Shown piece by piece: positions 1 to 64,000 of a stretch of DNA of 64,000 nt (position 1 is its first letter; each line of letters starts with the position of its first letter). The notes under the pieces are model-generated. The model saw only the letters and a list, made by a program, of their open reading frames with translations, had not been told where the DNA came from and ran no database searches. The position numbers were made by a program, and so were the translations under genes. This DNA is from Acidimicrobiia bacterium (GTDB taxonomy: Bacteria; Actinomycetota; Acidimicrobiia; Spongiisociales; Spongiisociaceae): NCBI GenBank assembly GCA_009841075.1, contig VXMP01000061.1, forward strand, positions 14,366-78,365. Direction: 5' to 3'.

Positions 1-335
1 TTGTCGCAGACCGGACAATCGAGCGGATGGTTGAGCAGCAGAAACTCCAACACCCCCTCCTGGGCTTTTTGGGCCGGTTCCGAGTCGGTATAGACCACCA
101 TCCCGTCGCTGACCGGTTGCATACAGGAGGGAACGATCATCCGGCCGCGGGGGGTTTCGATCTCCACCAGACACATCCGGCACATCCCCACCGGGTTCAT
201 CCGGGGATGCCAGCAGAAACGGGGAATGTGGGTGCCGTTGTCCTCGGCGGCCTTGATCAACAGCTCCCCCGGGGAGGCCTGCACCTCTCTTCCGTCGATG
301 GTGAGGGCGACCATTTCGGTAGCTCCGTCGCTCAT
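1..335 (-). CDS. nuoG: NADH-quinone oxidoreductase subunit G, N-terminal part (gene runs off the window start)
   Basis: Own translation from ATG at 335-333 gives MSDGATEMVALTIDGREVQASPGELLIKAAEDNGTHIPRFCWHPRMNPVGMCRMCLVEIE...LNHPLDCPVCDK, a typical NuoG Fe-S N-terminus. ATGA overlap with the nuoEF stop. Absent from the ORF track because there is no stop inside the window. Confidence 0.85.
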   Translation of the reverse strand, partial: MSDGATEMVALTIDGREVQASPGELLIKAAEDNGTHIPRFCWHPRMNPVGMCRMCLVEIETPRGRMIVPSCMQPVSDGMVVYTDSEPAQKAQEGVLEFLLLNHPLDCPVCD

Positions 336-2332
336 CGTCTTGCTCCGATCGCCACCGGCACCAGATTGGCCTGCTCGACATAGTCTTCGACCTCGGAACG
401 GAAATATTTGAGAAGCGAAACCACCGGAGAAACCGCCGAAGGGCCGAGCGCACAGATGGTGGTCATGGCGGGCGGCCACCGGAGCCCGGGCGAGATGTTG
501 TCGGACACATCGAGCAACAGATCGGCATCGACCGACCTCCCCTGGCGGTCCATGATGCGGCGCAGGATCAGATCTATCCACACCGTTCCCTCCCGACAGG
601 GGGTGCACTGTCCGCAGGATTCGTGGGCGAAGAAACGCACCAGACGTTCGGCGGCGGCCACCATGTCGGTGGTGTGGTCCATCACGATCACCGCCCCCGA
701 TCCGGTCATCGAACCGTGACCGTCGATGGCTTCCTTGGTCACCTCGGTGTCAAGATGCAGCTCGGGAACGAACCAGGGGGCCGAAGCGCCGCCTGGCACC
801 CAGGCCTTGAGGCGGTTTCCGTTGCGGATACCACCGGCCAAATCGAAGATCAGCTCCCTCCAGGTCAGGCCCTCGACGATTTCATAGTTACCGGGCCGCA
901 CCACATGGCCGGAAACGGAACACATCCGCCGCCCGGGGGACCCTTCCGGTCCGATGGCGGCGTAGGCGGCACCGCCCTGCATGATTATCCAGGGGACGTT
1001 GGCCAGGGTCTCGACGTTGTTGACGATGGTGGGTTTCATGTAGAGCCCTTTGGCGGCCGGGAAGAAGGGTGGCTTCAGGCGAGGCTCTCCCCGTCTGCCT
1101 TCCAGGCTGTTGAGCAGGGCGGTTTCCTCCCCGCATATGTAGGCACCGGCACCCAGATGGACGGTCAGGTCGAGGTCGTAACCCGATCCGAGAATGTTCT
1201 GGCCCAGGTAGCCGGCCTGATAGGCCTCTTCCACGGCGGCTTCGACCCGGCGGGCCGCCTTGGGGTACTCCCCCCGTATGTAGACGAAGGCCTGGTGGGC
1301 CTCGGCGGCGTAGGAGGCGATCACCACCCCTTCGATCATCTGATGCGGGTCGCGCTCCATGAGCTGGCGATCCTTGAAGGTGCCCGGCTCGGACTCGTCG
1401 GCGTTGACCACCAGATAGGAAGGGCGGTCCGGGGCGAGAAAACCCCACTTGACCCCGGCCGGGAATCCGGCACCTCCCCGACCCCGCAGCATGGAGGCCT
1501 TGATGTCCTCGGTAACCTCCGTCGGGGTCATACCCGGGTCGCCCAGCACCTTGACCAGGGCGGAGTAGCCGCCGGTGGCCCGATAGACGTCCAGGGTGTG
1601 GCTGGTCTGGGGATAGTCGTTCATCCGGGCGGTGAGGATCATCGGATGGTCGCCGTTACCGACCGTAGGAGATCGGTCCAGGTCGGAAGGAGCCTCCCCG
1701 TTGGAGTGGTGAACGGTACCCAGGGAAGGGAAGGCCGGCACCGGACCGGCCACGCCGTCCGGCTCAGGGATGGCCCAAGGAAAGGAGGTATGCGAACCGA
1801 AGCGGGCCTGAAGCCGATCCCCGGTTACCCACTCCGGCCGGTCAGAACGGAGCCATTCCACCATTTCTCGGGCCTTATCGGGCGAAACCCCCTCCACGAA
1901 CTCGTAGTTGACCTGCACGGCCGGAGCGCCTCCGCAGGCCCCGATGCATTCCACATGTTCGGGGGTGATCAGGCCGGCCGGGTCGGTCTGCCCGGATGGA
2001 ACCCCGGCCTGGTCTTCCACCGCTTGCAGCACCTGATCGGCCCCGTTCAGCCAGCAGGAGAGGGAGGTGCAGACCGAAACCAGGTACTGGCCCACCGAGT
2101 CCAGCTTGTACATGGTGTAGAAGCCGGCCACGGCCGACACCTGGGCGGGGGTTACCCCCACCAGCTCCGCCACCCGGCGCATTCCCGACTCGGTAAGCCG
2201 AGCCTCCCCTCGTCTCAGGTCCTCGCTCATGGCCACGTAGAGCAGGGGCATGATCGCCGACCGAGGTTCGGGGTAGCGATCGATCAGGTCACGGGCTCGT
2301 TTCTCGGCGGCTTCCGACCAGAAGTATTCCAA
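332..2332 (-). CDS. nuoEF: Fused NADH-quinone oxidoreductase subunits E and F (NuoE domain, ~60-aa linker, NuoF domain)
   Basis: 666-aa ORF. The N-terminal ~165 aa are NuoE-like (CTSLSCWLNG...ECIGACGGAP). The C-terminal part is NuoF-like (GRGGAGFPAGVKWGF, ESCGQCTPCREG). Sits between nuoD and nuoG. Confidence 0.9.
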   Translation of the reverse strand: MEYFWSEAAEKRARDLIDRYPEPRSAIMPLLYVAMSEDLRRGEARLTESGMRRVAELVGVTPAQVSAVAGFYTMYKLDSVGQYLVSVCTSLSCWLNGADQVLQAVEDQAGVPSGQTDPAGLITPEHVECIGACGGAPAVQVNYEFVEGVSPDKAREMVEWLRSDRPEWVTGDRLQARFGSHTSFPWAIPEPDGVAGPVPAFPSLGTVHHSNGEAPSDLDRSPTVGNGDHPMILTARMNDYPQTSHTLDVYRATGGYSALVKVLGDPGMTPTEVTEDIKASMLRGRGGAGFPAGVKWGFLAPDRPSYLVVNADESEPGTFKDRQLMERDPHQMIEGVVIASYAAEAHQAFVYIRGEYPKAARRVEAAVEEAYQAGYLGQNILGSGYDLDLTVHLGAGAYICGEETALLNSLEGRRGEPRLKPPFFPAAKGLYMKPTIVNNVETLANVPWIIMQGGAAYAAIGPEGSPGRRMCSVSGHVVRPGNYEIVEGLTWRELIFDLAGGIRNGNRLKAWVPGGASAPWFVPELHLDTEVTKEAIDGHGSMTGSGAVIVMDHTTDMVAAAERLVRFFAHESCGQCTPCREGTVWIDLILRRIMDRQGRSVDADLLLDVSDNISPGLRWPPAMTTICALGPSAVSPVVSLLKYFRSEVEDYVEQANLVPVAIGARR

Positions 2333-2340
2333 ACCCTGAC

Positions 2341-3693
2341 CTACCTATCCACGTCGCCCATAACCGGGTCGAGAGAAGCGATGCAGGCCACAGTATCGGC
2401 CACCAGAGAGTCGGCCATCATGATGGGAAGGGCCGCCAGGTTGGAGAAGGAGGGGGCTCTGGTATGCATCCGCTGCGGGGTGCCGCTTCCGTCGGAGACC
2501 AGATAGCAACCCAGCTCTCCCCGGGGGCCTTCGATGGCCTGATAGGTTTCGCCGACCGGTACCTGGAAGCCTTCCGTGTAGATCTTGAAATGGTGGATGA
2601 GGGCTTCCATAGACTCGTTGATGCGCTGCCGAGGGGGAGGCGAAACCTTACGGTCTCCGGTCTTGTAGTCCCCTTTCGGCATGCTGTGCATCACCTGTTC
2701 CACGATGCGCAGCGACTGGGTGATCTCTCCGATCCGCACCCGGTAGCGGTCGTAAACATCGCCTCTGCTGCCGGTCACCACCTCGAAGTCGTAGGCCTCG
2801 ATACCCGAGTAAGGCTGGGTTTTACGGAGGTCCCAGTCCATTCCGGTAGCCCGAAGGGTGGGGCCGGTGATGCCATAGGCCAGACACTCCTCGGCGGTGA
2901 TTATCCCAACCCCACGGGTACGTCCCTTCCAGATCGGGTTCTCCTTGAGGAGGTCTTCGTAGTCGCCCAGGGCGGCGGTGATCCGGACGATTATCTGGTC
3001 TACGTCTTCTCTCCATCCGTCCGGCAGGTCGGCGGCTACCCCTCCCGGACGGATGAAGTTGTGGTTCATCCTCAAGCCGGTGGTCTTCTCGAAGAACTCC
3101 AGGATCAGCTCCCGCTCCCGGAACCCGTACATCATCATCGACAGCGCGCCTATGTCCATTCCGTTGGTGGCGGTGGCTACCAGATGGGAGGACACCCGGT
3201 TGAGTTCGGTCAACAGCACCCTGATGGCCTGGGCACGAGGGGGGATTTCCACTCCGAGCAGCTTCTCCACCGCCAGCGAATAGCAGAGTTCGTTGTGGAG
3301 GGGGGCCAGGTAGTCCATGCGGGTGACGTTGGTTCCGCCCTGCAGGAAGGTGAGCGTCTCGGCGGTTTTTTCCATGCCGGTGTGGAGGTAACCGATGATC
3401 GGTTTGACCCTCCGGACGATCTCCCCCTCCAGCTCGATGTTGAGCCTCAGCACACCATGTGTGGAAGGATGTTGAGGGCCCATGTTGACGATCATCCGCT
3501 CATCATCGTCTATCGTGTCGTCCACCACCCAGTCGTCCATCACCCGAGAACCGCGCTGCTCCCGGTCTCTTTCCTCGGTCTCGTGGCGAACCATCTCCTG
3601 GGCACCCTCGTCGGTACCGGCCACCATCCAGTCGGCCGGCTCGGGGGCCTCGGTCCCGGAAATCCAGATGTCGGTGGTGGTGGTCTTGGCCAT
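2341..3693 (-). CDS. nuoD: NADH-quinone oxidoreductase subunit D
   Basis: 450-aa ORF with NMGPQHPSTHGVLRL and the C-terminal DPVMGDVDR motif. Operon context. Confidence 0.95.
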   Translation of the reverse strand: MAKTTTTDIWISGTEAPEPADWMVAGTDEGAQEMVRHETEERDREQRGSRVMDDWVVDDTIDDDERMIVNMGPQHPSTHGVLRLNIELEGEIVRRVKPIIGYLHTGMEKTAETLTFLQGGTNVTRMDYLAPLHNELCYSLAVEKLLGVEIPPRAQAIRVLLTELNRVSSHLVATATNGMDIGALSMMMYGFRERELILEFFEKTTGLRMNHNFIRPGGVAADLPDGWREDVDQIIVRITAALGDYEDLLKENPIWKGRTRGVGIITAEECLAYGITGPTLRATGMDWDLRKTQPYSGIEAYDFEVVTGSRGDVYDRYRVRIGEITQSLRIVEQVMHSMPKGDYKTGDRKVSPPPRQRINESMEALIHHFKIYTEGFQVPVGETYQAIEGPRGELGCYLVSDGSGTPQRMHTRAPSFSNLAALPIMMADSLVADTVACIASLDPVMGDVDR

Positions 3694-4203
3694 CTAAGAA
3701 ACCTGGGGGGAGGCTTTGAACTGGACCGGAACCGATCCCACCTCGAAGTCGCGCCGCAGGGGGTGACCTACCCAATCATCGGGCATCAGAATGCGGGTCA
3801 GGTCGGGATGGCCGGCAAACCGGATTCCGAACATGTCGTAGGCCTCCCGTTCCATAAGGTTGGCACCCGGATAAATGCCCACCAAAGAAGGAACCTCCGG
3901 ATCGTCTTCCCCGACCGGAACCAGCAGGCGCAACCGGCGGTTATGTTGCAACGACAGCAGGTTGATGACCACCTCGAAGCGGTGGTCCGTCCGGATCCCC
4001 AGGTAGTCGGCCACCGTGATATCCACACACATTTCGAAGCCGCCGTTGCGAGCCTCCTCGACCAGGCCGATCAGGTCGGAAGCCGAAACCCGAACCACCT
4101 CGTCACCCAGGGAACGAACCGTTTCGGCCGAGGGCACCGATTGCAGAATGGAGTCCAACAATTGGTCGCCGGACGGTGCCGGATCGGCGGAGTGCTCCGG
4201 CAT
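3694..4203 (-). CDS. nuoC: NADH-quinone oxidoreductase subunit C
   Basis: NuoC-like sequence begins at the internal Met (MPEHSAD...). Its ATG at 4203-4201 overlaps the nuoB stop as TGATG. The longer 232-aa ORF is an upstream extension into nuoB. Confidence 0.88.
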   Translation of the reverse strand: MPEHSADPAPSGDQLLDSILQSVPSAETVRSLGDEVVRVSASDLIGLVEEARNGGFEMCVDITVADYLGIRTDHRFEVVINLLSLQHNRRLRLLVPVGEDDPEVPSLVGIYPGANLMEREAYDMFGIRFAGHPDLTRILMPDDWVGHPLRRDFEVGSVPVQFKASPQVS

Positions 4204-4673
4204 CAGCGGGACAGCTCCCCAGACACCAGCTTGTCCTGCAGGGTAAGTATTCCGTGCATCAGCGACTGCGGGCCGGGAGGACAGCCCGGAACATAGACGT
4301 CCACCGGTACGATCTGGTCCACCCCCTGCACCAGGGCGTAGTTGTTGAACATCCCTCCTGTCGACGCGCAAGCCCCCATCGATATCACCCATTTAGGGTC
4401 GGCCATCTGGTCGTAGACCTGGCGCAACACCGGTGCCATCTTCTGCGACACCCGGCCCGCCACCACCATCAGATCGGCCTGGCGGGGCGAGGCCCGAAAG
4501 ACCTCCATGCCGAATCGGGCCAGATCGTTATGGGCCGTTCCGGTGGCCATCATCTCGATGGCGCAACACGCCAACCCGAAGGTGGCCGGCCACATCGACT
4601 GCTGCTGTGCCCAACGGATGGCCTTACCCATGGTGGTGGTCAATAGCTGGGGAGGACCGGTCAGGTGCGCCAT
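4203..4673 (-). CDS. nuoB: NADH-quinone oxidoreductase subunit B
   Basis: [21 protein letters not shown] and VPGCPP motifs. The start at 4673 overlaps the nuoA stop (TGATG). Confidence 0.9.
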
Positions 4674-5092
4674 CAGGCCGCCGTCTCTATCGCCGGCGTT
4701 TCGGTGACCGTCCGGTACCGCTCCCGGCGGGAAATGTTCCAATCCAGGGCACCCCGTTTCCAGACATAGCCCAGGGTTTCGATGATCAGCAGGGTAAAGA
4801 TGGCCATGGCCGCCACCCCTCCCCAACCCAGGTCCAGGAAGACCACCGCCCAGGCAAACAGGAAGATGATCTCGACATCAAATATCACGAAGAGGATGGC
4901 GACCAGATAGAACTTGACCGGGAAGCGTTGGATGGTCTCGGCCTCGGTGATAATGCCGCATTCATAGGGCTCCAACTTCTCGGCGGTGGGGCGCTTGTAG
5001 GAAATGAAGTAGGAAAGGGTAAGAGAGACACCGGCGAACACCAGTGTCAGTACCAACATGAGCGCTATGGGGAGATAATCGGAAAGCTCCAC
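4673..5092 (-). CDS. nuoA: NADH-quinone oxidoreductase subunit A
   Basis: 139-aa, three-TM protein with the YECG motif ([10 protein letters not shown]). First gene of the nuo cluster. Confidence 0.9.
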
Positions 5093-5187
5093 TTCACCTC
5101 TCTGCGGGGGATGATAATCCTACGAAAGGGTAGAACGAACTCAAAACCCGACCGCCCCTCCGATCCTTGGGCCACTATAAGAGCATC

Positions 5188-5281
5188 GGGCGGGTACTGA
5201 AAAATGTCCTGGTCGGCCCGATTAGACGAAACGAAACCTCCTCGCCGGACACACCCCTACCGGGTCTTTTCCCCGCCCTGC
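5188..5281. repeat. Degenerate copy of the ~100-nt hairpin repeat family, inverted relative to the copy at 21902
   Basis: GGGCGGGTACTGAAAAATGTCC..GGCCCG...GACGAAACGAAACC...TCTTTTCCCCGCCCTGCT aligns to the reverse complement of copy 21902-22002 (14/17 in the left terminus). It ends directly at the TAA stop of the ABC exporter. Confidence 0.4.
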
Positions 5282-7075
5282 TTAGCGGCTCGCCACCGCC
5301 TGCTTGCGGAATCCGGTGCGATACATCCGGGCGTATAACCCGTCTGCATCCATCAGGTCAAGGTGGGTTCCTTGCTCCACCAAACGACCTTTATCCAGCA
5401 CCAAGATCCGATCGGCGGCCTGGATGGTCGATAAACGATGGGCTATAACCAGCGAGGTTCGGCCTCTCATCACCCTTTCCATCGACTCCTGTATCAGGGC
5501 TTCCGACTCGGAATCAAGGTGGGCGGTGGCTTCGTCCAGGATGAGGATGCGGGGATCTTCCAGGATCACCCGGGCCAGGGCGATCCTCTGTTTCTCCCCA
5601 CCCGACAGGCGGTATCCCCGCTCCCCCACCACCGTGTCGTAGCCATCCGGTAGCGAGGTCACGAAATCGTGGATATTGGCGGTCCGGGCGGCCGATTCCA
5701 GCTCCTCGGTGGTGGCCTCGGGCTTGGCGTAGCGAAGGTTGGCGGCGATGGTGTCATGGAACAGGAAGGTCTCCTGGGTGACCACCCCGATGGAACTTTC
5801 CAGAGATTCGGTGGTGGCATCCCGAACATCCACCCCGTCGATGGCAACCCGCCCTCGGGTTACGTCGTAGAGACGCGGGATCAGATAGCTGACGGTGGTC
5901 TTACCCGCCCCCGACGGACCCACCAGGGCGGCCACCTCACCCGGTTCGATGCGGAACCTCAGGTCCTCGATCGCCCATCTTCGAGTGGGTGTGGCGACGG
6001 AAACGGTGGGGCTTTCGCCCGGCCTGCCGAACCGGGCCACCGCGGTCAGGCCGACCCGATCCGGCTGCTCGTACCGGAAGAAGACCCCCTCGAAATCGAC
6101 CTGACCGGTCACCGGTGTGAGGTCTCGGGCGTCGGGTTTTTCGAATATCTCCTGGGAGAGGTCGAGCACTTCGAACACCCGCTCGAAGGAGACCAAGGAA
6201 GTGGCAAACTCCACCCGGGCGTTGGACATGGCCGACAACGGCCCGTACAGCTGAACGAGCAGGCTGGAGAACATGATCACCGTACCCAGGCTCATGTCAC
6301 CCCGGATCACCAGATAGCCGCCCACCCAGAACACGGAGGCGGTGCCCAAGGCCCCTACCAATCCCAAGGCGGCGAAGAACCATCTCCCTACCACAGCCGA
6401 TCTAACCCCCAGATCACGAACCATTCGGGCCTCGGCGGAAAAGCGAGACATCTCCTGGCGGCGGCGTCCGAACAGCTTGACCAATAAGGCCCCGCTCACG
6501 TTGAAGGTCTCGTTGAGGATGGCGGACATCGCCCCGTTGTGTTGCATCTGACGCTCGGTCAGGGAACGCAGCATTCGACCCACCCGGCGGGCCGGATAGA
6601 TAAACAACGGCAGGGCCGCCACCGCCAGGAGGGTCAGACGCCATTCGGCACCGATCATCACCACCAGGATGGCGGTTATAGAAACCACGTTCGACACGAT
6701 GGTCACAAAGGTGCCGGTTACCGCGGTCTGGGCACCGACCACATCGTTGTCGAGACGGGAAACCAGCTCGCCGGTTTTGGTCTCGGTGTAGAACCGAAGG
6801 GACATGCCCAACAGATGGCTATACAGGGCTCGGCGCAGATCGTAGATAATCCCCTCGCCGGCCCGGGCGGTCATCCAGCGCTGCAAGGCACCCACGGCGA
6901 CGCTCACCAAAGGGACCGCCACCATCGCCGCCCCCAGCAGGGTCAAACGGCCCACATCGGCAGCGGGGATGGCGTTATCCACCAGATCACGGATGAGGAG
7001 AGGCGGCACCACCGTAAGTCCGGACACCACCAAAATGGTGCCCAACACCCCTAGCAACAACATCCGGTAAGGCAT
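5282..7075 (-). CDS. ABC transporter, fused permease/ATPase (type I exporter, MsbA/MdlB-like)
   Basis: 597 aa. N-terminal six-TM domain, Walker A GPSGAGKTT, signature LSGGEKQR, Walker B ILILDEATA. Confidence 0.9.
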   Translation of the reverse strand: MPYRMLLLGVLGTILVVSGLTVVPPLLIRDLVDNAIPAADVGRLTLLGAAMVAVPLVSVAVGALQRWMTARAGEGIIYDLRRALYSHLLGMSLRFYTETKTGELVSRLDNDVVGAQTAVTGTFVTIVSNVVSITAILVVMIGAEWRLTLLAVAALPLFIYPARRVGRMLRSLTERQMQHNGAMSAILNETFNVSGALLVKLFGRRRQEMSRFSAEARMVRDLGVRSAVVGRWFFAALGLVGALGTASVFWVGGYLVIRGDMSLGTVIMFSSLLVQLYGPLSAMSNARVEFATSLVSFERVFEVLDLSQEIFEKPDARDLTPVTGQVDFEGVFFRYEQPDRVGLTAVARFGRPGESPTVSVATPTRRWAIEDLRFRIEPGEVAALVGPSGAGKTTVSYLIPRLYDVTRGRVAIDGVDVRDATTESLESSIGVVTQETFLFHDTIAANLRYAKPEATTEELESAARTANIHDFVTSLPDGYDTVVGERGYRLSGGEKQRIALARVILEDPRILILDEATAHLDSESEALIQESMERVMRGRTSLVIAHRLSTIQAADRILVLDKGRLVEQGTHLDLMDADGLYARMYRTGFRKQAVASR

Positions 7076-7258
7076 CCCATACGAAAAAACCCGCCGTAGC
7101 AGATCCCGATCTATCTCCGGACCCGACTGATTCTGGTCATAACGCAGATAGGACCACCACCCCCTACCGAAATCGTTATAGATGGAAAACCTCCAATAAC
7201 CGGAAACCCAGTTTAGAGGGGGATATTCTTATAATTCATCCCGCTCCCCTACCCTCTG

Positions 7259-8398
7259 GTGACCGTGCGAATACTCCTACTTAACGGGCCGAATCTCAAC
7301 CTTCTGGGCCGGCGCGACCCTGCGATCTACGGAAGCGCCACCCTTGATGAGGTGGAAGAGCAATGCCGGGCCCATGCCGCCCGACTGGGACACACCCTGG
7401 AGGCTCGACAGTCCAATCATGAAGGTGGGTTGATCGACATCCTGCACCGGTCCCGTGGAGAGGTGGAAGGAGTCGTCTTCAATCCCGGTGCCTACAGCCA
7501 TACCAGTTATGCCCTTCACGACGCCCTTGAAGCGATCGAAATCCCCACCGTCGAGGTTCATATATCCGATGTTAGGAGTCGTGAAACCTGGCGGCGGATC
7601 TCGGTTACCGAACCGGCCTGCGTTTACCAGATTTTCGGTCGAGGGACGGTCGGCTACCAAAACGCCATCTCCCACCTCCATTACCGGAAGAACCATCCGC
7701 CCCTTACCCTTTCATATGGCCCCCACCCGGACCAGGTAGCTGATCTCAGGACCCCCTGGGGGGCGGGGCCGCATCCGATCGCCGTACTGATCCACGGAGG
7801 TGGTTGGACCGCCCCTTATACCCGCGACCTGATGGACGGGATGGCGGTGGAGCTGAGCAAACACGGGATGGCCACCTGGAATATCGAATACCGACGAATC
7901 CCTCCGGTCGGGGATTGGCGCAACACCTTGGCCGACCCCTCCCTTTCCTTGGAGGCCCTAAAAGCGCTTCCCCCCGAACACCGGGTTGATCTAAACCGAA
8001 CCACCGTAATCGGACACTCCGCCGGAGCTCAGCTGGGGTTTTTCGCCGCCAAATCGGCCTCCCCCCGCCCCGTCCGCCTGGTTTCTGTGGCCGGAATGCT
8101 TGATCTGGAACGTCTCGGTTCCGGTTTCGACTACCTCCTCCAAGGCTTCCTGTGCGAGGAAAGGGAAGCGCGTCAGGCGGAGGTGGATCCCGTTCAATCG
8201 CTGCCGCTCGGTTCCCCGATCGTGGCGATCCACGGCCGGAAGGATGATTCCGTGCCCATAGATCAGAGCCGCCGGTTGGTGGAGGCCGCCCGCCGGGCGG
8301 GTGATCAGGCCGACCTGGTGGAGACCGACTCGGATCATATGGACATAATCTCGCCGTTAAGCCCGGCCTGGGAGCAGATAATGCAGGCCTGCCTTTGA
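7259..8398 (+). CDS. aroQ: Fusion protein: type II 3-dehydroquinate dehydratase (AroQ) plus C-terminal alpha/beta-hydrolase (esterase/formamidase-like)
   Basis: The N-terminal ~145 aa are LLLNGPNLNLLGRRDPAIYG...QSNHEGGLID...NPGAYSHTSYALHDA (AroQ). The C-terminal part has the HGGGW oxyanion motif and the GHSAGAQ nucleophile elbow. GTG start. Confidence 0.85.
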   Translation: MTVRILLLNGPNLNLLGRRDPAIYGSATLDEVEEQCRAHAARLGHTLEARQSNHEGGLIDILHRSRGEVEGVVFNPGAYSHTSYALHDALEAIEIPTVEVHISDVRSRETWRRISVTEPACVYQIFGRGTVGYQNAISHLHYRKNHPPLTLSYGPHPDQVADLRTPWGAGPHPIAVLIHGGGWTAPYTRDLMDGMAVELSKHGMATWNIEYRRIPPVGDWRNTLADPSLSLEALKALPPEHRVDLNRTTVIGHSAGAQLGFFAAKSASPRPVRLVSVAGMLDLERLGSGFDYLLQGFLCEEREARQAEVDPVQSLPLGSPIVAIHGRKDDSVPIDQSRRLVEAARRAGDQADLVETDSDHMDIISPLSPAWEQIMQACL

Positions 8399-8428
8399 GG
8401 GTGCCGGGAAGCCACCGGCCTCTCGGGT

Positions 8429-11400
8429 TCAGACGATAACGGTTTCTCCGAAGATGCCCCTCAGCTGGGCATAAAGCGAAGTGTTTAGCTCAACCTTGTC
8501 GTCCAGCCGATACATCTTGCGTAGATCCCCGGCCTCGAACTGAACGTAGACCGGTGCCGAACCAGGGTGGTTGGATAGCACCTCCCTCAGCTCTTTGAGC
8601 GATTGAGCGAAGGACTCCATGTCCTCCAACGCCTGGAAAGGTTCCAAACGTAGGGTGAGCTCGGAATCGGGAAGCAGTTTGGGGCGGGTAATGCGATTGG
8701 CCCTCAGCTTCAGTTCCTCACCCGACTTCTGGAGCCGACCGGTCACCACCAGAATGGCATCGTCCTGGATAAGAGGTTCGACCTCTCCCTGGTGCTTGGA
8801 GGGGAACGCCACCACCTCGACCGCGTTTTCCATGTCTTCGATCATGAAGTAGAAGATCGAATCACCCGAGTTCATGTAGCGGCGGTTGATGTCACGGACG
8901 ATCCCTCCCACGGTTACCCGTGACCCGTTATCCAACTCCGCCAACCCGGTAACCGTGACGGTGGTGTGTTGGGCCAGGGCGGTTTCGAGATCCTGCAGTG
9001 GATGACCGGTGACATAGAGGCCCAACATCTCCTTTTCCCGAGCCAGTTTGGCGGGACGGTTCCACTCCTCCCTCGGGATGGTTACGGCTTCGAAATCGGG
9101 GGCCTCCACTTCACCGCCGAAGAAGCTGAACTGTCCGGCGCCTTCGTGTTTACGCCGGGCCAGGGTCCGTTCGATAATCAAATCCGACACCTCGTTCAAA
9201 CCCTTGCGGCTATGCCCCAGATCGTCGAAGGCCCCGGCCGAGATCAGAGACGCCACCACCCGCTTGTTGAGGGCCAGGGAATCCACCCGGTTGACAAAAT
9301 CCTGAAAGTCGGCGAAAGGAGGTCCGCTGTCCCGAGCCTCGGTTATTTTCTCCACCACCCCGGTGCCTACGTTCCTGATCCCGGCGAGGCCGAACACAAT
9401 CATCCCGTCCCGCACGGTGAACTCGCTTTCGGAAAGGTTCACCGAAGGTTGCTTCACCTCCAATCCCATCAGCCGGCACTCCCCCAGATACATCCTGGCC
9501 CGATCCTTATCGCGGTGCGAGGAGGTCAGCAGAGCGGCCATGTACTCGGACGGATAACGCCTCTTCAGGTAGGCGGTCTGGTAGGCCAGCAGACCGTAGG
9601 CGGCGCTATGTGACTTGTTGAATCCGTAGCCTGCAAAGCCTTCGATAGAGTCAAACAGCGCTCCGCCGAACGACTCTTCGTTCCCGCCGGCCACCACCCC
9701 GTTCACGAACTTATCCCGTTCCTTTGCCATTATGTCCGGTATCTTTTTGCCCATCGCCTTGCGCAGCGAATCGGCGTCGGCCATCGAGTACCCGGCGATG
9801 TCACGGGCGATCTGCATCACCTGTTCCTGATAGATCATCAGCCCGTAGGTCTCGCCGAGAACCTCCTGGGTGGCGGGATGGGGAAAATCGATCGGGCTTC
9901 TTCCGTTCTTGCGATGGGCATAGGCGTTATGCCAGTCATTGGACATGGGGCCGGGACGGTACAGGGCGACCAGGGCGATCAGGTCTTCGAAACGGTCCGG
10001 ACGGAGGCTGCGGATCAGGGTACGCATGGCCGTCCCCTCCAGCTGAAAGACCCCGATGGTGTCGCCTCGGCACAACATTTCATAGGTCTCGGGGTCCTGC
10101 AGGGAAATCTCTTCTATCTCCAGGCGGGTACCCGTACGATTACGGATCAGATCCAAGGTACGGTCGATGGTGGAAAGGGTGCGTAGCCCCAGGATGTCCA
10201 TCTTGAGCAGCCCGAGCTTCTCCAAGGCGTGCATCTCATATTGGGTTACTACCTCGGCATCCTCGCCTTTACGCTGCACCGGAACCAGATCGACCAGGGG
10301 ATGGGGGGCGATCACCACCGCCGCGGCGTGGATGGAGTCCTGGCGACGCAGACCTTCCAGGCCTCGGGCGGTATCAACCACCCGACGGGCATCCGGTTGG
10401 GTTTCGTATTCCTCCCGCAGTCCGGCGGCGTTTGTGTACCAATCCTTGATGACCTGATCCGTCTCCGGTCCGGGTTGGTCGAAACACTGATCAAGGGAAG
10501 CCTCCCGGCCTAAAACCGGGTCCGGCATCAGCTTGGCCAGATCATCACCGGTTTTATAGGGAAAACCCAACACCCGGGCCGAGTCTCGTATGGCCTGCTT
10601 TCCTTTGATGGTGCTAAAGGTCACGATCTGGGCCAGATGATCGGACCCGTATTTATCGGCCGCGTACCTGATCACGTCGGCGCGGAAACGCTCATCGAAG
10701 TCGATGTCGATATCGGGCATCTGCCGTCTGCCCGGGTTAAGAAAGCGCTCGAAGATCAGGCCGTATTCAATGGGGTCGAGCTCGGTAATCCCCAGCGTGT
10801 AGGCGACGATAGAACCGGCCGCCGACCCTCTCCCCGGACCCACCCGGATCCGACGGGACTTGGCGTAACGAACTAGATCCCACACGATCAGGAAGTAGTC
10901 GGGGAAGCCCATTTCCTCGATTATCCCCAGCTCGTGGCCGATCCGTTCCTCTACTACCGGCCCCGGGCTTTCTCCATAGCGCATCCGAGCCCCCTCGGCT
11001 ATCAGTTCCTTGAGATAGGACAGGGCGTTATAGCCGTCCGGAACGGCGAAATGAGGAAGCAGCAACTTATCGAAATCGATTTTCACCTTGGCCCGCTCGG
11101 CGATCCAAAGCGTGTTGTCGCAAGCACCCGGGTAGGTGTTTTCGGGGAACAGATCCCGCATCTGTGACGGGGTTTTCAGATAGAACTCCTGCCCGTCGAA
11201 ACGGAGGCTCCGTTTGGGATCGTCGATGGTCGACCCGGTTTGGATGCAGAGGAGGGCGTCATGGGCGGCCGCCTCATCTTTACGGGTGTAGTGGGTGTCG
11301 TTGGTGGCCAAAAGCGGGGCACCGATCCTTTTTGATATTTCGACCAGATCAGGAAGGATGCGTTGCTGGGAGGGCAGGCCCAGGTTGTGGAGCTCGATAA

Positions 11401-12061
11401 AGAAACGGTCCTTGCCGAAAATGTCCTGATAACCGGCGGCCGCCTCCACCGCCCCCTCCATATCCCGCCGGCCTATCGGGTAGCGGTCCTCCGGAACCAC
11501 CTCCGAGTTCAACAAAAGCCCCGCCGCGAAGCCGTCACCGTTTTGGGGTTGAGGGGTGGCCTCCGTTTCTATCGGTCCGTCCGGACTGCCTTCCTCACGG
11601 GCGACATCCGGGGCCAGCAGGGAGGGAATGTGTCCGGAAAGGCATCCGCTGGTGGCGATCAGACCCTCGGAGTACTCGGCCAACAGCTCGATATCCATCC
11701 GAGGCTTGTAGTAGTAGCCCTCCAGGAAGGCCCGGCTGACCAGCTTGACCAGGTTGGAATAGCCGGTCTGGGTCTCGGCCAGCAAGGTGATGTGATGTCG
11801 GATGTTGTCTCGACCGGTAGGACGATCAAAGCGGGAGCCGGGGGTCAGATATCCCTCGACGCCGAGAATGGGCTTGATACCGGCTTTGGTGGCGGTCTCG
11901 TATAGATCGACCGCGCCATACAGTACGCCATGATCGGTCAGACCCAAAGCCGTCTGACCCTGCTTAATTACCGTTTCTACGGCGTCTTTGATGCGAGCCG
12001 CTCCATCCAACATGGAGAACTCGCTGTGTACATGGAGGTGAACGAACCCTTTTTCCGACAT
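8429..12061 (-). CDS. dnaE: DNA polymerase III alpha subunit
   Basis: 1210 aa. PHP domain start FVHLHVHSEFSMLDGA, polymerase core and OB-fold regions. Confidence 0.97.
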   Translation of the reverse strand: MSEKGFVHLHVHSEFSMLDGAARIKDAVETVIKQGQTALGLTDHGVLYGAVDLYETATKAGIKPILGVEGYLTPGSRFDRPTGRDNIRHHITLLAETQTGYSNLVKLVSRAFLEGYYYKPRMDIELLAEYSEGLIATSGCLSGHIPSLLAPDVAREEGSPDGPIETEATPQPQNGDGFAAGLLLNSEVVPEDRYPIGRRDMEGAVEAAAGYQDIFGKDRFFIELHNLGLPSQQRILPDLVEISKRIGAPLLATNDTHYTRKDEAAAHDALLCIQTGSTIDDPKRSLRFDGQEFYLKTPSQMRDLFPENTYPGACDNTLWIAERAKVKIDFDKLLLPHFAVPDGYNALSYLKELIAEGARMRYGESPGPVVEERIGHELGIIEEMGFPDYFLIVWDLVRYAKSRRIRVGPGRGSAAGSIVAYTLGITELDPIEYGLIFERFLNPGRRQMPDIDIDFDERFRADVIRYAADKYGSDHLAQIVTFSTIKGKQAIRDSARVLGFPYKTGDDLAKLMPDPVLGREASLDQCFDQPGPETDQVIKDWYTNAAGLREEYETQPDARRVVDTARGLEGLRRQDSIHAAAVVIAPHPLVDLVPVQRKGEDAEVVTQYEMHALEKLGLLKMDILGLRTLSTIDRTLDLIRNRTGTRLEIEEISLQDPETYEMLCRGDTIGVFQLEGTAMRTLIRSLRPDRFEDLIALVALYRPGPMSNDWHNAYAHRKNGRSPIDFPHPATQEVLGETYGLMIYQEQVMQIARDIAGYSMADADSLRKAMGKKIPDIMAKERDKFVNGVVAGGNEESFGGALFDSIEGFAGYGFNKSHSAAYGLLAYQTAYLKRRYPSEYMAALLTSSHRDKDRARMYLGECRLMGLEVKQPSVNLSESEFTVRDGMIVFGLAGIRNVGTGVVEKITEARDSGPPFADFQDFVNRVDSLALNKRVVASLISAGAFDDLGHSRKGLNEVSDLIIERTLARRKHEGAGQFSFFGGEVEAPDFEAVTIPREEWNRPAKLAREKEMLGLYVTGHPLQDLETALAQHTTVTVTGLAELDNGSRVTVGGIVRDINRRYMNSGDSIFYFMIEDMENAVEVVAFPSKHQGEVEPLIQDDAILVVTGRLQKSGEELKLRANRITRPKLLPDSELTLRLEPFQALEDMESFAQSLKELREVLSNHPGSAPVYVQFEAGDLRKMYRLDDKVELNTSLYAQLRGIFGETVIV

Positions 12062-12125
12062 CTGTTCCTGTTATTCCTGGATTTGGAGTCGGCCGGTCAG
12101 GGGCACCCGGCTGTGGAGGAAAACC

Positions 12126-13082
12126 TTAGTCGCCGGCACCATGATTTTGATATCTATCCCCGACATCCGGGTCGCCCAAGGCCTGCAGACCGGCCAGGAG
12201 GTCGGCAGGAAGGTCGACCGAAACCTCTATATCCCGCCCGGTTATCGGATGGGTGAAACCGAGCCGATGGGCGTGAAGCCAGACCCGTCCGGGATCCACC
12301 ACCGGCGGGCCCGGGCGGCCGTAGGTACTATCTCCCATCACCGGGCGATCGATCGCCTGGAGATGCACCCGAATCTGATGGGTTCGTCCGGTGTCCAGAG
12401 TCACCTCCAACAAGGTGCAGGACGGACGTTCCCAGGAGGCCAGCCGGCGATAGTGGGTAACGGACGGCCTTCCTCCGGAACCCACAAAACGGCGGGCTCG
12501 GCGTCGGTCGATAGGCGCGTCGATAGTTCCGGTGGGGATATCGAACCCGCCATGCGTGATGGTTAGATAACGCCGCCGCACCTGGCGTTTCGCCATGGCT
12601 TTGGTAAGACGGCGATGGGCCCGTGGCTCCAGGGCGACCAGGATCGCACCCGAAGTTTCCTTGTCCAGCCGGTGCACGATCCCCCAGCGAGGAAAATCTC
12701 CCACCCCCTCTACCTGCGGCCAACGGTGGATCAGGGCCGAAACCAGGGTTTGGTCGAAGTGGCCGGGGCCCGGGTGGGTGACCATGCCGGAGGGTTTGTT
12801 GATCACCGCCAGGCGGTCGTCCTCGTAACAGACCTCCAGATCGAATCCATATGGTCTGATGGTGGCTTCTTCCGGCACCAGGTACCAGAGCCGATCTCCG
12901 GACCGAAGCCGGGTATTGGGCCGATCCTCCCGTGAGGTATCGGCCCGGGTTCGCCCCGCCCGGCCGGTTTCGATCATCCGCTTGGCCTGCGACCGGCTCA
13001 CACCGGATAACCGGGATAGGGCTACATCCAGGCGATCACCATCCAGGGAATCGGGAACTATTGCGGTCTGCTCAGCTTCCAT
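12126..13082 (-). CDS. rluD: RluA-family 23S rRNA pseudouridine synthase (RluD-like) with S4 domain
   Basis: S4-like N-terminus (LDVALSRLSGVSRSQAKRMI) and catalytic HRLDKETSG motif. lspA-rluD-dnaE synteny. Confidence 0.9.
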   Translation of the reverse strand: MEAEQTAIVPDSLDGDRLDVALSRLSGVSRSQAKRMIETGRAGRTRADTSREDRPNTRLRSGDRLWYLVPEEATIRPYGFDLEVCYEDDRLAVINKPSGMVTHPGPGHFDQTLVSALIHRWPQVEGVGDFPRWGIVHRLDKETSGAILVALEPRAHRRLTKAMAKRQVRRRYLTITHGGFDIPTGTIDAPIDRRRARRFVGSGGRPSVTHYRRLASWERPSCTLLEVTLDTGRTHQIRVHLQAIDRPVMGDSTYGRPGPPVVDPGRVWLHAHRLGFTHPITGRDIEVSVDLPADLLAGLQALGDPDVGDRYQNHGAGD

Positions 13083-13555
13083 ATCATCAGTACCGCACCG
13101 ATAGTGATGGCCGAGTCGGCCAGGTTGAAGGTGGGCCAGAAACTGAGGGCGATAAAATCGGTTACCCCGCCCGACAGCCCGGGGCCGTGGAGAGCCCGGT
13201 CGACTATGTTCCCGATGGCCCCGCCCAAAATCAGGCTCAGTGCCACCAGCTCGGTGTTATTTCTGGCCCGTCCTACTGCCATCCAAACCAGCACCCCGAC
13301 CAAAATCGCCGCTATCCCCAACCAGGAACCGTAGCCCCTGAACATGGAGAAGGCCGCCCCGGTGTTCTCTGTGACCGAGAGGTCGAACCAACCCGGGATT
13401 ATCTCGAGGTCACGGTTGGCCAGCTCGGTTCGGGCCCAGGCCTTGCTCAGCTGATCGGACGCGGCCACGGCCGCGGCGATCAGGACGGATCTTCTCCGAG
13501 GGGTCAGCACCTCGAGCCGGTTGTTCAGCGCCTCGAACCGGCGCACTCTATGCAC
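13058..13555 (-). CDS. lspA: Lipoprotein signal peptidase (signal peptidase II)
   Basis: 165-aa membrane protein with NTGAAFS and NLADS motifs. Exact start uncertain because the ORF overlaps the traR-like stop by 31 nt. Confidence 0.88.
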   Translation of the reverse strand: MHRVRRFEALNNRLEVLTPRRRSVLIAAAVAASDQLSKAWARTELANRDLEIIPGWFDLSVTENTGAAFSMFRGYGSWLGIAAILVGVLVWMAVGRARNNTELVALSLILGGAIGNIVDRALHGPGLSGGVTDFIALSFWPTFNLADSAITIGAVLMIWKLSRPQ

Positions 13556-13929
13556 TGACTGGTGTGAGGACGGGCCCGGAGCCGAGCCACCGGAATGGGT
13601 TTCCGACAGACCCGACAGTCCCCGTATGTCCCGTTCTCCAGCTCCTTTAGGGCGCTCCGTACCTCGCCCAGGATGTCACGACTGTTACGGTCCACCGACC
13701 GTTCTTTTTCGAACTCATAGGCCATGGCGCTGCCGTCGGCAGATTCAGGATCGGGGCTACGCTCGGCCGCGGTCTCGGCCATCCTTACCTGGCTGCGCTC
13801 CGCTTCATGGGCGGCTATAACCGCCACCAGACTCTGCTCCTTTTCCTGCAGCAGACGCCGGAAACGATCTAGGGTGGACTGGGCTAGCTGGCGACGGGCG
13901 GCCATTCCTCTCTCCCTTTCTCCCCCCAA
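13525..13929 (-). CDS. TraR/DksA-family C4 zinc-finger protein
   Basis: C-terminal CRVCRKPIPVARLRARPHTSQCIECA zinc finger after a coiled-coil region. Confidence 0.8.
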   Translation of the reverse strand: MGGERERGMAARRQLAQSTLDRFRRLLQEKEQSLVAVIAAHEAERSQVRMAETAAERSPDPESADGSAMAYEFEKERSVDRNSRDILGEVRSALKELENGTYGDCRVCRKPIPVARLRARPHTSQCIECAGSRR

Positions 13930-14019
13930 AAATTGCGCCGACTGAAGGTAGCAGGGTACCTAACCGGACGGGGGATCTAACCGATTTGTATAAATCGTGT
14001 GGGCTCGCCCGATACCCTC

Positions 14020-14256
14020 CTAGGCAGCGGCGTGGCTCAACACCGCTCTGATGTCGTCGTAGTCCAACCCGTAGGTGTCGCTGAACTCCTCCGCCGTTTT
14101 CCCGCCCTTGAGGTAGTGGAAGAGTGACTCAACCGGGAACTGCGTGCCCCGGAAGGCTGGGATGTTCCTGTTGCTGAGCCGCACAGCGGGGCAGCCGGTC
14201 AGGTCGACAACTTCCACGGGCGGGGCGTCGTCCAGGTAGCGGAACGTTTCGATCAC
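14020..14256 (-). CDS. DUF433-like small protein (antitoxin-like HTH)
   Basis: 78 aa. IPAFRGTQFPVESLFHYLKGGKTAEEFSDTYGLDYDDIRAVL matches the DUF433 pattern (P.FRGTR.PV..L...L..G....EF). GTG start preceded by AAGGAG. Confidence 0.6.
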   Translation of the reverse strand: MIETFRYLDDAPPVEVVDLTGCPAVRLSNRNIPAFRGTQFPVESLFHYLKGGKTAEEFSDTYGLDYDDIRAVLSHAAA

Positions 14257-14518
14257 AGCATCCGCTCCTTATTCGGAACGTGTCAGCAAACCCCTCGCAA
14301 GTACCACCCGCTGCGACCCAATCAACCAGTCCCTCCACTGCTATACGCCGGCCGATGAACGACGGATGGCTCCCCACCCGTCCAGGAACATATTCGACCG
14401 CGGAACAACCGCGCCAGTCGATCATTTTCAGTACCATCGAATCGTTCGGGGATTCCGCGGACAGGTCGTCCGTGTCCGGTTGGGCTGCTGTGACAGTGGT
14501 TGCCATGATGCTTCTCAA
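14129..14518 (-). CDS. Second, tandem DUF433-like ORF; the 3' end runs out of frame into the downstream paralog (possibly truncated or pseudogenised)
   Basis: MIDWRGCSAVEYVPGRVGSHPSFIGRRIAVEGLVDWVAAGGTCEGFADTF parallels the paralog. The C-terminal helix is missing and the reading frame overlaps 14020-14256 by 128 nt. Confidence 0.4.
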   Translation of the reverse strand: MRSIMATTVTAAQPDTDDLSAESPNDSMVLKMIDWRGCSAVEYVPGRVGSHPSFIGRRIAVEGLVDWVAAGGTCEGFADTFRIRSGCCDRNVPLPGRRPARGSCRPDRLPRCAAQQQEHPSLPGHAVPG

Positions 14519-14580
14519 TTATAGAAGTCGGGACTTCGTACTGGTTAGCGCCCTGATTCAGATGTCTACGGATGCGGTGG

Positions 14581-14778
14581 TCAGGGAACGGAGGCATAGT
14601 AGGCCCGGTCGACGAGCACGGAGTCGCGTAGCAGTATCTCAAATCTGACTTCGAGTTGGCGGCGGTGTTCGAAATCATCGGTGTAGTCTCGGGCATAGTC
14701 GCGGACGATTTCGACCGACGCGTCTGCTGCCCGCTCATATGGACCAGGTCGGCCATCGGGGCTTCTACTCAGTGGCAC
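14581..14778 (-). CDS. Hypothetical small acidic protein (65 aa), family not recognised
   Basis: ORF only (GTG start). Lies in the accessory islet upstream of the DUF433 pair, and the neighbouring ORF 14769-14975 overlaps it. Confidence 0.2.
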   Translation of the reverse strand: MPLSRSPDGRPGPYERAADASVEIVRDYARDYTDDFEHRRQLEVRFEILLRDSVLVDRAYYASVP

Positions 14779-15130
14779 ATGTTTTCACATGGAAGATGTC
14801 GCTTGCGACGACTTCGGCTTCGTCTGCCGTGGGGTGCGCAGTCGGCGAACTGCTCATGGAGTTTGCCGATAGCGGCGTGGGCGGTCTGCCCGAAGCCGAA
14901 CAGTTTCGGGTATCGGGGGGCTGAAACCCCGGACGTGCCGGTACTTGTAGTCTCGGGGACAGCGGAGGTAGTCACCAGGCTTACCGTGGAGCGGCTCGAG
15001 AACTACGACGGTTCCGAGGTGCTAGACCATGTGGGCTCCGGCTCGGATCGGTATCCGCCGCCCACTGTGTCTGGATTATTCTGTACAGTAGAGTATGAAA
15101 TAATACAGCAGGCTTACTGATGGAGAAGCT

Positions 15131-15346
15131 ATGCGGATATCGGAGAGGGGCCAGATAACGATTCCCAAGAAGATGCGGGAGCGTTTCGGCCTGAATCACA
15201 ACGTCGAGGTGGAACTGACTCCCACAGAGGGAGGACTCCTGATCCACAAGCGGACCGCGGCACATCATCCCGTCGAGCGGGTCTATGCAATCCTCGACAT
15301 AGGCAAGGACACTGACGACTACATAGAGGAGATCAGAGGACGGTGA
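15131..15346 (+). CDS. vapB: AbrB/SpoVT-family antitoxin (VapB-like)
   Basis: MRISERGQITIPKKMRERFGL is a swapped-hairpin AbrB-type N-terminus. GTGA overlap with the downstream PIN gene. Confidence 0.85.
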   Translation: MRISERGQITIPKKMRERFGLNHNVEVELTPTEGGLLIHKRTAAHHPVERVYAILDIGKDTDDYIEEIRGR

Positions 15347-15738
15347 TCACCGCGGTCGACACCAATGTCCTACTGGACATTCTCCTCGGCGACGAGCGCC
15401 ACGGCCACGAATCGCTGGAACGGCTCAAGACGGCGTACGACGCCGGTGCCGTTGTCATATGCGACATCGTTTACGCCGAACTCGTTCCGGCGTTCGGCGA
15501 GCGGGCCGTCATGGATGACACGCTGCGACAGATCAACGCGTCCCTGTCGCCGATCACCACCGACATCGCTTACGAGGCGGGCCGGCGTTGGCAGCGGTAC
15601 CGCCGAGCCGGCGGACCGCGAAAACGGATCATCACCGACTTCCTGATCGGAGCACACGCCCTCAGGACGGCTGATGCCTTCCTCACCCGCGACCGCGGCT
15701 TCTACACCACCTACTTTCCCGAACTCGCCACGGCCTGA
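15343..15738 (+). CDS. vapC: PIN-domain ribonuclease toxin (VapC-like)
   Basis: AVDTNVLLD...YAEL...DFLIGAHA...LTRD carries the acidic PIN residues. 131 aa, coupled to vapB. Confidence 0.9.
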   Translation: MITAVDTNVLLDILLGDERHGHESLERLKTAYDAGAVVICDIVYAELVPAFGERAVMDDTLRQINASLSPITTDIAYEAGRRWQRYRRAGGPRKRIITDFLIGAHALRTADAFLTRDRGFYTTYFPELATA

Positions 15739-15849
15739 TCCTGGGAACTCAGCAGGGTCCGGCGCGTTCCTTTGGGTGTGTCCTGGAAAAAAGGTGAGGC
15801 CTGCCCGGATCCTGTCGCACCGCGGCCGGCATCCGCTCCGGCGTGGGCC

Positions 15850-16050
15850 GCCCTCGATACCCCGGCGGTGTGCGGCGACCAGGCGGCCGGAGGTCTCCCC
15901 CGATCCCATCAGAATTGAGGCAGCCGGTGCTCAAACGCGACGTCTCTCCGTCCAGTTCCTCCAGCCGTCCACCAGCACACAATCCACCATCTTGCGCCGC
16001 CCCTTCAGAGTAAACACCGCGTTCGGGTGCTGTACCATAACCTCAGGCAT
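15850..16050 (-). mobile_element. Remnant of an IS481-like transposase N-terminus (HTH region), frameshifted and truncated
   Basis: MVQHPNAVFTLKGRRKMVDCVLVDGW parallels the IS481-family start (HANARLT..GRR.LV.RV..DGW). The continuation (..SRLS...GGDLRPPGRRTPP) is in another frame. No catalytic domain follows. Confidence 0.45.
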
Positions 16051-16178
16051 GAGCTCCCCTCGTAGTCGTAAGCTTTTACAAACCCACACCCTGCCCGGAG
16101 AGCTCACCCGAACCAAGAACCCTAACCCCAAGGACAACGTCTCCGGTTATCACACCTAGCAGACCATTCCAAAAAGCT

Positions 16179-19100
16179 ATGACAGAAACCCCATCCCGAG
16201 TTCAACCGGTTTCCGACTTCCAAAGGGTACCACCGACCTTGGACCTTCCCGCCCTAGACGCTCGCATCCTCCAAAAATGGGATAAGACCGACGCCTTCCG
16301 CACCTCGGTGGAGATGCGGCCGCCGGAAAAGGAGTACACGTTCTACGACGGCCCTCCCTTTGCGTCAGGAAGCCCTCATTACGGCCACATCCTGGCCGGA
16401 ATTATCAAGGACATTGTTCCTCGCTATTGGACTATGAGGGGACATCGGGTGGAGCGGAGGTTCGGCTGGGACACCCACGGGCTTCCGGTGGAAATGGAGG
16501 TGGAGCAGCAGCTGGGGATAGCCGGCCCCCGCCAGATAGAAGAGCTGGGCGTGGCCGTCTTCAACAACGCCTGCCGGGAAATGGTCGAGGTGACCACCGC
16601 CGACTGGGAGAACATAACCCGCCGGATCGGGCGTTGGGTCGACTTCAGGAACGACTACAAAACCATGGATCCGGAGTTCATGGAGAGCGTCTGGTGGGTG
16701 TTTCGAAGGCTGTGGGATAAGGGCCTGATCTATCGGGCCTTCAAGGTTCTACCGTACTCCTGGGCCGCCGGAACCACCCTGTCCAATTTCGAGGTGAGCC
16801 TGGGCGGATACCGTGATATCGAGGACCCCGCCATCACCGTCCGGCTGGAGATAACGGAGACAACCGACGACCGCAGCCCGGTCCGCCCCGGTGACTTCCT
16901 CACCATCTGGACCACCACCCCTTGGACCTTGCCCGGCAACCTGGCCGTGGCGGTGGGCCCGGACATCGAATACGGTCTGGTCGAAGAGGATGGTGACCGA
17001 TACTGGGTGGCTCTTCCCCGCCTGGAGAAGGTGTTCGGCGAGACCGGACATCCCCTTCGGGTGGCTAAAGGTAAGGATCTGCTGGGGGTGCGCTATCGCC
17101 CTCCCTTCGACTTCTACGAGGATCGACGCAACCAGGGGGTCTTCCAGGTTATTTCCAGTCCTTCGGTCACCACCGATGAAGGGACTGGCCTGGTGCATAT
17201 GGCCCCGGCCTACGGCGAGGAGGACCTTTACGCCCTGACCGCCGCCGGCCTGGATGTGATCGTCGATCCGGTCGACCTGGAGGCCAGGTTCACCGACGAA
17301 ATACCGGTTCTGGCCGGACTCCACGTTTTCGAGGCGGCCGACTCGATCATTGAGCTGTTAAAGGACTCCGGTGCCCTGCTCAGGAACGAACGAATCGTTC
17401 ACCCCTATCCCTTCTGCTATCGAACCGACCGGCCGCTCATCTACAAGGCCATCCCCACCTGGTTCGTCAAGGTGGAGTCGATCCGAGAGCGGATGGCGAA
17501 GCTGAACAAGTCGATCCATTGGGTACCAGGGCCGGTAGGTTTCAACCGGTTCGGCAACTGGCTGGAGGACGCCCGGGACTGGGCCATATCCCGCAACCGG
17601 TTCTGGGGAAGCTGCATACCGGTTTGGGAGTGCGGTACCTGCGGCCATCAGGAATGCATGGGCAGTCGCTCGGACCTGGCCGCCCAAACCGGCGTCCGGC
17701 CGGACGATCTCCACAAGCACGTGGTCGACCAGATCACCTACCCCTGCCCTACCTGCCGGAAGGGGGGCACCATGGTTCGGGTGAAGGAGGTGCTCGACTG
17801 CTGGTTCGAGTCCGGTTCGATGCCCTATGCCCAATACCACTACCCCTTTGAGAACCAGGCCCGTTTCCCGCGTACCTTCCCGGCCGATTTCATCGCCGAA
17901 GGGTTGGACCAAACCCGGGGATGGTTCTACACCCTGCATGTGCTGGCGGCGGCCCTCTTCGACGAGGTGGCCTTCAGAAACTGCGTGGTCAACGGGATGA
18001 TCCTGGCCGAGGACGGCCGCAAGATGTCGAAGCGTCTCAAAAACTATCCCGAGCCCTCGGCGGTGCTGGATCGGTATGGGGCGGATGCGGTGCGGGCCTA
18101 CCTGATCAACTCCCCGGTTCTCCGGGCCGAACCTCTACGGTTTTCTGAGGCTGGGGTGAGAGAGGTGGTCAGGACCGTGATCCTTCCCTTCTGGAACACT
18201 TATTCCTTCTTCACCACCTACGCCGAGGCGGACGGAATCCGGTTCGAGGATCTGCGAACCGCCCCGGCACCGGAGGATCGTCCCGAAATCGACCGCTGGG
18301 TTCTGAGCGTCCTGCAATCGCTAATCCGGCGCACCAACCAGATGATGGAGGGGTATTACCTGTATTCGGTGGTGGGGCCGGCCCTGGGCTTTGTCAACGA
18401 CCTGACCAACTGGTATGTAAGGAGATCGCGGCGTCGTTTCTGGAGAACCCGTGACGCCGCCGACCAGGACAAGCAGGCCGCTTTCGCCACCCTCTATGAG
18501 GTTTTGGTCACCTTCAGCCGACTACTGGCCCCGGTGTTGCCGTTTATCACCGAAGAGATCCATTCCGGCCTGGTACCGGAGGCGGTCAGCATCCATCACA
18601 CCGACTACCCGAGGGTTGACGAGCGGCTGATCGACCCCGAACTGGAGCAGTCGATGGAGGTGGCCCGCACGGTGGTAACCCTGGGCAGGTCCCTACGATC
18701 CGACCTGGCTATCGGGGTTAGACAACCTCTGGCCCGACTGACGGTCATAACCCGTGATCCTAAAGTTGCGGAGGCGGTGGCTCGTCACACCGGCGTGATA
18801 GCCGAGGAACTCAACGTCAAAGAGGTGGACACGGACGACGACGAGCTGTCGGTGGTCGAGTTGGAAGCCAAAGCCAACTACCGGCGGCTCGGCCCGCGCC
18901 TGGGTGCCTCGGTGGGAAAGGTGGCCACGGCTCTGGCAGAGCTGTCCTCCGAGCAGGTGGCTTCCTTTATCAAGGCCGGAAAAATGACCCTGGCCGACAC
19001 GGTGCTGGAGGTGGACGACATCATCGTTTCCCCTCATCCCCGCCCCGGCAAGGTGGTAGCTTCGGAAGGGACTCTCTCGGTGGCGTTGGATTCCGCGCTG

Positions 19101-19397
19101 ACCACAGAACTACTAAGCGAAGGGCAGGCTCGGGAAGTGGTCTCCCGAATCCAACGGGTTCGCCGCGATCAGGGCTTGGAGGTAACCGACCGGATCCGGG
19201 TCGGGTACCACACCGAAGACGACCTACTCCATCGGGCCATCGAGACCCATGCCGCCTTTATCGCCGGTGAGGTACTGGCCGTTGAAATCCGGCCGCAAAC
19301 CCCACAGGAGGGCACCGGCTTTCGGATCGGTTCGGCCACGCTGGAGGTGGAAATCGAAAAAGCTAGGACTCAGGATGATCGGGAGGGGATTCCATAA
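16179..19397 (+). CDS. ileS: Isoleucine--tRNA ligase
   Basis: 1072 aa. HIGH-type motif SPHYGHIL, KMSKR motif, editing domain. Confidence 0.97.
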   Translation: MTETPSRVQPVSDFQRVPPTLDLPALDARILQKWDKTDAFRTSVEMRPPEKEYTFYDGPPFASGSPHYGHILAGIIKDIVPRYWTMRGHRVERRFGWDTHGLPVEMEVEQQLGIAGPRQIEELGVAVFNNACREMVEVTTADWENITRRIGRWVDFRNDYKTMDPEFMESVWWVFRRLWDKGLIYRAFKVLPYSWAAGTTLSNFEVSLGGYRDIEDPAITVRLEITETTDDRSPVRPGDFLTIWTTTPWTLPGNLAVAVGPDIEYGLVEEDGDRYWVALPRLEKVFGETGHPLRVAKGKDLLGVRYRPPFDFYEDRRNQGVFQVISSPSVTTDEGTGLVHMAPAYGEEDLYALTAAGLDVIVDPVDLEARFTDEIPVLAGLHVFEAADSIIELLKDSGALLRNERIVHPYPFCYRTDRPLIYKAIPTWFVKVESIRERMAKLNKSIHWVPGPVGFNRFGNWLEDARDWAISRNRFWGSCIPVWECGTCGHQECMGSRSDLAAQTGVRPDDLHKHVVDQITYPCPTCRKGGTMVRVKEVLDCWFESGSMPYAQYHYPFENQARFPRTFPADFIAEGLDQTRGWFYTLHVLAAALFDEVAFRNCVVNGMILAEDGRKMSKRLKNYPEPSAVLDRYGADAVRAYLINSPVLRAEPLRFSEAGVREVVRTVILPFWNTYSFFTTYAEADGIRFEDLRTAPAPEDRPEIDRWVLSVLQSLIRRTNQMMEGYYLYSVVGPALGFVNDLTNWYVRRSRRRFWRTRDAADQDKQAAFATLYEVLVTFSRLLAPVLPFITEEIHSGLVPEAVSIHHTDYPRVDERLIDPELEQSMEVARTVVTLGRSLRSDLAIGVRQPLARLTVITRDPKVAEAVARHTGVIAEELNVKEVDTDDDELSVVELEAKANYRRLGPRLGASVGKVATALAELSSEQVASFIKAGKMTLADTVLEVDDIIVSPHPRPGKVVASEGTLSVALDSALTTELLSEGQAREVVSRIQRVRRDQGLEVTDRIRVGYHTEDDLLHRAIETHAAFIAGEVLAVEIRPQTPQEGTGFRIGSATLEVEIEKARTQDDREGIP

Positions 19398-19746
19398 CCT
19401 TTCGGAACTGGTCCAGCAGGTGCTCGCCCGCCTCCAGAACCTGTTCCACCATCTGCTCGGAGACCCGGGCCGCCTCGTCGATCATGGCCCGCACCTGCGC
19501 CACCACCTCATCGGCCTGAACCTTTGACTCCGAACCCGAGTCTGTTTCCTCCGATCCCCCCGGACGGTATTCGTCCAGCGTCGACCGTAGCCACTTGATT
19601 TCCTCTTGGTGCTCGCGCCGACTTGCCTCGTATTCGGAGATCGTGTCGGTCACCACTTCAAGGAAGGCGTCCACCTCGTCGGCGGCGTAACCCCGTAGGG
19701 CGACCGAGAACTTGACCTCCCGAACCTCCTCTGCCGAAATACGCAT
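19363..19746 (-). CDS. DivIVA-domain protein
   Basis: MRISAEEVREVKFSVALRGYAADEVDAFLE is the canonical DivIVA N-terminus. End of the dcw cluster. Confidence 0.85.
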   Translation of the reverse strand: MRISAEEVREVKFSVALRGYAADEVDAFLEVVTDTISEYEASRREHQEEIKWLRSTLDEYRPGGSEETDSGSESKVQADEVVAQVRAMIDEAARVSEQMVEQVLEAGEHLLDQFRKVMESPPDHPES

Positions 19747-19750
19747 CTTC

Positions 19751-20008
19751 TTATAAACAGATAATCTGGGACACGACCGTTACCCCGAAGATCAAAACGA
19801 GGGGAGAAAGGTCCAGCCTTATACCACCGATCGGAACGGCAGGAATCGCCCGCCGGATCGGTCTTAAGAGAGGATCCACTATCTGCGCCAAAAAGTCCAC
19901 CGTCCTACCAACCGGATGATCCCTGGATACCTTCAACCAACTCAAAATAGCCCTGGCAACAATCGCCAACACATAAAGCTGGAGGAGGGTACAGACCAGC
20001 CGAAGCAA
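19751..20008 (-). CDS. yggT: YggT-family membrane protein
   Basis: 85 aa, two TM segments. Position after sepF as in other Gram-positive dcw clusters. Confidence 0.8.
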   Translation of the reverse strand: MLRLVCTLLQLYVLAIVARAILSWLKVSRDHPVGRTVDFLAQIVDPLLRPIRRAIPAVPIGGIRLDLSPLVLIFGVTVVSQIICL

Positions 20009-20014
20009 TTCGTC

Positions 20015-20572
20015 TCAGAGATCGCGGTCGTAAAGGCCGAGAGAAGACAATCGCCGCAGCTCTTCGGGGGCGATTTCAACCCGGGGTGGGCGAGTCAGGA
20101 GAACCCCCGGTGCCGATTTTTTGACGGTCCCGTCCAAGGCATACACCAGCCCGCTCAGGAAGTCCACCAGCCGCCTGATCTGGTCCGGTTCCATATCTCG
20201 AAGGTTGACGATCACCGGCACCTGCTCCCGAAGGCGATCGGCCACCTTCCTGACATCGTCGAAGGTGGAGGCCTCCAGAACCTCTGTGTAGTTGGTGGTG
20301 GTGACCACCGGTTCGGGAGAACGGATGATCACATCCGAGAACCCGCTGGGCGGAACCACCGAAGGCCGATAATAGGGAGGCACCGGCTCGGCGATCCGCC
20401 GGTCGGCCGGCATCGGTGGCGACTCGTCTTCTACCAGGCGGAAATGGCCTCGCTGGGGCGGTCGGCGGCCGGTGGCCGTATTTTCCGACCCGGGTTGGTA
20501 GCCGGGATCGAATCTGGACTCACCTTCGTCTACCAGACCCATCCAATTCAACAGTCTGTACATCACGCTCAT
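20015..20572 (-). CDS. sepF: Cell division protein SepF
   Basis: N-terminal MSVMYRLLNWMGLV amphipathic helix and the C-terminal SepF core (VIVNLRDMEPDQIRRLVDFLSGLVYALDG). Confidence 0.9.
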   Translation of the reverse strand: MSVMYRLLNWMGLVDEGESRFDPGYQPGSENTATGRRPPQRGHFRLVEDESPPMPADRRIAEPVPPYYRPSVVPPSGFSDVIIRSPEPVVTTTNYTEVLEASTFDDVRKVADRLREQVPVIVNLRDMEPDQIRRLVDFLSGLVYALDGTVKKSAPGVLLTRPPRVEIAPEELRRLSSLGLYDRDL

Positions 20573-21258
20573 TTCTTTACGGCTGTGGTCCTAGGGCCAA
20601 AGATAGCCCGTCCGATGCGGACCATGGTTGATCCTTCCTCGACGGCAACCTCGAAATCGTCTGTCATCCCCATGCTAAGCGACAGGGAGCGGTTAAGCCT
20701 ACCTTCCAGGCCGTCCCGTATGGCGCGCATCCGGGCGAAATAGGGTCGGGATTCCTCCGGTAGATTACCAAAAGGGGGGATCGCCATCACTCCCTCGATC
20801 GGAAGACCCGCCATCTCCCATCTCTCGAAGGTCTCCACCACCAGATCGGGTTTAACCCCGTGCTTCTGCGGCTCCTCCCCTATGTTGACCTGCAGGAGGG
20901 TGGGCGGAGGGCGATCCGGGCCGGCCAACCAGGGTTTCAACAGTCGGTCACGGTCGAACGATTGGATAAGCGACACCCTCGGCTTCACCAACCTAACCTT
21001 GTTGGTCTGAAGGGGGCCCACAAAATGCCATTCGACATTGTCCGGGAGACGGTCGGCCTTGAAGGCCAGCTCCTGGCCTCGGTTCTCACCGAACACCTTT
21101 TGGCCGGCGGCGATGGCCTCTTCCAGGGCCGACAGAGGTTGGCTTTTCCCGATTGCCACGATCGTGATCTCATCCGGGCTCCGGTTAGACCGCCGGGCGG
21201 CCTCTTCCACCCGCCGGACTACCTCTTGCAGGCGGGAGACCAGGGTCACGGTATCCAT
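20569..21258 (-). CDS. yggS: YggS-family pyridoxal-phosphate homeostasis protein
   Basis: IVAIGKSQ...FGENRGQE...WHFVGPLQTNKV. The internal Met at 21258 was chosen because the longer ORF extends into pgeF. Confidence 0.85.
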   Translation of the reverse strand: MDTVTLVSRLQEVVRRVEEAARRSNRSPDEITIVAIGKSQPLSALEEAIAAGQKVFGENRGQELAFKADRLPDNVEWHFVGPLQTNKVRLVKPRVSLIQSFDRDRLLKPWLAGPDRPPPTLLQVNIGEEPQKHGVKPDLVVETFERWEMAGLPIEGVMAIPPFGNLPEESRPYFARMRAIRDGLEGRLNRSLSLSMGMTDDFEVAVEEGSTMVRIGRAIFGPRTTAVKK

Positions 21259-21875
21259 CCGATCGCCGCCGTGCGACGGTCGGTACCGTCGGCTCGAAAC
21301 GAGAACCAACCCTCCTCGCAGCGGGTGCAGGCCCGGGCCGACCACCACCGGGCGGAAGGGAGCTGGTCTCGAAGGGCGGACTCCAAATCCACCGTGATCA
21401 GGCCGTTGGTCGATTTGACATGGCGGTCGTGGAAAAGCACGGCCACCTCGGGGCCCACCTCGAAACAGCAGGGTCCGATCATCGGGCCGATTGCCACCCT
21501 CGATATCGGATCGTCCCCTCCCCCCAGCTGCTCAAGAAGCCGCCCGGCCGAAGCGGCGACGCCCGCCACCACCCCTCTCCAACCGGCGTGCACCACGGCC
21601 ACCGCCGAGGCGGTTTCGATCACCAGACCCGCACAGTCGGCCACGTTTACCGCCAGAGGTAAACGTCCGGTGGTCGTGACCAAGGCATCGCCCGGACCGG
21701 CCGACCCGGATTCGGTGACGATATGTACCTGGTGACCATGGACCTGACGGACGAAGGCCCAGTCCGATGGAATGCCCAGCCCATCTGAAACCCGGTGACG
21801 GTTATCCGGGTTCTTCATGTCACCCGAAGCGGCGGTGGTGAAGGCCGCTCCGCGAAAACCGGGGGGCCGGATCAT
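21246..21875 (-). CDS. pgeF: PgeF/YfiH (DUF152) laccase-domain peptidoglycan editing factor
   Basis: QVHGHQV...VADCAGL...VVHAGWRGVVAGV motifs. Downstream of ftsZ. Confidence 0.85.
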   Translation of the reverse strand: MIRPPGFRGAAFTTAASGDMKNPDNRHRVSDGLGIPSDWAFVRQVHGHQVHIVTESGSAGPGDALVTTTGRLPLAVNVADCAGLVIETASAVAVVHAGWRGVVAGVAASAGRLLEQLGGGDDPISRVAIGPMIGPCCFEVGPEVAVLFHDRHVKSTNGLITVDLESALRDQLPSARWWSARACTRCEEGWFSFRADGTDRRTAAIGWIP

Positions 21876-21901
21876 GTTGGCCGGTCCCTTGCTTTTACCC
21901 C

Positions 21902-22002
21902 AGGAGGGTGCTGAAAAAGAAGGGTATGCTTGGCCCGCAATTTCATCTAACTGTGGTTTCGTTCGGCCAGCGGGCCAAATGGACTTTTTTCAGCACCCTC
22001 CT
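21902..22002. repeat. Copy of the ~100-nt hairpin repeat family (best reference copy)
   Basis: AGGAGGGTGCTGAAAAAG...CTTGGCCCGC...GCGGGCCAAA...CTTTTTTCAGCACCCTCCT. 17-nt perfect terminal inverted repeat plus a 9-bp inner GC stem. Fills the ftsZ-pgeF spacer and touches the ftsZ TAA stop. Confidence 0.75.
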
Positions 22003-23081
22003 TAATCCTGCACCCAGTCGGGGATATCAAAGGGGTCATCTTCTTCGGAACCCCTGGATCCGCCGAGACGATCCGAGCCGTCGGGAAGGCGTGAGCCCAC
22101 GGAACGAATCCGACCGGTGGAACGTTGACCCACCCCGGCGGCGATCACGGTCACCCTTACTTCCTCCCCAAGCGACTCATCAGGGGTGGCACCGAAGATA
22201 ATGTGGGCATCGGACTCGGCATGCTCCTGAACGGAGCGGGCCGCATCGGAAACCTCGGCCAGGGTCATGTCGTAGGGTCCGCTGACGGACAGCAACACCC
22301 CTTTGGCACCCTCCATCGAGGTTTCCAGCAAAGAACAGGCCATGGCCTGCTGGGCGGCTTGCACAGCCCGGTTTTCACCTGAGGCCCTTCCCACTCCCAG
22401 CACTGCGGTACCGGCACCGCTCAGTACCGCCTTGACATCGGCAAAGTCCACATTGATAAGGCCCGGGGTGGTGATGATGCGGGTGATTCCGTTTACCCCG
22501 TCGGTCAAAACCTGGTCTGCCATGGCAAACGCCTCCATCATGGTGGTGGAGCGATCGGTCTCATGGAGCAGGTTGTCGTTGGGGATAACGATCATGGCGT
22601 CGACCGACTCGCGCAACGCGTCAATACCCTGTTCGGCCAGTTTGGATCGGCGATGGCCCTCGAAACCGAACGGTCTGGTAACCACCGCGATGGTCAGGGC
22701 CTCAAGATTGCGGGCTATCTCCGCGATAACGGGAGCGGCACCGGTCCCGGTTCCGCCTCCCTCACCCGCCGTCACGAACACCAGGTCGGATCCCGCCAAG
22801 GCCTCCTCGATTTCCTCCCGATGACCGTCGGCGGCCGTCTTGCCCACCGAGGGATCCGCTCCGGCACCCAAACCCCTGGTCAGGTCGGCACCGATGTTGA
22901 GTTTGATGTCGGCCTCCGACATCAGGAGAGCTTGGGCATCGGTGTTCACCGCAATAAACTCAACCCCCCTGATCCCGGACTCGATCATTCGGTTGACGGC
23001 ATTCGTGCCGCCCCCGCCGACCCCGACCACTTTTATTACGGCGACATAGCTATGTAAGGAGCTCTCGTTTATAAGAGTCAT
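22002..23081 (-). CDS. ftsZ: Cell division GTPase FtsZ
   Basis: GVGGGGTNAVN tubulin signature and C-terminal DDPFDIPDWV peptide. Confidence 0.98.
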   Translation of the reverse strand: MTLINESSLHSYVAVIKVVGVGGGGTNAVNRMIESGIRGVEFIAVNTDAQALLMSEADIKLNIGADLTRGLGAGADPSVGKTAADGHREEIEEALAGSDLVFVTAGEGGGTGTGAAPVIAEIARNLEALTIAVVTRPFGFEGHRRSKLAEQGIDALRESVDAMIVIPNDNLLHETDRSTTMMEAFAMADQVLTDGVNGITRIITTPGLINVDFADVKAVLSGAGTAVLGVGRASGENRAVQAAQQAMACSLLETSMEGAKGVLLSVSGPYDMTLAEVSDAARSVQEHAESDAHIIFGATPDESLGEEVRVTVIAAGVGQRSTGRIRSVGSRLPDGSDRLGGSRGSEEDDPFDIPDWVQD

Positions 23082-23204
23082 GGGGTCATTTCCTCCGTCC
23101 GGGGCGGATCAATATCTAACACTTGTCCAAGCATGATTTCCAAATCATGATCCAGAAAAGCATATTCTCTTCCGGCGATTAAAGCTAGGGATTAACCTCT
23201 CCTT

Positions 23205-23972
23205 TTAGTTTAAGTTGAAGGTAGGAATACTGTTCGCCCTACCGGTGCCGGTATCCCAGGGCCTTACCGCCGGCCGTCCGGGAACCGAAACGTCGATCAA
23301 CCCGTCCGGAGCGGTGTTCAATATGGTCAATAAAGAGGTGGCCTTGTCTCCCATTTCGTAGGGTAAACCCAGCCGGGCGATACGATTGTTCAACCATACC
23401 CAGAGCTCCTGATCGCTCGCCTGGATAATGGTTTGTCCGGCCAGACCATCCGGCAGGGCCGAGATAAACTCCATAGCTCCTTGAGCGTCGTGGGCTTCCA
23501 ATCCTTGGCCTAGACCCGGGTCGTCTATGGACACCCGAATCCGAGGAAGCGGCGAGGTGGGGGTGGCGGCATATCCCACCAAAACTCCGTCTTCGGCCAC
23601 CAAACCCCATCGATCAACCAGCTTGACCCAGGCCGTGTCCACCCGCTCCCTTACCAAAACCTCCACCCTCCCGGGAAACACCAGCCGGACCGTGGCCGAA
23701 GCAACCCTGGGTATATCCCGAAGTTCATCTTCCACCGTACCGGTTCGGATAGCCACCAAAGGCCTTCCCTCGACCACCTGCCACTCCGCCAACAGATCTT
23801 CAACCGGCACCTTTACGGCACCGGTGATGACCACCTCTTTCACGCTCATATACGGCGACAACAGGAACCAGGCCACTCCGCCCAGAAAGGAAAGGATGGC
23901 CATAAACCACAGGGTTTGGCGGATCCGGCGGCGAGCCTGTTGCTCGTCGGCCCCGGATCCTTTAACCGTCAA
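23205..23972 (-). CDS. ftsQ: Cell division protein FtsQ/DivIB (POTRA domain)
   Basis: Single TM segment followed by a POTRA-like VKEVVITGAVKVPVEDL. Position between murB and ftsZ. Confidence 0.8.
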   Translation of the reverse strand: MTVKGSGADEQQARRRIRQTLWFMAILSFLGGVAWFLLSPYMSVKEVVITGAVKVPVEDLLAEWQVVEGRPLVAIRTGTVEDELRDIPRVASATVRLVFPGRVEVLVRERVDTAWVKLVDRWGLVAEDGVLVGYAATPTSPLPRIRVSIDDPGLGQGLEAHDAQGAMEFISALPDGLAGQTIIQASDQELWVWLNNRIARLGLPYEMGDKATSLLTILNTAPDGLIDVSVPGRPAVRPWDTGTGRANSIPTFNLN

Positions 23973-24922
23973 TTCCGGTCTCCTATATAAGGTGGTGCGG
24001 ACACAGACGGGAACCCGATAAATCTGACCTCGGGTACCAGGCCGATCCCGGTGCTGTCAAACACCCTTTGACCGACCTCTTGCACCAGGTCGTAAACATC
24101 CTGGGCGGTGCCAACCGGATCCACCACAAAAAAGTTGGCGTGCTTGGAGGACACATAGGCACCTCCTAGTCGAAACCCTTTCAGCCCTAACGAATCGATA
24201 ATCCGGCCCGCACTGTCTCCCGGAGGATTTCGGAACACACTGCCGGCGTTGAGTGTTCCGCCCGGCTGATGGTCTCTCCTCCACCGGATCGCCTCCCTCA
24301 TCCGGGCGGTGATTTTCTCCGGTTCACCCTCTCGGACGGAGAAAGTGGCTTCAAGAACCACCTCCTCGGGTCGGAGACCGCTGGTGCGATAGCCCAGCCC
24401 GAGCCGGTTTCGCCCCCGTTCGGACACCACGTCGTTGGCAGGATCCAGGATCGATGCCGAACAGATCACGTCAACCGTCTCGGTGCCGTAGAATCCGGCG
24501 TTCATCCGTACCGCCCCGCCCACCGTACCCGGGATCCCCACATAGAACTCCAGCCCGGACCACCCCTCGACCGCCATTCGCCGGGCCAGCACGGGGAGAC
24601 TGACGGCGGCACCGGCCCGTACCCGCAGTGCCTCCCGGTCCGGTTCTATCTGCCTGAACCCGGCACCGAGTCGGATAACCAACCCCCGGTAACCCTGATC
24701 CGACACCACCAGGTTGCTCCCTCGGCCGATAACCACCTGATCGATCTCGGCGGTCCGAGCCGCCGCCACCACCGCCCGAAGTAGTTGAGGAGTGTCTGCC
24801 TCGCAAAAGAACCGGGCCGGGCCCCCCAGCTTGTAGGTGGTCAAGGGGGCCAATTCCACGTTCGGTCGGATTCGACCTTCTGCTACGAGTTCTGTCCAGC
24901 TATCCATCAGGTTTTTCAGCAC
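23969..24922 (-). CDS. murB: UDP-N-acetylenolpyruvoylglucosamine reductase
   Basis: LAPLTTYKLGGPA, IGRGSNLV, GTLNAGSVFRNP motifs. Start (GTG 24922 or ATG 24907) uncertain. Confidence 0.9.
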   Translation of the reverse strand: MLKNLMDSWTELVAEGRIRPNVELAPLTTYKLGGPARFFCEADTPQLLRAVVAAARTAEIDQVVIGRGSNLVVSDQGYRGLVIRLGAGFRQIEPDREALRVRAGAAVSLPVLARRMAVEGWSGLEFYVGIPGTVGGAVRMNAGFYGTETVDVICSASILDPANDVVSERGRNRLGLGYRTSGLRPEEVVLEATFSVREGEPEKITARMREAIRWRRDHQPGGTLNAGSVFRNPPGDSAGRIIDSLGLKGFRLGGAYVSSKHANFFVVDPVGTAQDVYDLVQEVGQRVFDSTGIGLVPEVRFIGFPSVSAPPYIGDRN

Positions 24923-24928
24923 CCTCCC
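24912..24928. repeat. 17-nt repeat-terminus sequence (GGGAGGGTGCTGAAAAA on the minus strand) embedded in the murC stop / murB start junction
   Basis: Exact 15-17-nt identity to the left terminus of the intergenic hairpin repeats. Similarity to copy 43186 continues to about 24896. Confidence 0.5.
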
Positions 24929-26286
24929 AGACGATCAACGATCAGGTCGGGCAGGGTGGCTATATCACCCGCCCCCAAGGTAAGTACCAGATCATCGGGT
25001 TGGACCGAGCGGCCGACCAGATCCGCCGCCTGGGTCAGGTCCTCCGCATAGTGGGCTTGACCGCACCGGCGACTACGAACCGCCTCTGCCACCATCTCTC
25101 CGGTAACACCTGGTAGAGGCTCTTCCCGAGCTCCGTAAATACCGGTGACCACCACCACGTCCGCCTCGGCAAGCGCCTCACCGAATTCGTCCGACAGGGC
25201 GGCGGTTCTGGAATACAGATGGGGTTGGAAAACCACCCAGAGCCGGTTTCGTCTCCGGCTATTTACCGCTTCTATGTCTGCGGATATTTCGGCCGGATGA
25301 TGGGCATAGCTGTCGATAATGGTCACCCCGCCTGCCCGTGCCCGGTGTTCCAATCTTCTTCGCACCCCTTGGAAGGTTTTGAGGCTTTCGGCAGCCGGGC
25401 GGATATCGAAGCCGGAGGCGGACAGCAGAGCCAAAACCCCGGCGGCGTTGCGGGCGGTGTGCAAGCCCGGTCGGCCCACCGTCACGGAGGCAGGCGGAAA
25501 TCGGCCCCCCAAACGAAAGGAAACCGAATCGGGGCCGGACTCCACCTCCGATATTCTCCATTCCGCATCCGGTGCGGTACCGTAACCCGGTCGTCCGGTT
25601 CGCTCGGCCAGGCGGCGGCCTCCCGGGTCGTCTACACCTACCAACACCGGACCGGAAACCTTCTCCACCACTTCCTGAAAGGCGTCCTCTAGGTGAGCCC
25701 GGGTCCCGTAGTGGTCCAGATGGTCGGCGTCCACATTGGTCACCAACAGACCGTTCAGAACCAGGTGGCCAAAGGTGCCGAAGGCCTCGTCCGCTTCCAG
25801 CAGTAGCAGACGATCGGTTCCGAGGTGGGCGGTGGAGTCCGAGCCCATGATTTCCCCTCCGACCAGATAGGAGGCATCCCATCCCAGGGCCCGGGTGGCG
25901 GTTACGGCCAGCGCCGTGGAGGTGGTTTTGCCGTGCGTGCCGGTGAAACCCAGCGTGGGGATATGGGCGGTGATTTCCTGGAGAAGGCGAGGCCGTTCCC
26001 ATTCGGTGATCCCGGCGGCCCGGGCGGCCGACCGCTCCGGATCTTCGCCTGGTACCGCCGAGGAAACCACCACCAGATCACAGCCGGCCATCCGGTCGGG
26101 CTGAGAGCCCACCCAGGTTTCAATTCCCGGTTCTTTCAGCTTATTAAGGGCGACGCTGTCAACCAGGTCCGACCCGGACACGGTATGGCCCATCGCCGAC
26201 AACAGCCGGGCGAGAGGGCCGATGCCGGCACCACCCGCCCCGATCAGGTGTACCCGGAGGGGACCATCAAGAAGCGGCATCGGCAC
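24916..26286 (-). CDS. murC: UDP-N-acetylmuramate--L-alanine ligase
   Basis: GAGGAGIGPLA N-terminus, GTHGKTTST P-loop, Mur ligase C-domain. Confidence 0.93.
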   Translation of the reverse strand: MPMPLLDGPLRVHLIGAGGAGIGPLARLLSAMGHTVSGSDLVDSVALNKLKEPGIETWVGSQPDRMAGCDLVVVSSAVPGEDPERSAARAAGITEWERPRLLQEITAHIPTLGFTGTHGKTTSTALAVTATRALGWDASYLVGGEIMGSDSTAHLGTDRLLLLEADEAFGTFGHLVLNGLLVTNVDADHLDHYGTRAHLEDAFQEVVEKVSGPVLVGVDDPGGRRLAERTGRPGYGTAPDAEWRISEVESGPDSVSFRLGGRFPPASVTVGRPGLHTARNAAGVLALLSASGFDIRPAAESLKTFQGVRRRLEHRARAGGVTIIDSYAHHPAEISADIEAVNSRRRNRLWVVFQPHLYSRTAALSDEFGEALAEADVVVVTGIYGAREEPLPGVTGEMVAEAVRSRRCGQAHYAEDLTQAADLVGRSVQPDDLVLTLGAGDIATLPDLIVDRLGGC

Positions 26287-27349
26287 CGTCCATCAACATG
26301 TCGGCAATGGTGGAGGCGGCCCCGGGCTGCACGGCCTTGATCGCAGCCTGTCCCATTCGGGTGCGACGCGGCGAGTCGGCCAGCAGGGTCTCCAGGATTC
26401 GTCCCAGCGAGCCCAGGTCGGATTCCTCGACCAGCAAGGCCGCCTCGGCCCCTACCACGGCCCGGGCGTTACTCAGTTGGTGTTTACCGGCAAAGGAACC
26501 CGGGATCAGAATGCTGGGGGTACCCGTTACGGCCGCTTCCATCAGACCCGCCCCGGCGCGGGTGATAACCAGGTCGGATACCCCGTAGAAAAGGTCCATC
26601 CTATGCTCGAAGCCCAGCACTCGCCTGGTCACCGCCGGCGAGTCCTCTTCGGTGGTGACCGAATCCCGTTTCCGGTCGCCTGCCAGATGAACCATCTGGA
26701 GGGGCGGACCGCTCCAGGATGCCGCCAGGGCTGTTACCGCCTCGTTGATTACCTTCGCGCCCAAACTCCCTCCCATCACCCCCACCGTGGTCGGCTGCTC
26801 GGACAATCGGTATCTTTCCAGCCCTTCTGTCCGGACCCGGCTCTTGTCCAGGTTGGTCAGCATCGACCGCAACGGATAACCCACCACCTCACCCGCCATC
26901 CCTTTGGTGCGGGGGAACGACAGCAACGAACGATCTGCCCACCGTTTGGCGAAGCGGTTGGCCAGACCGGCTTCCACGTTCTGTTCGTGCAGATAAAGGG
27001 AAATCCCGAGCCGCCGGGCGGCCAAGGCTACCGGCACGGTTACGTAACTTCCCATGCACAACACCGCTTTGACCTGCCGATCCAACAGGGCCCGACCGGC
27101 CGCTCCGGCGGCCCTCCAAACCACGCCGGGGATTCTCAGATTACGGGCAGAAAGGCTTCTCACCAGGCCTTGCAGTTCGATCTGCAGCAGGGGATAACCT
27201 TCGCCGGGAATCAGATCCGCCTCCATCCGATTGCCCCCGATGAACAGGATCCGGTCTTTTCCAACCCCCTTTGCCACCAGTTGTTCCGCCACCGCCAGCC
27301 CGGGAATGATGTGCCCACCGGTACCGGCAGCGGCTATGGCAAAGCTCAC
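26267..27349 (-). CDS. murG: Undecaprenyldiphospho-muramoylpentapeptide beta-N-acetylglucosaminyltransferase
   Basis: AAAGTGGHIIPGLAVAE N-terminus, GT28 fold, dcw position. Confidence 0.93.
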   Translation of the reverse strand: MSFAIAAAGTGGHIIPGLAVAEQLVAKGVGKDRILFIGGNRMEADLIPGEGYPLLQIELQGLVRSLSARNLRIPGVVWRAAGAAGRALLDRQVKAVLCMGSYVTVPVALAARRLGISLYLHEQNVEAGLANRFAKRWADRSLLSFPRTKGMAGEVVGYPLRSMLTNLDKSRVRTEGLERYRLSEQPTTVGVMGGSLGAKVINEAVTALAASWSGPPLQMVHLAGDRKRDSVTTEEDSPAVTRRVLGFEHRMDLFYGVSDLVITRAGAGLMEAAVTGTPSILIPGSFAGKHQLSNARAVVGAEAALLVEESDLGSLGRILETLLADSPRRTRMGQAAIKAVQPGAASTIADMLMDGADAAS

Positions 27350-28533
27350 CTTGGGGACCGTTGGGTGGCAGAAGCCCGGATCCGTGGGGCGTGGTTGGCG
27401 AGGTTGATCAGGATTCCGATCCCGGCCATGGCCGAAACCATGGCACTCCCTCCCACCGATACCAAAGGCAGGGCCAGGCCGGTGACCGGAATAGCCCCTA
27501 CCGCCCCGCCCACATTGACCAGCGACTGCACCCCCAGCCAGGCGGTAATGCCGGACGCCAACAGGCGGGCAAACCGATCGTTGGTCCGGTAGGCAATCCA
27601 GACCCCCACCAAAGAAAGGGCCCCCAGTATTAACAACAAGGTGGCCGCCCCGAGAAATCCGGTTTCCTCACCGATGATGGTGAAAATGAAGTCGGTATGA
27701 GGGTTGGGCAGGTAAGACCACCGGGCCCGGGAAGCGCCCAGACCCACCCCGAACCAGTTGCCGCTTCCGAGGGCTATCAGGCTTTGGATCAGCTGAAAAC
27801 AGGCCCCGCTCGGATCAAACCCGGGATCCAGATAACACATAAACCGTTGTCTTCGGTATTCCAACGAATAGGTGGCATAGGCGGCAACGGCCAGCCCGAG
27901 CGTACCGATAGCGGCCAAAAACCGGAAGGGCACCCCGGCCGCGATCATGATTACCCCTACTGCACCCGCCACGATCAGGGCGGTTCCCAGGTCGGGCTGT
28001 AACACGATCAGCAGGCAGGTGACACCCATGGCAATCACCACCGGCCCCAACCATTGCCGAGTCTCGGTAATACGATCGCTCCGGCGGGCCAGCACCGAGG
28101 ACACAAACAGGATCACGGCCAACTTGGAAAACTCCGATACCTGCAGGGTTTGGTTGCCGTATTCCAGCCAGCGGGTTGCCCCTCCCCTTTCCACCCCGAT
28201 GATCAAGGTTGCTATAAGACCCAGGAAGGAGCCACCCAGAGCCCAGGGTGCCAACCTGCGGTACAGGTGGTAAGGGACCCAGGCCAGGATGATCATGGCA
28301 AACCCCCCCAGTATCACCCACTGCAAATGGCGCTTGAAGATCACCAGCCGATCGGATTCCTCGATTATGCCGGTGGCCGAAGAAGCCGACATGGTAGCGC
28401 CGAGCCCGGTTATCAACAGCACCAGCACCAATACCGTTATAAAAACCACCACCTTGGAACGGGAGTGGTAGGTCTCCTCACGGCGGCGGATCCAATCCCG
28501 TATATCGACCACGGTAGAGGTTGAGGCGGTCAT
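27346..28533 (-). CDS. ftsW: FtsW/RodA (SEDS) family peptidoglycan polymerase
   Basis: 395-aa multi-TM protein with SEDS motifs (LQPDLGTAL, HTDFIF). Between murD and murG. Confidence 0.9.
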   Translation of the reverse strand: MTASTSTVVDIRDWIRRREETYHSRSKVVVFITVLVLVLLITGLGATMSASSATGIIEESDRLVIFKRHLQWVILGGFAMIILAWVPYHLYRRLAPWALGGSFLGLIATLIIGVERGGATRWLEYGNQTLQVSEFSKLAVILFVSSVLARRSDRITETRQWLGPVVIAMGVTCLLIVLQPDLGTALIVAGAVGVIMIAAGVPFRFLAAIGTLGLAVAAYATYSLEYRRQRFMCYLDPGFDPSGACFQLIQSLIALGSGNWFGVGLGASRARWSYLPNPHTDFIFTIIGEETGFLGAATLLLILGALSLVGVWIAYRTNDRFARLLASGITAWLGVQSLVNVGGAVGAIPVTGLALPLVSVGGSAMVSAMAGIGILINLANHAPRIRASATQRSPR

Positions 28534-29867
28534 TCGACACCCTTCGGGTCGGCCAGGATACCGACGGGTGAGGCCTCGGACGTCAGATAATCGTGGACGT
28601 GGCGGGCGAAGACGTTACCCCGGTGCTCGTAGCAGGTGAACATGTCGAACCCGGTGGTACCGGGCGACAGTAATACGGTGTCTCCGGAACGGGCCCGCCG
28701 CCCCGCCATCCAAACCGCCTCCTCCATAGAACCGGCCAGATCGGCGGGAAGATCGGAAGCCAGCTTCACCAGGTCGGGGCCGGATTCGCCGATCGCCACC
28801 AGGTGTCGCACGTTGGGTGCCCTTAACATGGGCGAAAGGTCCAATCCTTTTCTGACCCCTCCGGCGATCAGAACCACCGATCCAAAAGAGCGGATGGCCG
28901 CCATGGCGGCATGAGGGTTGGTGGCCTTCGAGTCGTCCACCCAGGTAATACCCTGGTTTGATCCCACCACGGTTCGACGATGAAAATGATGGCGGAAATT
29001 GACCACGGTCTTGGCTATGGCGTCCGGATCCGCACCCAGCTCCAAAGCTGCCACCGCCGCCGCCGTCAAGTTCATCCGGAAGGAAGGGTCAATATCAGGC
29101 GGATCGGGAATAGAGATCGTTCCCCCCGGATGAACCAGGCCCTCTGCACCAAACCCATAGGGGCCGTCGGGGTGGGGCACCAAGCCGGTAACCGGCGCAT
29201 GACGGCCTGGAGCAGTCCGGGCATGGGCGGCCGCACCCGGGTCGTCTAGGTCGTAGACCAGCAGGTCCCGGTCGGTTAGATGACGGGAAATCCGACCCTT
29301 GGCGATCGCATACGCCTCCATGGTCCCGTGCCAGTCCAGGTGGTCTTCGGCCAGGTTAAGAAACACCGCCACCCGGGGGGCCAGGGAGTAGGTGTAATAA
29401 AGCTGAAAGCTGGAGATTTCCAGCACCGCCACCTGGCCCGGTTCCGGCACCAGGTCGCTGATCGGGAACCCGACATTGCCCGTGGCCCGGGCGTTTATCC
29501 CCGATTCTCGAAGCATGGAGGTAGTCTGGCGGCAAACGGTGCTTTTTCCGTTGGTCCCGGTTACGGCGATTATCGGAACGTCCAGATGGCGAACGGCCAG
29601 CTCGACTTCGCTCCAAATCGTGATTCCGGCCGAGCCGATGTCCGACAAAGGTGGCAAATGGGGCTTGAAACCCGGGCTGACCACCACCAGCGAAACATCG
29701 GCCAAGATGGACGGATCCCAGTCTCCGCCAACCGTTTCCACCCCATCGCCGATCCCGTCCAGCGAGCCCTCATGTTGGTCATAGACCAGGTGATCCATCC
29801 GCATACGGGACAGCAGCCGCGAGGCGGCCTGGCCGGTCATGCCTGCTCCCAAAACCAGGGTCCGCAT
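28530..29867 (-). CDS. murD: UDP-N-acetylmuramoylalanine--D-glutamate ligase
   Basis: GAGMTGQA N-terminus and GTNGKST P-loop. dcw position. Confidence 0.93.
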   Translation of the reverse strand: MRTLVLGAGMTGQAASRLLSRMRMDHLVYDQHEGSLDGIGDGVETVGGDWDPSILADVSLVVVSPGFKPHLPPLSDIGSAGITIWSEVELAVRHLDVPIIAVTGTNGKSTVCRQTTSMLRESGINARATGNVGFPISDLVPEPGQVAVLEISSFQLYYTYSLAPRVAVFLNLAEDHLDWHGTMEAYAIAKGRISRHLTDRDLLVYDLDDPGAAAHARTAPGRHAPVTGLVPHPDGPYGFGAEGLVHPGGTISIPDPPDIDPSFRMNLTAAAVAALELGADPDAIAKTVVNFRHHFHRRTVVGSNQGITWVDDSKATNPHAAMAAIRSFGSVVLIAGGVRKGLDLSPMLRAPNVRHLVAIGESGPDLVKLASDLPADLAGSMEEAVWMAGRRARSGDTVLLSPGTTGFDMFTCYEHRGNVFARHVHDYLTSEASPVGILADPKGVE

Positions 29868-29870
29868 CAG

Positions 29871-30935
29871 CTAACCACCGATTCCGATCCGGCTTGCGGC
29901 CAGGAAATCACCGTAGAAAATGCCCATTCCGAGCCCCACCCCGATGGCGGCGATAATCCAAAATCGGGTGATGATGGTGGTCTCCGGCCACTCCTTCATC
30001 TCGAAATGGTGATGGATGGGCGCCATCCGAAACACCCTTCTCCCCCCGAACCATCTAAACCCCACCACCTGTATGATCACCGACAGCGCCTCTATGACGA
30101 ACAACCCCCCGATGATCACCAGGAGCAGGTGGGTGTTGGTAAGCAGCGCCAGAGCCGTTATCCCGCCCCCCAGGGCTTGCGACCCGACATCGCCCATGAT
30201 GATCCGGGCCGGACAGGCGTTCCACCAGAGAAAACCGAGGCAGGCCCCTAAGATCGCCGCGGCAACGATGGCGAGACTGAGGCTTCCCTCCACCGCATAT
30301 ATCTCGGGATGCCGGAAAATCCAGTAGGCGATGATTATGTAGGCACCGGCGACCAGCGCCACCGACCCGGAGGCCAGGCCGTCCAGCCCGTCGGTGAAGT
30401 TGACCGCATTGGAAAAGCCGGTGAGCATCAGAAGCACCAGCACGGCGAACAGAACGGAGCCCAAATCCAGGCCGAGCGGACGGGCGAAGGCCAGCTCGGT
30501 TGAGCTGCCGTTAGCCACCATTCCCCAGGTGAATAAGCCGGCGACCGCCAGCTGACCTATCAGCTTGGTGGAAATGCCCAGGCCCTTATTGCGGAATCTG
30601 GAAATCTTCTGGTAGTCGTCCAGGAACCCCACCAAACCCATGCCGACGATCGCCCCCATAGCCAACAACCCGGAGGGTTCCCAGCCGCTCCAGGCCACCT
30701 CCACCCCGCCTTCCTCCACCGAGACCCGGAATTGGGAAACCACATAGCCGCCGGCTATCGCCAAGATCATCACGATCCCACCCATGGTGGGGGTACCGGT
30801 TTTGTGCATATGGGAGGGAAGCTCCTGCTGGATGAACTGACCTATGTTCCAGGCTCGGAACAGGCGGATGGCGTAGGCGGTGCCGATGATGGACACGGCG
30901 AAGGCAACCGTGGCCGAAATAAGCAGGGCGATCAT
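29871..30935 (-). CDS. mraY: Phospho-N-acetylmuramoyl-pentapeptide transferase
   Basis: KTGTPTMGG, NAVNFTDGLDGLA, MGDVGSQALGG motifs. Confidence 0.95.
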   Translation of the reverse strand: MIALLISATVAFAVSIIGTAYAIRLFRAWNIGQFIQQELPSHMHKTGTPTMGGIVMILAIAGGYVVSQFRVSVEEGGVEVAWSGWEPSGLLAMGAIVGMGLVGFLDDYQKISRFRNKGLGISTKLIGQLAVAGLFTWGMVANGSSTELAFARPLGLDLGSVLFAVLVLLMLTGFSNAVNFTDGLDGLASGSVALVAGAYIIIAYWIFRHPEIYAVEGSLSLAIVAAAILGACLGFLWWNACPARIIMGDVGSQALGGGITALALLTNTHLLLVIIGGLFVIEALSVIIQVVGFRWFGGRRVFRMAPIHHHFEMKEWPETTIITRFWIIAAIGVGLGMGIFYGDFLAASRIGIGG

Positions 30936-32425
30936 CCCCGACCCCCTTCGGTTGATATCCGGGCCGACCTTCTCCGCCGCAGTTGGTCGGCTGCTATCGC
31001 CCGGTCATCAAAAGAGACCACCCTGTTCCCGAAATCCTGATAGGTCTCGTGTCCCTTGCCGAGGATCAACACCGTATCTCCCGACTCGGCCTGGTCTATG
31101 GCCAACCGGATCGCCTTCTCCCGATCTACCTCGGCCAGCACCTGGGCCGAGCCACCACCGGTTCCTTTCAACACCTGCTTTACCAGGGTGTCCGGATCTT
31201 CCCGACGGGGATTATCCGAGGTGATGACGGCCAGATCGGCTTCGGCCGCCGCCGCCCCCAGGAGAGGCCGTTTGGTGGGGTCGCGTTCGCCGGCCGCTCC
31301 CACCACCACGATCACCCGGCCCAAGGCATGGCTTTTGGCGGTCGAGATAACCGACTCCACCGCCTCGGGACTGTGTGCATAATCCACCAACACTCCAAAG
31401 GTTTGGCCCAGATCAACCGGATCCAACCGACCCCGAACCCGTTTCACCGAGGCCAGTCCCTGGATGATGTCTTCGGTGCCGATCCCCACCTCCACCGCAC
31501 AGGCGGCCGCCAGGGCGGCATTGTGTATGTTGTGCAAGCCACCGGGCTTTATCTCCAAAGACAGGCTTCGGCCGGCTATCTCGCACCGAAATCGGGCCGC
31601 AAACAAGTTCGCCTCGGGCCGAAAGATAGCCACATCATGGCCGGATCCTCTACCTACCGTCACCACCTGATCGGATAGCGAATCGGCCAGCCGGCGACCG
31701 GCCGAGGAGGTCACATCCACCACATAGGCGGAGGAATGCCCGTTGAATAGGCGGGCCTTGGCGCCGTAGTAGTTCTCCATGGTGCCGTGGAAATCAAGAT
31801 GATCCTGAGAGAGGTTGGTGAAGGCGGCAACCTGGAAGGAAGTTCCCTCCACCCTATGGAGGGCCAGGGAGTGGGAGGAAACCTCCATGGCCACCATCGA
31901 CACCCCTCCGTCCACCATCTTTTTCAGCGTCCGCTGCAGATCCGATCCTTCGGGGGTGGTGAGGGCTTGGGGCTGGGTTTTTCCATTTATATTGACCCCC
32001 AGGGTGCCTACCCGGCCGAACGGACGACCCGCAGCCTCGGCAATCGCCTCGAGCATCACCGTAACCGTGGTCTTGCCGTTGGTGCCGGTTACCCCGATGA
32101 TCTCCAGATCATGGGAAGGATCGCCGTGGACCCAGGAGGCGACCACCCCCAGCACCCGGCGGGTATCGGCCACCTTCAGCTGCGGAATCGAGGCCGATAA
32201 AACGTACTCCTCTACCAGGGCCGCGCCGGCACCCCGATCAACCGCCTGGTCCATAAAGCGGTGCCCGTCGCGGTTATGACCCGGAACAGCCACGAACAGC
32301 GACCCCGGCCCGACCGAACGGCTGTCATGGGTCACGTCGTGCAGGGCTACTGCACCATCGCCGCTTAGCTCGCCGTCCAGACGATGGGCTATTTCGGCCA
32401 GGGTTATCAGAAGGGGATTACGCAT
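30932..32425 (-). CDS. murE: UDP-N-acetylmuramoyl-L-alanyl-D-glutamate--2,6-diaminopimelate ligase
   Basis: GTNGKTT P-loop, TTPE, EVSSH and the DNPR (meso-DAP specificity) motif. Confidence 0.93.
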   Translation of the reverse strand: MRNPLLITLAEIAHRLDGELSGDGAVALHDVTHDSRSVGPGSLFVAVPGHNRDGHRFMDQAVDRGAGAALVEEYVLSASIPQLKVADTRRVLGVVASWVHGDPSHDLEIIGVTGTNGKTTVTVMLEAIAEAAGRPFGRVGTLGVNINGKTQPQALTTPEGSDLQRTLKKMVDGGVSMVAMEVSSHSLALHRVEGTSFQVAAFTNLSQDHLDFHGTMENYYGAKARLFNGHSSAYVVDVTSSAGRRLADSLSDQVVTVGRGSGHDVAIFRPEANLFAARFRCEIAGRSLSLEIKPGGLHNIHNAALAAACAVEVGIGTEDIIQGLASVKRVRGRLDPVDLGQTFGVLVDYAHSPEAVESVISTAKSHALGRVIVVVGAAGERDPTKRPLLGAAAAEADLAVITSDNPRREDPDTLVKQVLKGTGGGSAQVLAEVDREKAIRLAIDQAESGDTVLILGKGHETYQDFGNRVVSFDDRAIAADQLRRRRSARISTEGGRG

Positions 32426-34169
32426 CGGGGGCGACCCCCATCTGATGGAGGGAACCCTCCATCACCTTGGCGAACAACGGTGCCGCTATTACCCCGCCGG
32501 TCCGGTCGTAAACCGACGAGCCCACCCGGGGGGAATCCACTACCACCGCCAGGATCAGCCGAGGGTTTTCTACCGGTGCCATACCCACAAAGCTTGCTAC
32601 ATAGTCTTGGGTATAAACCCCCTGATCCTCGTCGTATCTTCTGGCGGTACCGGTCTTACCGGCCACCGTATACCCCGGTACCGAGGCGTTGGTTCCGGTT
32701 CCGAAATCAACTACCGATTGGAGCATGAGGCGAACCGTCCGGGCGGTTTCCTCGGAAATGACCCTGGTGGCAGGATTAGGCTCGATTTCCTGCCAACCGT
32801 CGCCATCCGCCAGGCCGATCTTCAGACGGGCTTCCCGGCGGATTCCACCGTTGGCAATGACGCTGTAAAACGAGGCCATCTGGAGAGGGGTGACCGCCAG
32901 CGAATATCCGATAGTGGCAGAAGCCGGGCAGGTAACACATCCATGAGCCAGGTTGACCAATCCGCTTACCTCTCCGGGGAAATCCAATCCGGTGATCTGG
33001 CCGTACCCGAAGGCCTCCAGATAGCTCCTCAATCGGTCCTCGCCCAGGTCCGTACCGATCTTCACCATACAGACATTCGAGGATAGGCGAATACAGTCCC
33101 CCACCGTCATCACCATCGGTTCGTGCTCGCTGAAGTCCCGATAACAGCCGAAGTCCTGATCACCGTCGCCTTCGCAGCTGCCTTCGACTATCTCCAACTC
33201 GTCCCGCACCAGATATTGGGTATCCCATTCGACCACTCCGGTGTCAAGTGCGGCGGCAACCGTTACCGCCTTCTGAGTAGATCCCGGTTCGTATACCGAA
33301 CGAACCGCAGCGTTGGAAAGACGGCCCGATTCGATATCGTCTTGAGTCCGATTGGTGGGGTCGAAGGTGGGAACCACCACCAACGCCAGCACCTCAAAAG
33401 TGTCGGGATCCATGGCCACAACCGTGCACTGTCGGGCGTCGGCAACCACCAGCGTTTCGATACATTCCTGGTAGGCGAGGAACTGGATTTCCCGGTCGAT
33501 AGACAAGACCAGATCGGCCCCGGCTACCGCAGGCTCTATTTCGGTTCGGCCCTGGGGAATGAGCCGGCCTTGCGCCCCCCGCTCGGCCAGTACCCGGCCC
33601 GGGGTACCGGTCAGAAGCGGATCATAAAAGGCCTCGACCCCTTCTATTCCCTGCGAGTCGATGTTGACAAACCCGATTACATGGGCGGTAAACGGCCCAT
33701 ACGGATAGACCCGTTTGGGTTCGGTAAGAAAATGGACCCCGGGTAGAGAAAGCGCCCCGACCCGGGCGGCGATTTCCTCATCCACCTGGCGGGCCACGAA
33801 TTGGAAACTGGAATCGGAATAGAGCTTGTCGCGCAGCACCTGGATGTCGATGTCAAGCAGGGCGCTTAAAGTGGAGGCCGTACCCGCCTTATCCTCTACT
33901 TCGCCTGGATTCACATATATCGAGCTGGAGGGGGAGGTTATGGCCAGCTCCCGATACTCCCGATCGTAGATGGTTCCTCTGGTGGCGGCGGTCTCCTCCA
34001 CCCTGATCAGCTGGCGGTCGGCCGCTTCCCGGTAGTCGGCCGCATCTACCACCTGAACCTGATAGAGCTGATAGGCGACAAACACCCAGGAACCCACGAA
34101 CAAAAGGGCGATCGACAACAACCGTATGTCTGTTGAATGCCTAACGACTTTTTTCTTGCCGGTACCCAT
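32418..34169 (-). CDS. ftsI: Class B penicillin-binding protein (FtsI-like transpeptidase)
   Basis: N-terminal TM segment, STQK (SxxK), SSN and KTGT motifs. Confidence 0.9.
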   Translation of the reverse strand: MGTGKKKVVRHSTDIRLLSIALLFVGSWVFVAYQLYQVQVVDAADYREAADRQLIRVEETAATRGTIYDREYRELAITSPSSSIYVNPGEVEDKAGTASTLSALLDIDIQVLRDKLYSDSSFQFVARQVDEEIAARVGALSLPGVHFLTEPKRVYPYGPFTAHVIGFVNIDSQGIEGVEAFYDPLLTGTPGRVLAERGAQGRLIPQGRTEIEPAVAGADLVLSIDREIQFLAYQECIETLVVADARQCTVVAMDPDTFEVLALVVVPTFDPTNRTQDDIESGRLSNAAVRSVYEPGSTQKAVTVAAALDTGVVEWDTQYLVRDELEIVEGSCEGDGDQDFGCYRDFSEHEPMVMTVGDCIRLSSNVCMVKIGTDLGEDRLRSYLEAFGYGQITGLDFPGEVSGLVNLAHGCVTCPASATIGYSLAVTPLQMASFYSVIANGGIRREARLKIGLADGDGWQEIEPNPATRVISEETARTVRLMLQSVVDFGTGTNASVPGYTVAGKTGTARRYDEDQGVYTQDYVASFVGMAPVENPRLILAVVVDSPRVGSSVYDRTGGVIAAPLFAKVMEGSLHQMGVAPDA

Positions 34170-34172
34170 GGG

Positions 34173-34562
34173 CTAACCCGAATCGACCCGACCAGGATCC
34201 GCCGCCTCGGTATCCGGTGCAACCGGGGCCGAAACGGGTATTACGTCGGAGGGAAGCACCATCCCCAGCATTTCTTCGGCCAGCGGTAGCACCTCGCCCG
34301 GGGACTGCAAAGCCCGTTTTTGTTCTTCCAGGTAGGCCTGGCGGGCCAGCTCTTTGTCGATGGCGGTTTGTATAACGCTGATTTCGTAGGCCGCCTCGTC
34401 AACCGCGGTCCGCAGAAAGATGAACGACAAAAAGGCGACTACCGCCACCAGCGTGTAGATAATCCAGGGAATCGGCCGCCACCGGAACCGGCGGGTCCCG
34501 GACAACACCGTAAGTTCGGGGGCGGGAGCGGGAACCGGATGGGATTGGGGACGGGCGGTCAT
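34173..34562 (-). CDS. FtsL-like single-pass membrane cell-division protein
   Basis: 129 aa, one TM segment (IIYTLVAVVAFLSFIFL) followed by a coiled-coil-like segment. Conserved slot between rsmH and ftsI. Confidence 0.5.
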   Translation of the reverse strand: MTARPQSHPVPAPAPELTVLSGTRRFRWRPIPWIIYTLVAVVAFLSFIFLRTAVDEAAYEISVIQTAIDKELARQAYLEEQKRALQSPGEVLPLAEEMLGMVLPSDVIPVSAPVAPDTEAADPGRVDSG

Positions 34563-35497
34563 TTCACCTTCTCCACCGCTCGCAGACGGGCGCTACGGGC
34601 CCGGGGGTTTTGCTGGACCTCATCTGCGTCCGGCCGCTTTACCTTGCCGACCAGATCCTTCAGCTCCACCGGTGGGGGTTCCGGAAGAATCGGTCCGGGG
34701 GCGCGGCCTTCACCCAGGCGAAACCTTCTTTTGACGATCCTGTCCTCAAGTGAGTGGTAGGAAATGGCCACGCATATTCCTCCCTTCCGGAGGAAACCAA
34801 GTCCGGCCTCGAGTCCGGCCGACAAGTCCGACAGCTCTTCGTTCACCGCCAGGCGAATAGCCTGGAAGGTCCGTCGGGCGGGATGTCCGCCTTTCCTACG
34901 GGTGGCAGCCGGTATGGCCTCGGTAACTACATCTGCCAACCGGACGGTGGTCTCGATAGGTCGGTTGGCGACTATGGAACGGGCGATCCGACGGGAGAAC
35001 CTTTCTTCGCCGAAACTACTGAGAATGTGGGTCAGCTCATCCGGTTGGGTGTCGTTAACAATCTGATAGGCGGTTCGATCGGTATCCGAACCCATACGCA
35101 TGTCCAACGGTCCTTCCCTACGGAAGGAAAAACCCCGCCCGGACTCGTCTAGCTGATGGCTGGAAACGCCCAGGTCGAAGAGGATCCCGGCGATCCAATC
35201 CAAGCCCTGGTCGTCCAGAATCCGATCCAGCCGACAGAAGTTGTCTTCCACCAGCCGAAGACGATCCCGATCCGGGGCGCGCCTGATCGCGGCGGGATCA
35301 CGGTCTATGCCGAGCACCTGTACCGCCAGGTCAAGATGGTCGAGTAGGGCAGCCGTATGTCCACCCCCGCCGAAAGTAGCATCTACGATCACTCCCTCCT
35401 TGATGGGTGAGAAATAACTCACGACTTGCTCCCGCATTACGGGCGTATGGAACGGCCTCCCACTCTTTGACTGAATTTTTTTTGATTCCTGACCCAT
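34559..35497 (-). CDS. rsmH: 16S rRNA (cytosine1402-N4)-methyltransferase
   Basis: HTPVM...DATFGGGGHT...DLGVSSHQLD motifs. Confidence 0.95.
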   Translation of the reverse strand: MGQESKKIQSKSGRPFHTPVMREQVVSYFSPIKEGVIVDATFGGGGHTAALLDHLDLAVQVLGIDRDPAAIRRAPDRDRLRLVEDNFCRLDRILDDQGLDWIAGILFDLGVSSHQLDESGRGFSFRREGPLDMRMGSDTDRTAYQIVNDTQPDELTHILSSFGEERFSRRIARSIVANRPIETTVRLADVVTEAIPAATRRKGGHPARRTFQAIRLAVNEELSDLSAGLEAGLGFLRKGGICVAISYHSLEDRIVKRRFRLGEGRAPGPILPEPPPVELKDLVGKVKRPDADEVQQNPRARSARLRAVEKVK

Positions 35498-35580
35498 TGC
35501 CAGCCCCCCGAAGGTTTTTTCCGAATAGACTGCGGGCGGAGTAGGGACAATCTATTGGTTCACGGGGGGCTGGCAATGGG
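35493..35580 (-). promoter_or_regulatory. Long stem-loop in the mraZ-rsmH spacer that sequesters the rsmH SD and start codon (possibly related to the actinobacterial mraW RNA motif)
   Basis: CCCATTGCCAGCCCCCCG (35493-35510) is the perfect reverse complement of CGGGGGGCTGGCAATGGG (35563-35580). There is a secondary AATAGA/TCTATT stem inside. The rsmH ATG (35497-35495) lies in the 3' arm. Confidence 0.5.
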
Positions 35581-35626
35581 CAGGCCATCGTGCCGGCGGG
35601 TGGTTCTGGTTCGTCCGTCCTTTTGG

Positions 35627-36058
35627 TTACTCCTCCTGTCCTCCGGAATAGGCGGCCAGGGCGGACGGTTGGTAACCGGCCCAGGATTCCGCCGCCCATA
35701 TCTCGGCATACTCGCCCACCCCGACGAAGACCACCTCTTTGGATAGTCCGGCGTAGTCGCGTAAGGGCGGGGGGAGAGGCACTCGGCCCGCCGAGTCAAG
35801 CTCGGGTCGGGTAGCCCCCGAGAAGAAGGACCGTGCCACGGCACGATCCCTGGCATTGGCTTCGTCGGTTTCCCGTAAAGCCCTTTTACGTTTTTCCCAC
35901 ACCTCACATGGGAACACGTACAGGCAGTTGTCACGACCTCGGGTGACATAGAAGTCGCCGTCAAGCAGATCTCTATACTCGGCGGGGAGTACTACCCGCC
36001 CCTTTTTGTCTACTTTTCGGTGGAGTTCCCCTAGGAACTCCTGCCGTCTTTCCGCCAC
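35627..36058 (-). CDS. mraZ: Transcriptional regulator MraZ
   Basis: 143 aa with two SpoVT/AbrB-like repeats (DKKGRVVLPAEYR ... DSAGRVPLPPPLR). GTG start after GAAGGA. Confidence 0.95.
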   Translation of the reverse strand: MAERRQEFLGELHRKVDKKGRVVLPAEYRDLLDGDFYVTRGRDNCLYVFPCEVWEKRKRALRETDEANARDRAVARSFFSGATRPELDSAGRVPLPPPLRDYAGLSKEVVFVGVGEYAEIWAAESWAGYQPSALAAYSGGQEE

Positions 36059-36101
36059 TTATCCTTCTCGCGCTGATCGTTTGGTCGGTCGAACAGAGAG
36101 T

Positions 36102-36132
36102 AGCCTACCACTTTCTGACACCTATTTGTCAA
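36102..36132 (-). promoter_or_regulatory. Candidate mraZ promoter (TTGACA, 19 nt, extended -10 TGGTAGGCT) with phased GTG boxes
   Basis: The minus strand reads CTTGACAAATAGGTGTCAGAAAGTGGTAGGCT. GGTGT/GTGTA/GGTGT/GTGGT boxes are spaced 10, 21 and 10 nt across 36101-36154. Confidence 0.3.
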
Positions 36133-36145
36133 GATTCTACACAAA

Positions 36146-36174
36146 ATGACACCCGAGCCTTCTATTTATATAAT
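36146..36174 (+). promoter_or_regulatory. Candidate fur-family gene promoter (-35 ATGACA, 17 nt, -10 TATAAT); implies a near-leaderless transcript
   Basis: TATAAT at 36169-36174 lies 10 nt before the ATG at 36185. Confidence 0.35.
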
Positions 36175-36184
36175 GAGCCCCCAC

Positions 36185-36646
36185 ATGGCTTCCCAGATAG
36201 AACAACAGGTGATGCGGCGGCTCGGTTCGGCCGAGATCCGCTACACGAAAGGCAGGCGCCTTCTGGTTCAAGCCCTGCTGGAAGCAGACGGACCCCGATC
36301 GGCGGGCGATCTGTATCGGGAACTCAAAGAAGAGGTACCGCTTTCCTCTATATACCGCAGCCTTAACACCCTGTCCGGCCTAGGCATCCTGGTCCCCCAT
36401 CATGGGCCGGGAGGCAACAATCGCTTTGAGCTATCGGACTGGCTGATGGGGCACCACCATCACCTGATCTGCAAGTCGTGCGGAACGGTTGACGATATAA
36501 GGTTGCCAGGACAAACCGAGTCCATCATCGAGGGTCTGGTGGGCTCGGCCACGGCCGACAAAGGATTCAAAGCCTCCGACCATTCCTTCGAGATCTACGG
36601 AACCTGCGGAGATTGCCTGGCCGAGGGTAGAAACGAGGGTTTATAA
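36185..36646 (+). CDS. Fur-family metalloregulator (Fur/Zur/PerR type not resolved)
   Basis: wHTH N-domain, HHHHLICKSCG and CGDC metal-site motifs. The start at 36185 was chosen from the promoter geometry; the ORF opens at 36146. Confidence 0.85.
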   Translation: MASQIEQQVMRRLGSAEIRYTKGRRLLVQALLEADGPRSAGDLYRELKEEVPLSSIYRSLNTLSGLGILVPHHGPGGNNRFELSDWLMGHHHHLICKSCGTVDDIRLPGQTESIIEGLVGSATADKGFKASDHSFEIYGTCGDCLAEGRNEGL

Positions 36647-36652
36647 GGAGGT

Positions 36653-36683
36653 CCAACCGGCCAAGGTTGGGCGCGCCGGTTGG
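36653..36683 (+). terminator. Hairpin after the fur-family gene (CCAACCGGC / GCCGGTTGG)
   Basis: 9-bp inverted repeat with a 13-nt loop, 7 nt after the stop. No clear U-tract. Confidence 0.3.
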
Positions 36684-36707
36684 TAGGGTAAAGAGCAAGG
36701 AGGTACC

Positions 36708-37220
36708 TTGGTCTTGGCCGAACGAGCATTGATCCTCAACGCAACCTACGAACCGCTTTCCATTGTCAGTGCCCGCCGGGCCATGGTTTTGGTATTGCGC
36801 TCCAAAGCGGTAACCGTGGCCTCCTCCCACGACGTGTGGAAGAGCATCGACCAGGAGTTCGCCGTCCCGTCGGTGGTCCGCCTGAGGAACTATGTCAAAG
36901 TTCCCTATCATCGCCGGGTTCCGCTGACCCGTACCGCCGTTTTCGCTCGCGATCATCATCGTTGCCAGTACTGTCGTTCGCCGGCCGAAAGCCTCGACCA
37001 TGTGGTACCCAAATCCCGGGGCGGCGGGCACACCTGGGAAAACGTGGTGGCCTGTTGTCGCCGCTGCAACATCCGCAAGGGAAGCCGACTTCCCGAACAG
37101 GCCGGCCTGAAACTGACCCGCACGCCGGTTACACCCAGCTACCAGGGATGGCTGTACGCCGCTCTGAGCAAATCCCGTGACCCCCAATGGGGCCCCTATC
37201 TGAACGGTTCGGCCTCTTAG
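36708..37220 (+). CDS. HNH endonuclease-domain protein
   Basis: HHRCQYCRSPAESLDHVVPKSRGGGHTWENVVACCRRCNIRKG. TTG start after AAGGAGG. Confidence 0.85.
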   Translation: MVLAERALILNATYEPLSIVSARRAMVLVLRSKAVTVASSHDVWKSIDQEFAVPSVVRLRNYVKVPYHRRVPLTRTAVFARDHHRCQYCRSPAESLDHVVPKSRGGGHTWENVVACCRRCNIRKGSRLPEQAGLKLTRTPVTPSYQGWLYAALSKSRDPQWGPYLNGSAS

Positions 37221-39961
37221 AACTACCGAACATCAGGGGAATTGCCGATCCGACTGCGACGTTGTCGGGTGTGCCGGAGGGTTCGGAGGTGATCGTCAGC
37301 GAGGGCACTTACAGTGCGGGGGTCTGCGAGAACGGTCTTTGCGCGGGCACCTGGGCTTTGGGGGCATTACCGGTCACCGACACGCGGGCCGCGAGCGGGA
37401 GGCTGCCACTACCTACTTTGACGGTTATCCCCCCGGCAGGTGTCGAAACCTCTGATATCAGGGCAACTATCGCCAACACGGAGCAGTATTCCGTTGTCAT
37501 AGACGGAACTACTCATTCCACCGACTATTTCGACTACGTGGAGCGGAACAACACCGCGACTTTAAAGGCTCGTCCGGGGACGGGTGACGGTGCGCCGGGT
37601 GCTCCCCGGGGACTGCGGGTGTTGAGGTCTTCTGATCCGCCCCTGGTCTTCGTCAGCTGGGACCGTTTGGAGCAGTTGTACGGGTTTTCTGTCACCGGCT
37701 ATGAGGTGTATGAGTCGTCGTCTCCGGCTTGTGAGCGTCAGTCGCCGCCATTAGAGCCGTCTGAGGGGGTTCGGTTGGTGTCTGATCCGGTATTTTTGGA
37801 TGGCTCGTTTCGGGCGGGTGTGGAAAAGTGTTATTGGGTTCGGGCGGTCAACGAGCATAGTGTGGGTGGTTATTGGTCGCCTGTGGTGTCGACCCGTGGC
37901 GGGGGTTCGTTGCGTAGCGTGTCGGTAACGCCGGAGGAGCTAACTGTGTCTGAGATGGGCGGCACGGCTTCTTATTCGGTGGTGTTGGACAGCCAGCCCA
38001 CGGCACCGGTGATTGTCACTATTGGTTCGGATTCGGATGTGGTGGAGTTGAGTCGGAAACGGCTGGAGTTTTCTACTGCCGACTGGAAAATTCCGCGGAC
38101 GATAACGGTGACGGGGGTGGATGATGATGTTGACAACCCGGGTAACCGGCGTACTGCGACTGTTCGTCATAGCGTTTCGGGTGGTGGTTTTGATGGGGCG
38201 TCGGTGCCGTCGGTGTTGGTTACGGTGGCCGACGACGATGATGGTTTAGGTGTTGTGGTGTCGGCGGATCGGTTGACGGTTGCCGAAGCCGGAGGAACGG
38301 GGCAATATGCGGTGGTGTTGAGCAGCCGTCCTACCGGTTTGGTGGAGATCGGCTTGGAGAGTTCTGACACCGGAGCGGTTTCGGTGGCTCCGTCACGGTT
38401 GACTTTTAACCCTTCCGATTGGGATCAGGCCAGGAAGGTGACGATAACCGGCGTGGATGACAACGTTGACAACACCGACAACCGGCGATCGGCGACCATC
38501 CGTCACACAGTAAACGGCGGCGGCTATGGTGGGGTTGAGGTGCCTTCGGTTGCGGTGACGGTGCTGGACGACGACGGTTCGGCGGTGGCGGCAGTGTCAG
38601 TTTCTGAGACGGCGGTCACGGTATCAGAAAATGCGGGGACGGCGCGTTATATGGTGGCGCTGAGTGCCAAGCCTTCCGATGCGGTGGTAATCGCTGCGGT
38701 CACCGACGACAGTTCGGTAGCTACCGCACATCCGTCTTTGCTGACTTTCACCCCGGATAACTGGCAGTCCCCTCGTTTGGTGACGGTAACCGGCGTAGAT
38801 GACGACGTCGATAATCCCACCGCCCGGAGCACCACCGTCCTCCACACCCCTTCAGGTGGCGGCTACAGTGGTGTGGAGGTTCCTTCGGTGGATGTGACCG
38901 TCTCCGACGACGAACAAGCCGGCATCTCCGTGTCTGAGACCGAGGTGACTGTAGGAGAGAACGGCGGTACCGGACAGTATACGGTCAGTTTGAACAGCCA
39001 ACCCACCGGCCCGGTAACCGTCAACGTAGTGTCCCTTAACCCCACCATCGCCCGGGTTGGTCCGGCAACGCTGTCTTTCGATGCCAGTGATTGGAATATA
39101 CCGGCTGTGGTGACCGTAACCGGCCAAAACGACCACATTGACAACTCGGGTAACCAACGGCCGGCGACTATCCGCCATACCGCTACAGGAGGAGGCTACG
39201 GCACAGTCGCCGCACAGACGGTGGAGGTGGCGGTAACAGACGACGACAGTACCGAAGTGACCGTACCTGCGGGGCTGGTTTCGGTAGTCGAAAACGGCGG
39301 AACCAGCCGCTACAGTGTCCGTTTAAACAGCCGCCCGTCTTCGCCCGTGACCATCACCTTATCAACCAACGATAGTGAAATAGCTTCGGTGGATCCGACC
39401 ACCCTGGAGTTCGATCCCGGCAACTGGAACCGGTCCCAAACCGTGACCATCACCTCTAAAGGTTCCAGTGGTACAAGCACAGCTATTTCTCATACCGCAG
39501 CCTCTACCGACGCAGGCTATAACGGCATTGATATTTCGTTAGTTACGGTGTCAGTGGTACCCAAACCGTTCGTTTCTATAGAAGGCGGTTCGTGCGTGAT
39601 AGGAGGGGAAGACGCCGTGTTCACCATAATGGCAGACCGGCCGGTAGGTGCCGACCTGAAAGTCTCGTTCTATCTCGGTTCCAACTGGAGAGTCCTGGTA
39701 GGCAACCCAAGAAGCGAGTCGGCCACCATCCCGGCAGGCGAACAATCGGTACAACATCGGGTACGGACCACAAACCCCACCGCAAGCGGCACAGGCACCT
39801 GGCAACCCTATAAATACATTGACGGCACCCCCGGATCGGTGACTGCCGTATTAGAACCCTGGCGCACAGACCAAACCGGCAACTACAACACCGGACTAGG
39901 TACCGCCAACGCCTCTGTAAAGGTATACCACCCCCTAGAAAGCCGCTACTGTCACCGGTAA
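37187..39961 (+). CDS. Large repeat protein: unique N-region, FN3-like domain, five ~110-aa tandem beta-sandwich (Calx-beta/Ig-like) repeats, and a Calx-beta-like C-domain
   Basis: 924-aa ORF. FN3-like segment PRGLRVL..VSWD..GYEVY..YWVRAVN..WSPV. Repeats each end in VTVTGVDDDVDN...RH...GGGY.G...PSV.VTV.DDD. No N-terminal signal peptide or TM segment was seen, so the start is uncertain. Confidence 0.75.
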   Translation: MGPLSERFGLLELPNIRGIADPTATLSGVPEGSEVIVSEGTYSAGVCENGLCAGTWALGALPVTDTRAASGRLPLPTLTVIPPAGVETSDIRATIANTEQYSVVIDGTTHSTDYFDYVERNNTATLKARPGTGDGAPGAPRGLRVLRSSDPPLVFVSWDRLEQLYGFSVTGYEVYESSSPACERQSPPLEPSEGVRLVSDPVFLDGSFRAGVEKCYWVRAVNEHSVGGYWSPVVSTRGGGSLRSVSVTPEELTVSEMGGTASYSVVLDSQPTAPVIVTIGSDSDVVELSRKRLEFSTADWKIPRTITVTGVDDDVDNPGNRRTATVRHSVSGGGFDGASVPSVLVTVADDDDGLGVVVSADRLTVAEAGGTGQYAVVLSSRPTGLVEIGLESSDTGAVSVAPSRLTFNPSDWDQARKVTITGVDDNVDNTDNRRSATIRHTVNGGGYGGVEVPSVAVTVLDDDGSAVAAVSVSETAVTVSENAGTARYMVALSAKPSDAVVIAAVTDDSSVATAHPSLLTFTPDNWQSPRLVTVTGVDDDVDNPTARSTTVLHTPSGGGYSGVEVPSVDVTVSDDEQAGISVSETEVTVGENGGTGQYTVSLNSQPTGPVTVNVVSLNPTIARVGPATLSFDASDWNIPAVVTVTGQNDHIDNSGNQRPATIRHTATGGGYGTVAAQTVEVAVTDDDSTEVTVPAGLVSVVENGGTSRYSVRLNSRPSSPVTITLSTNDSEIASVDPTTLEFDPGNWNRSQTVTITSKGSSGTSTAISHTAASTDAGYNGIDISLVTVSVVPKPFVSIEGGSCVIGGEDAVFTIMADRPVGADLKVSFYLGSNWRVLVGNPRSESATIPAGEQSVQHRVRTTNPTASGTGTWQPYKYIDGTPGSVTAVLEPWRTDQTGNYNTGLGTANASVKVYHPLESRYCHR
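37919..39559 (+). repeat. Five in-frame tandem coding repeats, period ~330 nt, inside the large repeat protein gene
   Basis: Recurrent DNA blocks such as GTGAC(G/C)GTAACCGGCGT(G/A)GATGA(C/T)GA at about 38108, 38438, 38780 and 39110. Protein repeats were aligned by eye. Confidence 0.8.
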
Positions 39962-39975
39962 CCAACCAAGTCTGT

Positions 39976-40013
39976 CGGTGCCCCAAGCATCCCCTTCTTT
40001 TTCAACACCTCCC
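39976..40013. repeat. Half copy (one arm) of the hairpin repeat family
   Basis: GGTGCCCCAAGCATCCCCTTCTTTTTCAACACCTCCC matches GCGGGCCAAGCATACCCTTCTTTTTCAGCACCCTCC (reverse complement of the left arm of copy 21902). No partner arm is present. Confidence 0.5.
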
Positions 40014-40075
40014 TTGGAGTTCCCCCGCTGGTAGAATCTCGGTTCGCATCCCCCCACCTCAAAGGAACTACAAAA

Positions 40076-40648
40076 ATGGCTGCTGCCACCTCGACCATGC
40101 TCTCGCTTGGAACCCCGGCACCACACTTCAACCTTCCCGACACCGTGAGCGGTGGGCAGATCTCCGTTGACGACTACTCCGACCATAAGGCGCTGGTGGT
40201 GATGTTCATCTGCAACCACTGCCCTTATGTGGTTCATATCGGGTCGGGCTTGGTTGACTTCGGTAGAGATTACGAGGACGCCGACGTAGGGATTGTGGGA
40301 ATCAGCTCCAACGACGCCGACAACTATCCCGACGACGCTCCTGATCGGCTGGGTGAGGTGGCCCGAGAGCGGGGCTACCGGTTCCCGGTGCTGTACGACG
40401 AGACCCAACAGGTGGCGAAAAGCTACACCGCGGCCTGCACGCCGGACTTCTTCCTGTTCGGACCGGATCGAACCCTGGTCTATAGGGGCCAATTCGACGA
40501 TTCCCGCCCCGGCTCGGGCAAGCCGGTCACCGGCCAGGATCTACGAAACGCCTTGGACGCCGTTCTGGAGGATCGTCCGGTCCCCGGACATCAGGTCCCT
40601 TCGATGGGTTGTTCCATCAAGTGGAAGCCCGGTAACCACCCCTCCTGA
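40076..40648 (+). CDS. Thioredoxin-fold (AhpC/TSA-redoxin family) protein
   Basis: 190 aa with the FICNHCPYV CxxC-type motif and a redoxin-like fold pattern. Confidence 0.85.
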   Translation: MAAATSTMLSLGTPAPHFNLPDTVSGGQISVDDYSDHKALVVMFICNHCPYVVHIGSGLVDFGRDYEDADVGIVGISSNDADNYPDDAPDRLGEVARERGYRFPVLYDETQQVAKSYTAACTPDFFLFGPDRTLVYRGQFDDSRPGSGKPVTGQDLRNALDAVLEDRPVPGHQVPSMGCSIKWKPGNHPS

Positions 40649-40667
40649 GAAGGGGTTTCCTACTCCT

Positions 40668-40916
40668 TTATCCGCTTCGGGACCGGCGCAGCCTTTTACG
40701 CCAGCGGAGAAATTCCTCCATCTCCTTTGGGGTGGGGTTTTGGTCACACCGACCGTAGGCCGTAGACAGGCGCCAATCCCGATAGGTCGGCTCGGGACGG
40801 GGAAGAAACGGCACCCTACGGAACCATCCGGGTGCGGCGGTGGCCCCTGCCAACCGAATCGCCTCCCCTGCCAACCCGGGATGACGGACAACCACCTTTA
40901 GGAAAACGATGACCAT
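40668..40916 (-). CDS. Hypothetical 82-aa protein downstream of the MerR gene
   Basis: ORF with an ATG start 19 nt after the MerR stop. Family not recognised. Confidence 0.35.
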   Translation of the reverse strand: MVIVFLKVVVRHPGLAGEAIRLAGATAAPGWFRRVPFLPRPEPTYRDWRLSTAYGRCDQNPTPKEMEEFLRWRKRLRRSRSG

Positions 40917-40934
40917 AACGGTCGGGAAGCCATG

Positions 40935-41423
40935 CTAAGAACCGACCGCTTCGTCAAGCTGAATCCGAGCGTACTCCCGACTCCGCTCAAGATGCCTCAG
41001 GAACTTGTATTTATCCATCTCGAATAGGGTTTCGTCCTCATCTACCCTACGGGCCAGCTTGTCCAGCTCCACAAAGAAGGCCAGCTGCCCCTCCTTCAGC
41101 AGGTCCCTAAGCTCGTTATCTTCGACCGCGTAGATCGAGATGCCGTCGGTTTCGAGTCGGACCTCGGCGGGATCAACGCCCATCCGGCGCAGGTAGTTCC
41201 AAGCCCGACTGATTCTTTGCAGAGAGAGGCCGCTTTCCTTCAGAGTTACCACCACCCGCAAGGTGACCAGATCCCGAAACGAATAGATCCGACGCCTGCC
41301 GGCCCGTCCAGCGGTGCGTTGAAGAGAGGGTTGAACCAGTCGAATCTTATCCCAATATCGAAGCTGTGAAGGAGTTGTGCCGGTCAGTCTGGAGGCATCT
41401 TCGGCAAAATATCCTTGCAACAA
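40935..41423 (-). CDS. MerR-family transcriptional regulator
   Basis: ASRLTGTTPSQLRYWDKIRLVQPS...YSFRDLVTLRVV is a MerR HTH. Confidence 0.85.
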   Translation of the reverse strand: MLQGYFAEDASRLTGTTPSQLRYWDKIRLVQPSLQRTAGRAGRRRIYSFRDLVTLRVVVTLKESGLSLQRISRAWNYLRRMGVDPAEVRLETDGISIYAVEDNELRDLLKEGQLAFFVELDKLARRVDEDETLFEMDKYKFLRHLERSREYARIQLDEAVGS

Positions 41424-41584
41424 ACCAGTTCTCCCTAGGGGTGGGCAGAAGACCCTAATAGGGATACTCCAGCCCTTATCTTGTAGTACCTACCCGCCCC
41501 GGGTGCTGCACCGTCTATCGCCAAGGTGGCTCGACTCTCATTGCCCAGTCGCGAGGTTCTCGAATGATACCCCGATGCGACGGT

Positions 41585-41917
41585 TCAGCGACTAAAAGGC
41601 CACCGAAAACGTTGCCCGCTGGGCAAAAAATCTCGTACCGGTTTACCCGGCACCCGGGTGGTCATCGAGAGGATACGAATCAGAGTGGCCGTTGACAAAA
41701 GCAGCAACCCGAAGCCCATCAACGCCAAGGCCGTATTAAAGGAAAAGGTGATCAACATGGTCAGCGCCCCGACGATCACCCCCAAGATAGAAAACCTTAG
41801 ATACCATTGCGGTATACGGTTGAAGGTAGATGTGCGTTTGGTAAATTCGGGGTCGTCAGCTTCGAACTGGCGCTCAATCTCGTCCAGAATCTGCTGTTCC
41901 CGCTCATTCAAAGGCAT
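41585..41917 (-). CDS. DUF3040-family membrane protein
   Basis: MPLNEREQQILDEIERQFEADDPEF start followed by two TM segments. Internal Met chosen. Confidence 0.75.
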   Translation of the reverse strand: MPLNEREQQILDEIERQFEADDPEFTKRTSTFNRIPQWYLRFSILGVIVGALTMLITFSFNTALALMGFGLLLLSTATLIRILSMTTRVPGKPVRDFLPSGQRFRWPFSR

Positions 41918-42022
41918 CAAGCCCGCTCCGATTTGTGTCCAACCGGTTATCAGTATACGACAATCCAAACCCTTCGATGTCGGGCTCGGGCTCTTTATTT
42001 TTGGTAGCTAGCCTCCTCCCGG

Positions 42023-42625
42023 ATGGCTTCGGTTATGCACCTGGTTCGACACGGCGAAGTGGAAAACCCTGATCAGCTGGTTTACGCCGACCTGAAGGGG
42101 TTCGGGTTGAGCCGGAAAGGGAGACTTCAGGCGGCTTGGGCGGGCAACCATCTGGCCGACCATCCGGTCCGGGCGGTGTACACCTCTCCGCTGGATCGCG
42201 CCCTTGAAACGGCCCGATCAATCGCCGTCCCCCATGGGCTCCGGCCCCTCATCTTGGAGGAACTGACCGAGTGGACCTTGTTGAGCCGATGGGCGGGTCG
42301 GCCCTGGGCGGACCTGGACGCCTACTATCCGGGCGAGCTGGACAACTACCTGAGCAACCCCATTCAGATGGACTTCGCGTCGGAGTCGTTGGCCGGCCTA
42401 GCCCGGCGGATGGCCGACGTGGTCAACCGATTGGCAGACCGCCATCCCGATCAAGATCTGGTGGTGGTGTCCCATCAGGACCCGATCCAAGCCGCCTACC
42501 TGTACCTACTCGGTTACTTCCTGGGCGAGCTTCATACCGATAAGCCGGATCATGGCGAGGTCATCAGCCTGGTTAGGAAGGGGACGGTTTGGAACCTGCT
42601 CGCCCGTATTGCCCCTCCCTTTTAG
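42023..42625 (+). CDS. Histidine phosphatase (phosphoglycerate-mutase-like) family protein
   Basis: LVRHGEVENP (RHG motif) and a downstream SHQD histidine motif. Confidence 0.85.
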   Translation: MASVMHLVRHGEVENPDQLVYADLKGFGLSRKGRLQAAWAGNHLADHPVRAVYTSPLDRALETARSIAVPHGLRPLILEELTEWTLLSRWAGRPWADLDAYYPGELDNYLSNPIQMDFASESLAGLARRMADVVNRLADRHPDQDLVVVSHQDPIQAAYLYLLGYFLGELHTDKPDHGEVISLVRKGTVWNLLARIAPPF

Positions 42626-43167
42626 GCCCCGATACCCGGGTTATCGGGCTTCTGCAGCCGGGCGATCAGGTCCGAATCGGTATCAAAGGCCAAATCGGGT
42701 AGTCCATCCGGCGCGAACCAGCCGACATCGGAAGCGTCCGAACCGGCCTGGGGCTTCCCGCCGGTGATGGTCCCGGCAAACCAGACGCATACGCTCACCT
42801 TGGCGGGATCATGGAAGTTGGTGGCGACATACACGGGCGGTCCGATGGTGGCTACCAGGCCGGTCTCCTCCAGAAGTTCCCGAGCTGCGGCCGCTCTTAT
42901 CTCCTCTCCATAGTCCACATAGCCGGCCGGGATGGACCATTTGCCGGGTTGGGTAGATTCGGGACCTCGCTCTACCAGCAAAATCCGGCCGGACCCGTCT
43001 TGCAACAACACCGCCGCCGCCAACTGGGGTGCCCGGAACTCAATTCGACCACAATCGAGACATACTCCCCGCTCCCTACCATAAACCCGGGTCCGCTCCA
43101 GCTTGGTGCCACAGGCCGGGCAATACACCGCCTCACCGGGCCAAACCTGCTCATTTTTCTGCCTCAC
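42622..43167 (-). CDS. NUDIX hydrolase with N-terminal zinc ribbon
   Basis: CPACGT...CLDCG zinc ribbon. Nudix box GYVDYGEEIRAAAARELLEETGL. GTG start. Confidence 0.85.
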   Translation of the reverse strand: MRQKNEQVWPGEAVYCPACGTKLERTRVYGRERGVCLDCGRIEFRAPQLAAAVLLQDGSGRILLVERGPESTQPGKWSIPAGYVDYGEEIRAAAARELLEETGLVATIGPPVYVATNFHDPAKVSVCVWFAGTITGGKPQAGSDASDVGWFAPDGLPDLAFDTDSDLIARLQKPDNPGIGA

Positions 43168-43185
43168 TTGGCGACCATCGTACCT

Positions 43186-43287
43186 GGGAGGGTGCTAAAA
43201 AAGATGGGGATGCTTGGCCCGCAATTACATCTACCGGAGTTTCATTCCCTGCCGGCGGGCCAATTGGATATTTTTCAGCGCCCTCCT
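43186..43287. repeat. Copy of the ~100-nt hairpin repeat family in a divergent intergenic region
   Basis: GGGAGGGTGCTAAAAAAGATGGGGATGCTTGGCCCGCAATTACATCTA...GGCGGGCCAATTGGATATTTTTCAGCGCCCTCCT. Near-identical in its arms to copy 21902. Confidence 0.75.
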
Positions 43288-43328
43288 ATCCGCTTCGTTT
43301 TGGCATCTCCGCGCGCCAAAATGGGTCC

Positions 43329-44090
43329 ATGCCGACCCGGATAACCCTTACCGCTCTACTTGTCCTCCTGAGCGGCCTGCTCTGGGCCGGCCAGTTCCTG
43401 TTCGGCGGATCGCCTCGATCGGGCGGTGCCGCTTCGCTGACAGCTATCGGTTTGCTGACCCAGACCGGGGTGATCGTGGTGGCCCTGATCCTTTCCCCCG
43501 GCCTTTGGGTACGTCGAACCCTGGTGTTGGTAGGAGTGGGATGGGCCGGGATCGCTCTTACCATCCCGTTGAATCCGGCCTGGGTAGCGGCCTTGGTGTC
43601 CGGGGTGGCCGGGATCGGCCTGGCCTGGACAAAAGGAATGGACGAATGGTTCTACTCGGTCAAGCCCGACCGAGTTCCCCCCCAAGCCACCATCCTCGCC
43701 CTCGGCCTGGTATGGCTTCCTGGCCTGGTCGGAATGCTGGGGATGCCGGATTTGGGCCGGGGTGGATGGGTTCTGGGTGGTGCCGGATTGGTCTGGGGAT
43801 GGGCTTACGCCCGCACCCTCCGTGGTGCCCTATGGACCATCCGATTAGGGCTGTTACCCCTCGGGATATTGGCGGCGATCGGCCTAAACCCCTGGGCGGC
43901 GACGGGGTTGTTTGGTTATGTCGGGCTTCTTACCTATCTGTCCTGGACATCCGACGCCCGGCTTTCCGTCGAAAGACCCCCACCCCGGGTGGTAAAGGCC
44001 TTATCGGTATTACCGGAGGTCACTCCGCCCGATCTGCTACGGCAGGCCGGATACAGCCGGACGGGACGCCCGTTGAAAGACCCGGACTGA
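43329..44090 (+). CDS. Multi-pass membrane protein, function unknown
   Basis: Internal ATG of ORF 43029-44090, after the repeat. The sequence is hydrophobic throughout (LTALLVLLSGLLWAG...). Confidence 0.6.
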   Translation: MPTRITLTALLVLLSGLLWAGQFLFGGSPRSGGAASLTAIGLLTQTGVIVVALILSPGLWVRRTLVLVGVGWAGIALTIPLNPAWVAALVSGVAGIGLAWTKGMDEWFYSVKPDRVPPQATILALGLVWLPGLVGMLGMPDLGRGGWVLGGAGLVWGWAYARTLRGALWTIRLGLLPLGILAAIGLNPWAATGLFGYVGLLTYLSWTSDARLSVERPPPRVVKALSVLPEVTPPDLLRQAGYSRTGRPLKDPD

Positions 44091-44099
44091 GGGAAACTT

Positions 44100-44378
44100 T
44101 TGTTGCGCCTGCGCCTTACCTTTGTCATACCGGTCGTTCTGGCCGGGCTGATCGGCGGGTTTATCGGCCGTACCGTCGCCCAGGTCGGTTGCCATGAAGC
44201 CGCTTGTAACGCACTGACCGTCCCGTTGGTTATGTTGGCTTCCGGCCTGGTGGCCGCTACCGGAGTGGGCATTGTGGTGGTTCTGGCGGACCGATCCCTG
44301 CGGGAGTGGCACGCCGAAAACCGCCCCCCACCCTCCTCACCGAACGGGGACTCCGACGATGACCGAACCGATCGTTAA
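44100..44378 (+). CDS. Small membrane protein (92 aa)
   Basis: Two hydrophobic segments. TTG start. Weak support. Confidence 0.4.
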   Translation: MLRLRLTFVIPVVLAGLIGGFIGRTVAQVGCHEAACNALTVPLVMLASGLVAATGVGIVVVLADRSLREWHAENRPPPSSPNGDSDDDRTDR

Positions 44379-44622
44379 CCGGAAGGATCAATCCCGTCTT
44401 CTATGGGATATCGGGTTGGTAGGGACGGTAATAGGCGGGGCGGCCACCTTCCTCATGGGCCTGATAACCCTGGGTATGGGTGCGGTGACCGGGCGGGTTT
44501 CGCTGTTCCTCGGGCTGGTACTGGGCCTCACCACCTCCATAACCATGGTCTGCCTGGTTATAACCTTGATTGGAATCAAAGCCCGCCGCCCTCGAACCCA
44601 GGACCTACCCCCCTCCGATTAA
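44359..44622 (+). CDS. Small membrane protein (87 aa)
   Basis: Internal ATG (MTEPIVNRK...) followed by two TM segments. Confidence 0.45.
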   Translation: MTEPIVNRKDQSRLLWDIGLVGTVIGGAATFLMGLITLGMGAVTGRVSLFLGLVLGLTTSITMVCLVITLIGIKARRPRTQDLPPSD

Positions 44623-44646
44623 GGCTTTCGGGATGAACCTAGTGGT

Positions 44647-45906
44647 TCAGGATGTACCGGGGCCGAAGATCAGGGCCACGTTGTGCCCGCCGAACCCGAA
44701 GGAGTTGGTCATGGCGTGTTCCACCTCCACAGCCCGAGGTTGGTTGGGCACGTAGTCGAGATCGCACTCGGGATCGGGCGTGGTGTAGTTGATGGTGGGC
44801 GGCACCATTCCATGGTTGATGGCCAGGATGCAAAAGATCGACTCGATCGCCCCGGCCCCGCCCATCAGATGGCCGGTCATCGACTTGGTTGACGACACCG
44901 GCACCCGGCTCGCCACCTTCTCGCCCAGCGCCTGCTTGATGGCCTGGGTCTCGGTTACATCGTTGGCCTTGGTCGAGGTGCCGTGGGCGTTGATGTAGCT
45001 CAGCTGCTCCGGTTTCAGTCCGGCCGAATCCAGGGCCGCTTCCATAGCCCGGGCGGCACCTTCCCCGCCGGGTCGGGGCAAGGTGACGTGGTAGGCATCG
45101 GAGGTCATCCCATAGCCCATCACTTCGGCGTAGATAGTGGCACTTCGGTCTAAGGCTCGGCCACGCTCCTCCAGTATCAGGGAAACGCCCCCCTCCGACA
45201 TGACAAAGCCGTCCCGATCGGCATCAAAGGGGCGGGAAGCGCCGGACGGATCGTCGTTGCGGGTGCTGAGTGCCTTGCTGCTGTTGAAGGATCCGATCCC
45301 GAATTCGCAGATGGTGGACTCGGCCCCACCGGCCAACATCACATCCGCCGCCCCTCGCCGAATTATCTCGGCGGCATCACCGATAGCGTTGGCCGAGGCC
45401 GCGCAGGCGGTCACCACACAGGTCACCGGCCCCAGCATGTTGAATCGGATGGAAGCCACCCCGGCCGCCTCGTTGGGAATAATCATGGTGACCGCCAGGG
45501 GGCTGATCCGGGAGGCACCCCGATCCAGCATCACCCGGATGTGATTGTCGAATGACAGCATCCCGCCCAGGCCGGACCCAACTATTACACCGGCCCGTTC
45601 GGCACCGGTTTCGTCCGCTACAAAGTCGAGCTTGGCATCGTCCATGGCCTGCTGGGCGGAAGCGACAAAAAGCTGCGCCGAGCGGTCCAGTCGGCGGGCT
45701 TCCCTTTTCGGGATAAACCACTCCGGGTCCCAGCCTTTGACCTCACCGGCAAACCTGGTCTGCACTCCCGAAGGGTCGAACTGGGTGATCGGTCCGATAC
45801 CCGACCGGCCCGCCAAGGCCGCCTGCCAGGTTTCTTCGACCGTGTGGCCGAGCGGGGTAATGGCACCCATGCCGGTAACCACTACCCGCCGGGAACTCCC
45901 TCCCAT
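44647..45906 (-). CDS. fabF: 3-oxoacyl-ACP synthase II
   Basis: 419 aa. Active-site region VVTACAAS and the HGTSTK / SMTGHLMGGAG motifs. Confidence 0.95.
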   Translation of the reverse strand: MGGSSRRVVVTGMGAITPLGHTVEETWQAALAGRSGIGPITQFDPSGVQTRFAGEVKGWDPEWFIPKREARRLDRSAQLFVASAQQAMDDAKLDFVADETGAERAGVIVGSGLGGMLSFDNHIRVMLDRGASRISPLAVTMIIPNEAAGVASIRFNMLGPVTCVVTACAASANAIGDAAEIIRRGAADVMLAGGAESTICEFGIGSFNSSKALSTRNDDPSGASRPFDADRDGFVMSEGGVSLILEERGRALDRSATIYAEVMGYGMTSDAYHVTLPRPGGEGAARAMEAALDSAGLKPEQLSYINAHGTSTKANDVTETQAIKQALGEKVASRVPVSSTKSMTGHLMGGAGAIESIFCILAINHGMVPPTINYTTPDPECDLDYVPNQPRAVEVEHAMTNSFGFGGHNVALIFGPGTS

Positions 45907-45943
45907 CTCTTCTTGCTTTCCTGTTCAGAGCCTTAAGAGATTC

Positions 45944-46186
45944 TCAGGACAGCTTCTGGACCACCATATCGATCGCCTCGCCGACCGAGTGGATATTCTC
46001 CGCCTCCTCGTCCGGGATCTTGACCCCGAACTCATCTTCCAACGCCATCAGCAGCTCGACTACTCCCAGCGAGTCCACCTCTAAATCCTCTTCGAAGGTG
46101 GCCTCATCGGTGATCTTGTCGGCGTCCAACCCGAGCTCGTCCACCAGCAGGTCCCGCATCTTGGTCTGAACTTGGGAGCGATCCAT
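45944..46186 (-). CDS. acpP: Acyl carrier protein
   Basis: 80 aa with the LEVDSLGVVELLM phosphopantetheine site. Confidence 0.95.
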   Translation of the reverse strand: MDRSQVQTKMRDLLVDELGLDADKITDEATFEEDLEVDSLGVVELLMALEDEFGVKIPDEEAENIHSVGEAIDMVVQKLS

Positions 46187-46230
46187 GTTTGTTTTCTCCT
46201 TGGGTTTTTTAATTTTCCTAGGTCTCGAAA

Positions 46231-46965
46231 TCAGAGGGTTAACCCGCCGTCGACGACCAATACCTGCCCCGTTATATAGGAGGCATCGTCCGAAGCCAGG
46301 AACGCCACCGCCGCAGCAATCTCCTCGGGCCGGCCCAGCCGACCCAAACTGGTTTGAGAGCGTACCTGCTCCACCACCGTATCCGAAAGGTCGGCGACCA
46401 GCTCTGTCCGGACAAAGCCGGGAGCGATTGCGTTAACCGTGATGCTCCGAGAGCCCACTTCTTTTGAAAGGGATTTACAGAAAGCGATAATCCCCGCCTT
46501 GGATGCAGCATAATTGGTTTGGCCCGGATTTCCCGCCAAGCCTGCTACCGATGATATGGAGATTATCCGGCCCCACTTGGCCTTGAGCATGCCCCGCAAG
46601 GCCGCCTTGCTGCACAGGTAGACCGACTTCAGGTTGATGTCGAGCAGCCTATCCCAGGTTTCTTCCTCCATGCGAAGCAGCAGGCTGTCGTCGGTTGTGC
46701 CGGCGTTGTTGACCAGGATGGTGGGGCTTCCGAGGCGTGCTTCCACCTCCGAGAAAAGACGGGCGACATCTTCCGACCGGCTTACATCGGCTTGGAAAGC
46801 GGCGGCCTTACCACCCGATTTTCTGATCGCCTCCACCAGCTTTTGGGCCGGTTCCGAGCGACTCCGATAGTTAACCGCCACCGGGTAACCCCGGTCGGCC
46901 AGGGTCCGAGATATGGCACCCCCGATCCCTCGGGAACCCCCGGTCACCAGGACTACCCGACTCAT
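46231..46965 (-). CDS. fabG: 3-oxoacyl-ACP reductase
   Basis: [15 protein letters not shown] and YAASKAG SDR motifs. The start at 46965 overlaps the fabH stop (ATGA). Confidence 0.93.
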
Positions 46966-48038
46966 TGGATATCCAACCGTCCGAACGATTCGAAGTTGGC
47001 CGCCAGCAGGTCCCACACGGATTGGTCGGTTTCCGGTAGCTGATCATCGACCTCGGCGATCGGGGTCACCCGCGCCCCGAAACGCACCGCCGCCGCCGCC
47101 CAGGTTAAGCCCCCGCCGAAGGCGGCGAAGACCAGGTTGGCCCGGGACGGAACCCGCTCCGCCTCAATGGCTTCGGTCAGCGCAATCGGGATGGTGGCGG
47201 CACTGGTATTGCCGTAGGCATGGATGTTCAGGAAAACCTGGGAATGATCCAGCTTGAGCCGCCGCGAGGTGGCCCCAATGATTCGTTGGTTGGCCTGGTG
47301 CGGGATGAGCAGATCAATATCGTCTATACCCCATCCGGCCTGCCCGACCACCGTTTCGGAGGCGTCCGCCATGGCCGTAACCGCCAGTCGGAACACATCC
47401 GAACCCTCCATCCTGATCCGAGGGGCGGTCAGCGTAGAACCCGGCCGAACCGTGCCGTCTCCGTTCACGCAGAGCAGGTCGGCCAGGGTGCCGTCCACCC
47501 CCAATACGGAACTCAATACCCCTGCTTCCTGATCGGTAGGTTGCAGAACCACCGCACCGGCACCGTCGCCGAAGAGAATGCAGGTGGTGCGGTCCGTGTA
47601 GTCAAGAACCCAGCTGAGCCTCTCCACTCCGATCAATAGCACCGTATCCACCGCTCCGGAACGCACCAGGGCGTCAGCGGTTACATAGGAATAGACGAAT
47701 CCGGAGCAGTTGGCGTTGAGGTCCATGGCACCGGCGTTTTTTGCACCCAGTTTGGCCTGCACATAGGAAGCGGAGGCCGGGATGATCGACTCCGGGGTGC
47801 AGGTGGCGTTGACGATCAGGTCGATCTGGCCCATTTCGATTCCGGCTGCGGCTACCGCCCGGCGGGCCGCCAATTCGGCCAGATCGCTGGCGGCCACATG
47901 GGAGATGCGCCGCTCCTTTATCCCGCTTCGGGTGGTTATCCATTCGTCGCTGGTTTCGACAATCTGTTCGAGGTCGGCGTTGCTGAGAACCGTGGGGGGC
48001 AGGGCCTTACCCCAACCGGTTATCTCGGCATACCTCAT
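46962..48038 (-). CDS. fabH: 3-oxoacyl-ACP synthase III
   Basis: [23 protein letters not shown] active-site Cys region, HQAN and GNTSAA motifs. Confidence 0.93.
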
Positions 48039-48184
48039 GGTCTTATCTCCTCAAAAGGCCGGCGCGGATGCTTCCGGCAGTGTTTCGTATTTTCGCGGTA
48101 TCGGGGGAGACAAATCCCACCCGCAAGGCCGGACGGAGGAAACCCCGCATCCGAAACTTTAGCCATATCCAAATCCTTCCCTCC

Positions 48185-49111
48185 CTAGCCGAGTCTGGCG
48201 GCCACGGCTTCGGCCTCTGCAACGGTGGAAACAACCATCACCCGGCATCCTTTGACCGCCCGCCTGGCCAAACCGGCCGTAACGTCTCCCGGCCCCACGT
48301 GCACGAAGGTGTCCACCCCGGCGGCGGCCATACCGGACAGAGACTCGCCGAACCGTACCGGAGCGGTGATCTGCTGCTCCAGTAGAGGCTTGATTCGGCC
48401 TGATCGCAAGGGTCTGGCGGTCACATTGCCCCAGACCGGAAAGTTGCCCTCCCCAAGATCTATCCCTTCCAAGGCGCTGCCCAACCGGGCTCGGGCAGGT
48501 TGCATCAGCGGAGTATGGAAGGCACCCGCCACCCCTAATCGGACCGCCCGACGGATTCCCAGTCCCCCGGCGTTGTCGATCAGCCAGTCGATGTCGGCCC
48601 GGGCACCGGCCAGAACCACCTGGCCCGGACCGTTGAGGTTGGCCACCCATAATGCCCCGCCCTCGGCCCGCCGGCCCGCCGCCACCTGTTCGGCGGCATC
48701 TTCTGCCACCCCCAGCAGGGCGGCCATACCCGAATCCTGGTCCTTGATGGCATCGGCCATGGCCCGGGCCCGCCGATCAACCAGATCGAGACCGACCTCG
48801 AAAGAAAACACCCCGGCGGCGGCCAAGGCGGTGTACTCCCCCAGCGAATGGCCGGCCGCGGCGGCCGGAGGATGGCCCAACCGATCGGACAGAACCTCCC
48901 AAAGCTGGAAGGCCAGGGCATAGAGGGCGGGCTGGGCGAACTCGGTGGCGGTGAGTTTCTCCTCCGGCCCTTCCAGACAGGTGTCCTTCAGTGACCACCC
49001 CAGTAGCCGATCCGCTACCTCTACCAGGCGGTCGGGAGAGCGGTCGAAGAGCTCTGCACCCATACCCACCCGCTGGCTCCCCTGGCCTGGAAACAAAACC
49101 GCATAGCTCAC
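48185..49111 (-). CDS. fabD: Malonyl-CoA--ACP transacylase
   Basis: FPGQGSQ and GHSLGEY motifs. Confidence 0.93.
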   Translation of the reverse strand: MSYAVLFPGQGSQRVGMGAELFDRSPDRLVEVADRLLGWSLKDTCLEGPEEKLTATEFAQPALYALAFQLWEVLSDRLGHPPAAAAGHSLGEYTALAAAGVFSFEVGLDLVDRRARAMADAIKDQDSGMAALLGVAEDAAEQVAAGRRAEGGALWVANLNGPGQVVLAGARADIDWLIDNAGGLGIRRAVRLGVAGAFHTPLMQPARARLGSALEGIDLGEGNFPVWGNVTARPLRSGRIKPLLEQQITAPVRFGESLSGMAAAGVDTFVHVGPGDVTAGLARRAVKGCRVMVVSTVAEAEAVAARLG

Positions 49112-49140
49112 CTGCTTTAGACCACCCCTGGCGATTACCT

Positions 49141-49171
49141 GGTTACCGGTCCCCCGGGTTTACCGGTAACC
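49141..49171 (-). terminator. Hairpin between the DUF1232 gene and fabD (GGTTACCGGT / ACCGGTAACC)
   Basis: 10-bp perfect inverted repeat with an 11-nt loop. No U-tract. Confidence 0.3.
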
Positions 49172-49177
49172 GAGGTT

Positions 49178-49588
49178 CTAATCGGTGCGCATGTAACGAT
49201 TCAGTACCATCCGTAGCGGACGAGGAACCATATCCGACACGGCGTTAATCAACTCGATCGCCAGATCAAGGGTCTGGCGATGCCCGTCCCAGTGCTCCTT
49301 TACCACCGCCATACCGGTTTCTTCGATAACGTTGCGTAGGGCCAACGACAGGATCAGAATGTCGTCGGTCTTGCCCAACACCGGCACAAAATCGGGGACG
49401 ACATCAATCGGGGAAAGGGTGTAGGCCACCGCCGCCCCGAGAAATAACTTGGCTCGAACCGGCACCCGGGGATCCTTCGCCAACCGATAGGCCAGCCGGG
49501 CCAGGTTGGGGGCCAGGGTTATCCCCTCCCTTAGCAGCGTGCGGAGGCGCTCGTCTTTGATTTTCTTCTCAAAAAAGTTACTCACCAC
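49178..49588 (-). CDS. YkvA/DUF1232-family membrane protein
   Basis: AVAYTLSPIDVVPDFVPVLGKTDD is the DUF1232 core. Confidence 0.75.
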   Translation of the reverse strand: MVSNFFEKKIKDERLRTLLREGITLAPNLARLAYRLAKDPRVPVRAKLFLGAAVAYTLSPIDVVPDFVPVLGKTDDILILSLALRNVIEETGMAVVKEHWDGHRQTLDLAIELINAVSDMVPRPLRMVLNRYMRTD

Positions 49589-50525
49589 TCAAACTCTCCC
49601 AGGCGTATAGGCCGGCACCGATAACACCGGCGTCCTCTTGCAACTCGGCACAGACTATCGGGGTCTTCTCGCGGTGATCCGCACCTTCCAATGCCTCCCA
49701 AAACGACTGACGGGCGGCGTCAAGGAACAGGTCACCCACCCGGGATACGCCGCCCCCTACCACCACAATCTCGGGATCAAAGGCGGCCACCAGACCGGCC
49801 AGCCCCACACCCAGCCACCAGGCCATCTCTTCCAAAGATTCCAGTGCGTCCGGATCTCCCTCCATCGCCGCCGAAGTCAGGTGTTGCCCCCTAGGGGTTA
49901 CCCCTTGGGCCATTTTGGCCACCAAACCCCCGGGGCGGGTGGCCACCAAATCCCGGGCCATCTGATCCAGTCGTCTACCCGAGGCAAACGTTTCCCAACA
50001 TCCCCGCTGACCGCAGGTACAAAGGGGCCCGCCCACGTCCACCGGCATATGACCGACCTCGCCTGCGAACCCTCGCCCTCGATAAAGGCGGCCGTTGACC
50101 ATCCAGGCACCACCTATGCCGGTTCCCAGGGTGATCATGCAGACATGCCGATAGCGGCGGGCCGCACCCACCCGGGCCTCAGCCAGACAGGAAACGTTGG
50201 TGTCGTTGTCAACCACCGTAGGAAGCCCGAGCTCTGCCTCGAATATGGAGCGAAACCGAACCTCCTGGCCTTCGACGTTTGGGCCCCAGATCAGAACGCC
50301 GTTGTCGGTATCGACCAAACCGGCCGCGCCGATCCCGACCGCCCTGATCCGAGGGACGAGCAGCGAATGCGCCACTTCCACCGGTATCGTCTCCATTTCG
50401 GCGGCGGTGGCGGGCCGAGGCATGGTCCGGTATTCAACTATTTCTCCCTCGGAGGTGACGTGGGCGAAGGCCATTTTGGTTCCGCCTAGATCAATCCCCA
50501 GGGTCAGGTCGTTTTTACTATCCAT
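49578..50525 (-). CDS. ROK-family sugar kinase (glucokinase-like)
   Basis: GIDLGGTK N-terminus, GTGIGG, and the CTCGQRGCWE zinc motif. Confidence 0.85.
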   Translation of the reverse strand: MDSKNDLTLGIDLGGTKMAFAHVTSEGEIVEYRTMPRPATAAEMETIPVEVAHSLLVPRIRAVGIGAAGLVDTDNGVLIWGPNVEGQEVRFRSIFEAELGLPTVVDNDTNVSCLAEARVGAARRYRHVCMITLGTGIGGAWMVNGRLYRGRGFAGEVGHMPVDVGGPLCTCGQRGCWETFASGRRLDQMARDLVATRPGGLVAKMAQGVTPRGQHLTSAAMEGDPDALESLEEMAWWLGVGLAGLVAAFDPEIVVVGGGVSRVGDLFLDAARQSFWEALEGADHREKTPIVCAELQEDAGVIGAGLYAWESLSGE

Positions 50526-50618
50526 ACGCTTCTCGTCGGTTAACCCCCAGATTACCTGCCCGTTGCACCCTTTAGGGCAAGGTACAAAAAGCTGGGCGGG
50601 AGATTTTCTTTAGGATGG

Positions 50619-51065
50619 TTAGGTGTCCTCTGTATCTTCCACCCGACTACGCAACCCCCGCAGAGCCATCCCCACTATCTGTTTTTCCGCCTGATTACGA
50701 AGGAACCCGGGGACATTGAAAGAGGGGACCACCCTCAGCATGTAGACCACCTCCGTCCCCTTTTTGATCTCATGGAACTCGTAGGACCCGTCGAGCTCCC
50801 TGATGTCCTGTCCCGGCTCGGCCGTCCAACGGATGGTCCGTGGAGGGTCATAGTCATAAAGAAGGGTCACCTTGATCTGTCGGATGATGGCGTCCATGAC
50901 CAGCGTGGCACGGGCCGGCCGACCCTGATCATCCCGATCCAGAACCTCCACCTCCCTTACCCCGCCCACCCACTCGGGATAATCCTCAACATTGGCAGCC
51001 ACCTCGAAACAGCGGTCGGGCGAGGAGCGGACTTCGATAGTTTGGAGGGTCGATTCGGACAACAA
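50619..51065 (-). CDS. SRPBCC (cyclase/dehydrase) family protein
   Basis: 148 aa. YPEWV... pattern typical of START-like SRPBCC proteins. Confidence 0.7.
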   Translation of the reverse strand: MLSESTLQTIEVRSSPDRCFEVAANVEDYPEWVGGVREVEVLDRDDQGRPARATLVMDAIIRQIKVTLLYDYDPPRTIRWTAEPGQDIRELDGSYEFHEIKKGTEVVYMLRVVPSFNVPGFLRNQAEKQIVGMALRGLRSRVEDTEDT

Positions 51066-51106
51066 CTTACCTGCCCTTCCGCCACCGATAGTAGCACCGA
51101 GGAACC

Positions 51107-51874
51107 CTATTTATGTTGCACTGCCCGAGCCGTGGCCCGAAAATACCCCACGTTCCGGCATAAGGTTTTTCCCACCCGCCAAGTAGTGGCCTGCGGCTGA
51201 TGGATATCCCCGAAATAGTGGAACCGAGGCCGATGGGTAAGCAGATATTCGAGAACCGCCTGCGATGACCTTTCCGTCCGGCCGGTCACCACATCCCGAT
51301 GAAGCGGCCCCACAGAAGGTGCCACATGGGTACAAAGAATGTCCACCTCACCTAAACCGGCCAGTTTTTCGGCCATTACCTCATGGGGTTCTTCCCCCTT
51401 GGCCCGAGCCGGTGTCGGCACCCCACCCCCGGCAAACCCGACCGAGTAGCCCTCGATCTCAACCACCCGGCCATCCGCCATTACCACTACATCTACATCC
51501 GACAGGGCCTCCCCCATCTCCCCCGGCCAATCAACATTGCCGTGGATCAAGTAGGTTCTTCCCTCTCGGGACAAGGCTCGCCTAGCTCCCTGATACTGCC
51601 TTCGCACCTCGGATCGGATGCGTTCTGCCATTTCCCTCTCCCGTCCCTGCTGAACCCGCCGCCACAAAAGCCGGTTGGCCGACCAGTCTCCCCGCCTACG
51701 GTTCCGGGTGAACTCCTGGGCAAATTTCCGACCGTAAACATCGGCCGCAATTCCCTCCCCGGTGCGGTAATCGACATAGTTGATCAAATCCCCCAAGACC
51801 AACAACGGCTGTTGACTACGGCCCACCCGAGCCAACTCGGTAAAGGCCCCATGAACATCGCTGACTATCAACAT
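51107..51874 (-). CDS. Metallophosphoesterase
   Basis: SDVHG, GDLINY, HGNVD and GDIHQP motifs. Confidence 0.75.
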   Translation of the reverse strand: MLIVSDVHGAFTELARVGRSQQPLLVLGDLINYVDYRTGEGIAADVYGRKFAQEFTRNRRRGDWSANRLLWRRVQQGREREMAERIRSEVRRQYQGARRALSREGRTYLIHGNVDWPGEMGEALSDVDVVVMADGRVVEIEGYSVGFAGGGVPTPARAKGEEPHEVMAEKLAGLGEVDILCTHVAPSVGPLHRDVVTGRTERSSQAVLEYLLTHRPRFHYFGDIHQPQATTWRVGKTLCRNVGYFRATARAVQHK

Positions 51875-51967
51875 GGGGACTTCAGTCTCCGGGCACCGGG
51901 ATGATAGTTGTCCTTATCAGGATGGTCGGGGTGGAAGGATATGTCGGTTGGTCGACCATGTATCTCT

Positions 51968-53662
51968 ATGATACGACCCATGGATACAGCGATTAATCGA
52001 ATCAGCAGACGGATCACCCAGGAGCGATCCCAGGGTGGATCGCAGGCCATGCTTTATGCCACCGGGCTTTCCTCGGACGATATGGCCAAGGCCCAGGTCG
52101 GTATCGCCTCTATGTGGTACGAGGGCAACAGCTGCAATATGCATCTGAACGATCTGGCCGCCCGGACCAAGTCGGGGGTGACCGAAGCGGGTTTGGTGGG
52201 TTTGCGGTTCAACACCATCGGTGTCTCGGACGGGATGTCGATGGGAACCGACGGAATGTCTTTTTCGCTCCAATCCCGCGACCTGATCGCCGATTCCATC
52301 GAGACGGTTATGAGCGCCCAGTGGTATGACGCCAACATATCGATTCCAGGATGCGACAAGAACATGCCCGGGGCGGTGATGGCCATGGCCCGGCTCAACC
52401 GTCCGGCGCTGATGATCTACGGCGGCACCATTCAGGCCGGAACCGACCGACATGGTAACCCGATTGACATCGTTTCGGCCTTCCAGTCCTACGGCGAGTC
52501 GTTGGCCGGGCGGCTGAGCGAGGATGATCGGCTGGACGTGGTTCGCAATGCCTGCCCCGGTGCCGGTGCCTGCGGGGGTATGTATACGGCCAACACCATG
52601 GCGGTGGCCATCGAGGCGCTGGGAATGAGCCTGCCCTACAGCTCCTCCACCCCGGCGATTGATCCGGCCAAGGCAGACGAGTGTCGGGCGGCCGGAAGCG
52701 CCATCCGACGCCTGCTGGAGGAGAACATCCGGCCCACCGACATTATGACCCGAGCGGCTTTCGAGAACGCCATGGTCATCACCATGGTCCTGGGAGGCTC
52801 GACCAACGCCGTGCTCCACCTGATGGCCATCGCCCACTCGGCGGGGGTGGATCTGGAAATGGAGGACTTCCAGGCGGTCAGCGACCGTACCCCCTATCTG
52901 GGAGACCTCAAGCCCTCCGGGCAATACGTAATGTCCGACCTACACGCAGTGGGTGGAACGCCGGCCGTCCTCAAGATGCTGTTGGAAAGGGAGGCAATCG
53001 ACGGCGACTGCCTGACCGTAACCGGCCGAACCCTGGCCGAAAACCTGGCCGATTTGCCCGGTCTGGCCGAGGGACAGACGGTTATCGCCCCCTGGGATAA
53101 ACCGGTCAAGGATTCCGGCCACATCCAAATCCTCAGAGGAAACCTGGCACCGGAGGCGGCGGTGGCCAAGATAACCGGCAAGGAAGGACTGGCCTTCACC
53201 GGAACCGCTCTCCCCTATGACAGCGAGGAGGAAATGCTGTCCGCTTTGGAGAGGGGCGAGATCGGACCGGGTTCGGTGATCGTTATCCGCTACGAAGGCC
53301 CTAAGGGAGGCCCCGGGATGCCGGAGATGCTCACCCCTACCTCGGCGATCATGGGGGCGGGCCTGGGCCAGGAGGTAGCCCTGATAACCGACGGGCGCTT
53401 CTCCGGCGGATCGCACGGCTTCATCATGGGTCACGTTTGTCCTGAGGCGCAGGAAGGCGGGCCTATTGCACTGGTAGAGGCCGGGGATCGCATCGCCATA
53501 GACGCCGTAGCCCGCACCATCAGGCTGGATATCTCCGATCAGGAGCTGGCCCGGCGGAGGGAAGCCTGGTCACCCCCTCCACTCAAGGCGACCCGAGGCA
53601 CCCTCGCCAAGTACATTCGGACGGTTTCTTCGGCCAGTACCGGGTGCGTTACCGACGCCTGA
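51968..53662 (+). CDS. ilvD: Dihydroxy-acid dehydratase
   Basis: [21 protein letters not shown] and DGRFSGG motifs. Start is ATG 51968 or 51980; the ORF opens at 51908. Confidence 0.95.
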
Positions 53663-53676
53663 TACGGGTAATAAGA

Positions 53677-53907
53677 ATGAGGCAGCTGGGGAACCTCTTG
53701 ATCCTGGGAGGCGCGCTGGTCATCCTGATCGGATTGGCCGCCCGGTTGGGAGTGCTTTCCTGGTTCGGGAACCTACCCGGCGATATCCGAAGGGAGGGGG
53801 AACGATCTGCCCTCTTCATCCCCCTGACCTCCATGCTAGTGGTAAGCCTGCTGTTAACCCTTTTGGTCAACCTACTGGGGCGATTCTTTCGTAACCAGGT
53901 CCCGTGA
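53677..53907 (+). CDS. DUF2905-family small membrane protein
   Basis: GNLPGDIRREGERSALFIPLTSMLVVS matches the DUF2905 pattern. Internal ATG chosen. Confidence 0.7.
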   Translation: MRQLGNLLILGGALVILIGLAARLGVLSWFGNLPGDIRREGERSALFIPLTSMLVVSLLLTLLVNLLGRFFRNQVP

Positions 53908-53913
53908 TTACTA

Positions 53914-54016
53914 ATGGGGGGCTGAAAGTCGGGGATGGGTTGGCCCCCGGCTTTCTTATAACCGGGATTTCGTTTCCTATCTGCGGGCCAACGGGATATT
54001 TTTTCAGCACCCTCCT
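53914..54016. repeat. Copy of the ~100-nt hairpin repeat family filling a convergent gene gap (left terminus degraded)
   Basis: ...GGGGATGGGTTGGCCCCC...GATTTCGTTTCC...CTGCGGGCCAACGGGATATTTTTTCAGCACCCTCCT. The right end touches the TGA stop of the NYN gene. Confidence 0.65.
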
Positions 54017-55260
54017 CAAGCCCAATCGACCAGAGCCTCGCTCTTTAGCCCCAGTGCGCCCGCGGCTTGGGCACCGGCCAGCACCTTACCATCGCTGGAC
54101 ACCACCACCGTCGAGGGACCCAGTTCCCGGGCTAAGTCGATAATCTCGTCGTCCGCCTCCCGACCCTCAAAGGTAAACCTGACCTCCACCCCGGTCTGCA
54201 ACCTATAGGCACTTCGGTCGGAACTTACATTGGAGTCCCAGATCACCGTAACCCAGGGGACCATTCTGGCTCTTACCCAAAACGTGGAGAGATCACCATG
54301 CAGACGATCACGACTCTCGGGTTGCCAGAACCGATCGGGCCAAACCTCCGGCGGATACATCTTGGCCGTGACGTTATACCCGTCCACCAGCAGGTTGAAT
54401 GGAGTCCCCAAATTGATCAGCCACTCCATCGCCTCTCGGCTGTCCGGCGAAACGCCATCCGGCAGAACCAGGGGCTGGTGGATGACGGCAGGCGGTTCCG
54501 GGGCGGAGGGACGAGTCCCGGTGAAGAGCCTCCTAACCACCTCATCCAGGTGTTGGGCCGCTTCCACCTCGTCCAGCTCCGCCCAGATGTTGGGAAGGGC
54601 GGAGGGGGTAGGAGGGCTGCGGTCGATCTTTCTTTCCTGTTCCAGATCGGCCCGAGTTTCGTCCCGCTGTCGGCGTACCTCCTCCAATTCGGCGGCTTGA
54701 TCGGCCAGTTCCCGTTTCAGATGGCGAATTTCGATCGCTTGTTGATCCCGTTCCTGTACCAGCTCAGACGGTAGGTTTTCCCTGGCCTCCTCCCAGGCCT
54801 GCTCCACCCTTTTGTCCGCTTGAGCCTCTGCCTTATCCGCCCTACTGCGCGCCTTCCTTTCCCCCCTCATCAACTTCTTTCGCTCCCCGACCAGCTTCTT
54901 GTTCTCTGCCTCAAGAACCCGGATGCGGTCGGTTTGGTCGGCGTCTCTCAGATCACGGCGAATGTCCTCTACCCGCTGCTCCCACCCTTCCGGACGCAGG
55001 ATAAAGTAGGCCGCCACCTGCTCGTATGGGTCGTCATCGTCCGTAGAGCCCTCAAAGTCCTCTGCCACCAGATCGCGAAACCACTCGTTCTGATCGACAT
55101 ACTCCTTGAGCACCTTGAAGCGCGGCGGCGGCAACCCCAGTCCGGTGTGGGCGTTGACCTTTCTCAAGACACCCGGCCTATCCGGCCCATCCATTTCCCG
55201 CAGGGTTTGGCGGGCGATTTCGATCATCCGGTTGTAGAGCTGTTCCTCACGATTTTGCAC
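54016..55260 (-). CDS. Coiled-coil protein with a C-terminal NYN/YacP-like (predicted RNase) domain
   Basis: C-terminal LLVDGYNV...VIWDS...EADDEIIDLA...VVVSSDG pattern. Central charged coiled coil. Confidence 0.65.
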   Translation of the reverse strand: MQNREEQLYNRMIEIARQTLREMDGPDRPGVLRKVNAHTGLGLPPPRFKVLKEYVDQNEWFRDLVAEDFEGSTDDDDPYEQVAAYFILRPEGWEQRVEDIRRDLRDADQTDRIRVLEAENKKLVGERKKLMRGERKARSRADKAEAQADKRVEQAWEEARENLPSELVQERDQQAIEIRHLKRELADQAAELEEVRRQRDETRADLEQERKIDRSPPTPSALPNIWAELDEVEAAQHLDEVVRRLFTGTRPSAPEPPAVIHQPLVLPDGVSPDSREAMEWLINLGTPFNLLVDGYNVTAKMYPPEVWPDRFWQPESRDRLHGDLSTFWVRARMVPWVTVIWDSNVSSDRSAYRLQTGVEVRFTFEGREADDEIIDLARELGPSTVVVSSDGKVLAGAQAAGALGLKSEALVDWA

Positions 55261-55312
55261 ACCCCTAATCTAAAGCCTCGGAACCGGATCGCACCACTTT
55301 CCGGCTAATCGG

Positions 55313-55341
55313 TTGACAATCGGGTACCGATGCTTCATAAT
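55313..55341 (+). promoter_or_regulatory. Candidate ilvBNC promoter: TTGACA, 17 nt, CATAAT
   Basis: Read directly: cggTTGACAatcgggtaccgatgcttCATAATtc, about 10 nt upstream of the leader ORF. Confidence 0.5.
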
Positions 55342-55351
55342 TCAGGATCTG

Positions 55352-55387
55352 ATGAAGGGAATTCGCCTCGTACTAATCCTTATGTAG
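55352..55387 (+). CDS. ilvB leader peptide MKGIRLVLILM (6 of 11 residues Ile/Leu/Val)
   Basis: atg aag gga att cgc ctc gta cta atc ctt atg tag. AGGA lies 4 nt upstream. It is followed by two hairpins, the second a terminator. Confidence 0.55.
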   Translation: MKGIRLVLILM

Positions 55388-55416
55388 CGCACCGTCGCCC
55401 CGCGACGTGTGCGCAG

Positions 55417-55441
55417 AACCCTCCGGTTTCGGAGGGTTTTT
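55417..55441 (+). terminator. Intrinsic terminator (attenuator) in the ilvB leader
   Basis: AACCCTCCG-GTTT-CGGAGGGTTTTT, 55 nt before the ilvB ATG. An upstream GC hairpin at 55387-55414 starts at the leader stop codon. Confidence 0.65.
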
Positions 55442-55495
55442 GTATGGGGTACCCAACCGAACCGGCCAAGATAAAACAAGGGAAACGGAACAGGC

Positions 55496-57190
55496 ATGAT
55501 CACCGGCGCAGAAGTACTTATCAAAGCACTCGAATACCAGGAAGTTGACACCGCCTTCGGCATTCCGGGCGGGGCCATTCTCCCCGCCTACGACCCGCTG
55601 CTCGACGCCGGTTTCCGTCATATCCTGGCCCGCCACGAACAAGGGGCCGGCCACATGGCAGAGGGCTACGCCTGGGCGACCGGAAAAGTGGGCGTGGCCA
55701 TCGCCACCTCCGGTCCCGGTGCCACCAACCTGGTCACCCCCTTGGCGGACGCCCTGATGGACTCGGTGCCGATGGTGGCCATCACCGGGCAGGTACCCAC
55801 CTACGCGGTGGGTAACGACGCCTTCCAGGAGGCCCACACCACCGGCATCACCATGCCCGCCACCAAGCACAACTACTTCGTAACCCACGTCGAAGAAATC
55901 GCCCAGACCATCGCCGAGGCCTTCCATCTGGCCTCCACCGGACGACCCGGGCCGGTGCTGGTCGATATCCCCAAGGACGTTCTCAACGATCGGGTGAGGT
56001 GGCGGGATCCGGAACCGGTGGCCCTGCCTGGTTACAAACCCACCGTTTCCCCCCATCCTCGGCGCATCCGGGAAGCCATCCGGCTGATCGAAAACGCCGA
56101 ACGCCCCATCCTTTATGTGGGCGGCGGAATCATCAAGGCCGAGGCGGGAACAGCCCTGACCGCCTTCACCGACCTGACCAACATGCCGGTTATCACCACC
56201 CTGATGGGTAGAGGTGCGGTCTCCGATCACCATCCCAACGTCTTGGGGATGCCGGGTATGCACGGCCTCTACGCGGCCACGACCGCCATCCAAAAGGCCG
56301 ATCTGCTGGTGGCAATCGGGGTACGATTCGACGACCGGGTCACCGGAGACCCGGATGCATTCGCCCCGTTCGCCAAAGTAATCCACGCCGATATCGACCC
56401 GGCCGAAATCGGAAAGGTAAGGGTCCCCGAGGTCCCGATCGTGGGTGATGCCCGCCTGATCCTGGAGGCATTGATCGAGGTATGGGCCGATAAACCACGT
56501 CCTAAGCTGGAAAAATGGTGGACGACCATCAAAAATTGGCAGGAACGCTACCCGCTCCATTTCGACCAGCAACCAGACGGCACTCTGAAACCCCAGTATG
56601 TGATCAGCCGCCTGCGGGACCAGGCCCACCCCGAAGCCGTTCTCGTATCGGGGGTGGGACAGCACCAGATGTGGGCCTCACAGTATTGGCGCTTTGATCA
56701 TCCCCGGCAATGGATCAACTCGGGTGGGTTGGGAACCATGGGCTTCGCCGTGCCGGCGGCTATTGGGGCCAAAGCGGGCAAGCCGGACCATCAGGTTATC
56801 GCCGTGGACGGTGACGGATGCTTCCAGATGACCTTCCAAGAGCTGATCACCGCCGCCTACGAGCAGATCCCGATCAAGGTTGCCCTGTTCAACAACGCTG
56901 CCCACGGGATGGTCCGCCAATGGCAGCGGTTGTTCTACAACGAACGTTTCTCGGGATCCGACCTGGGTAGGCAGCTGCCCGACTATCCGAAACTGGCCGA
57001 ATCGTTGGGATGCGCCGGATTGCAGGCCACCCGTGCAGAAGATGTTGACGACGTGGTCTCAACCATGCTGTCCATCGACGACCGACCGGTGGTGGCCGAG
57101 TTCGTGGTAGACCGCGACGAGATGGTGTTCCCCATGGTTCCGGCCGGCGGGTCCAACGACATCGTTCTGAACGGACCGGAGGATCTATGA
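55496..57190 (+). CDS. ilvB: Acetolactate synthase large subunit
   Basis: 564 aa. ThDP enzyme motifs (GIPGGAILP, GGLGTMGFAVPAAIGAK, DGDGCFQM). Confidence 0.96.
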   Translation: MITGAEVLIKALEYQEVDTAFGIPGGAILPAYDPLLDAGFRHILARHEQGAGHMAEGYAWATGKVGVAIATSGPGATNLVTPLADALMDSVPMVAITGQVPTYAVGNDAFQEAHTTGITMPATKHNYFVTHVEEIAQTIAEAFHLASTGRPGPVLVDIPKDVLNDRVRWRDPEPVALPGYKPTVSPHPRRIREAIRLIENAERPILYVGGGIIKAEAGTALTAFTDLTNMPVITTLMGRGAVSDHHPNVLGMPGMHGLYAATTAIQKADLLVAIGVRFDDRVTGDPDAFAPFAKVIHADIDPAEIGKVRVPEVPIVGDARLILEALIEVWADKPRPKLEKWWTTIKNWQERYPLHFDQQPDGTLKPQYVISRLRDQAHPEAVLVSGVGQHQMWASQYWRFDHPRQWINSGGLGTMGFAVPAAIGAKAGKPDHQVIAVDGDGCFQMTFQELITAAYEQIPIKVALFNNAAHGMVRQWQRLFYNERFSGSDLGRQLPDYPKLAESLGCAGLQATRAEDVDDVVSTMLSIDDRPVVAEFVVDRDEMVFPMVPAGGSNDIVLNGPEDL

Positions 57191-57690
57191 CCGAACAACA
57201 GGTACTCAGCGTGCTGGTAGAGGACAAGCCCGGTGTCCTGGCCCGGATTTCCTCCCTTTTCGCCCGGCGGGGATTCAACATCCACTCCCTGGCGGTGGGG
57301 CCGACCGCCGAGCCGGGGTTGTCGAGGATGACCATCGTGGTGGAGGCACCCAAGTTGGAGCAGGTCAAGAAGCAGCTTCACAAGCTGGTCAACGTGGTGA
57401 AGATCACCGAACTCGATGACCGGTCTTCCATCGAGCGGGAGATCATGCTGGTACGGGTCCGGGCCACCGCCAAGCAGCGCTCCGAGGTGCTCCAGCTGGC
57501 TACGGTCTTCAAGGGAACGCCGGTGGATGTCGGGGTCGATTCGATCACCTTTATGGTGACCGGAACCCCTACCAAGCTGAACGACCTGCTGGAGCTGATC
57601 CGTCCCTTCGGTCTAATGGACCTGGTCAAGTCGGGCCGGATCGCCATGCGACGGGAACCAAAGGCCCGTAAGCTGAGGGCGGTGGGATGA
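57187..57690 (+). CDS. ilvN: Acetolactate synthase small (regulatory) subunit
   Basis: ACT domain start LSVLVEDKPGVLARISSLFARRGFNI. ATGA overlap with ilvB. Confidence 0.95.
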   Translation: MTEQQVLSVLVEDKPGVLARISSLFARRGFNIHSLAVGPTAEPGLSRMTIVVEAPKLEQVKKQLHKLVNVVKITELDDRSSIEREIMLVRVRATAKQRSEVLQLATVFKGTPVDVGVDSITFMVTGTPTKLNDLLELIRPFGLMDLVKSGRIAMRREPKARKLRAVG

Positions 57691-57748
57691 TGTCGAACCT
57701 CGGCCAAACCCTCTTCTCCAACCGTAACTCGACCCAAGAAAGGTTCAT

Positions 57749-58756
57749 ATGGCGGTGATCTTTTACGACGACGATGCCGACCCCCGGCTCGTCTCGGAAC
57801 GCAAGGTGGCGGTCATCGGCTACGGCTCTCAAGGCCACGCCCACGCCCTTAACCTCCGCGAATCAGGCGTGGAGGTCCGGGTCGGACTGAGGGAATCCTC
57901 CTCCAGTCGGGCCGATGCCGAAGGGGAGGGACTGGCGGTCGGAACGGTGAAGGAGGTCTCGGATTGGGCCGATGTGGTGATGATGCTGGTCCCCGACCAA
58001 TACATGGCCGATCTGTACTCCGCAGAGGTAGCCCCCAACCTGAACCAGGGCGACGCCCTGCTGTTCGCGCACGGATTCAATATCCACTTCGGGGAGATCA
58101 AACCCCAACCGGGCCTGGACGTTCTCATGGTGGCCCCCAAAGGACCAGGCCACCTGGTGCGCCGCACCTACACGGAAGGGTCCGGGGTGCCCTGCCTGTT
58201 GGCCGTCAGCCAGGACGCCACCGGTAACGCCCGCTCCCTCGGTCTGGCCTATGCCTGGGCGATCGGAGGAACCCGGGCCGGTGTGCTGGAGACCACCTTC
58301 CGTGAGGAAACCGAGACCGACCTGTTCGGCGAGCAGGTAATCCTCTGTGGCGGGCTTTCTGAGCTGGTCAAAGCCTCCTTCGAGACCCTGGTCGAAGCCG
58401 GTTACGCCCCGGAGTCGGCCTATTTCGAAACCCTCCATGAGCTGAAGCTGATAGTGGATCTGATGTACGAAGGGGGCCTCACCTGGATGCGCTACTCCAT
58501 CTCCGACACCGCCGAATGGGGGGATTACAACACCGGCCCTCGCATCATCACCGACCAGACCCGCCAGGTCATGCAGGAGGTGCTGGACGATATCCGTTCC
58601 GGAAGATTTGCCCGCCGATGGATGGACGAAGCCCGGGCCGGAGCACCCCGACTCCTCGACCGACGGGCTCAGGAGCGCAGCCATCAGGTGGAACAGGTCG
58701 GGGCCGAGCTTCGAAACCTGATGCCCTTCCTGGTTCCCAAATCCCCTGATAGTTGA
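57749..58756 (+). CDS. ilvC: Ketol-acid reductoisomerase
   Basis: [21 protein letters not shown] and class I KARI length. Confidence 0.96.
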
Positions 58757-58783
58757 TGATATCCGCCGTTCTCCTAACTGCCG

Positions 58784-58847
58784 GCCCTGATCCTTCAGGG
58801 CACCTGGGGCTATCCGGCCTCCGCGACCTGCCCTAGGTCGTGGAGGC
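58784..58847 (+). promoter_or_regulatory. Two stable hairpins in the ilvC-leuA spacer
   Basis: GCCCTGA-TCCT-TCAGGGC (58784-58801) and GCCTCCGCGACC-7 nt-GGTCGTGGAGGC (58817-58847, one G-U pair). No U-tract. Confidence 0.3.
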
Positions 58848-58903
58848 ATCCTCCCAACCGGTAAGCCCAGCCACCCCAAAAACTGCCCCGGAGTAGATAA
58901 GCC

Positions 58904-60439
58904 ATGCCCCAGGACCAACTGATCATCTTCGATACCACCCTCCGAGACGGGGAACAAGCCCCCGGTATCGCCCTGACACCCGACGAAAAGCTCACCATCG
59001 CCCGCCAGCTCGCCAAGCTGAAGGTGGACGTAATCGAGGCCGGCTTTGCGGCCGCCTCCGATGGCGACTTCTACGGGGTCGCCCAGATAGCCAAGCTGGT
59101 AAAAGGCCCGGTGATCGCCTCCCTGTCACGCTGTACACCGGACGACATCGACCGGGCCTACGACGCGGTTCGTCACGCCGAACGCCATCGCATCCACGTC
59201 TTCCAGAGCACCTCCAAGATCCACATGGAGCGAATGCTTCGCAAGACACCGGAAGAGGTGATGCGCTCGATCGTCGAGTCGGTTCGGCGGGCACGTAGCT
59301 ACACGGACGACGTAGAGTTCTCCCCGCAAGATGCCACCCGCTCCGACCCGGATTTCATGATCGCCACCTGCCGGGCGGCCGTTCGGGAGGGCGCTACCAC
59401 CATCAACATTCCCGACACGGTCGGCTTCGCCACTCCCCAGGATTATGTCGAGCTGCTGAAAAGGGTTTACGACGAGGTGCTGGAGGGGAGGGACGACGTG
59501 ATCATATCCACCCATTGTCACAACGACCTGGGCCTGGCGGTGGCCAACTCGTTGACGGCTATCCACGCCGGTGCCCGTCAGATCGAAGGGGCTATCAACG
59601 GGATCGGCGAACGGGCCGGCAACACCTCCACCGAGGAGGTGATCATGGCTGTGGCCACCCGACAAGACCATTATCAGGTGGAGGTGGGGGCCAATACCGC
59701 CGAAATCGTACCAACCAGCCGGTTGGTTTCCCGCCTCACCGGCTATCCCATCCAGTTCAACAAGGCGGTGGTAGGTCGCAACGCCTTCGCCCATGAATCC
59801 GGTATCCATCAGCACGGTGTGCTGCGTGACCGACAAACCTACGAGATCATGGATCCCGAGTCGGTGGGGGCGACCAGCCAGATCGTGCTGGGCAAGCATT
59901 CGGGGCGGGCCGGTTTCGCGGATGCCTTGAACAAGCTCGACATCGTTTTAGAAGAAGACCAGTTCAATCAGGCCTTCCAAGCCTTTAAGGAGATGGCCGA
60001 CCGGAAGGTGGAAATAAACGAGCGGGAGCTGGCCGCCATCGTCCGGCACGGATCGACCGCCGACCACGAAACCATCCGGATGGTTTCCATGCGGGTGAGC
60101 GGCGGAACCGGGGTGATGCCCACCGCCACCGTCGAGGTAACCCGAGGGCCACGATCGGCGGTGGAGGAATACACCGGCACCGGTGACGGGATGGTGGACG
60201 CCACCTTCGACGCCCTCAAGCAGGCGGCGGGCCTTGAACCCCATCTGTTGGATTACCTGGTGGTGCCGGTAACGGACGGAGCGGACGCCATGGCCGAGGT
60301 GAACGTGGTCATCCAGGTGAACGGCTTGACGAGAAGCGGGCGGGCTATTTCCACCGACGTGGTGGAGGGTTCCGGTCTGGCTTTTGTCGAAGCCCTGAAC
60401 CGGGTCATAGACGCCGGAACGGCCCGGCCGGTTAAATAG
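58904..60439 (+). CDS. leuA: 2-isopropylmalate synthase (LeuA/CimA family, short form)
   Basis: [22 protein letters not shown] and the C-terminal LeuA dimerisation/regulatory domain. Citramalate synthase cannot be excluded from the sequence alone. Confidence 0.8.
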
Positions 60440-60461
60440 GTTACGGACAGGACGGTTGACC

Positions 60462-61532
60462 ATGGACCAGCGGAATCACCGGGTGGCGATCATCGCCGGA
60501 GACGGGATCGGGCCCGAAGTCACCGACCAGGCGCTCAAGGCTATACATGCCGCCGGAGAAAAATGCGGCTTCCGTATCCATACCGAGCCATACGACCTGG
60601 GCGGTACCCGATACCTGGCCACCGGGGAGGTTTTGCCCGATTCGGTCGAAGAGGAGTTGGCCGGGTTCGACGCCATCCTGATCGGGGCGGTAGGGACACC
60701 GGAGGTTCCACCCGGCATCCTGGAAAGAGGTCTTCTCCTCCGGCTCCGCTTCGACTTCGAGCTGTATGTAAACCTGCGTCCGATCAAGTTGCTGCCCGGG
60801 GTTCCCACCCCGATCGCCGGGTTAACCCCCGACCGCTGCGACATGCTGGTGCTGAGAGAGAACACCGAAGGCCCCTATGTGGGCACCGGAGGGGTGCTCC
60901 GCAAAGGAACACCGGCCGAGGTGGCCACCCAGGAGTCTGTGAACACCCGCTTCGGGGTGGAGCGCATCGTCCGGTATGGGTTCGAGCAGGCGATGGGACG
61001 GCGGCTTCACCTGACCTTGTGTCATAAGACCAATGTCCTCATCTACGCCGGAGACCTCTGGGATCGCACGGTGGGCGAGCTTGCCGAGCAGTACCCCGAC
61101 ATCAAGGTGGAGTACGCCCATGTGGACGCTCTTTGTCTGCATATGGTCACCCAACCGGAACGCTTCGATGTGATCGTCACCGACAACCTGTTCGGCGACA
61201 TCATCACCGACCTCGGAGCCGCGGTGCAGGGAGGGATGGGCCTGGCCGCCAGCGGCAACATCAACCCGGAACGCACCTACCCCTCCTTGTTCGAACCGGT
61301 GCACGGCTCGGCACCCGACATCGTGGGAAGGGGCTGGGCCAATCCGGCCGCGGCGGTCCTGTCGGCCGCCATGTGCCTCGACCATCTAGGAGAGGTCGAA
61401 GGAGCAACCCTCCTGGAAGAGGCGGTGGCCGGTGTGCTCCCCACCCTGAAGTCCATGGGCGGCCCCGACATGGGTGCCTCCACCGATCAGCTGGGAGACC
61501 GTATCGCCACGGCCGTTGCCGACAACGATTGA
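60462..61532 (+). CDS. leuB: 3-isopropylmalate dehydrogenase
   Basis: [19 protein letters not shown] and NLFGDIITD motifs. ATG at 60462 preferred over TTG at 60456. Confidence 0.93.
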
Positions 61533-62140
61533 TGGAGTTCGGGGAGGTACTGTCCAAAAGGCGGATGGTGCGCCACTACACCGAGCAACCGGTGAGCCGG
61601 GAGGCACTGAACCGGGTGGTGGAGGCGGGAAGACGGGCACCCAGCGCCGGTTTCTCCCAAGGCCAGGCTTTTGTGGTGGTAACCGACCGGACCGACCGAC
61701 AAGCCATCGCCCGATTGTCCGACGAAGACCGCTATCTGGCGGCCGGGTTCGACCCTTGGATCAGCCAAGCACCCGCCCATATCGTCATATGCACCTCGGA
61801 GAAGGCCTACCGACTCCGTTACCAGGAGGCCGACAAATCATCCACCGGAGCAGAACCGAACTGGCCGGTCCCCTACTGGTGGGTGGACGCCGGTGCCGCC
61901 TTGCAAAACATTCTCCTCGCCGCAGTGGACGAAGGTTTGGCCGCCGGCTTCTTGGGTAGCCATGCCCTTCCCGGGCTGGCCGACCTCCTGGATATCCCCG
62001 CCGATTACCAACCGATCGGGCTGGTAACGGTCGGTCATCCCGCCCCCGATCGCCGCTCCTCCTCCCTGGACCGAGGGTGGCGGCCTAAAGAGGACGTCAT
62101 CCACTGGAATCGTTGGCTTAGACCGGATCCTCCGTCTTGA
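61532..62140 (+). CDS. Nitroreductase-family protein
   Basis: [40 protein letters not shown]. The start overlaps the leuB stop (TGATG). Internal start of ORF 61133-62140. Confidence 0.8.
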   Translation: MEFGEVLSKRRMVRHYTEQPVSREALNRVVEAGRRAPSAGFSQGQAFVVVTDRTDRQAIARLSDEDRYLAAGFDPWISQAPAHIVICTSEKAYRLRYQEADKSSTGAEPNWPVPYWWVDAGAALQNILLAAVDEGLAAGFLGSHALPGLADLLDIPADYQPIGLVTVGHPAPDRRSSSLDRGWRPKEDVIHWNRWLRPDPPS

Positions 62141-62949
62141 GCCTCCCTGAGATCACCTCCACCACCAACCCCAGGGTCAAGCGGCTGGTGAGGCTGCGCA
62201 GCAGACGTCATCGAGAGGCCGAAGGGGTCTTCCTGATCGAAGGATTTCGGGAGCTGGCCCGAGCAGTCTTCGCCGGTGTCCGCCTTGCCGAGGTCTACGT
62301 GTGCGAGCAGCTGTTCATAGGCGAGAACGAACCGGACCTGATCCAACAGCTTGAGGAATCTGGTGCCAGGATTTATCGTCTGTCGGTCGACCCGTTGCGG
62401 AAGGTTGCCTATCGGGACCGTCCGGAAGGGCTCCTCGGGGTGGCACCTCAATTCGACACCGGGCTGGCATCCATCTCACCCTCATCCGACTCGCTGCTGT
62501 TGGTGGTGGAAGGGATCGAAAAACCCGGCAACCTAGGGACCATATTGCGTACTGCCGATGCCGCCGGGGTGGAGGCCGTTGTCGTGGCCGACCCGACCAC
62601 CGACCCGTTCAACCCCAACGTGGTCCGGGCCTCCTTGGGATGTTTGTTCACGGTTCCCTTGGCCGTATCCACCTCACCCAAGGTGGTCCGATGGCTGGAG
62701 GAACACCAGGTACGGGTTATAGCCACCTCTCCGTCCGCTCCGGACAGCTACTGGGAGGCTGATTACTCGGGTTCGGTAGCAATTGTGGTGGGATCCGAAC
62801 AATACGGTCTGGGCGAAATCTGGCTCGACGGGAACTTCCCGACCGTCTCCATCCCGATGAAAGGTTCGGCCGACTCGCTCAACGCCGCCATATCCTCATC
62901 CCTGGTCCTCTTCGAAGCCCTTCGGCAGCGGGCTCGAACTATGGGTTAG
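62137..62949 (+). CDS. TrmH/SpoU-family RNA 2'-O-methyltransferase
   Basis: NPRVKRL...IEG; C-terminal GIEKPGNLGTILRTADAAG, VGSEQYGL and SLNAA SPOUT motifs. Confidence 0.85.
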   Translation: MSLPEITSTTNPRVKRLVRLRSRRHREAEGVFLIEGFRELARAVFAGVRLAEVYVCEQLFIGENEPDLIQQLEESGARIYRLSVDPLRKVAYRDRPEGLLGVAPQFDTGLASISPSSDSLLLVVEGIEKPGNLGTILRTADAAGVEAVVVADPTTDPFNPNVVRASLGCLFTVPLAVSTSPKVVRWLEEHQVRVIATSPSAPDSYWEADYSGSVAIVVGSEQYGLGEIWLDGNFPTVSIPMKGSADSLNAAISSSLVLFEALRQRARTMG

Positions 62950-63012
62950 AAAGAGCGTCGTCGAAAAGTACCCAGACCCTGCCCACGACCCGGAATCAAA
63001 AGAATTGGTAAT

Positions 63013-63228
63013 TCAGTTTGTTCCAATAGCCGTTCGGCAACAGAAACACTTCTCTAAAGCTTCCGCCATCGTATCTTCGATTTCTTCCATAATAATCATC
63101 GAGTCAAACTCATCAAAAACACGCTGGTTTTCAGGAGAGTTCGGATTTTCGATGCTCTGTACCATATGCTGGACTCCGCGAACCAGACAGGCTGTTTCGA
63201 GGGTCAAGATACCCAAGTCGATAGTCAT
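63013..63228 (-). CDS. Hypothetical 71-aa acidic protein in the low-GC patch
   Basis: ATG-started ORF 15 nt after the wHTH gene stop. AT-rich codons. Family not recognised. Confidence 0.35.
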   Translation of the reverse strand: MTIDLGILTLETACLVRGVQHMVQSIENPNSPENQRVFDEFDSMIIMEEIEDTMAEALEKCFCCRTAIGTN

Positions 63229-63243
63229 TTTTGTCCTTTCGGT

Positions 63244-63477
63244 TTACGAGCCCTTGTAACCAGCACCCCTGCCACTCGACCACAGATCGAGCAGGTCGTA
63301 AGCGATATACCAGTGTCGGTTACGACCGGGACCGTCACTCGGTACGTCGATCGGCGACAGCACGCCGCGGTCGGCCAGTGTAGCCAGCGCGGCTCGGGCG
63401 CTTCGTTCGCTGATTGCAAGTAATCCGGCCACGTCTCCGGCACTGAGTAGCGGATGTGCGGGGAGGTGGGGGAACAA
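63244..63477 (-). CDS. Winged-helix DNA-binding protein resembling the C-terminal wHTH of Fic-family proteins (stand-alone or a gene fragment)
   Basis: LLSAGDVAGLLAISERSARAALATLADRGVLSPI...GRNRHWYIAYDLLDL. TTG start. The frame is open only ~30 codons further upstream. Confidence 0.45.
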   Translation of the reverse strand: MFPHLPAHPLLSAGDVAGLLAISERSARAALATLADRGVLSPIDVPSDGPGRNRHWYIAYDLLDLWSSGRGAGYKGS

Positions 63478-63630
63478 GGCGCGGGCACTATGGTCGGTAC
63501 GGAGCCCGCTGAGGGCATCCAGAGGGAAACTTTCATAGGGTGCGACCGAGAGCAGATGGTCTTATAAGAAGATCGGCGTCACACAGATCGCTGCGAGGGT
63601 AGTACCGCCTTCACCTGTGCCAACAAACAG

Positions 63631-64000
63631 ATGATAGGACGGGATCGTATAATGAACCAGACAACCGAAGGATATGGGATTCGTCTGACTATCCATAAGA
63701 AGATTGTATTGGAGGTGGTCGGTCGACAAAGATGGAACCCGCACCCGAGGATTACCGTACTACGACGCCGCCATTTCGCCTACGAAGAACGCCTGGCGGT
63801 GGACGGTTTTGTCGCCGATGGACTACTGAACCGTAACTCCGACACAGGGGAACTGTCTTTGACCAAGAGCGGGGAAACCGCACTACTCGCAGACGCCGCC
63901 GACACGGTCATTAACGCCGACACCTACTTCGCCGAACACCTGCTGGCCCGCCGCAGGGCGTTAGACACCCTGATCAATTACGGGGCCGATTCGACTTCTC
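63631..64000 (+). CDS. Hypothetical protein, 5' part (ORF runs off the window end)
   Basis: Own translation: MIGRDRIMNQTTEGYGIRLTIHKKIVLEVVGRQRWNP...ELSLTKSGETALLADAADTVINADTYFAEHLLARRRALDTLINYG with no stop before 64000. Start is ATG 63631 or 63652. Family not recognised. Confidence 0.35.
   Translation, partial: MIGRDRIMNQTTEGYGIRLTIHKKIVLEVVGRQRWNPHPRITVLRRRHFAYEERLAVDGFVADGLLNRNSDTGELSLTKSGETALLADAADTVINADTYFAEHLLARRRALDTLINYGADSTS

Follow-up and report, generated by a model that had tools for sequence, protein, structure and literature searches.

Hairpin-Forming Intergenic Repeats of Sponge-Associated Acidimicrobiia as a Probable Family of TA-Inserting MITEs

Copies in the Window and Beyond

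The stretch of DNA analyzed here (64 kb, referred to as the window) carries a cell-division gene cluster in the order mraZ...murC-murB-ftsQ-ftsZ-ylmD-ylmE-sepF-divIVA, without ftsA, which is an actinobacterial arrangement. The closest homologues of its FtsZ were annotated as Acidimicrobiia, the nearest named one belonging to Candidatus Spongiisocius sp. (80% identity), and the window FtsZ is also encoded in the MAG GCA_965243475.1 and in sponge metagenome contigs. Between ftsZ and ylmD, and at several other places in the window, copies of a hairpin-forming repeat were observed. Three of these copies are full and one is degenerate and inverted; a 32-nt remnant of one arm and a solo terminus were found in addition:

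21902-22002, + strand: full copy in the ftsZ-ylmD spacer; the element proper spans 21903-22001 (GGAGGG...CCCTCC)
43186-43287, + strand: full copy between a divergent NUDIX gene (start 43167, - strand) and a hypothetical gene (43329-44090, + strand)
53913-54016, + strand: full, decayed copy between the convergent DUF2905 gene (53644-53907, + strand) and NYN_YacP gene (54016-55260, - strand)
5188-5282, - strand: degenerate copy between the ABC exporter stop (TAA 5282-5284) and nuoA (start 5092)
39983-40014, - strand: remnant of the 5' arm, 32 nt, downstream of a 924-aa gene ending at 39961
24911-24927, - strand: solo terminus-like 17-mer, GGAGGGTGCTGAAAAAC, at the murC/murB junction

Two nhmmer profiles were employed. 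The first, built from the three full copies, returned 21902-22002, 43186-43287, and 53913-54016, all on the + strand, with E-values of 1e-25 to 1e-30. The second, built from a 33-copy family alignment, performed better than the three-copy profile and also scored the degenerate inverted copy at 5188-5282 on the - strand, with an E-value of 7e-8; this copy was likewise present in strain L169. Every copy named in the original prediction was recovered, either in place or displaced by at most 1 nt. What had been described as a half copy proved to be a genuine 32-nt remnant, identical to copy 21902 at 28 of 32 positions, with a local score of 24 compared to a null maximum of 17 over 2868 windows.

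The solo terminus was absent from that prediction. Here, murC ends ...GGA GGG TGC TGA, with the same frame-2 stop as the element brings to other loci. In three relatives, the stop of murC overlaps the start of murB (CTGATG), and the window junction exceeds theirs by 9 nt. A lost copy that reshaped the end of murC appears to have left this footprint. With the solo terminus counted in, as a match at 24913-24928, the 16-nt terminus occurred six times in the window at no more than two mismatches, compared to 0.04 expected occurrences. Extending the search by about 20 kb beyond the window ends added no further copies to the four copies and two fragments.

The copies in the window, which were 51–81% identical to one another, are old, and the TA flanks of copy 21902 were mutated. 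Copy 43186 kept TA at its 3' junction and was found in all ten population loci (L159-L168); the several different profile scores obtained there indicate several sequence variants.

Beyond the window, two sequence collections were scanned. In the metagenome collection, a 22-nt pattern yielded 28 loci, nearly all with full copies. In the genome collection, a 15-mer of the terminus yielded at least 119 loci, which were mostly chance matches. Among them were nevertheless diverged copies from three Acidimicrobiia MAGs (L064, L074, L095) and one Mycobacteriales MAG (L034), and L024 (Bryobacteraceae MAG) and L027 (Opitutales MAG) may contain relatives. Approximately 40 profile matches at E < 1e-4 were reduced to at least 32 distinct full-length loci from the window, sponge metagenome contigs (MKWU01, LXNI01), and Acidimicrobiia MAGs; the original prediction had foreseen a search for such further copies. 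The MKWU01 contigs belong to an Aplysina aerophoba assembly (PMC5649159), and a study on the metagenomes of sponges from the Mediterranean cites the accessions LXNI and LXNJ (PMC5099237).

Structure of the Element

The element proper reads GGAGGGTGCTGAAAAA...TTTTTCAGYACCCTCC, with ends that can also be written GGAGGGTGCTGAAAAAGACGGGGATGG...GGACATTTTTCAGYACCCTCC or, in short, GGAGGG...CCCTCC. It is ~101 nt long and has no coding capacity; in the family alignment, copy length ranged from 101 to 116 nt. The predicted architecture, a 17-nt terminal inverted repeat with an inner GGCCCG/CGGGCC stem, was confirmed in both parts. The terminal inverted repeat is perfect in copy 21902, and 91% of its cells were paired across 32 copies. 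Between the 17-nt repeats, the interior is asymmetric, carrying a conserved GTTTCGTT on one strand only.

The terminus sequence of the family is TAGGAGGGTGCTGAAAAA. Termini were better conserved than the interior, with mean pairwise identities of 85% and 62%, respectively, and the GGAGG/CCTCC ends were the most conserved part across subfamilies with differing interiors, as expected for transposase recognition sites. The Shine-Dalgarno-like (SD-like) GGAGG and the anti-SD-like CCTCC are the two ends of one inverted repeat, and the terminal repeats together with the internal palindrome give rise to the long hairpin as a by-product. In each orientation of the consensus, two frames close within 13 nt and the third is open; no homologues were returned when these open frames were searched against proteins.

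The same 17-nt termini were found around other interiors in L034, L064, L074, and L095, which hints at a wider group of elements with this terminus. It is less probable that the terminus marks a widespread, unrecognized MITE/IS group across Actinomycetota, possibly extending to Acidobacteriota and Verrucomicrobiota. Among individual sequences, the one at L034 893-999 (Mycobacteriales MAG) shares the terminal 15–17 nt around an unrelated interior, with CTAG on both sides. L024 4840-4951 and L027 293-452 are possible elements that also share the terminal 15–17 nt and have unrelated interiors; their TA flanks are ambiguous.

Target Site and Mobility

When the copies were aligned together with their flanks, most of them read ...cT/AGGAGG...CCTCCT/Ag..., so that the element proper is GGAGGG...CCCTCC with TA on each side. 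TA was present on both sides in 19 of the 32 distinct loci, whereas it accounts for 2% of dinucleotides. The bases just outside TA varied, while the first G and the last C of the element were invariant, which indicates a duplication of 2 bp and not of 3 or 4 bp. Duplications of 3 or 4 bp (CTA, TAG, CTAG) were rejected on the grounds that the left and right 4-mers disagreed in about half of the copies and that the outer bases alone varied; the decayed NYN copy would fit TTAG. The left TA was preceded by C in 15 of 23 loci (65%, background 27%, p 2e-4), and the right TA was followed by G in 16 of 25 loci (64%, background 26%, p 7e-5). Two exceptions were noted, namely L148 4031, with AA on both sides, and L138, with an incomplete duplication.

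Comparable behavior has been described for IS630 and ISY100, which insert into TA and duplicate it (PMC2170065). IS630 prefers CTAG (PMC2170065 and its reference list), and in rare products of IS630/ISY100 the element is flanked by AA/TT, or by TA at one end and A at the other (PMC2170065). The TA duplication and CTAG preference read from the present junctions point to IS630/Tc1-mariner.

Filled and empty sites were compared at three places. The NYN site was polymorphic within the species, being filled in the window and in L159 and empty in L160, L161, and L163, with an identical KAS protein on both sides of the comparison. The empty allele reads GGGCTT-TA-GGATCG, with the target TA present once, and the filled allele reads GGGCTT-gA-[element]-TA-Gt. 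Copy 53913-54016 provides the current end of the NYN gene. The filled allele encodes an NYN_YacP protein of 414 aa. Its empty counterpart encodes one of 428 aa, and the 14 additional residues bring the reading frame into overlap with the convergent DUF2905 gene, at the 3' end of the latter.

At the second place, the ftsZ-ylmD spacer measured 126 nt in the window compared to 46, 22, and 12 nt in L154, L155, and L157, respectively. These relatives, whose FtsZ proteins were 72–81% identical, have no element after ftsZ, and their ftsZ ends in TAG. The third case was a further presence/absence pair, L138 (filled) and L150 (empty), with flanks that were 98% identical. Here the site adjoins an older terminus-like remnant, and deletion between 11-nt direct repeats could also explain the polymorphism.

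Two copies in the Aplysina aerophoba metagenome, L135 4273-4376 and L148 1338-1441, were 100% identical at unrelated loci, and L152 703-903 holds two tandem copies with a common junction. Both observations are signs of recent activity. MIRU-like tandem units were ruled out, as the copies are dispersed and the sole adjacent pair consists of the two full elements in L152.

Origin of the Element

The hairpin repeats are very probably copies of a MITE in uncultured sponge-associated Acidimicrobiia that inserts at TA and would be mobilized in trans by a DDE transposase. The element has every structural feature of a TA-duplicating bacterial MITE, including a length below about 300 bp; such elements are described as shorter than 200 bp, with terminal inverted repeats, terminal TA, and target duplications (PMC2229807). 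A transposase made elsewhere in the genome would act on the element in trans, binding the terminal repeats, excising the element, and pasting it into TA, preferably CTAG, with duplication of the TA. Excision and pasting into TA would correspond to the IS630/Tc1-mariner mechanism, with a parent of the IS5/PIF-Harbinger type as the alternative.

The parent was sought in several ways. Neither a transposase nor a RAYT domain was found in the Pfam-annotated genes, which span the greater part of the window and extend into as much as 10 kb of flanking sequence. In ~1.3 Mb of collected loci, no parent element with these ends was detected with partner termini within 3.5 kb, and the viral contigs contained no long element with these ends. 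Comparison of the consensus with plasmids by blastn gave chance-level matches only, and a full-text literature search for the terminus sequence returned primers only. As no parent element was found, we infer both the mobilization in trans and the family of origin.

Derivation from, or mobilization by, an IS5-family transposase (PIF/Harbinger-IS5 superfamily, IS427-like) instead of IS630/Tc1-mariner was considered unlikely, if worth serious weighing. The terminus GGAGGGTGCTGAAAAAG resembles the E. coli K-12 IS5 ends GGAAGGTGCGAATAAG and GGAAGGTGCGAACAAG, sharing GGA-GGTGC-GAA-AAG (11 of 16 positions ungapped, 8 of the first 9), but this 16-nt likeness was deliberately sought and is weak evidence. 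IS5 itself prefers YTAR/CTAG targets, which was counted in favor of such a parent, whereas IS5 proper duplicates 4 bp, which was counted against it. By the junction statistics, a duplication of 2 bp fits and lengths of 3 or 4 bp are rejected; E. coli IS5 is also unlike the element in being 1195 bp long and in encoding InsH. TA-duplicating lineages do exist in the PIF/Harbinger-IS5 superfamily (PMC12730594), but a 2-bp TA duplication with a CTAG preference is documented IS630 behavior (PMC2170065), and the AA on both sides at L148 4031 fits the rare ISY100 product class.

Position Relative to Stop Codons

Contact of three window copies with stop codons, as originally predicted, was evident at the ftsZ TAA (22002-22004, - strand), of which base 22002 of copy 21902 forms a part, at the NYN TGA (54016-54018), and at the ABC exporter TAA (5282-5284). 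The consensus with its flanking TA was read in both orientations. In frame 0, TA and the adjoining G give an immediate TAG; in frame 2, Gly-Gly-Cys (Gly-Gly-Tyr on the other strand) is followed by TGA, 13 nt inside the element; frame 1 is open right through. Since TA together with the first G of the element makes TAG, an element that enters a TAA or TAG codon at its TA always leaves a stop in place, and the contact with stop codons is accounted for by TA-targeted insertion and this first G.

In 15 of the 32 distinct loci (47%), the stop of a neighboring gene was built from TA and the G of the element, and in three more the gene ended 13 nt inside. The ftsZ TAA, ABC exporter TAA, and NYN TGA of the window appear to be point-mutated forms of this TAG arrangement. 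The expected proportion on stops was 6% of non-coding TA sites, or 10% after CTAG weighting (p 1e-7 for the excess, with gene calls in the metagenome loci taken from a crude codon-usage caller). Target chemistry alone is therefore insufficient for the observed distribution. The excess was attributed to the survival of harmless insertions, and copies would persist where they are least harmful, in gene ends and intergenic spacers.

The approximately five-fold excess could also be taken as the sign of a stop-codon-homing MITE, whose ends (G after TA, then GGAGGGTGCTGA) would be shaped to land at or just before a stop and to restore it, through either gene-end targeting or a selected role of the stop-adjacent GGAGG hairpin. 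We regard this as improbable; if it were true, the selected hairpin could decouple or stabilize the upstream cistron. The stop-codon excess bears on the persistence of TA-targeting elements in compact, high-GC genomes.

RNA-Level Properties

The original prediction ascribed to the whole unit a hairpin on either strand, a possible bidirectional terminator-like function, and an outer stem that is an SD:anti-SD duplex. The hairpin was strong for copy 21902, with folding energies of −50 and −45 kcal/mol on the two strands (z approximately −5.3 for both), and the family consensus and this copy formed hairpins of −43 to −52 kcal/mol on both strands. It was weaker for copies 43186 (z −2.6 and −3.2) and 53914 (z −1.2 and −3.0), and for copy 5188 it was not significant.

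The terminator and the selected duplex were not borne out. No terminator-like site was detected at the three copies scanned, and promoter-like sites were absent from the two copies scanned for them. On the + strand the T-run starts 6 nt past the GC stem, on the - strand 11 nt, and it is itself paired with an A-run. In the outer and inner stems over 32 copies, 90% of positions were paired, and four two-sided changes were counted compared to 2.1 expected, a value that 72 of 500 shuffles also attained. Of the 32 pairs at the most variable stem position, 9 were broken, and RNAalifold returned no structure for the 32-copy alignment. For the SD:anti-SD duplex, then, there was no covariation, substitutions mostly broke pairs, and the ends are those of a terminal inverted repeat. 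Pairing without covariation indicates that the complementarity was inherited from a master copy and was not maintained locus by locus.

Copies occurred in both orientations, between convergent, divergent, and co-directional genes. Thirteen genes read into the 3' end of an element and five into the 5' end, a bias that was not significant. A gene leaving an element has CCTCC upstream and not GGAGG, so the ends are no ribosome-binding sites for the neighboring genes. The original prediction did not recognize the repeat as a named RNA, and Rfam provided none: the window gave no match at gathering score, the best sub-threshold match reached 15.9 bits compared to 59, and permissive matches were at chance level.

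A cis-acting RNA module kept by selection after genes, whether as a bidirectional terminator/attenuator or as an SD-sequestering hairpin, is very unlikely on these results. The very stable hairpins of copy 21902 and the consensus would suit it, as would the many copies abutting stop codons, the retention of copy 43186 in all population loci, and the functional motifs reported in other bacterial MITEs (PMC2229807). Against it stand the pair-disrupting substitutions and the unfavorable terminator scan, together with the variety of orientations and flanks and the Rfam result. In addition, on at least one strand, shuffled sequences fold as well as, or only modestly worse than, three of the four window copies; the NYN-site copy is dispensable within the species; and TA duplications with empty sites show placement by insertion and not descent of a regulatory site. 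For a MITE, the transcribed hairpin may incidentally alter mRNA stability or read-through, as in other bacterial MITEs.

The original label of "MITE/REPIN-like" held for a dispersed, hairpin-forming, non-coding family of MITE type but not for REPINs, and spread of a REP/REPIN-type repeat by a RAYT (an IS200/IS605-like tyrosine/HUH transposase) is barely credible, given that the repeat is indeed intergenic, palindromic, and multi-copy but makes a TA duplication, whereas REPINs make no target duplication, has 17-nt terminal repeats around an asymmetric interior and not two short REP palindromes, and is accompanied by no Y1/RAYT domain in the annotated genes of the window and its flanks.

Comparison with Known Elements

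Among described elements, the RUP repeat of pneumococcus (107 bp), which has been ascribed to IS630-Spn1, is alike in being ~100 nt long, non-coding, multi-copy, and intergenic, with terminal inverted repeats, TA insertion, and recent mobility (PMC2229807). Its mode of working, mobilization in trans by a TA-duplicating DDE transposase, would also be shared. In contrast, RUP belongs to a different phylum and has no sequence similarity to the Acidimicrobiia element. A known IS with matching terminal repeats exists for RUP; for the Acidimicrobiia element, no parent IS was detected. Furthermore, RUP has stops in all six frames, while the Acidimicrobiia element has one open frame per strand and is GC-rich, in a host of 61–69% GC.

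The Correia terminal repeats are 26 bp long and carry IHF and promoter motifs. Correia/NEMIS elements of Neisseria resemble the present family in their size of 100–155 bp, terminal inverted repeats, and TA at the ends; they form a long stem-loop on transcription, are often co-transcribed with their neighbors, and include some size variants with open frames (PMC2229807). They differ in showing no sequence similarity and in the promoter-like sites, of which the two scanned Acidimicrobiia copies had none.

With IS630/ISY100, the family shares the TA target, the 2-bp TA duplication, the CTAG preference, and the occasional AA or incomplete duplications (PMC2170065). The likeness is one of target behavior; IS630/ISY100 are 0.9–1.2 kb long with their own transposase, compared to ~101 nt and no gene.

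The repeats make up a new MITE family, of a kind that is well known, from a lineage that has been little studied; they are not a new RNA regulator. This gives a simple explanation for SD-ended hairpins on stop codons, including that of ftsZ in the cell-division operon. Gene ends in uncultured sponge symbionts are altered by a MITE family that is active or was so recently (NYN, 414 compared to 428 aa). In annotation, the copies should be masked as repeats, and entries as small ORFs, sRNAs, or terminators should be avoided. The copies are also useful as strain-level markers, since different sponge samples contain filled and empty alleles.

Neighboring Genes

Several observations were made on genes near the copies and in the compared loci. 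The 253-aa ORF at 43329-44090 (+ strand), beside copy 43186, was a called gene in all ten population loci and had no Pfam match; it fell below the codon-usage threshold of the crude gene caller. A decayed transposase was considered for the 800-bp stretch beside this copy and rejected, the stretch having no Pfam match and being called as a hypothetical gene in all strains.

The 924-aa protein (window 37187-39961, + strand) showed faint matches only, to fn3_6 and Calx-beta. In other strains (L160, L161 15948-18712), it was split into two ORFs of ~360 and 566 aa, which indicates a frameshift or an assembly difference. Similarly, the isoleucyl-tRNA synthetase at L154 14999-18195 (the locus with 81% FtsZ identity) was called as two ORFs of 551 and 518 aa; a frameshift or a long-read assembly error is possible.

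At approximately 14020-15738, the window carries a DUF433 gene and, nearby, a PIN-domain gene with a weak MazE-like antitoxin as its partner. The latter two form a toxin-antitoxin-like pair, which is located between ileS and dksA/lspA and was absent at the same place in L154, L155, and L157.

What the first reader, a model, noticed from the sequence alone, without database searches (positions are those of the whole stretch)
24896..24930. One arm of the intergenic repeat is embedded in the murC stop / murB start junction
On the minus strand, 24930->24896 reads CTGGGAGGGTGCTGAAAAACCTGATGGATAGCTGG. It encodes the MurC C-terminus (L G G C stop, TGA) and, overlapping it, the MurB start (GTG-CTG-AAA-AAC-CTG-ATG-GAT = M L K N L M D). 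GAGGGTGCTGAAAAA (15 nt) is identical to the terminus of copy 21902. The first 20 nt match the left arm of copy 43186 (CTGGGAGGGTGCTAAAAAAGATGGGGATGCTTGG) at 19/20 positions. Similarity then continues (GATGG..AT.GCT.GG). An exact 15-17-mer match is not expected by chance in 64 kb. Inference: either a repeat arm was domesticated and now supplies the murC stop and the murB SD and start, or the family was seeded from this junction. The intergenic copies also contain GTG-CTG-AAA-AAG.. after GGAGG, in the same layout.
Basis: partly seen in the sequence, partly recalled or inferred. Interest (0 to 1): 0.6.

Follow-up and report, generated by a model that had tools for sequence, protein, structure and literature searches.

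The report
Mobile-element scar at murC–murB junction
The 16-base repeat arm between two cell-wall genes is what is left of a small mobile DNA element: a sister lineage still has the whole element at the same spot, and in this genome the leftover supplies the stop codon of murC, a tidy but ordinary case of mobile-element decay.

Summary
GGAGGGTGCTGAAAAA (24927-24912, minus strand) is the terminal inverted repeat of a ~100-bp MITE with 38 full and 12 truncated copies in this 2.3-Mb sponge-symbiont Acidimicrobiia genome (Ca. Spongiisocius).

Comparative data explain it.
- Thirteen relatives carry an empty junction, ...CTG|GCCGGGCGCTGATG, with a TGATG stop/start overlap.
- The closest other lineage (MurB 87% identical, two independent assemblies) carries a full-length element at the same point, right after the same CTG codon. 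Its murC stop is the TGA inside the arm.
- The window's species keeps only the 16-nt arm, a net +9 nt over the empty site. It is a deletion scar.

The arm encodes the last three MurC residues (GGC) and the stop codon. The ancestral TGA still lies in frame 9 nt downstream, overlapping the murB ATG. A conspecific strain has TGA→TCA and again stops at that ancestral TGA.

The murB start is the conserved ATG at 24907. The GTG at 24922 has no homologue in any relative. The claimed similarity beyond AAAAA is at chance level.

The idea that the family was seeded from this junction is refuted. The idea that the arm was domesticated holds only in a weak sense: it supplies a stop codon and a three-residue tail. 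MITEs overlapping gene 3' ends are already known.

The parts
24912..24927 (-). Remnant terminal inverted repeat (GGAGGGTGCTGAAAAA) of the ~100-bp MITE. It is all that is left of a full-length insertion.
   Evidence: Exact match to family termini. A full element lies at the same site in L203/L208.
24928..24930 (-). Ancestral CTG (Leu) codon of murC. The insertion point lies directly after it, in a C-TG-G context.
   Evidence: CTGG is conserved in the same-genus relatives. Own genome and L203/L208 share the same left boundary. The family has a 2-bp CNNG/CTAG target.
24916..24918 (-). murC stop codon TGA, encoded by the element remnant. It is polymorphic in the species, with TCA in one strain haplotype.
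24907..24909 (-). Ancestral murC stop TGA, still in the murC frame. It overlaps the murB ATG (TGATG) and is used in the TCA strains, where MurC is 457 aa.
24905..24907 (-). murB start codon ATG, conserved.
   Evidence: Invariant column in alignment A1. It is also the start in L203/L208. 312-aa gene calls.
24920..24922 (-). In-frame GTG inside the remnant. It is a possible alternative murB start with no homologue in any relative.
24916..26286 (-). murC (UDP-N-acetylmuramate--L-alanine ligase). The ORF is 456 aa, called as 454 aa. The last three residues (GGC) are encoded by the element.
   Evidence: Pfam Mur_ligase domains.
23969..24907 (-). murB (UDP-N-acetylmuramate dehydrogenase), 312 aa counted from the conserved ATG.
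21903..22001 (.). Full-length copy of the same MITE. It directly abuts the ftsZ stop TAA (22002-22004).
43187..43286 (.). Full-length copy of the same MITE.
53916..54015 (.). Full-length copy with a degenerate left arm. Its right arm abuts the TGA of a 417-codon minus-strand ORF.
5188..5240 (+). Truncated copy. Its arm's TGA ends a 267-codon open frame (...ASGGY*).
39983..40019 (.). Truncated copy (a solo arm of about 37 nt).

Best explanation
A ~100-bp non-autonomous transposable element (MITE) inserted directly after the CTG codon four codons before the end of murC. It has the terminal inverted repeat GGAGGGTGCTGAAAAA, a 2-bp target duplication that is usually TA within CTAG, and 38 full plus 12 truncated copies in this genome. 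The insertion happened in the common ancestor of this species and its closest known sister lineage. The arm reads GGA GGG TGC TGA in the murC frame, so MurC kept its exact length: the tail changed from AGR* to GGC* (GRG* in the sister). The ancestral TGATG stop/start overlap with murB was pushed about 110 nt away. In the lineage of the window, a later deletion of about 100 nt removed all but the murC-proximal 16-nt arm. That left the arm's TGA 8 nt upstream of the conserved murB ATG, with the old TGA still in frame overlapping that ATG. The arm is therefore a transposon scar that now supplies three codons and the stop of murC. It does not supply the murB start. Shown here: family membership of the arm, the empty, full and solo-arm states, the phylogenetic polarity and the TGA/TCA polymorphism. 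Inferred: a single insertion event, the nature of the deletion (possibly slippage between A-runs), and any effect on murB translation.
For: The family was defined from 30 full copies. A profile search found 38 full and 12 truncated loci. Target analysis: the flanking dinucleotide is TA in 11-12 of 27 copies, C at -3 in 15 and G at +3 in 22, and 10 of 27 copies have identical flanking dinucleotides, including CA/CA, GA/GA and TC/TC. The empty site ...CTGGCCGGGCGCTGATG is seen in the same-genus relatives, and none of the 13 relatives aligned carries the arm or the extra 9 nt; the ATG column is invariant. Full element at the same boundary: GATCGTCTGG|GAAGGGGCTGAAAAAGATGG...CAGCACCCTCC|GGCGAGGAAATCTATG in L203 (ENA sponge metagenome) and L208 (JGI). 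It matches the profile over positions 9-115 with E=1.7e-24. In the MurB tree, (own, L209) and (L203, L208) form a clade with 96/98 support that is nested among empty-site relatives. The family is present in all 11 other genomes of the genus and in 3 of a second genus. Fifteen assemblies of the species all carry the solo arm. The only variable site in 110 nt is TGA/TCA at the arm's stop, and the TCA allele sits on a strain haplotype with 6 SNPs in 3.9 kb. Seven other long open frames in the genome end at the same arm TGA with tails such as ...LGGC*.
Against: The right flank in the sister lineage (GGCGAGGAAATCT) does not match the expected TG + GCCGGGCGC well, so the target duplication at this particular site cannot be read. 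A second, independent insertion at the same spot is not strictly excluded. No lineage between 87% and 100% MurB identity was found that would catch the deletion in progress. No transposase partner was found: Pfam DDE_3 is absent from all 12 genomes of the genus.
Confidence: 0.87

Rival explanations
1. Independent events. The window's lineage acquired the arm on its own, separately from the full copy in the sister lineage. This could have been its own insertion followed by deletion, or an ectopic gene conversion or template switch from another copy, seeded by the pre-existing similarity CTGG..GGG.GCTGA.
For: The ancestral junction already shared 8 of 11 positions with the arm: CTGGCCGGGCG against CTGGGAGGGTG. 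The own arm and the L203 arm differ at 2 of 16 positions. The right flanks of own and L203 differ (CCTG against GGCGAGGAAATCT).
Against: Both have the identical left boundary after the same CTG codon, in a site that is not the preferred CTAG target. The two lineages are sisters, so a single insertion is the more parsimonious account.
Confidence: 0.08
2. There is no mobile-element ancestry. Selection for an SD-like GGAGG, a stop codon and an A-rich spacer at an operon junction produced the 16-mer by convergence.
For: GGAGG and TGA are functional motifs that are common at gene junctions.
Against: An exact 15-16-mer is far beyond chance. Thirteen relatives manage without it. The sister lineage has the entire 113-nt element at this site. 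The GGAGG is badly spaced for either candidate start, at 0 and 15 nt.
Confidence: 0.02
3. The family was seeded from this junction: the MITE terminus derives from the murC-murB junction sequence.
Against: The family is present across the genus and in a second genus, and the murC-murB junctions read from these relatives lack the arm. Occupied junctions are a derived, nested clade.
Confidence: 0.01

Closest known systems
QMITE1 and QMITE2 of Coxiella burnetii (PMC5896051)
   Same: These are short non-coding MITEs whose copies overlap the 3' ends of functional genes by 1-50 bp. In one case (enhC) they provide the C-terminal residues, with a strain-dependent stop position caused by an indel.
   Different: The sequence family, host phylum and target are unrelated. 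Here the whole series is documented at one site inside the essential dcw operon: empty, full, solo arm, then loss of the arm's stop.
RUP (repeat unit of pneumococcus) and other MITEs ascribed to IS630/Tc1-mariner elements
   Same: About 100 bp long, with terminal inverted repeats and a TA target duplication. IS630 itself prefers TA within CTAG (Tenzen & Ohtsubo 1991, as cited in PMC2170065). Many copies, no coding capacity.
   Different: No IS630-type (Pfam DDE_3) transposase is detectable in this genome or in 11 congeners. The mobilising enzyme is therefore unknown and the link rests on target preference alone.
Correia elements (Neisseria) and Rickettsia palindromic elements
   Same: From general knowledge: small repeats that insert at TA (Correia) or in frame in genes (RPE), alter neighbouring gene ends or expression, and persist as partial copies.
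   Different: No sequence relationship. Here the coding contribution is only three residues plus a stop. No promoter or processing role was shown.

Membership tests
The ~100-bp Spongiisocius MITE family of this genome | Terminal inverted repeat GGAGGGTGCTGAAAAA | tested here: met
   16 of 16 identical at 24927-24912.
The ~100-bp Spongiisocius MITE family of this genome | Full-length similarity to the family profile (about 100 nt, both arms) | tested here: not met
   Only 27 nt align (E=0.079). The interior is absent and the downstream similarity is at chance level. This is the shortest of the 12 truncated copies.
The ~100-bp Spongiisocius MITE family of this genome | Orthologous site occupied by a full member in a relative and empty in outgroups | tested here: met
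   L203 and L208 carry a full copy, E=1.7e-24. Thirteen relatives are empty.
MITE (miniature inverted-repeat transposable element) | Short, non-coding, terminal inverted repeats, multiple dispersed copies | tested here: met
   38 full copies of 94-112 nt with 16-nt inverted termini.
MITE (miniature inverted-repeat transposable element) | Target-site duplication | tested here: met
   Ten of 27 copies have identical flanking dinucleotides, including the non-palindromic-context pairs CA/CA, GA/GA and TC/TC. TA dominates, with C at -3 and G at +3. At the murC site itself the duplication is not readable.
MITE (miniature inverted-repeat transposable element) | Presence/absence polymorphism at orthologous sites, as evidence of mobility | tested here: met
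   The murC-murB site is empty in the relatives and occupied in L203 and L208.
IS630/Tc1-mariner-mobilised MITE (RUP-like) | TA duplication, with a CTAG preference as for IS630 | tested here: met
.
IS630/Tc1-mariner-mobilised MITE (RUP-like) | A cognate autonomous IS630-family element with matching inverted repeats | tested here: not met
   Pfam DDE_3 (PF13358) has no match in the own genome or in 11 same-genus genomes, while the control genomes gave matches. Other transposase families were not screened.

The most novel reading that the evidence does not exclude
The termini of this MITE family may be shaped to be compatible with operons. Reading inward, two of the three frames stop within 12 nt (the TAG at the target and the TGA in the arm) and an SD-like GGAGG follows. 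Insertions into the last codons of genes, even essential ones like murC, would then be tolerated, and the scars could be retained as working stop and re-initiation modules. On this reading, the TGA/TCA polymorphism would mark two functional modes of coupling murC to murB: an 8-nt gap, or the TGATG overlap.
Probability: 0.1. Interest if true: 0.5.

Novelty: new member of a known kind. Interest (0 to 1): 0.3.

Why it matters
This is a clean natural series showing how a MITE enters and decays inside an essential, translationally coupled operon. The steps are empty site, full insertion that preserves MurC length, deletion to a 16-nt scar that carries the working stop codon, and loss of that stop in one strain with a return to the ancestral overlapping stop.

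It has practical consequences for annotation in these sponge symbionts. The murB start is the ATG at 24907, which gives 312 aa; the 317-aa call from the GTG and the 291-aa call are likely wrong. At least eight open frames, murC among them, carry element-encoded ...GGC*-type tails.

It does not reveal a new mechanism.

Tried and rejected
- **Rfam:** a scan of the whole window at gathering thresholds found no RNA family, so the repeat is not a known RNA.
- **RNA folding:** the own junction folds with z=-1.1 and the full element in L203 with z=-1.5. Neither stands out from shuffles, so no structural claim is made.
- **Extended similarity beyond AAAAA:** rejected by permutation and by comparison with relatives that have no arm.
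- **Microhomology deletion between the element's GATGG and the murB GATGG:** rejected. The product would read AAAAAGATGG, but the genome reads AAAAACCTGATGG.
- **Transposase-mediated excision footprint:** rejected from general knowledge of Tc1/mariner footprints, which are a few nucleotides, not 16 nt of one end.
- **Closer relatives:** a metagenome-contig scan with MurB found nothing closer than 72%.
- **Literature:** searches for 'Spongiisocius' and for Acidimicrobiia + 'sponge symbiont' + MITE returned nothing.
- **Transposase partner:** an IS630 DDE_3 transposase was searched for and not found.

Full report
**What is at the coordinates.** The minus strand 24930->24896 reads CTGGGAGGGTGCTGAAAAACCTGATGGATAGCTGG. 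The murC ORF (24916-26286, minus strand) ends ...CTG GGA GGG TGC TGA, giving the tail L G G C *. A GTG at 24922 and an ATG at 24907 are both in frame with murB (23969-...). The 15-mer GAGGGTGCTGAAAAA recurs exactly at 21904(+), 21986(-) and 54000(-), and with one mismatch at 43188 and 43271. That makes 7 matches at <=2 mismatches, against 0.10 expected from shuffles. The core observation is therefore correct and far beyond chance.

**What the repeat is.** The window is contig C36:14366-78365 of a 2.30-Mb assembly of 90 contigs with 60.7% G+C. MurB relatives are sponge-associated Acidimicrobiia of the genus Ca. Spongiisocius, family Spongiisociaceae.

- Thirty copies bounded by two inverted 15-mers 94-112 nt apart were collected and aligned. 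A profile built from them finds 38 full-length and 12 truncated loci in the genome.
- The ends are GGAGGGTGCTGAAAAA...TTTTTCAGCACCCTCC. The dinucleotide outside each end is TA in 11-12 of 27 copies, preceded by C (15 of 27) and followed by G (22 of 27).
- Ten copies have identical flanking dinucleotides, including CA/CA, GA/GA and TC/TC. This indicates a 2-bp target duplication with a preference for TA within CTAG, as described for IS630 (reference list of PMC2170065).
- No Rfam family matches.
- No IS630-type DDE_3 transposase is found in this genome or in 11 congeners. The element is a MITE whose mobilising enzyme is unknown.
- An earlier follow-up in this scan reached the same classification for the copy at 21902-22002. 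My target analysis was done before I read that note.

**The junction in relatives.**

- *Empty sites.* The murC-murB junction of 13 relatives (MurB 55-74% identical) was aligned. The same-genus relatives read ...GAC CGG CTG GCC GGG CGC TGA TG AAG GGC TGG, that is MurC ...L A G R * with the stop overlapping the murB ATG (TGATG). None of the 13 carries the arm or the extra bases. The window has 9 extra nt. The columns for ATG (24907-24905) and for the TGG of Trp-4 are invariant. The conserved murB start is therefore ATG 24907, and the five codons from GTG 24922 have no counterpart anywhere.
- *Family distribution.* The MITE family is present in all 11 other genomes of the genus and in three genomes of a second genus, and the junctions read from these relatives are empty. 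This refutes the idea that the family arose from this junction.

**The decisive relative.**

- *Search.* A protein search found a MurB that is 87% identical, far closer than the 74% of the next relative. It lies on two independent contigs: L203 (ENA, sponge metagenome) and L208 (JGI).
- *Sequence.* In both, murC and murB are 110 nt apart. The sequence reads ...GATCGTCTGG|GAAGGGGCTGAAAAAGATGGGGGTGCCGGGCCCGCAACTTCATCTAACCGGGGTTTGGTTGGTTGTCGCAACTAGCGGGCCAACCTGGACATTGTTCAGCACCCTCC|GGCGAGGAAATCT ATG AAA AGT TGG.
- *Interpretation.* The inserted block matches the family profile over positions 9-115 with E=1.7e-24. The left boundary, directly after the same CGT CTG codons, is the same as in the window. 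There too, murC stops at the TGA of the arm (L G R G *).
- *Phylogeny.* In a MurB tree, (own, conspecific L209) and (L203, L208) form a clade with 96/98 support nested among the empty-site relatives.
- *Most parsimonious history.* A single insertion occurred on the stem of that clade. A deletion of about 100 nt followed on the branch to the window's species and left only the 16-nt murC-proximal arm.
- *What the window's murB 5' end corresponds to.* The window's ATG GAT AGC TGG ACA GAA CTC GT is the counterpart of L203's ATG AAA AGT TGG AGC GAA CTC GT. It does not correspond to the element interior.

**The claimed extended similarity.** The 43 nt after AAAAA score 5 in local alignment with the element interior, against a shuffle mean of 5.7 (P=0.89). 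Relatives with no arm score 4-7. The GATGG...GCTGG resemblance is simply the murB start region (M-x-x-W), so it is rejected.

**Consequences for the two genes.**

- *Frame and length.* In the murC frame the sequence is CTG | GGA GGG TGC TGA | AAA ACC TGA(TG). The insertion fell on a codon boundary, and the arm's TGA sits at the same distance from it as the ancestral TGA did. MurC therefore kept its length, and only the tail changed from AGR to GGC.
- *Polymorphism.* The ancestral TGA survives in frame and overlaps the ATG. Among 15 assemblies of the species, the 110-nt junction region is invariant except for one site, TGA->TCA in the arm's stop, seen in L209, L216 and L218. That allele gives a 457-aa MurC (...LGGCSKT*) that again ends in the TGATG overlap. 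It belongs to a strain haplotype differing at 6 sites in 3.9 kb. Since the element consensus and the sister lineage both have TGA, TCA is the derived state. The arm's stop is thus used in this genome but is dispensable.
- *SD role.* GGAGG abuts the GTG (0 nt) and lies 15 nt from the ATG. By general knowledge of SD spacing, both positions are poor. Relatives with the empty site have no SD and presumably rely on the overlap. The sister lineage, where the element separates the genes, has GAGGA 6 nt before the ATG. I infer, without a test, that murB translation in the window depends on re-initiation 8 nt after the murC stop and not on the arm's GGAGG.

**A property of the whole family.** Reading inward, one frame meets the TAG formed by the TA target plus the element's first G, and another meets the TGA at +9. 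Among arms entered by an open frame of >=120 codons, 14 frames stop on the target-site stop. These include ftsZ, whose TAA is at 22002-22004. Eight frames stop at the arm's TGA with tails such as ...KLGLGGC*...AESLGGC* and ...DVPGGC*. MurC is one of those eight. These are open frames, not validated genes.

**Comparison with known systems.**

- MITE copies overlapping gene 3' ends by a few bases, supplying C-terminal residues, and showing strain-dependent stop positions are documented for QMITE1 and QMITE2 of Coxiella burnetii (PMC5896051).
- TA/CTAG-targeting MITEs such as RUP are ascribed to IS630-family elements.
- The present case is a new member of that known kind. What it adds is a complete evolutionary series at one site in the dcw operon.

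**Limits.** The target duplication cannot be read at this site, because the right flank in L203 has diverged. Independent insertion or gene conversion is not strictly excluded; I put it at about 8%. RNA folds of the junction and of the full element are not significantly more stable than shuffles.

Noticed in passing
window 22002-22004 and 21903-22001: The ftsZ stop codon TAA directly abuts a full MITE copy. Genome-wide, 14 long open frames stop on the TA-target stop codon of an arm.
   Followed up: partly
genome contigs C39:1937, C44:67016, C71:4733, C31:14763, C57:64607, C44:293; window 5189: Seven other long open frames (124-667 codons) end at the TGA inside a MITE arm, with element-encoded tails (...LGGC*, ...PGGC*, ...LGEC*, ...RGGF*, ...SGGY*).
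   Followed up: partly
window 39983-40019 and 5188-5240: Two more truncated copies of the MITE lie in the window. Twelve of the 50 loci in the genome are truncated, so internal deletion is a common fate.
   Followed up: partly
L203:652-667, L208:1816-1831: In the sister lineage, where the full element separates murC from murB, a GAGGA lies 6 nt upstream of the murB ATG. Empty-site relatives have no such motif. This may be a compensatory Shine-Dalgarno sequence.
   Followed up: no
own genome and 11 same-genus genomes: No Pfam DDE_3 (IS630-type) transposase is detectable, although each genome holds dozens of MITE copies with a TA/CTAG target. The mobilising transposase is unknown or lost.
   Followed up: partly
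window 24844 (TTG), protein P0003: Several public gene calls start murB at a downstream TTG (291 aa). This cuts off the N-terminal segment containing the invariant Trp, so it is probably a start-site mis-annotation.
   Followed up: partly
L208:2767-2851: In the sister lineage the called murB and ftsQ genes are 84 nt apart, whereas they overlap in the window's species. No MITE hit lies there, and the cause was not examined.
   Followed up: no
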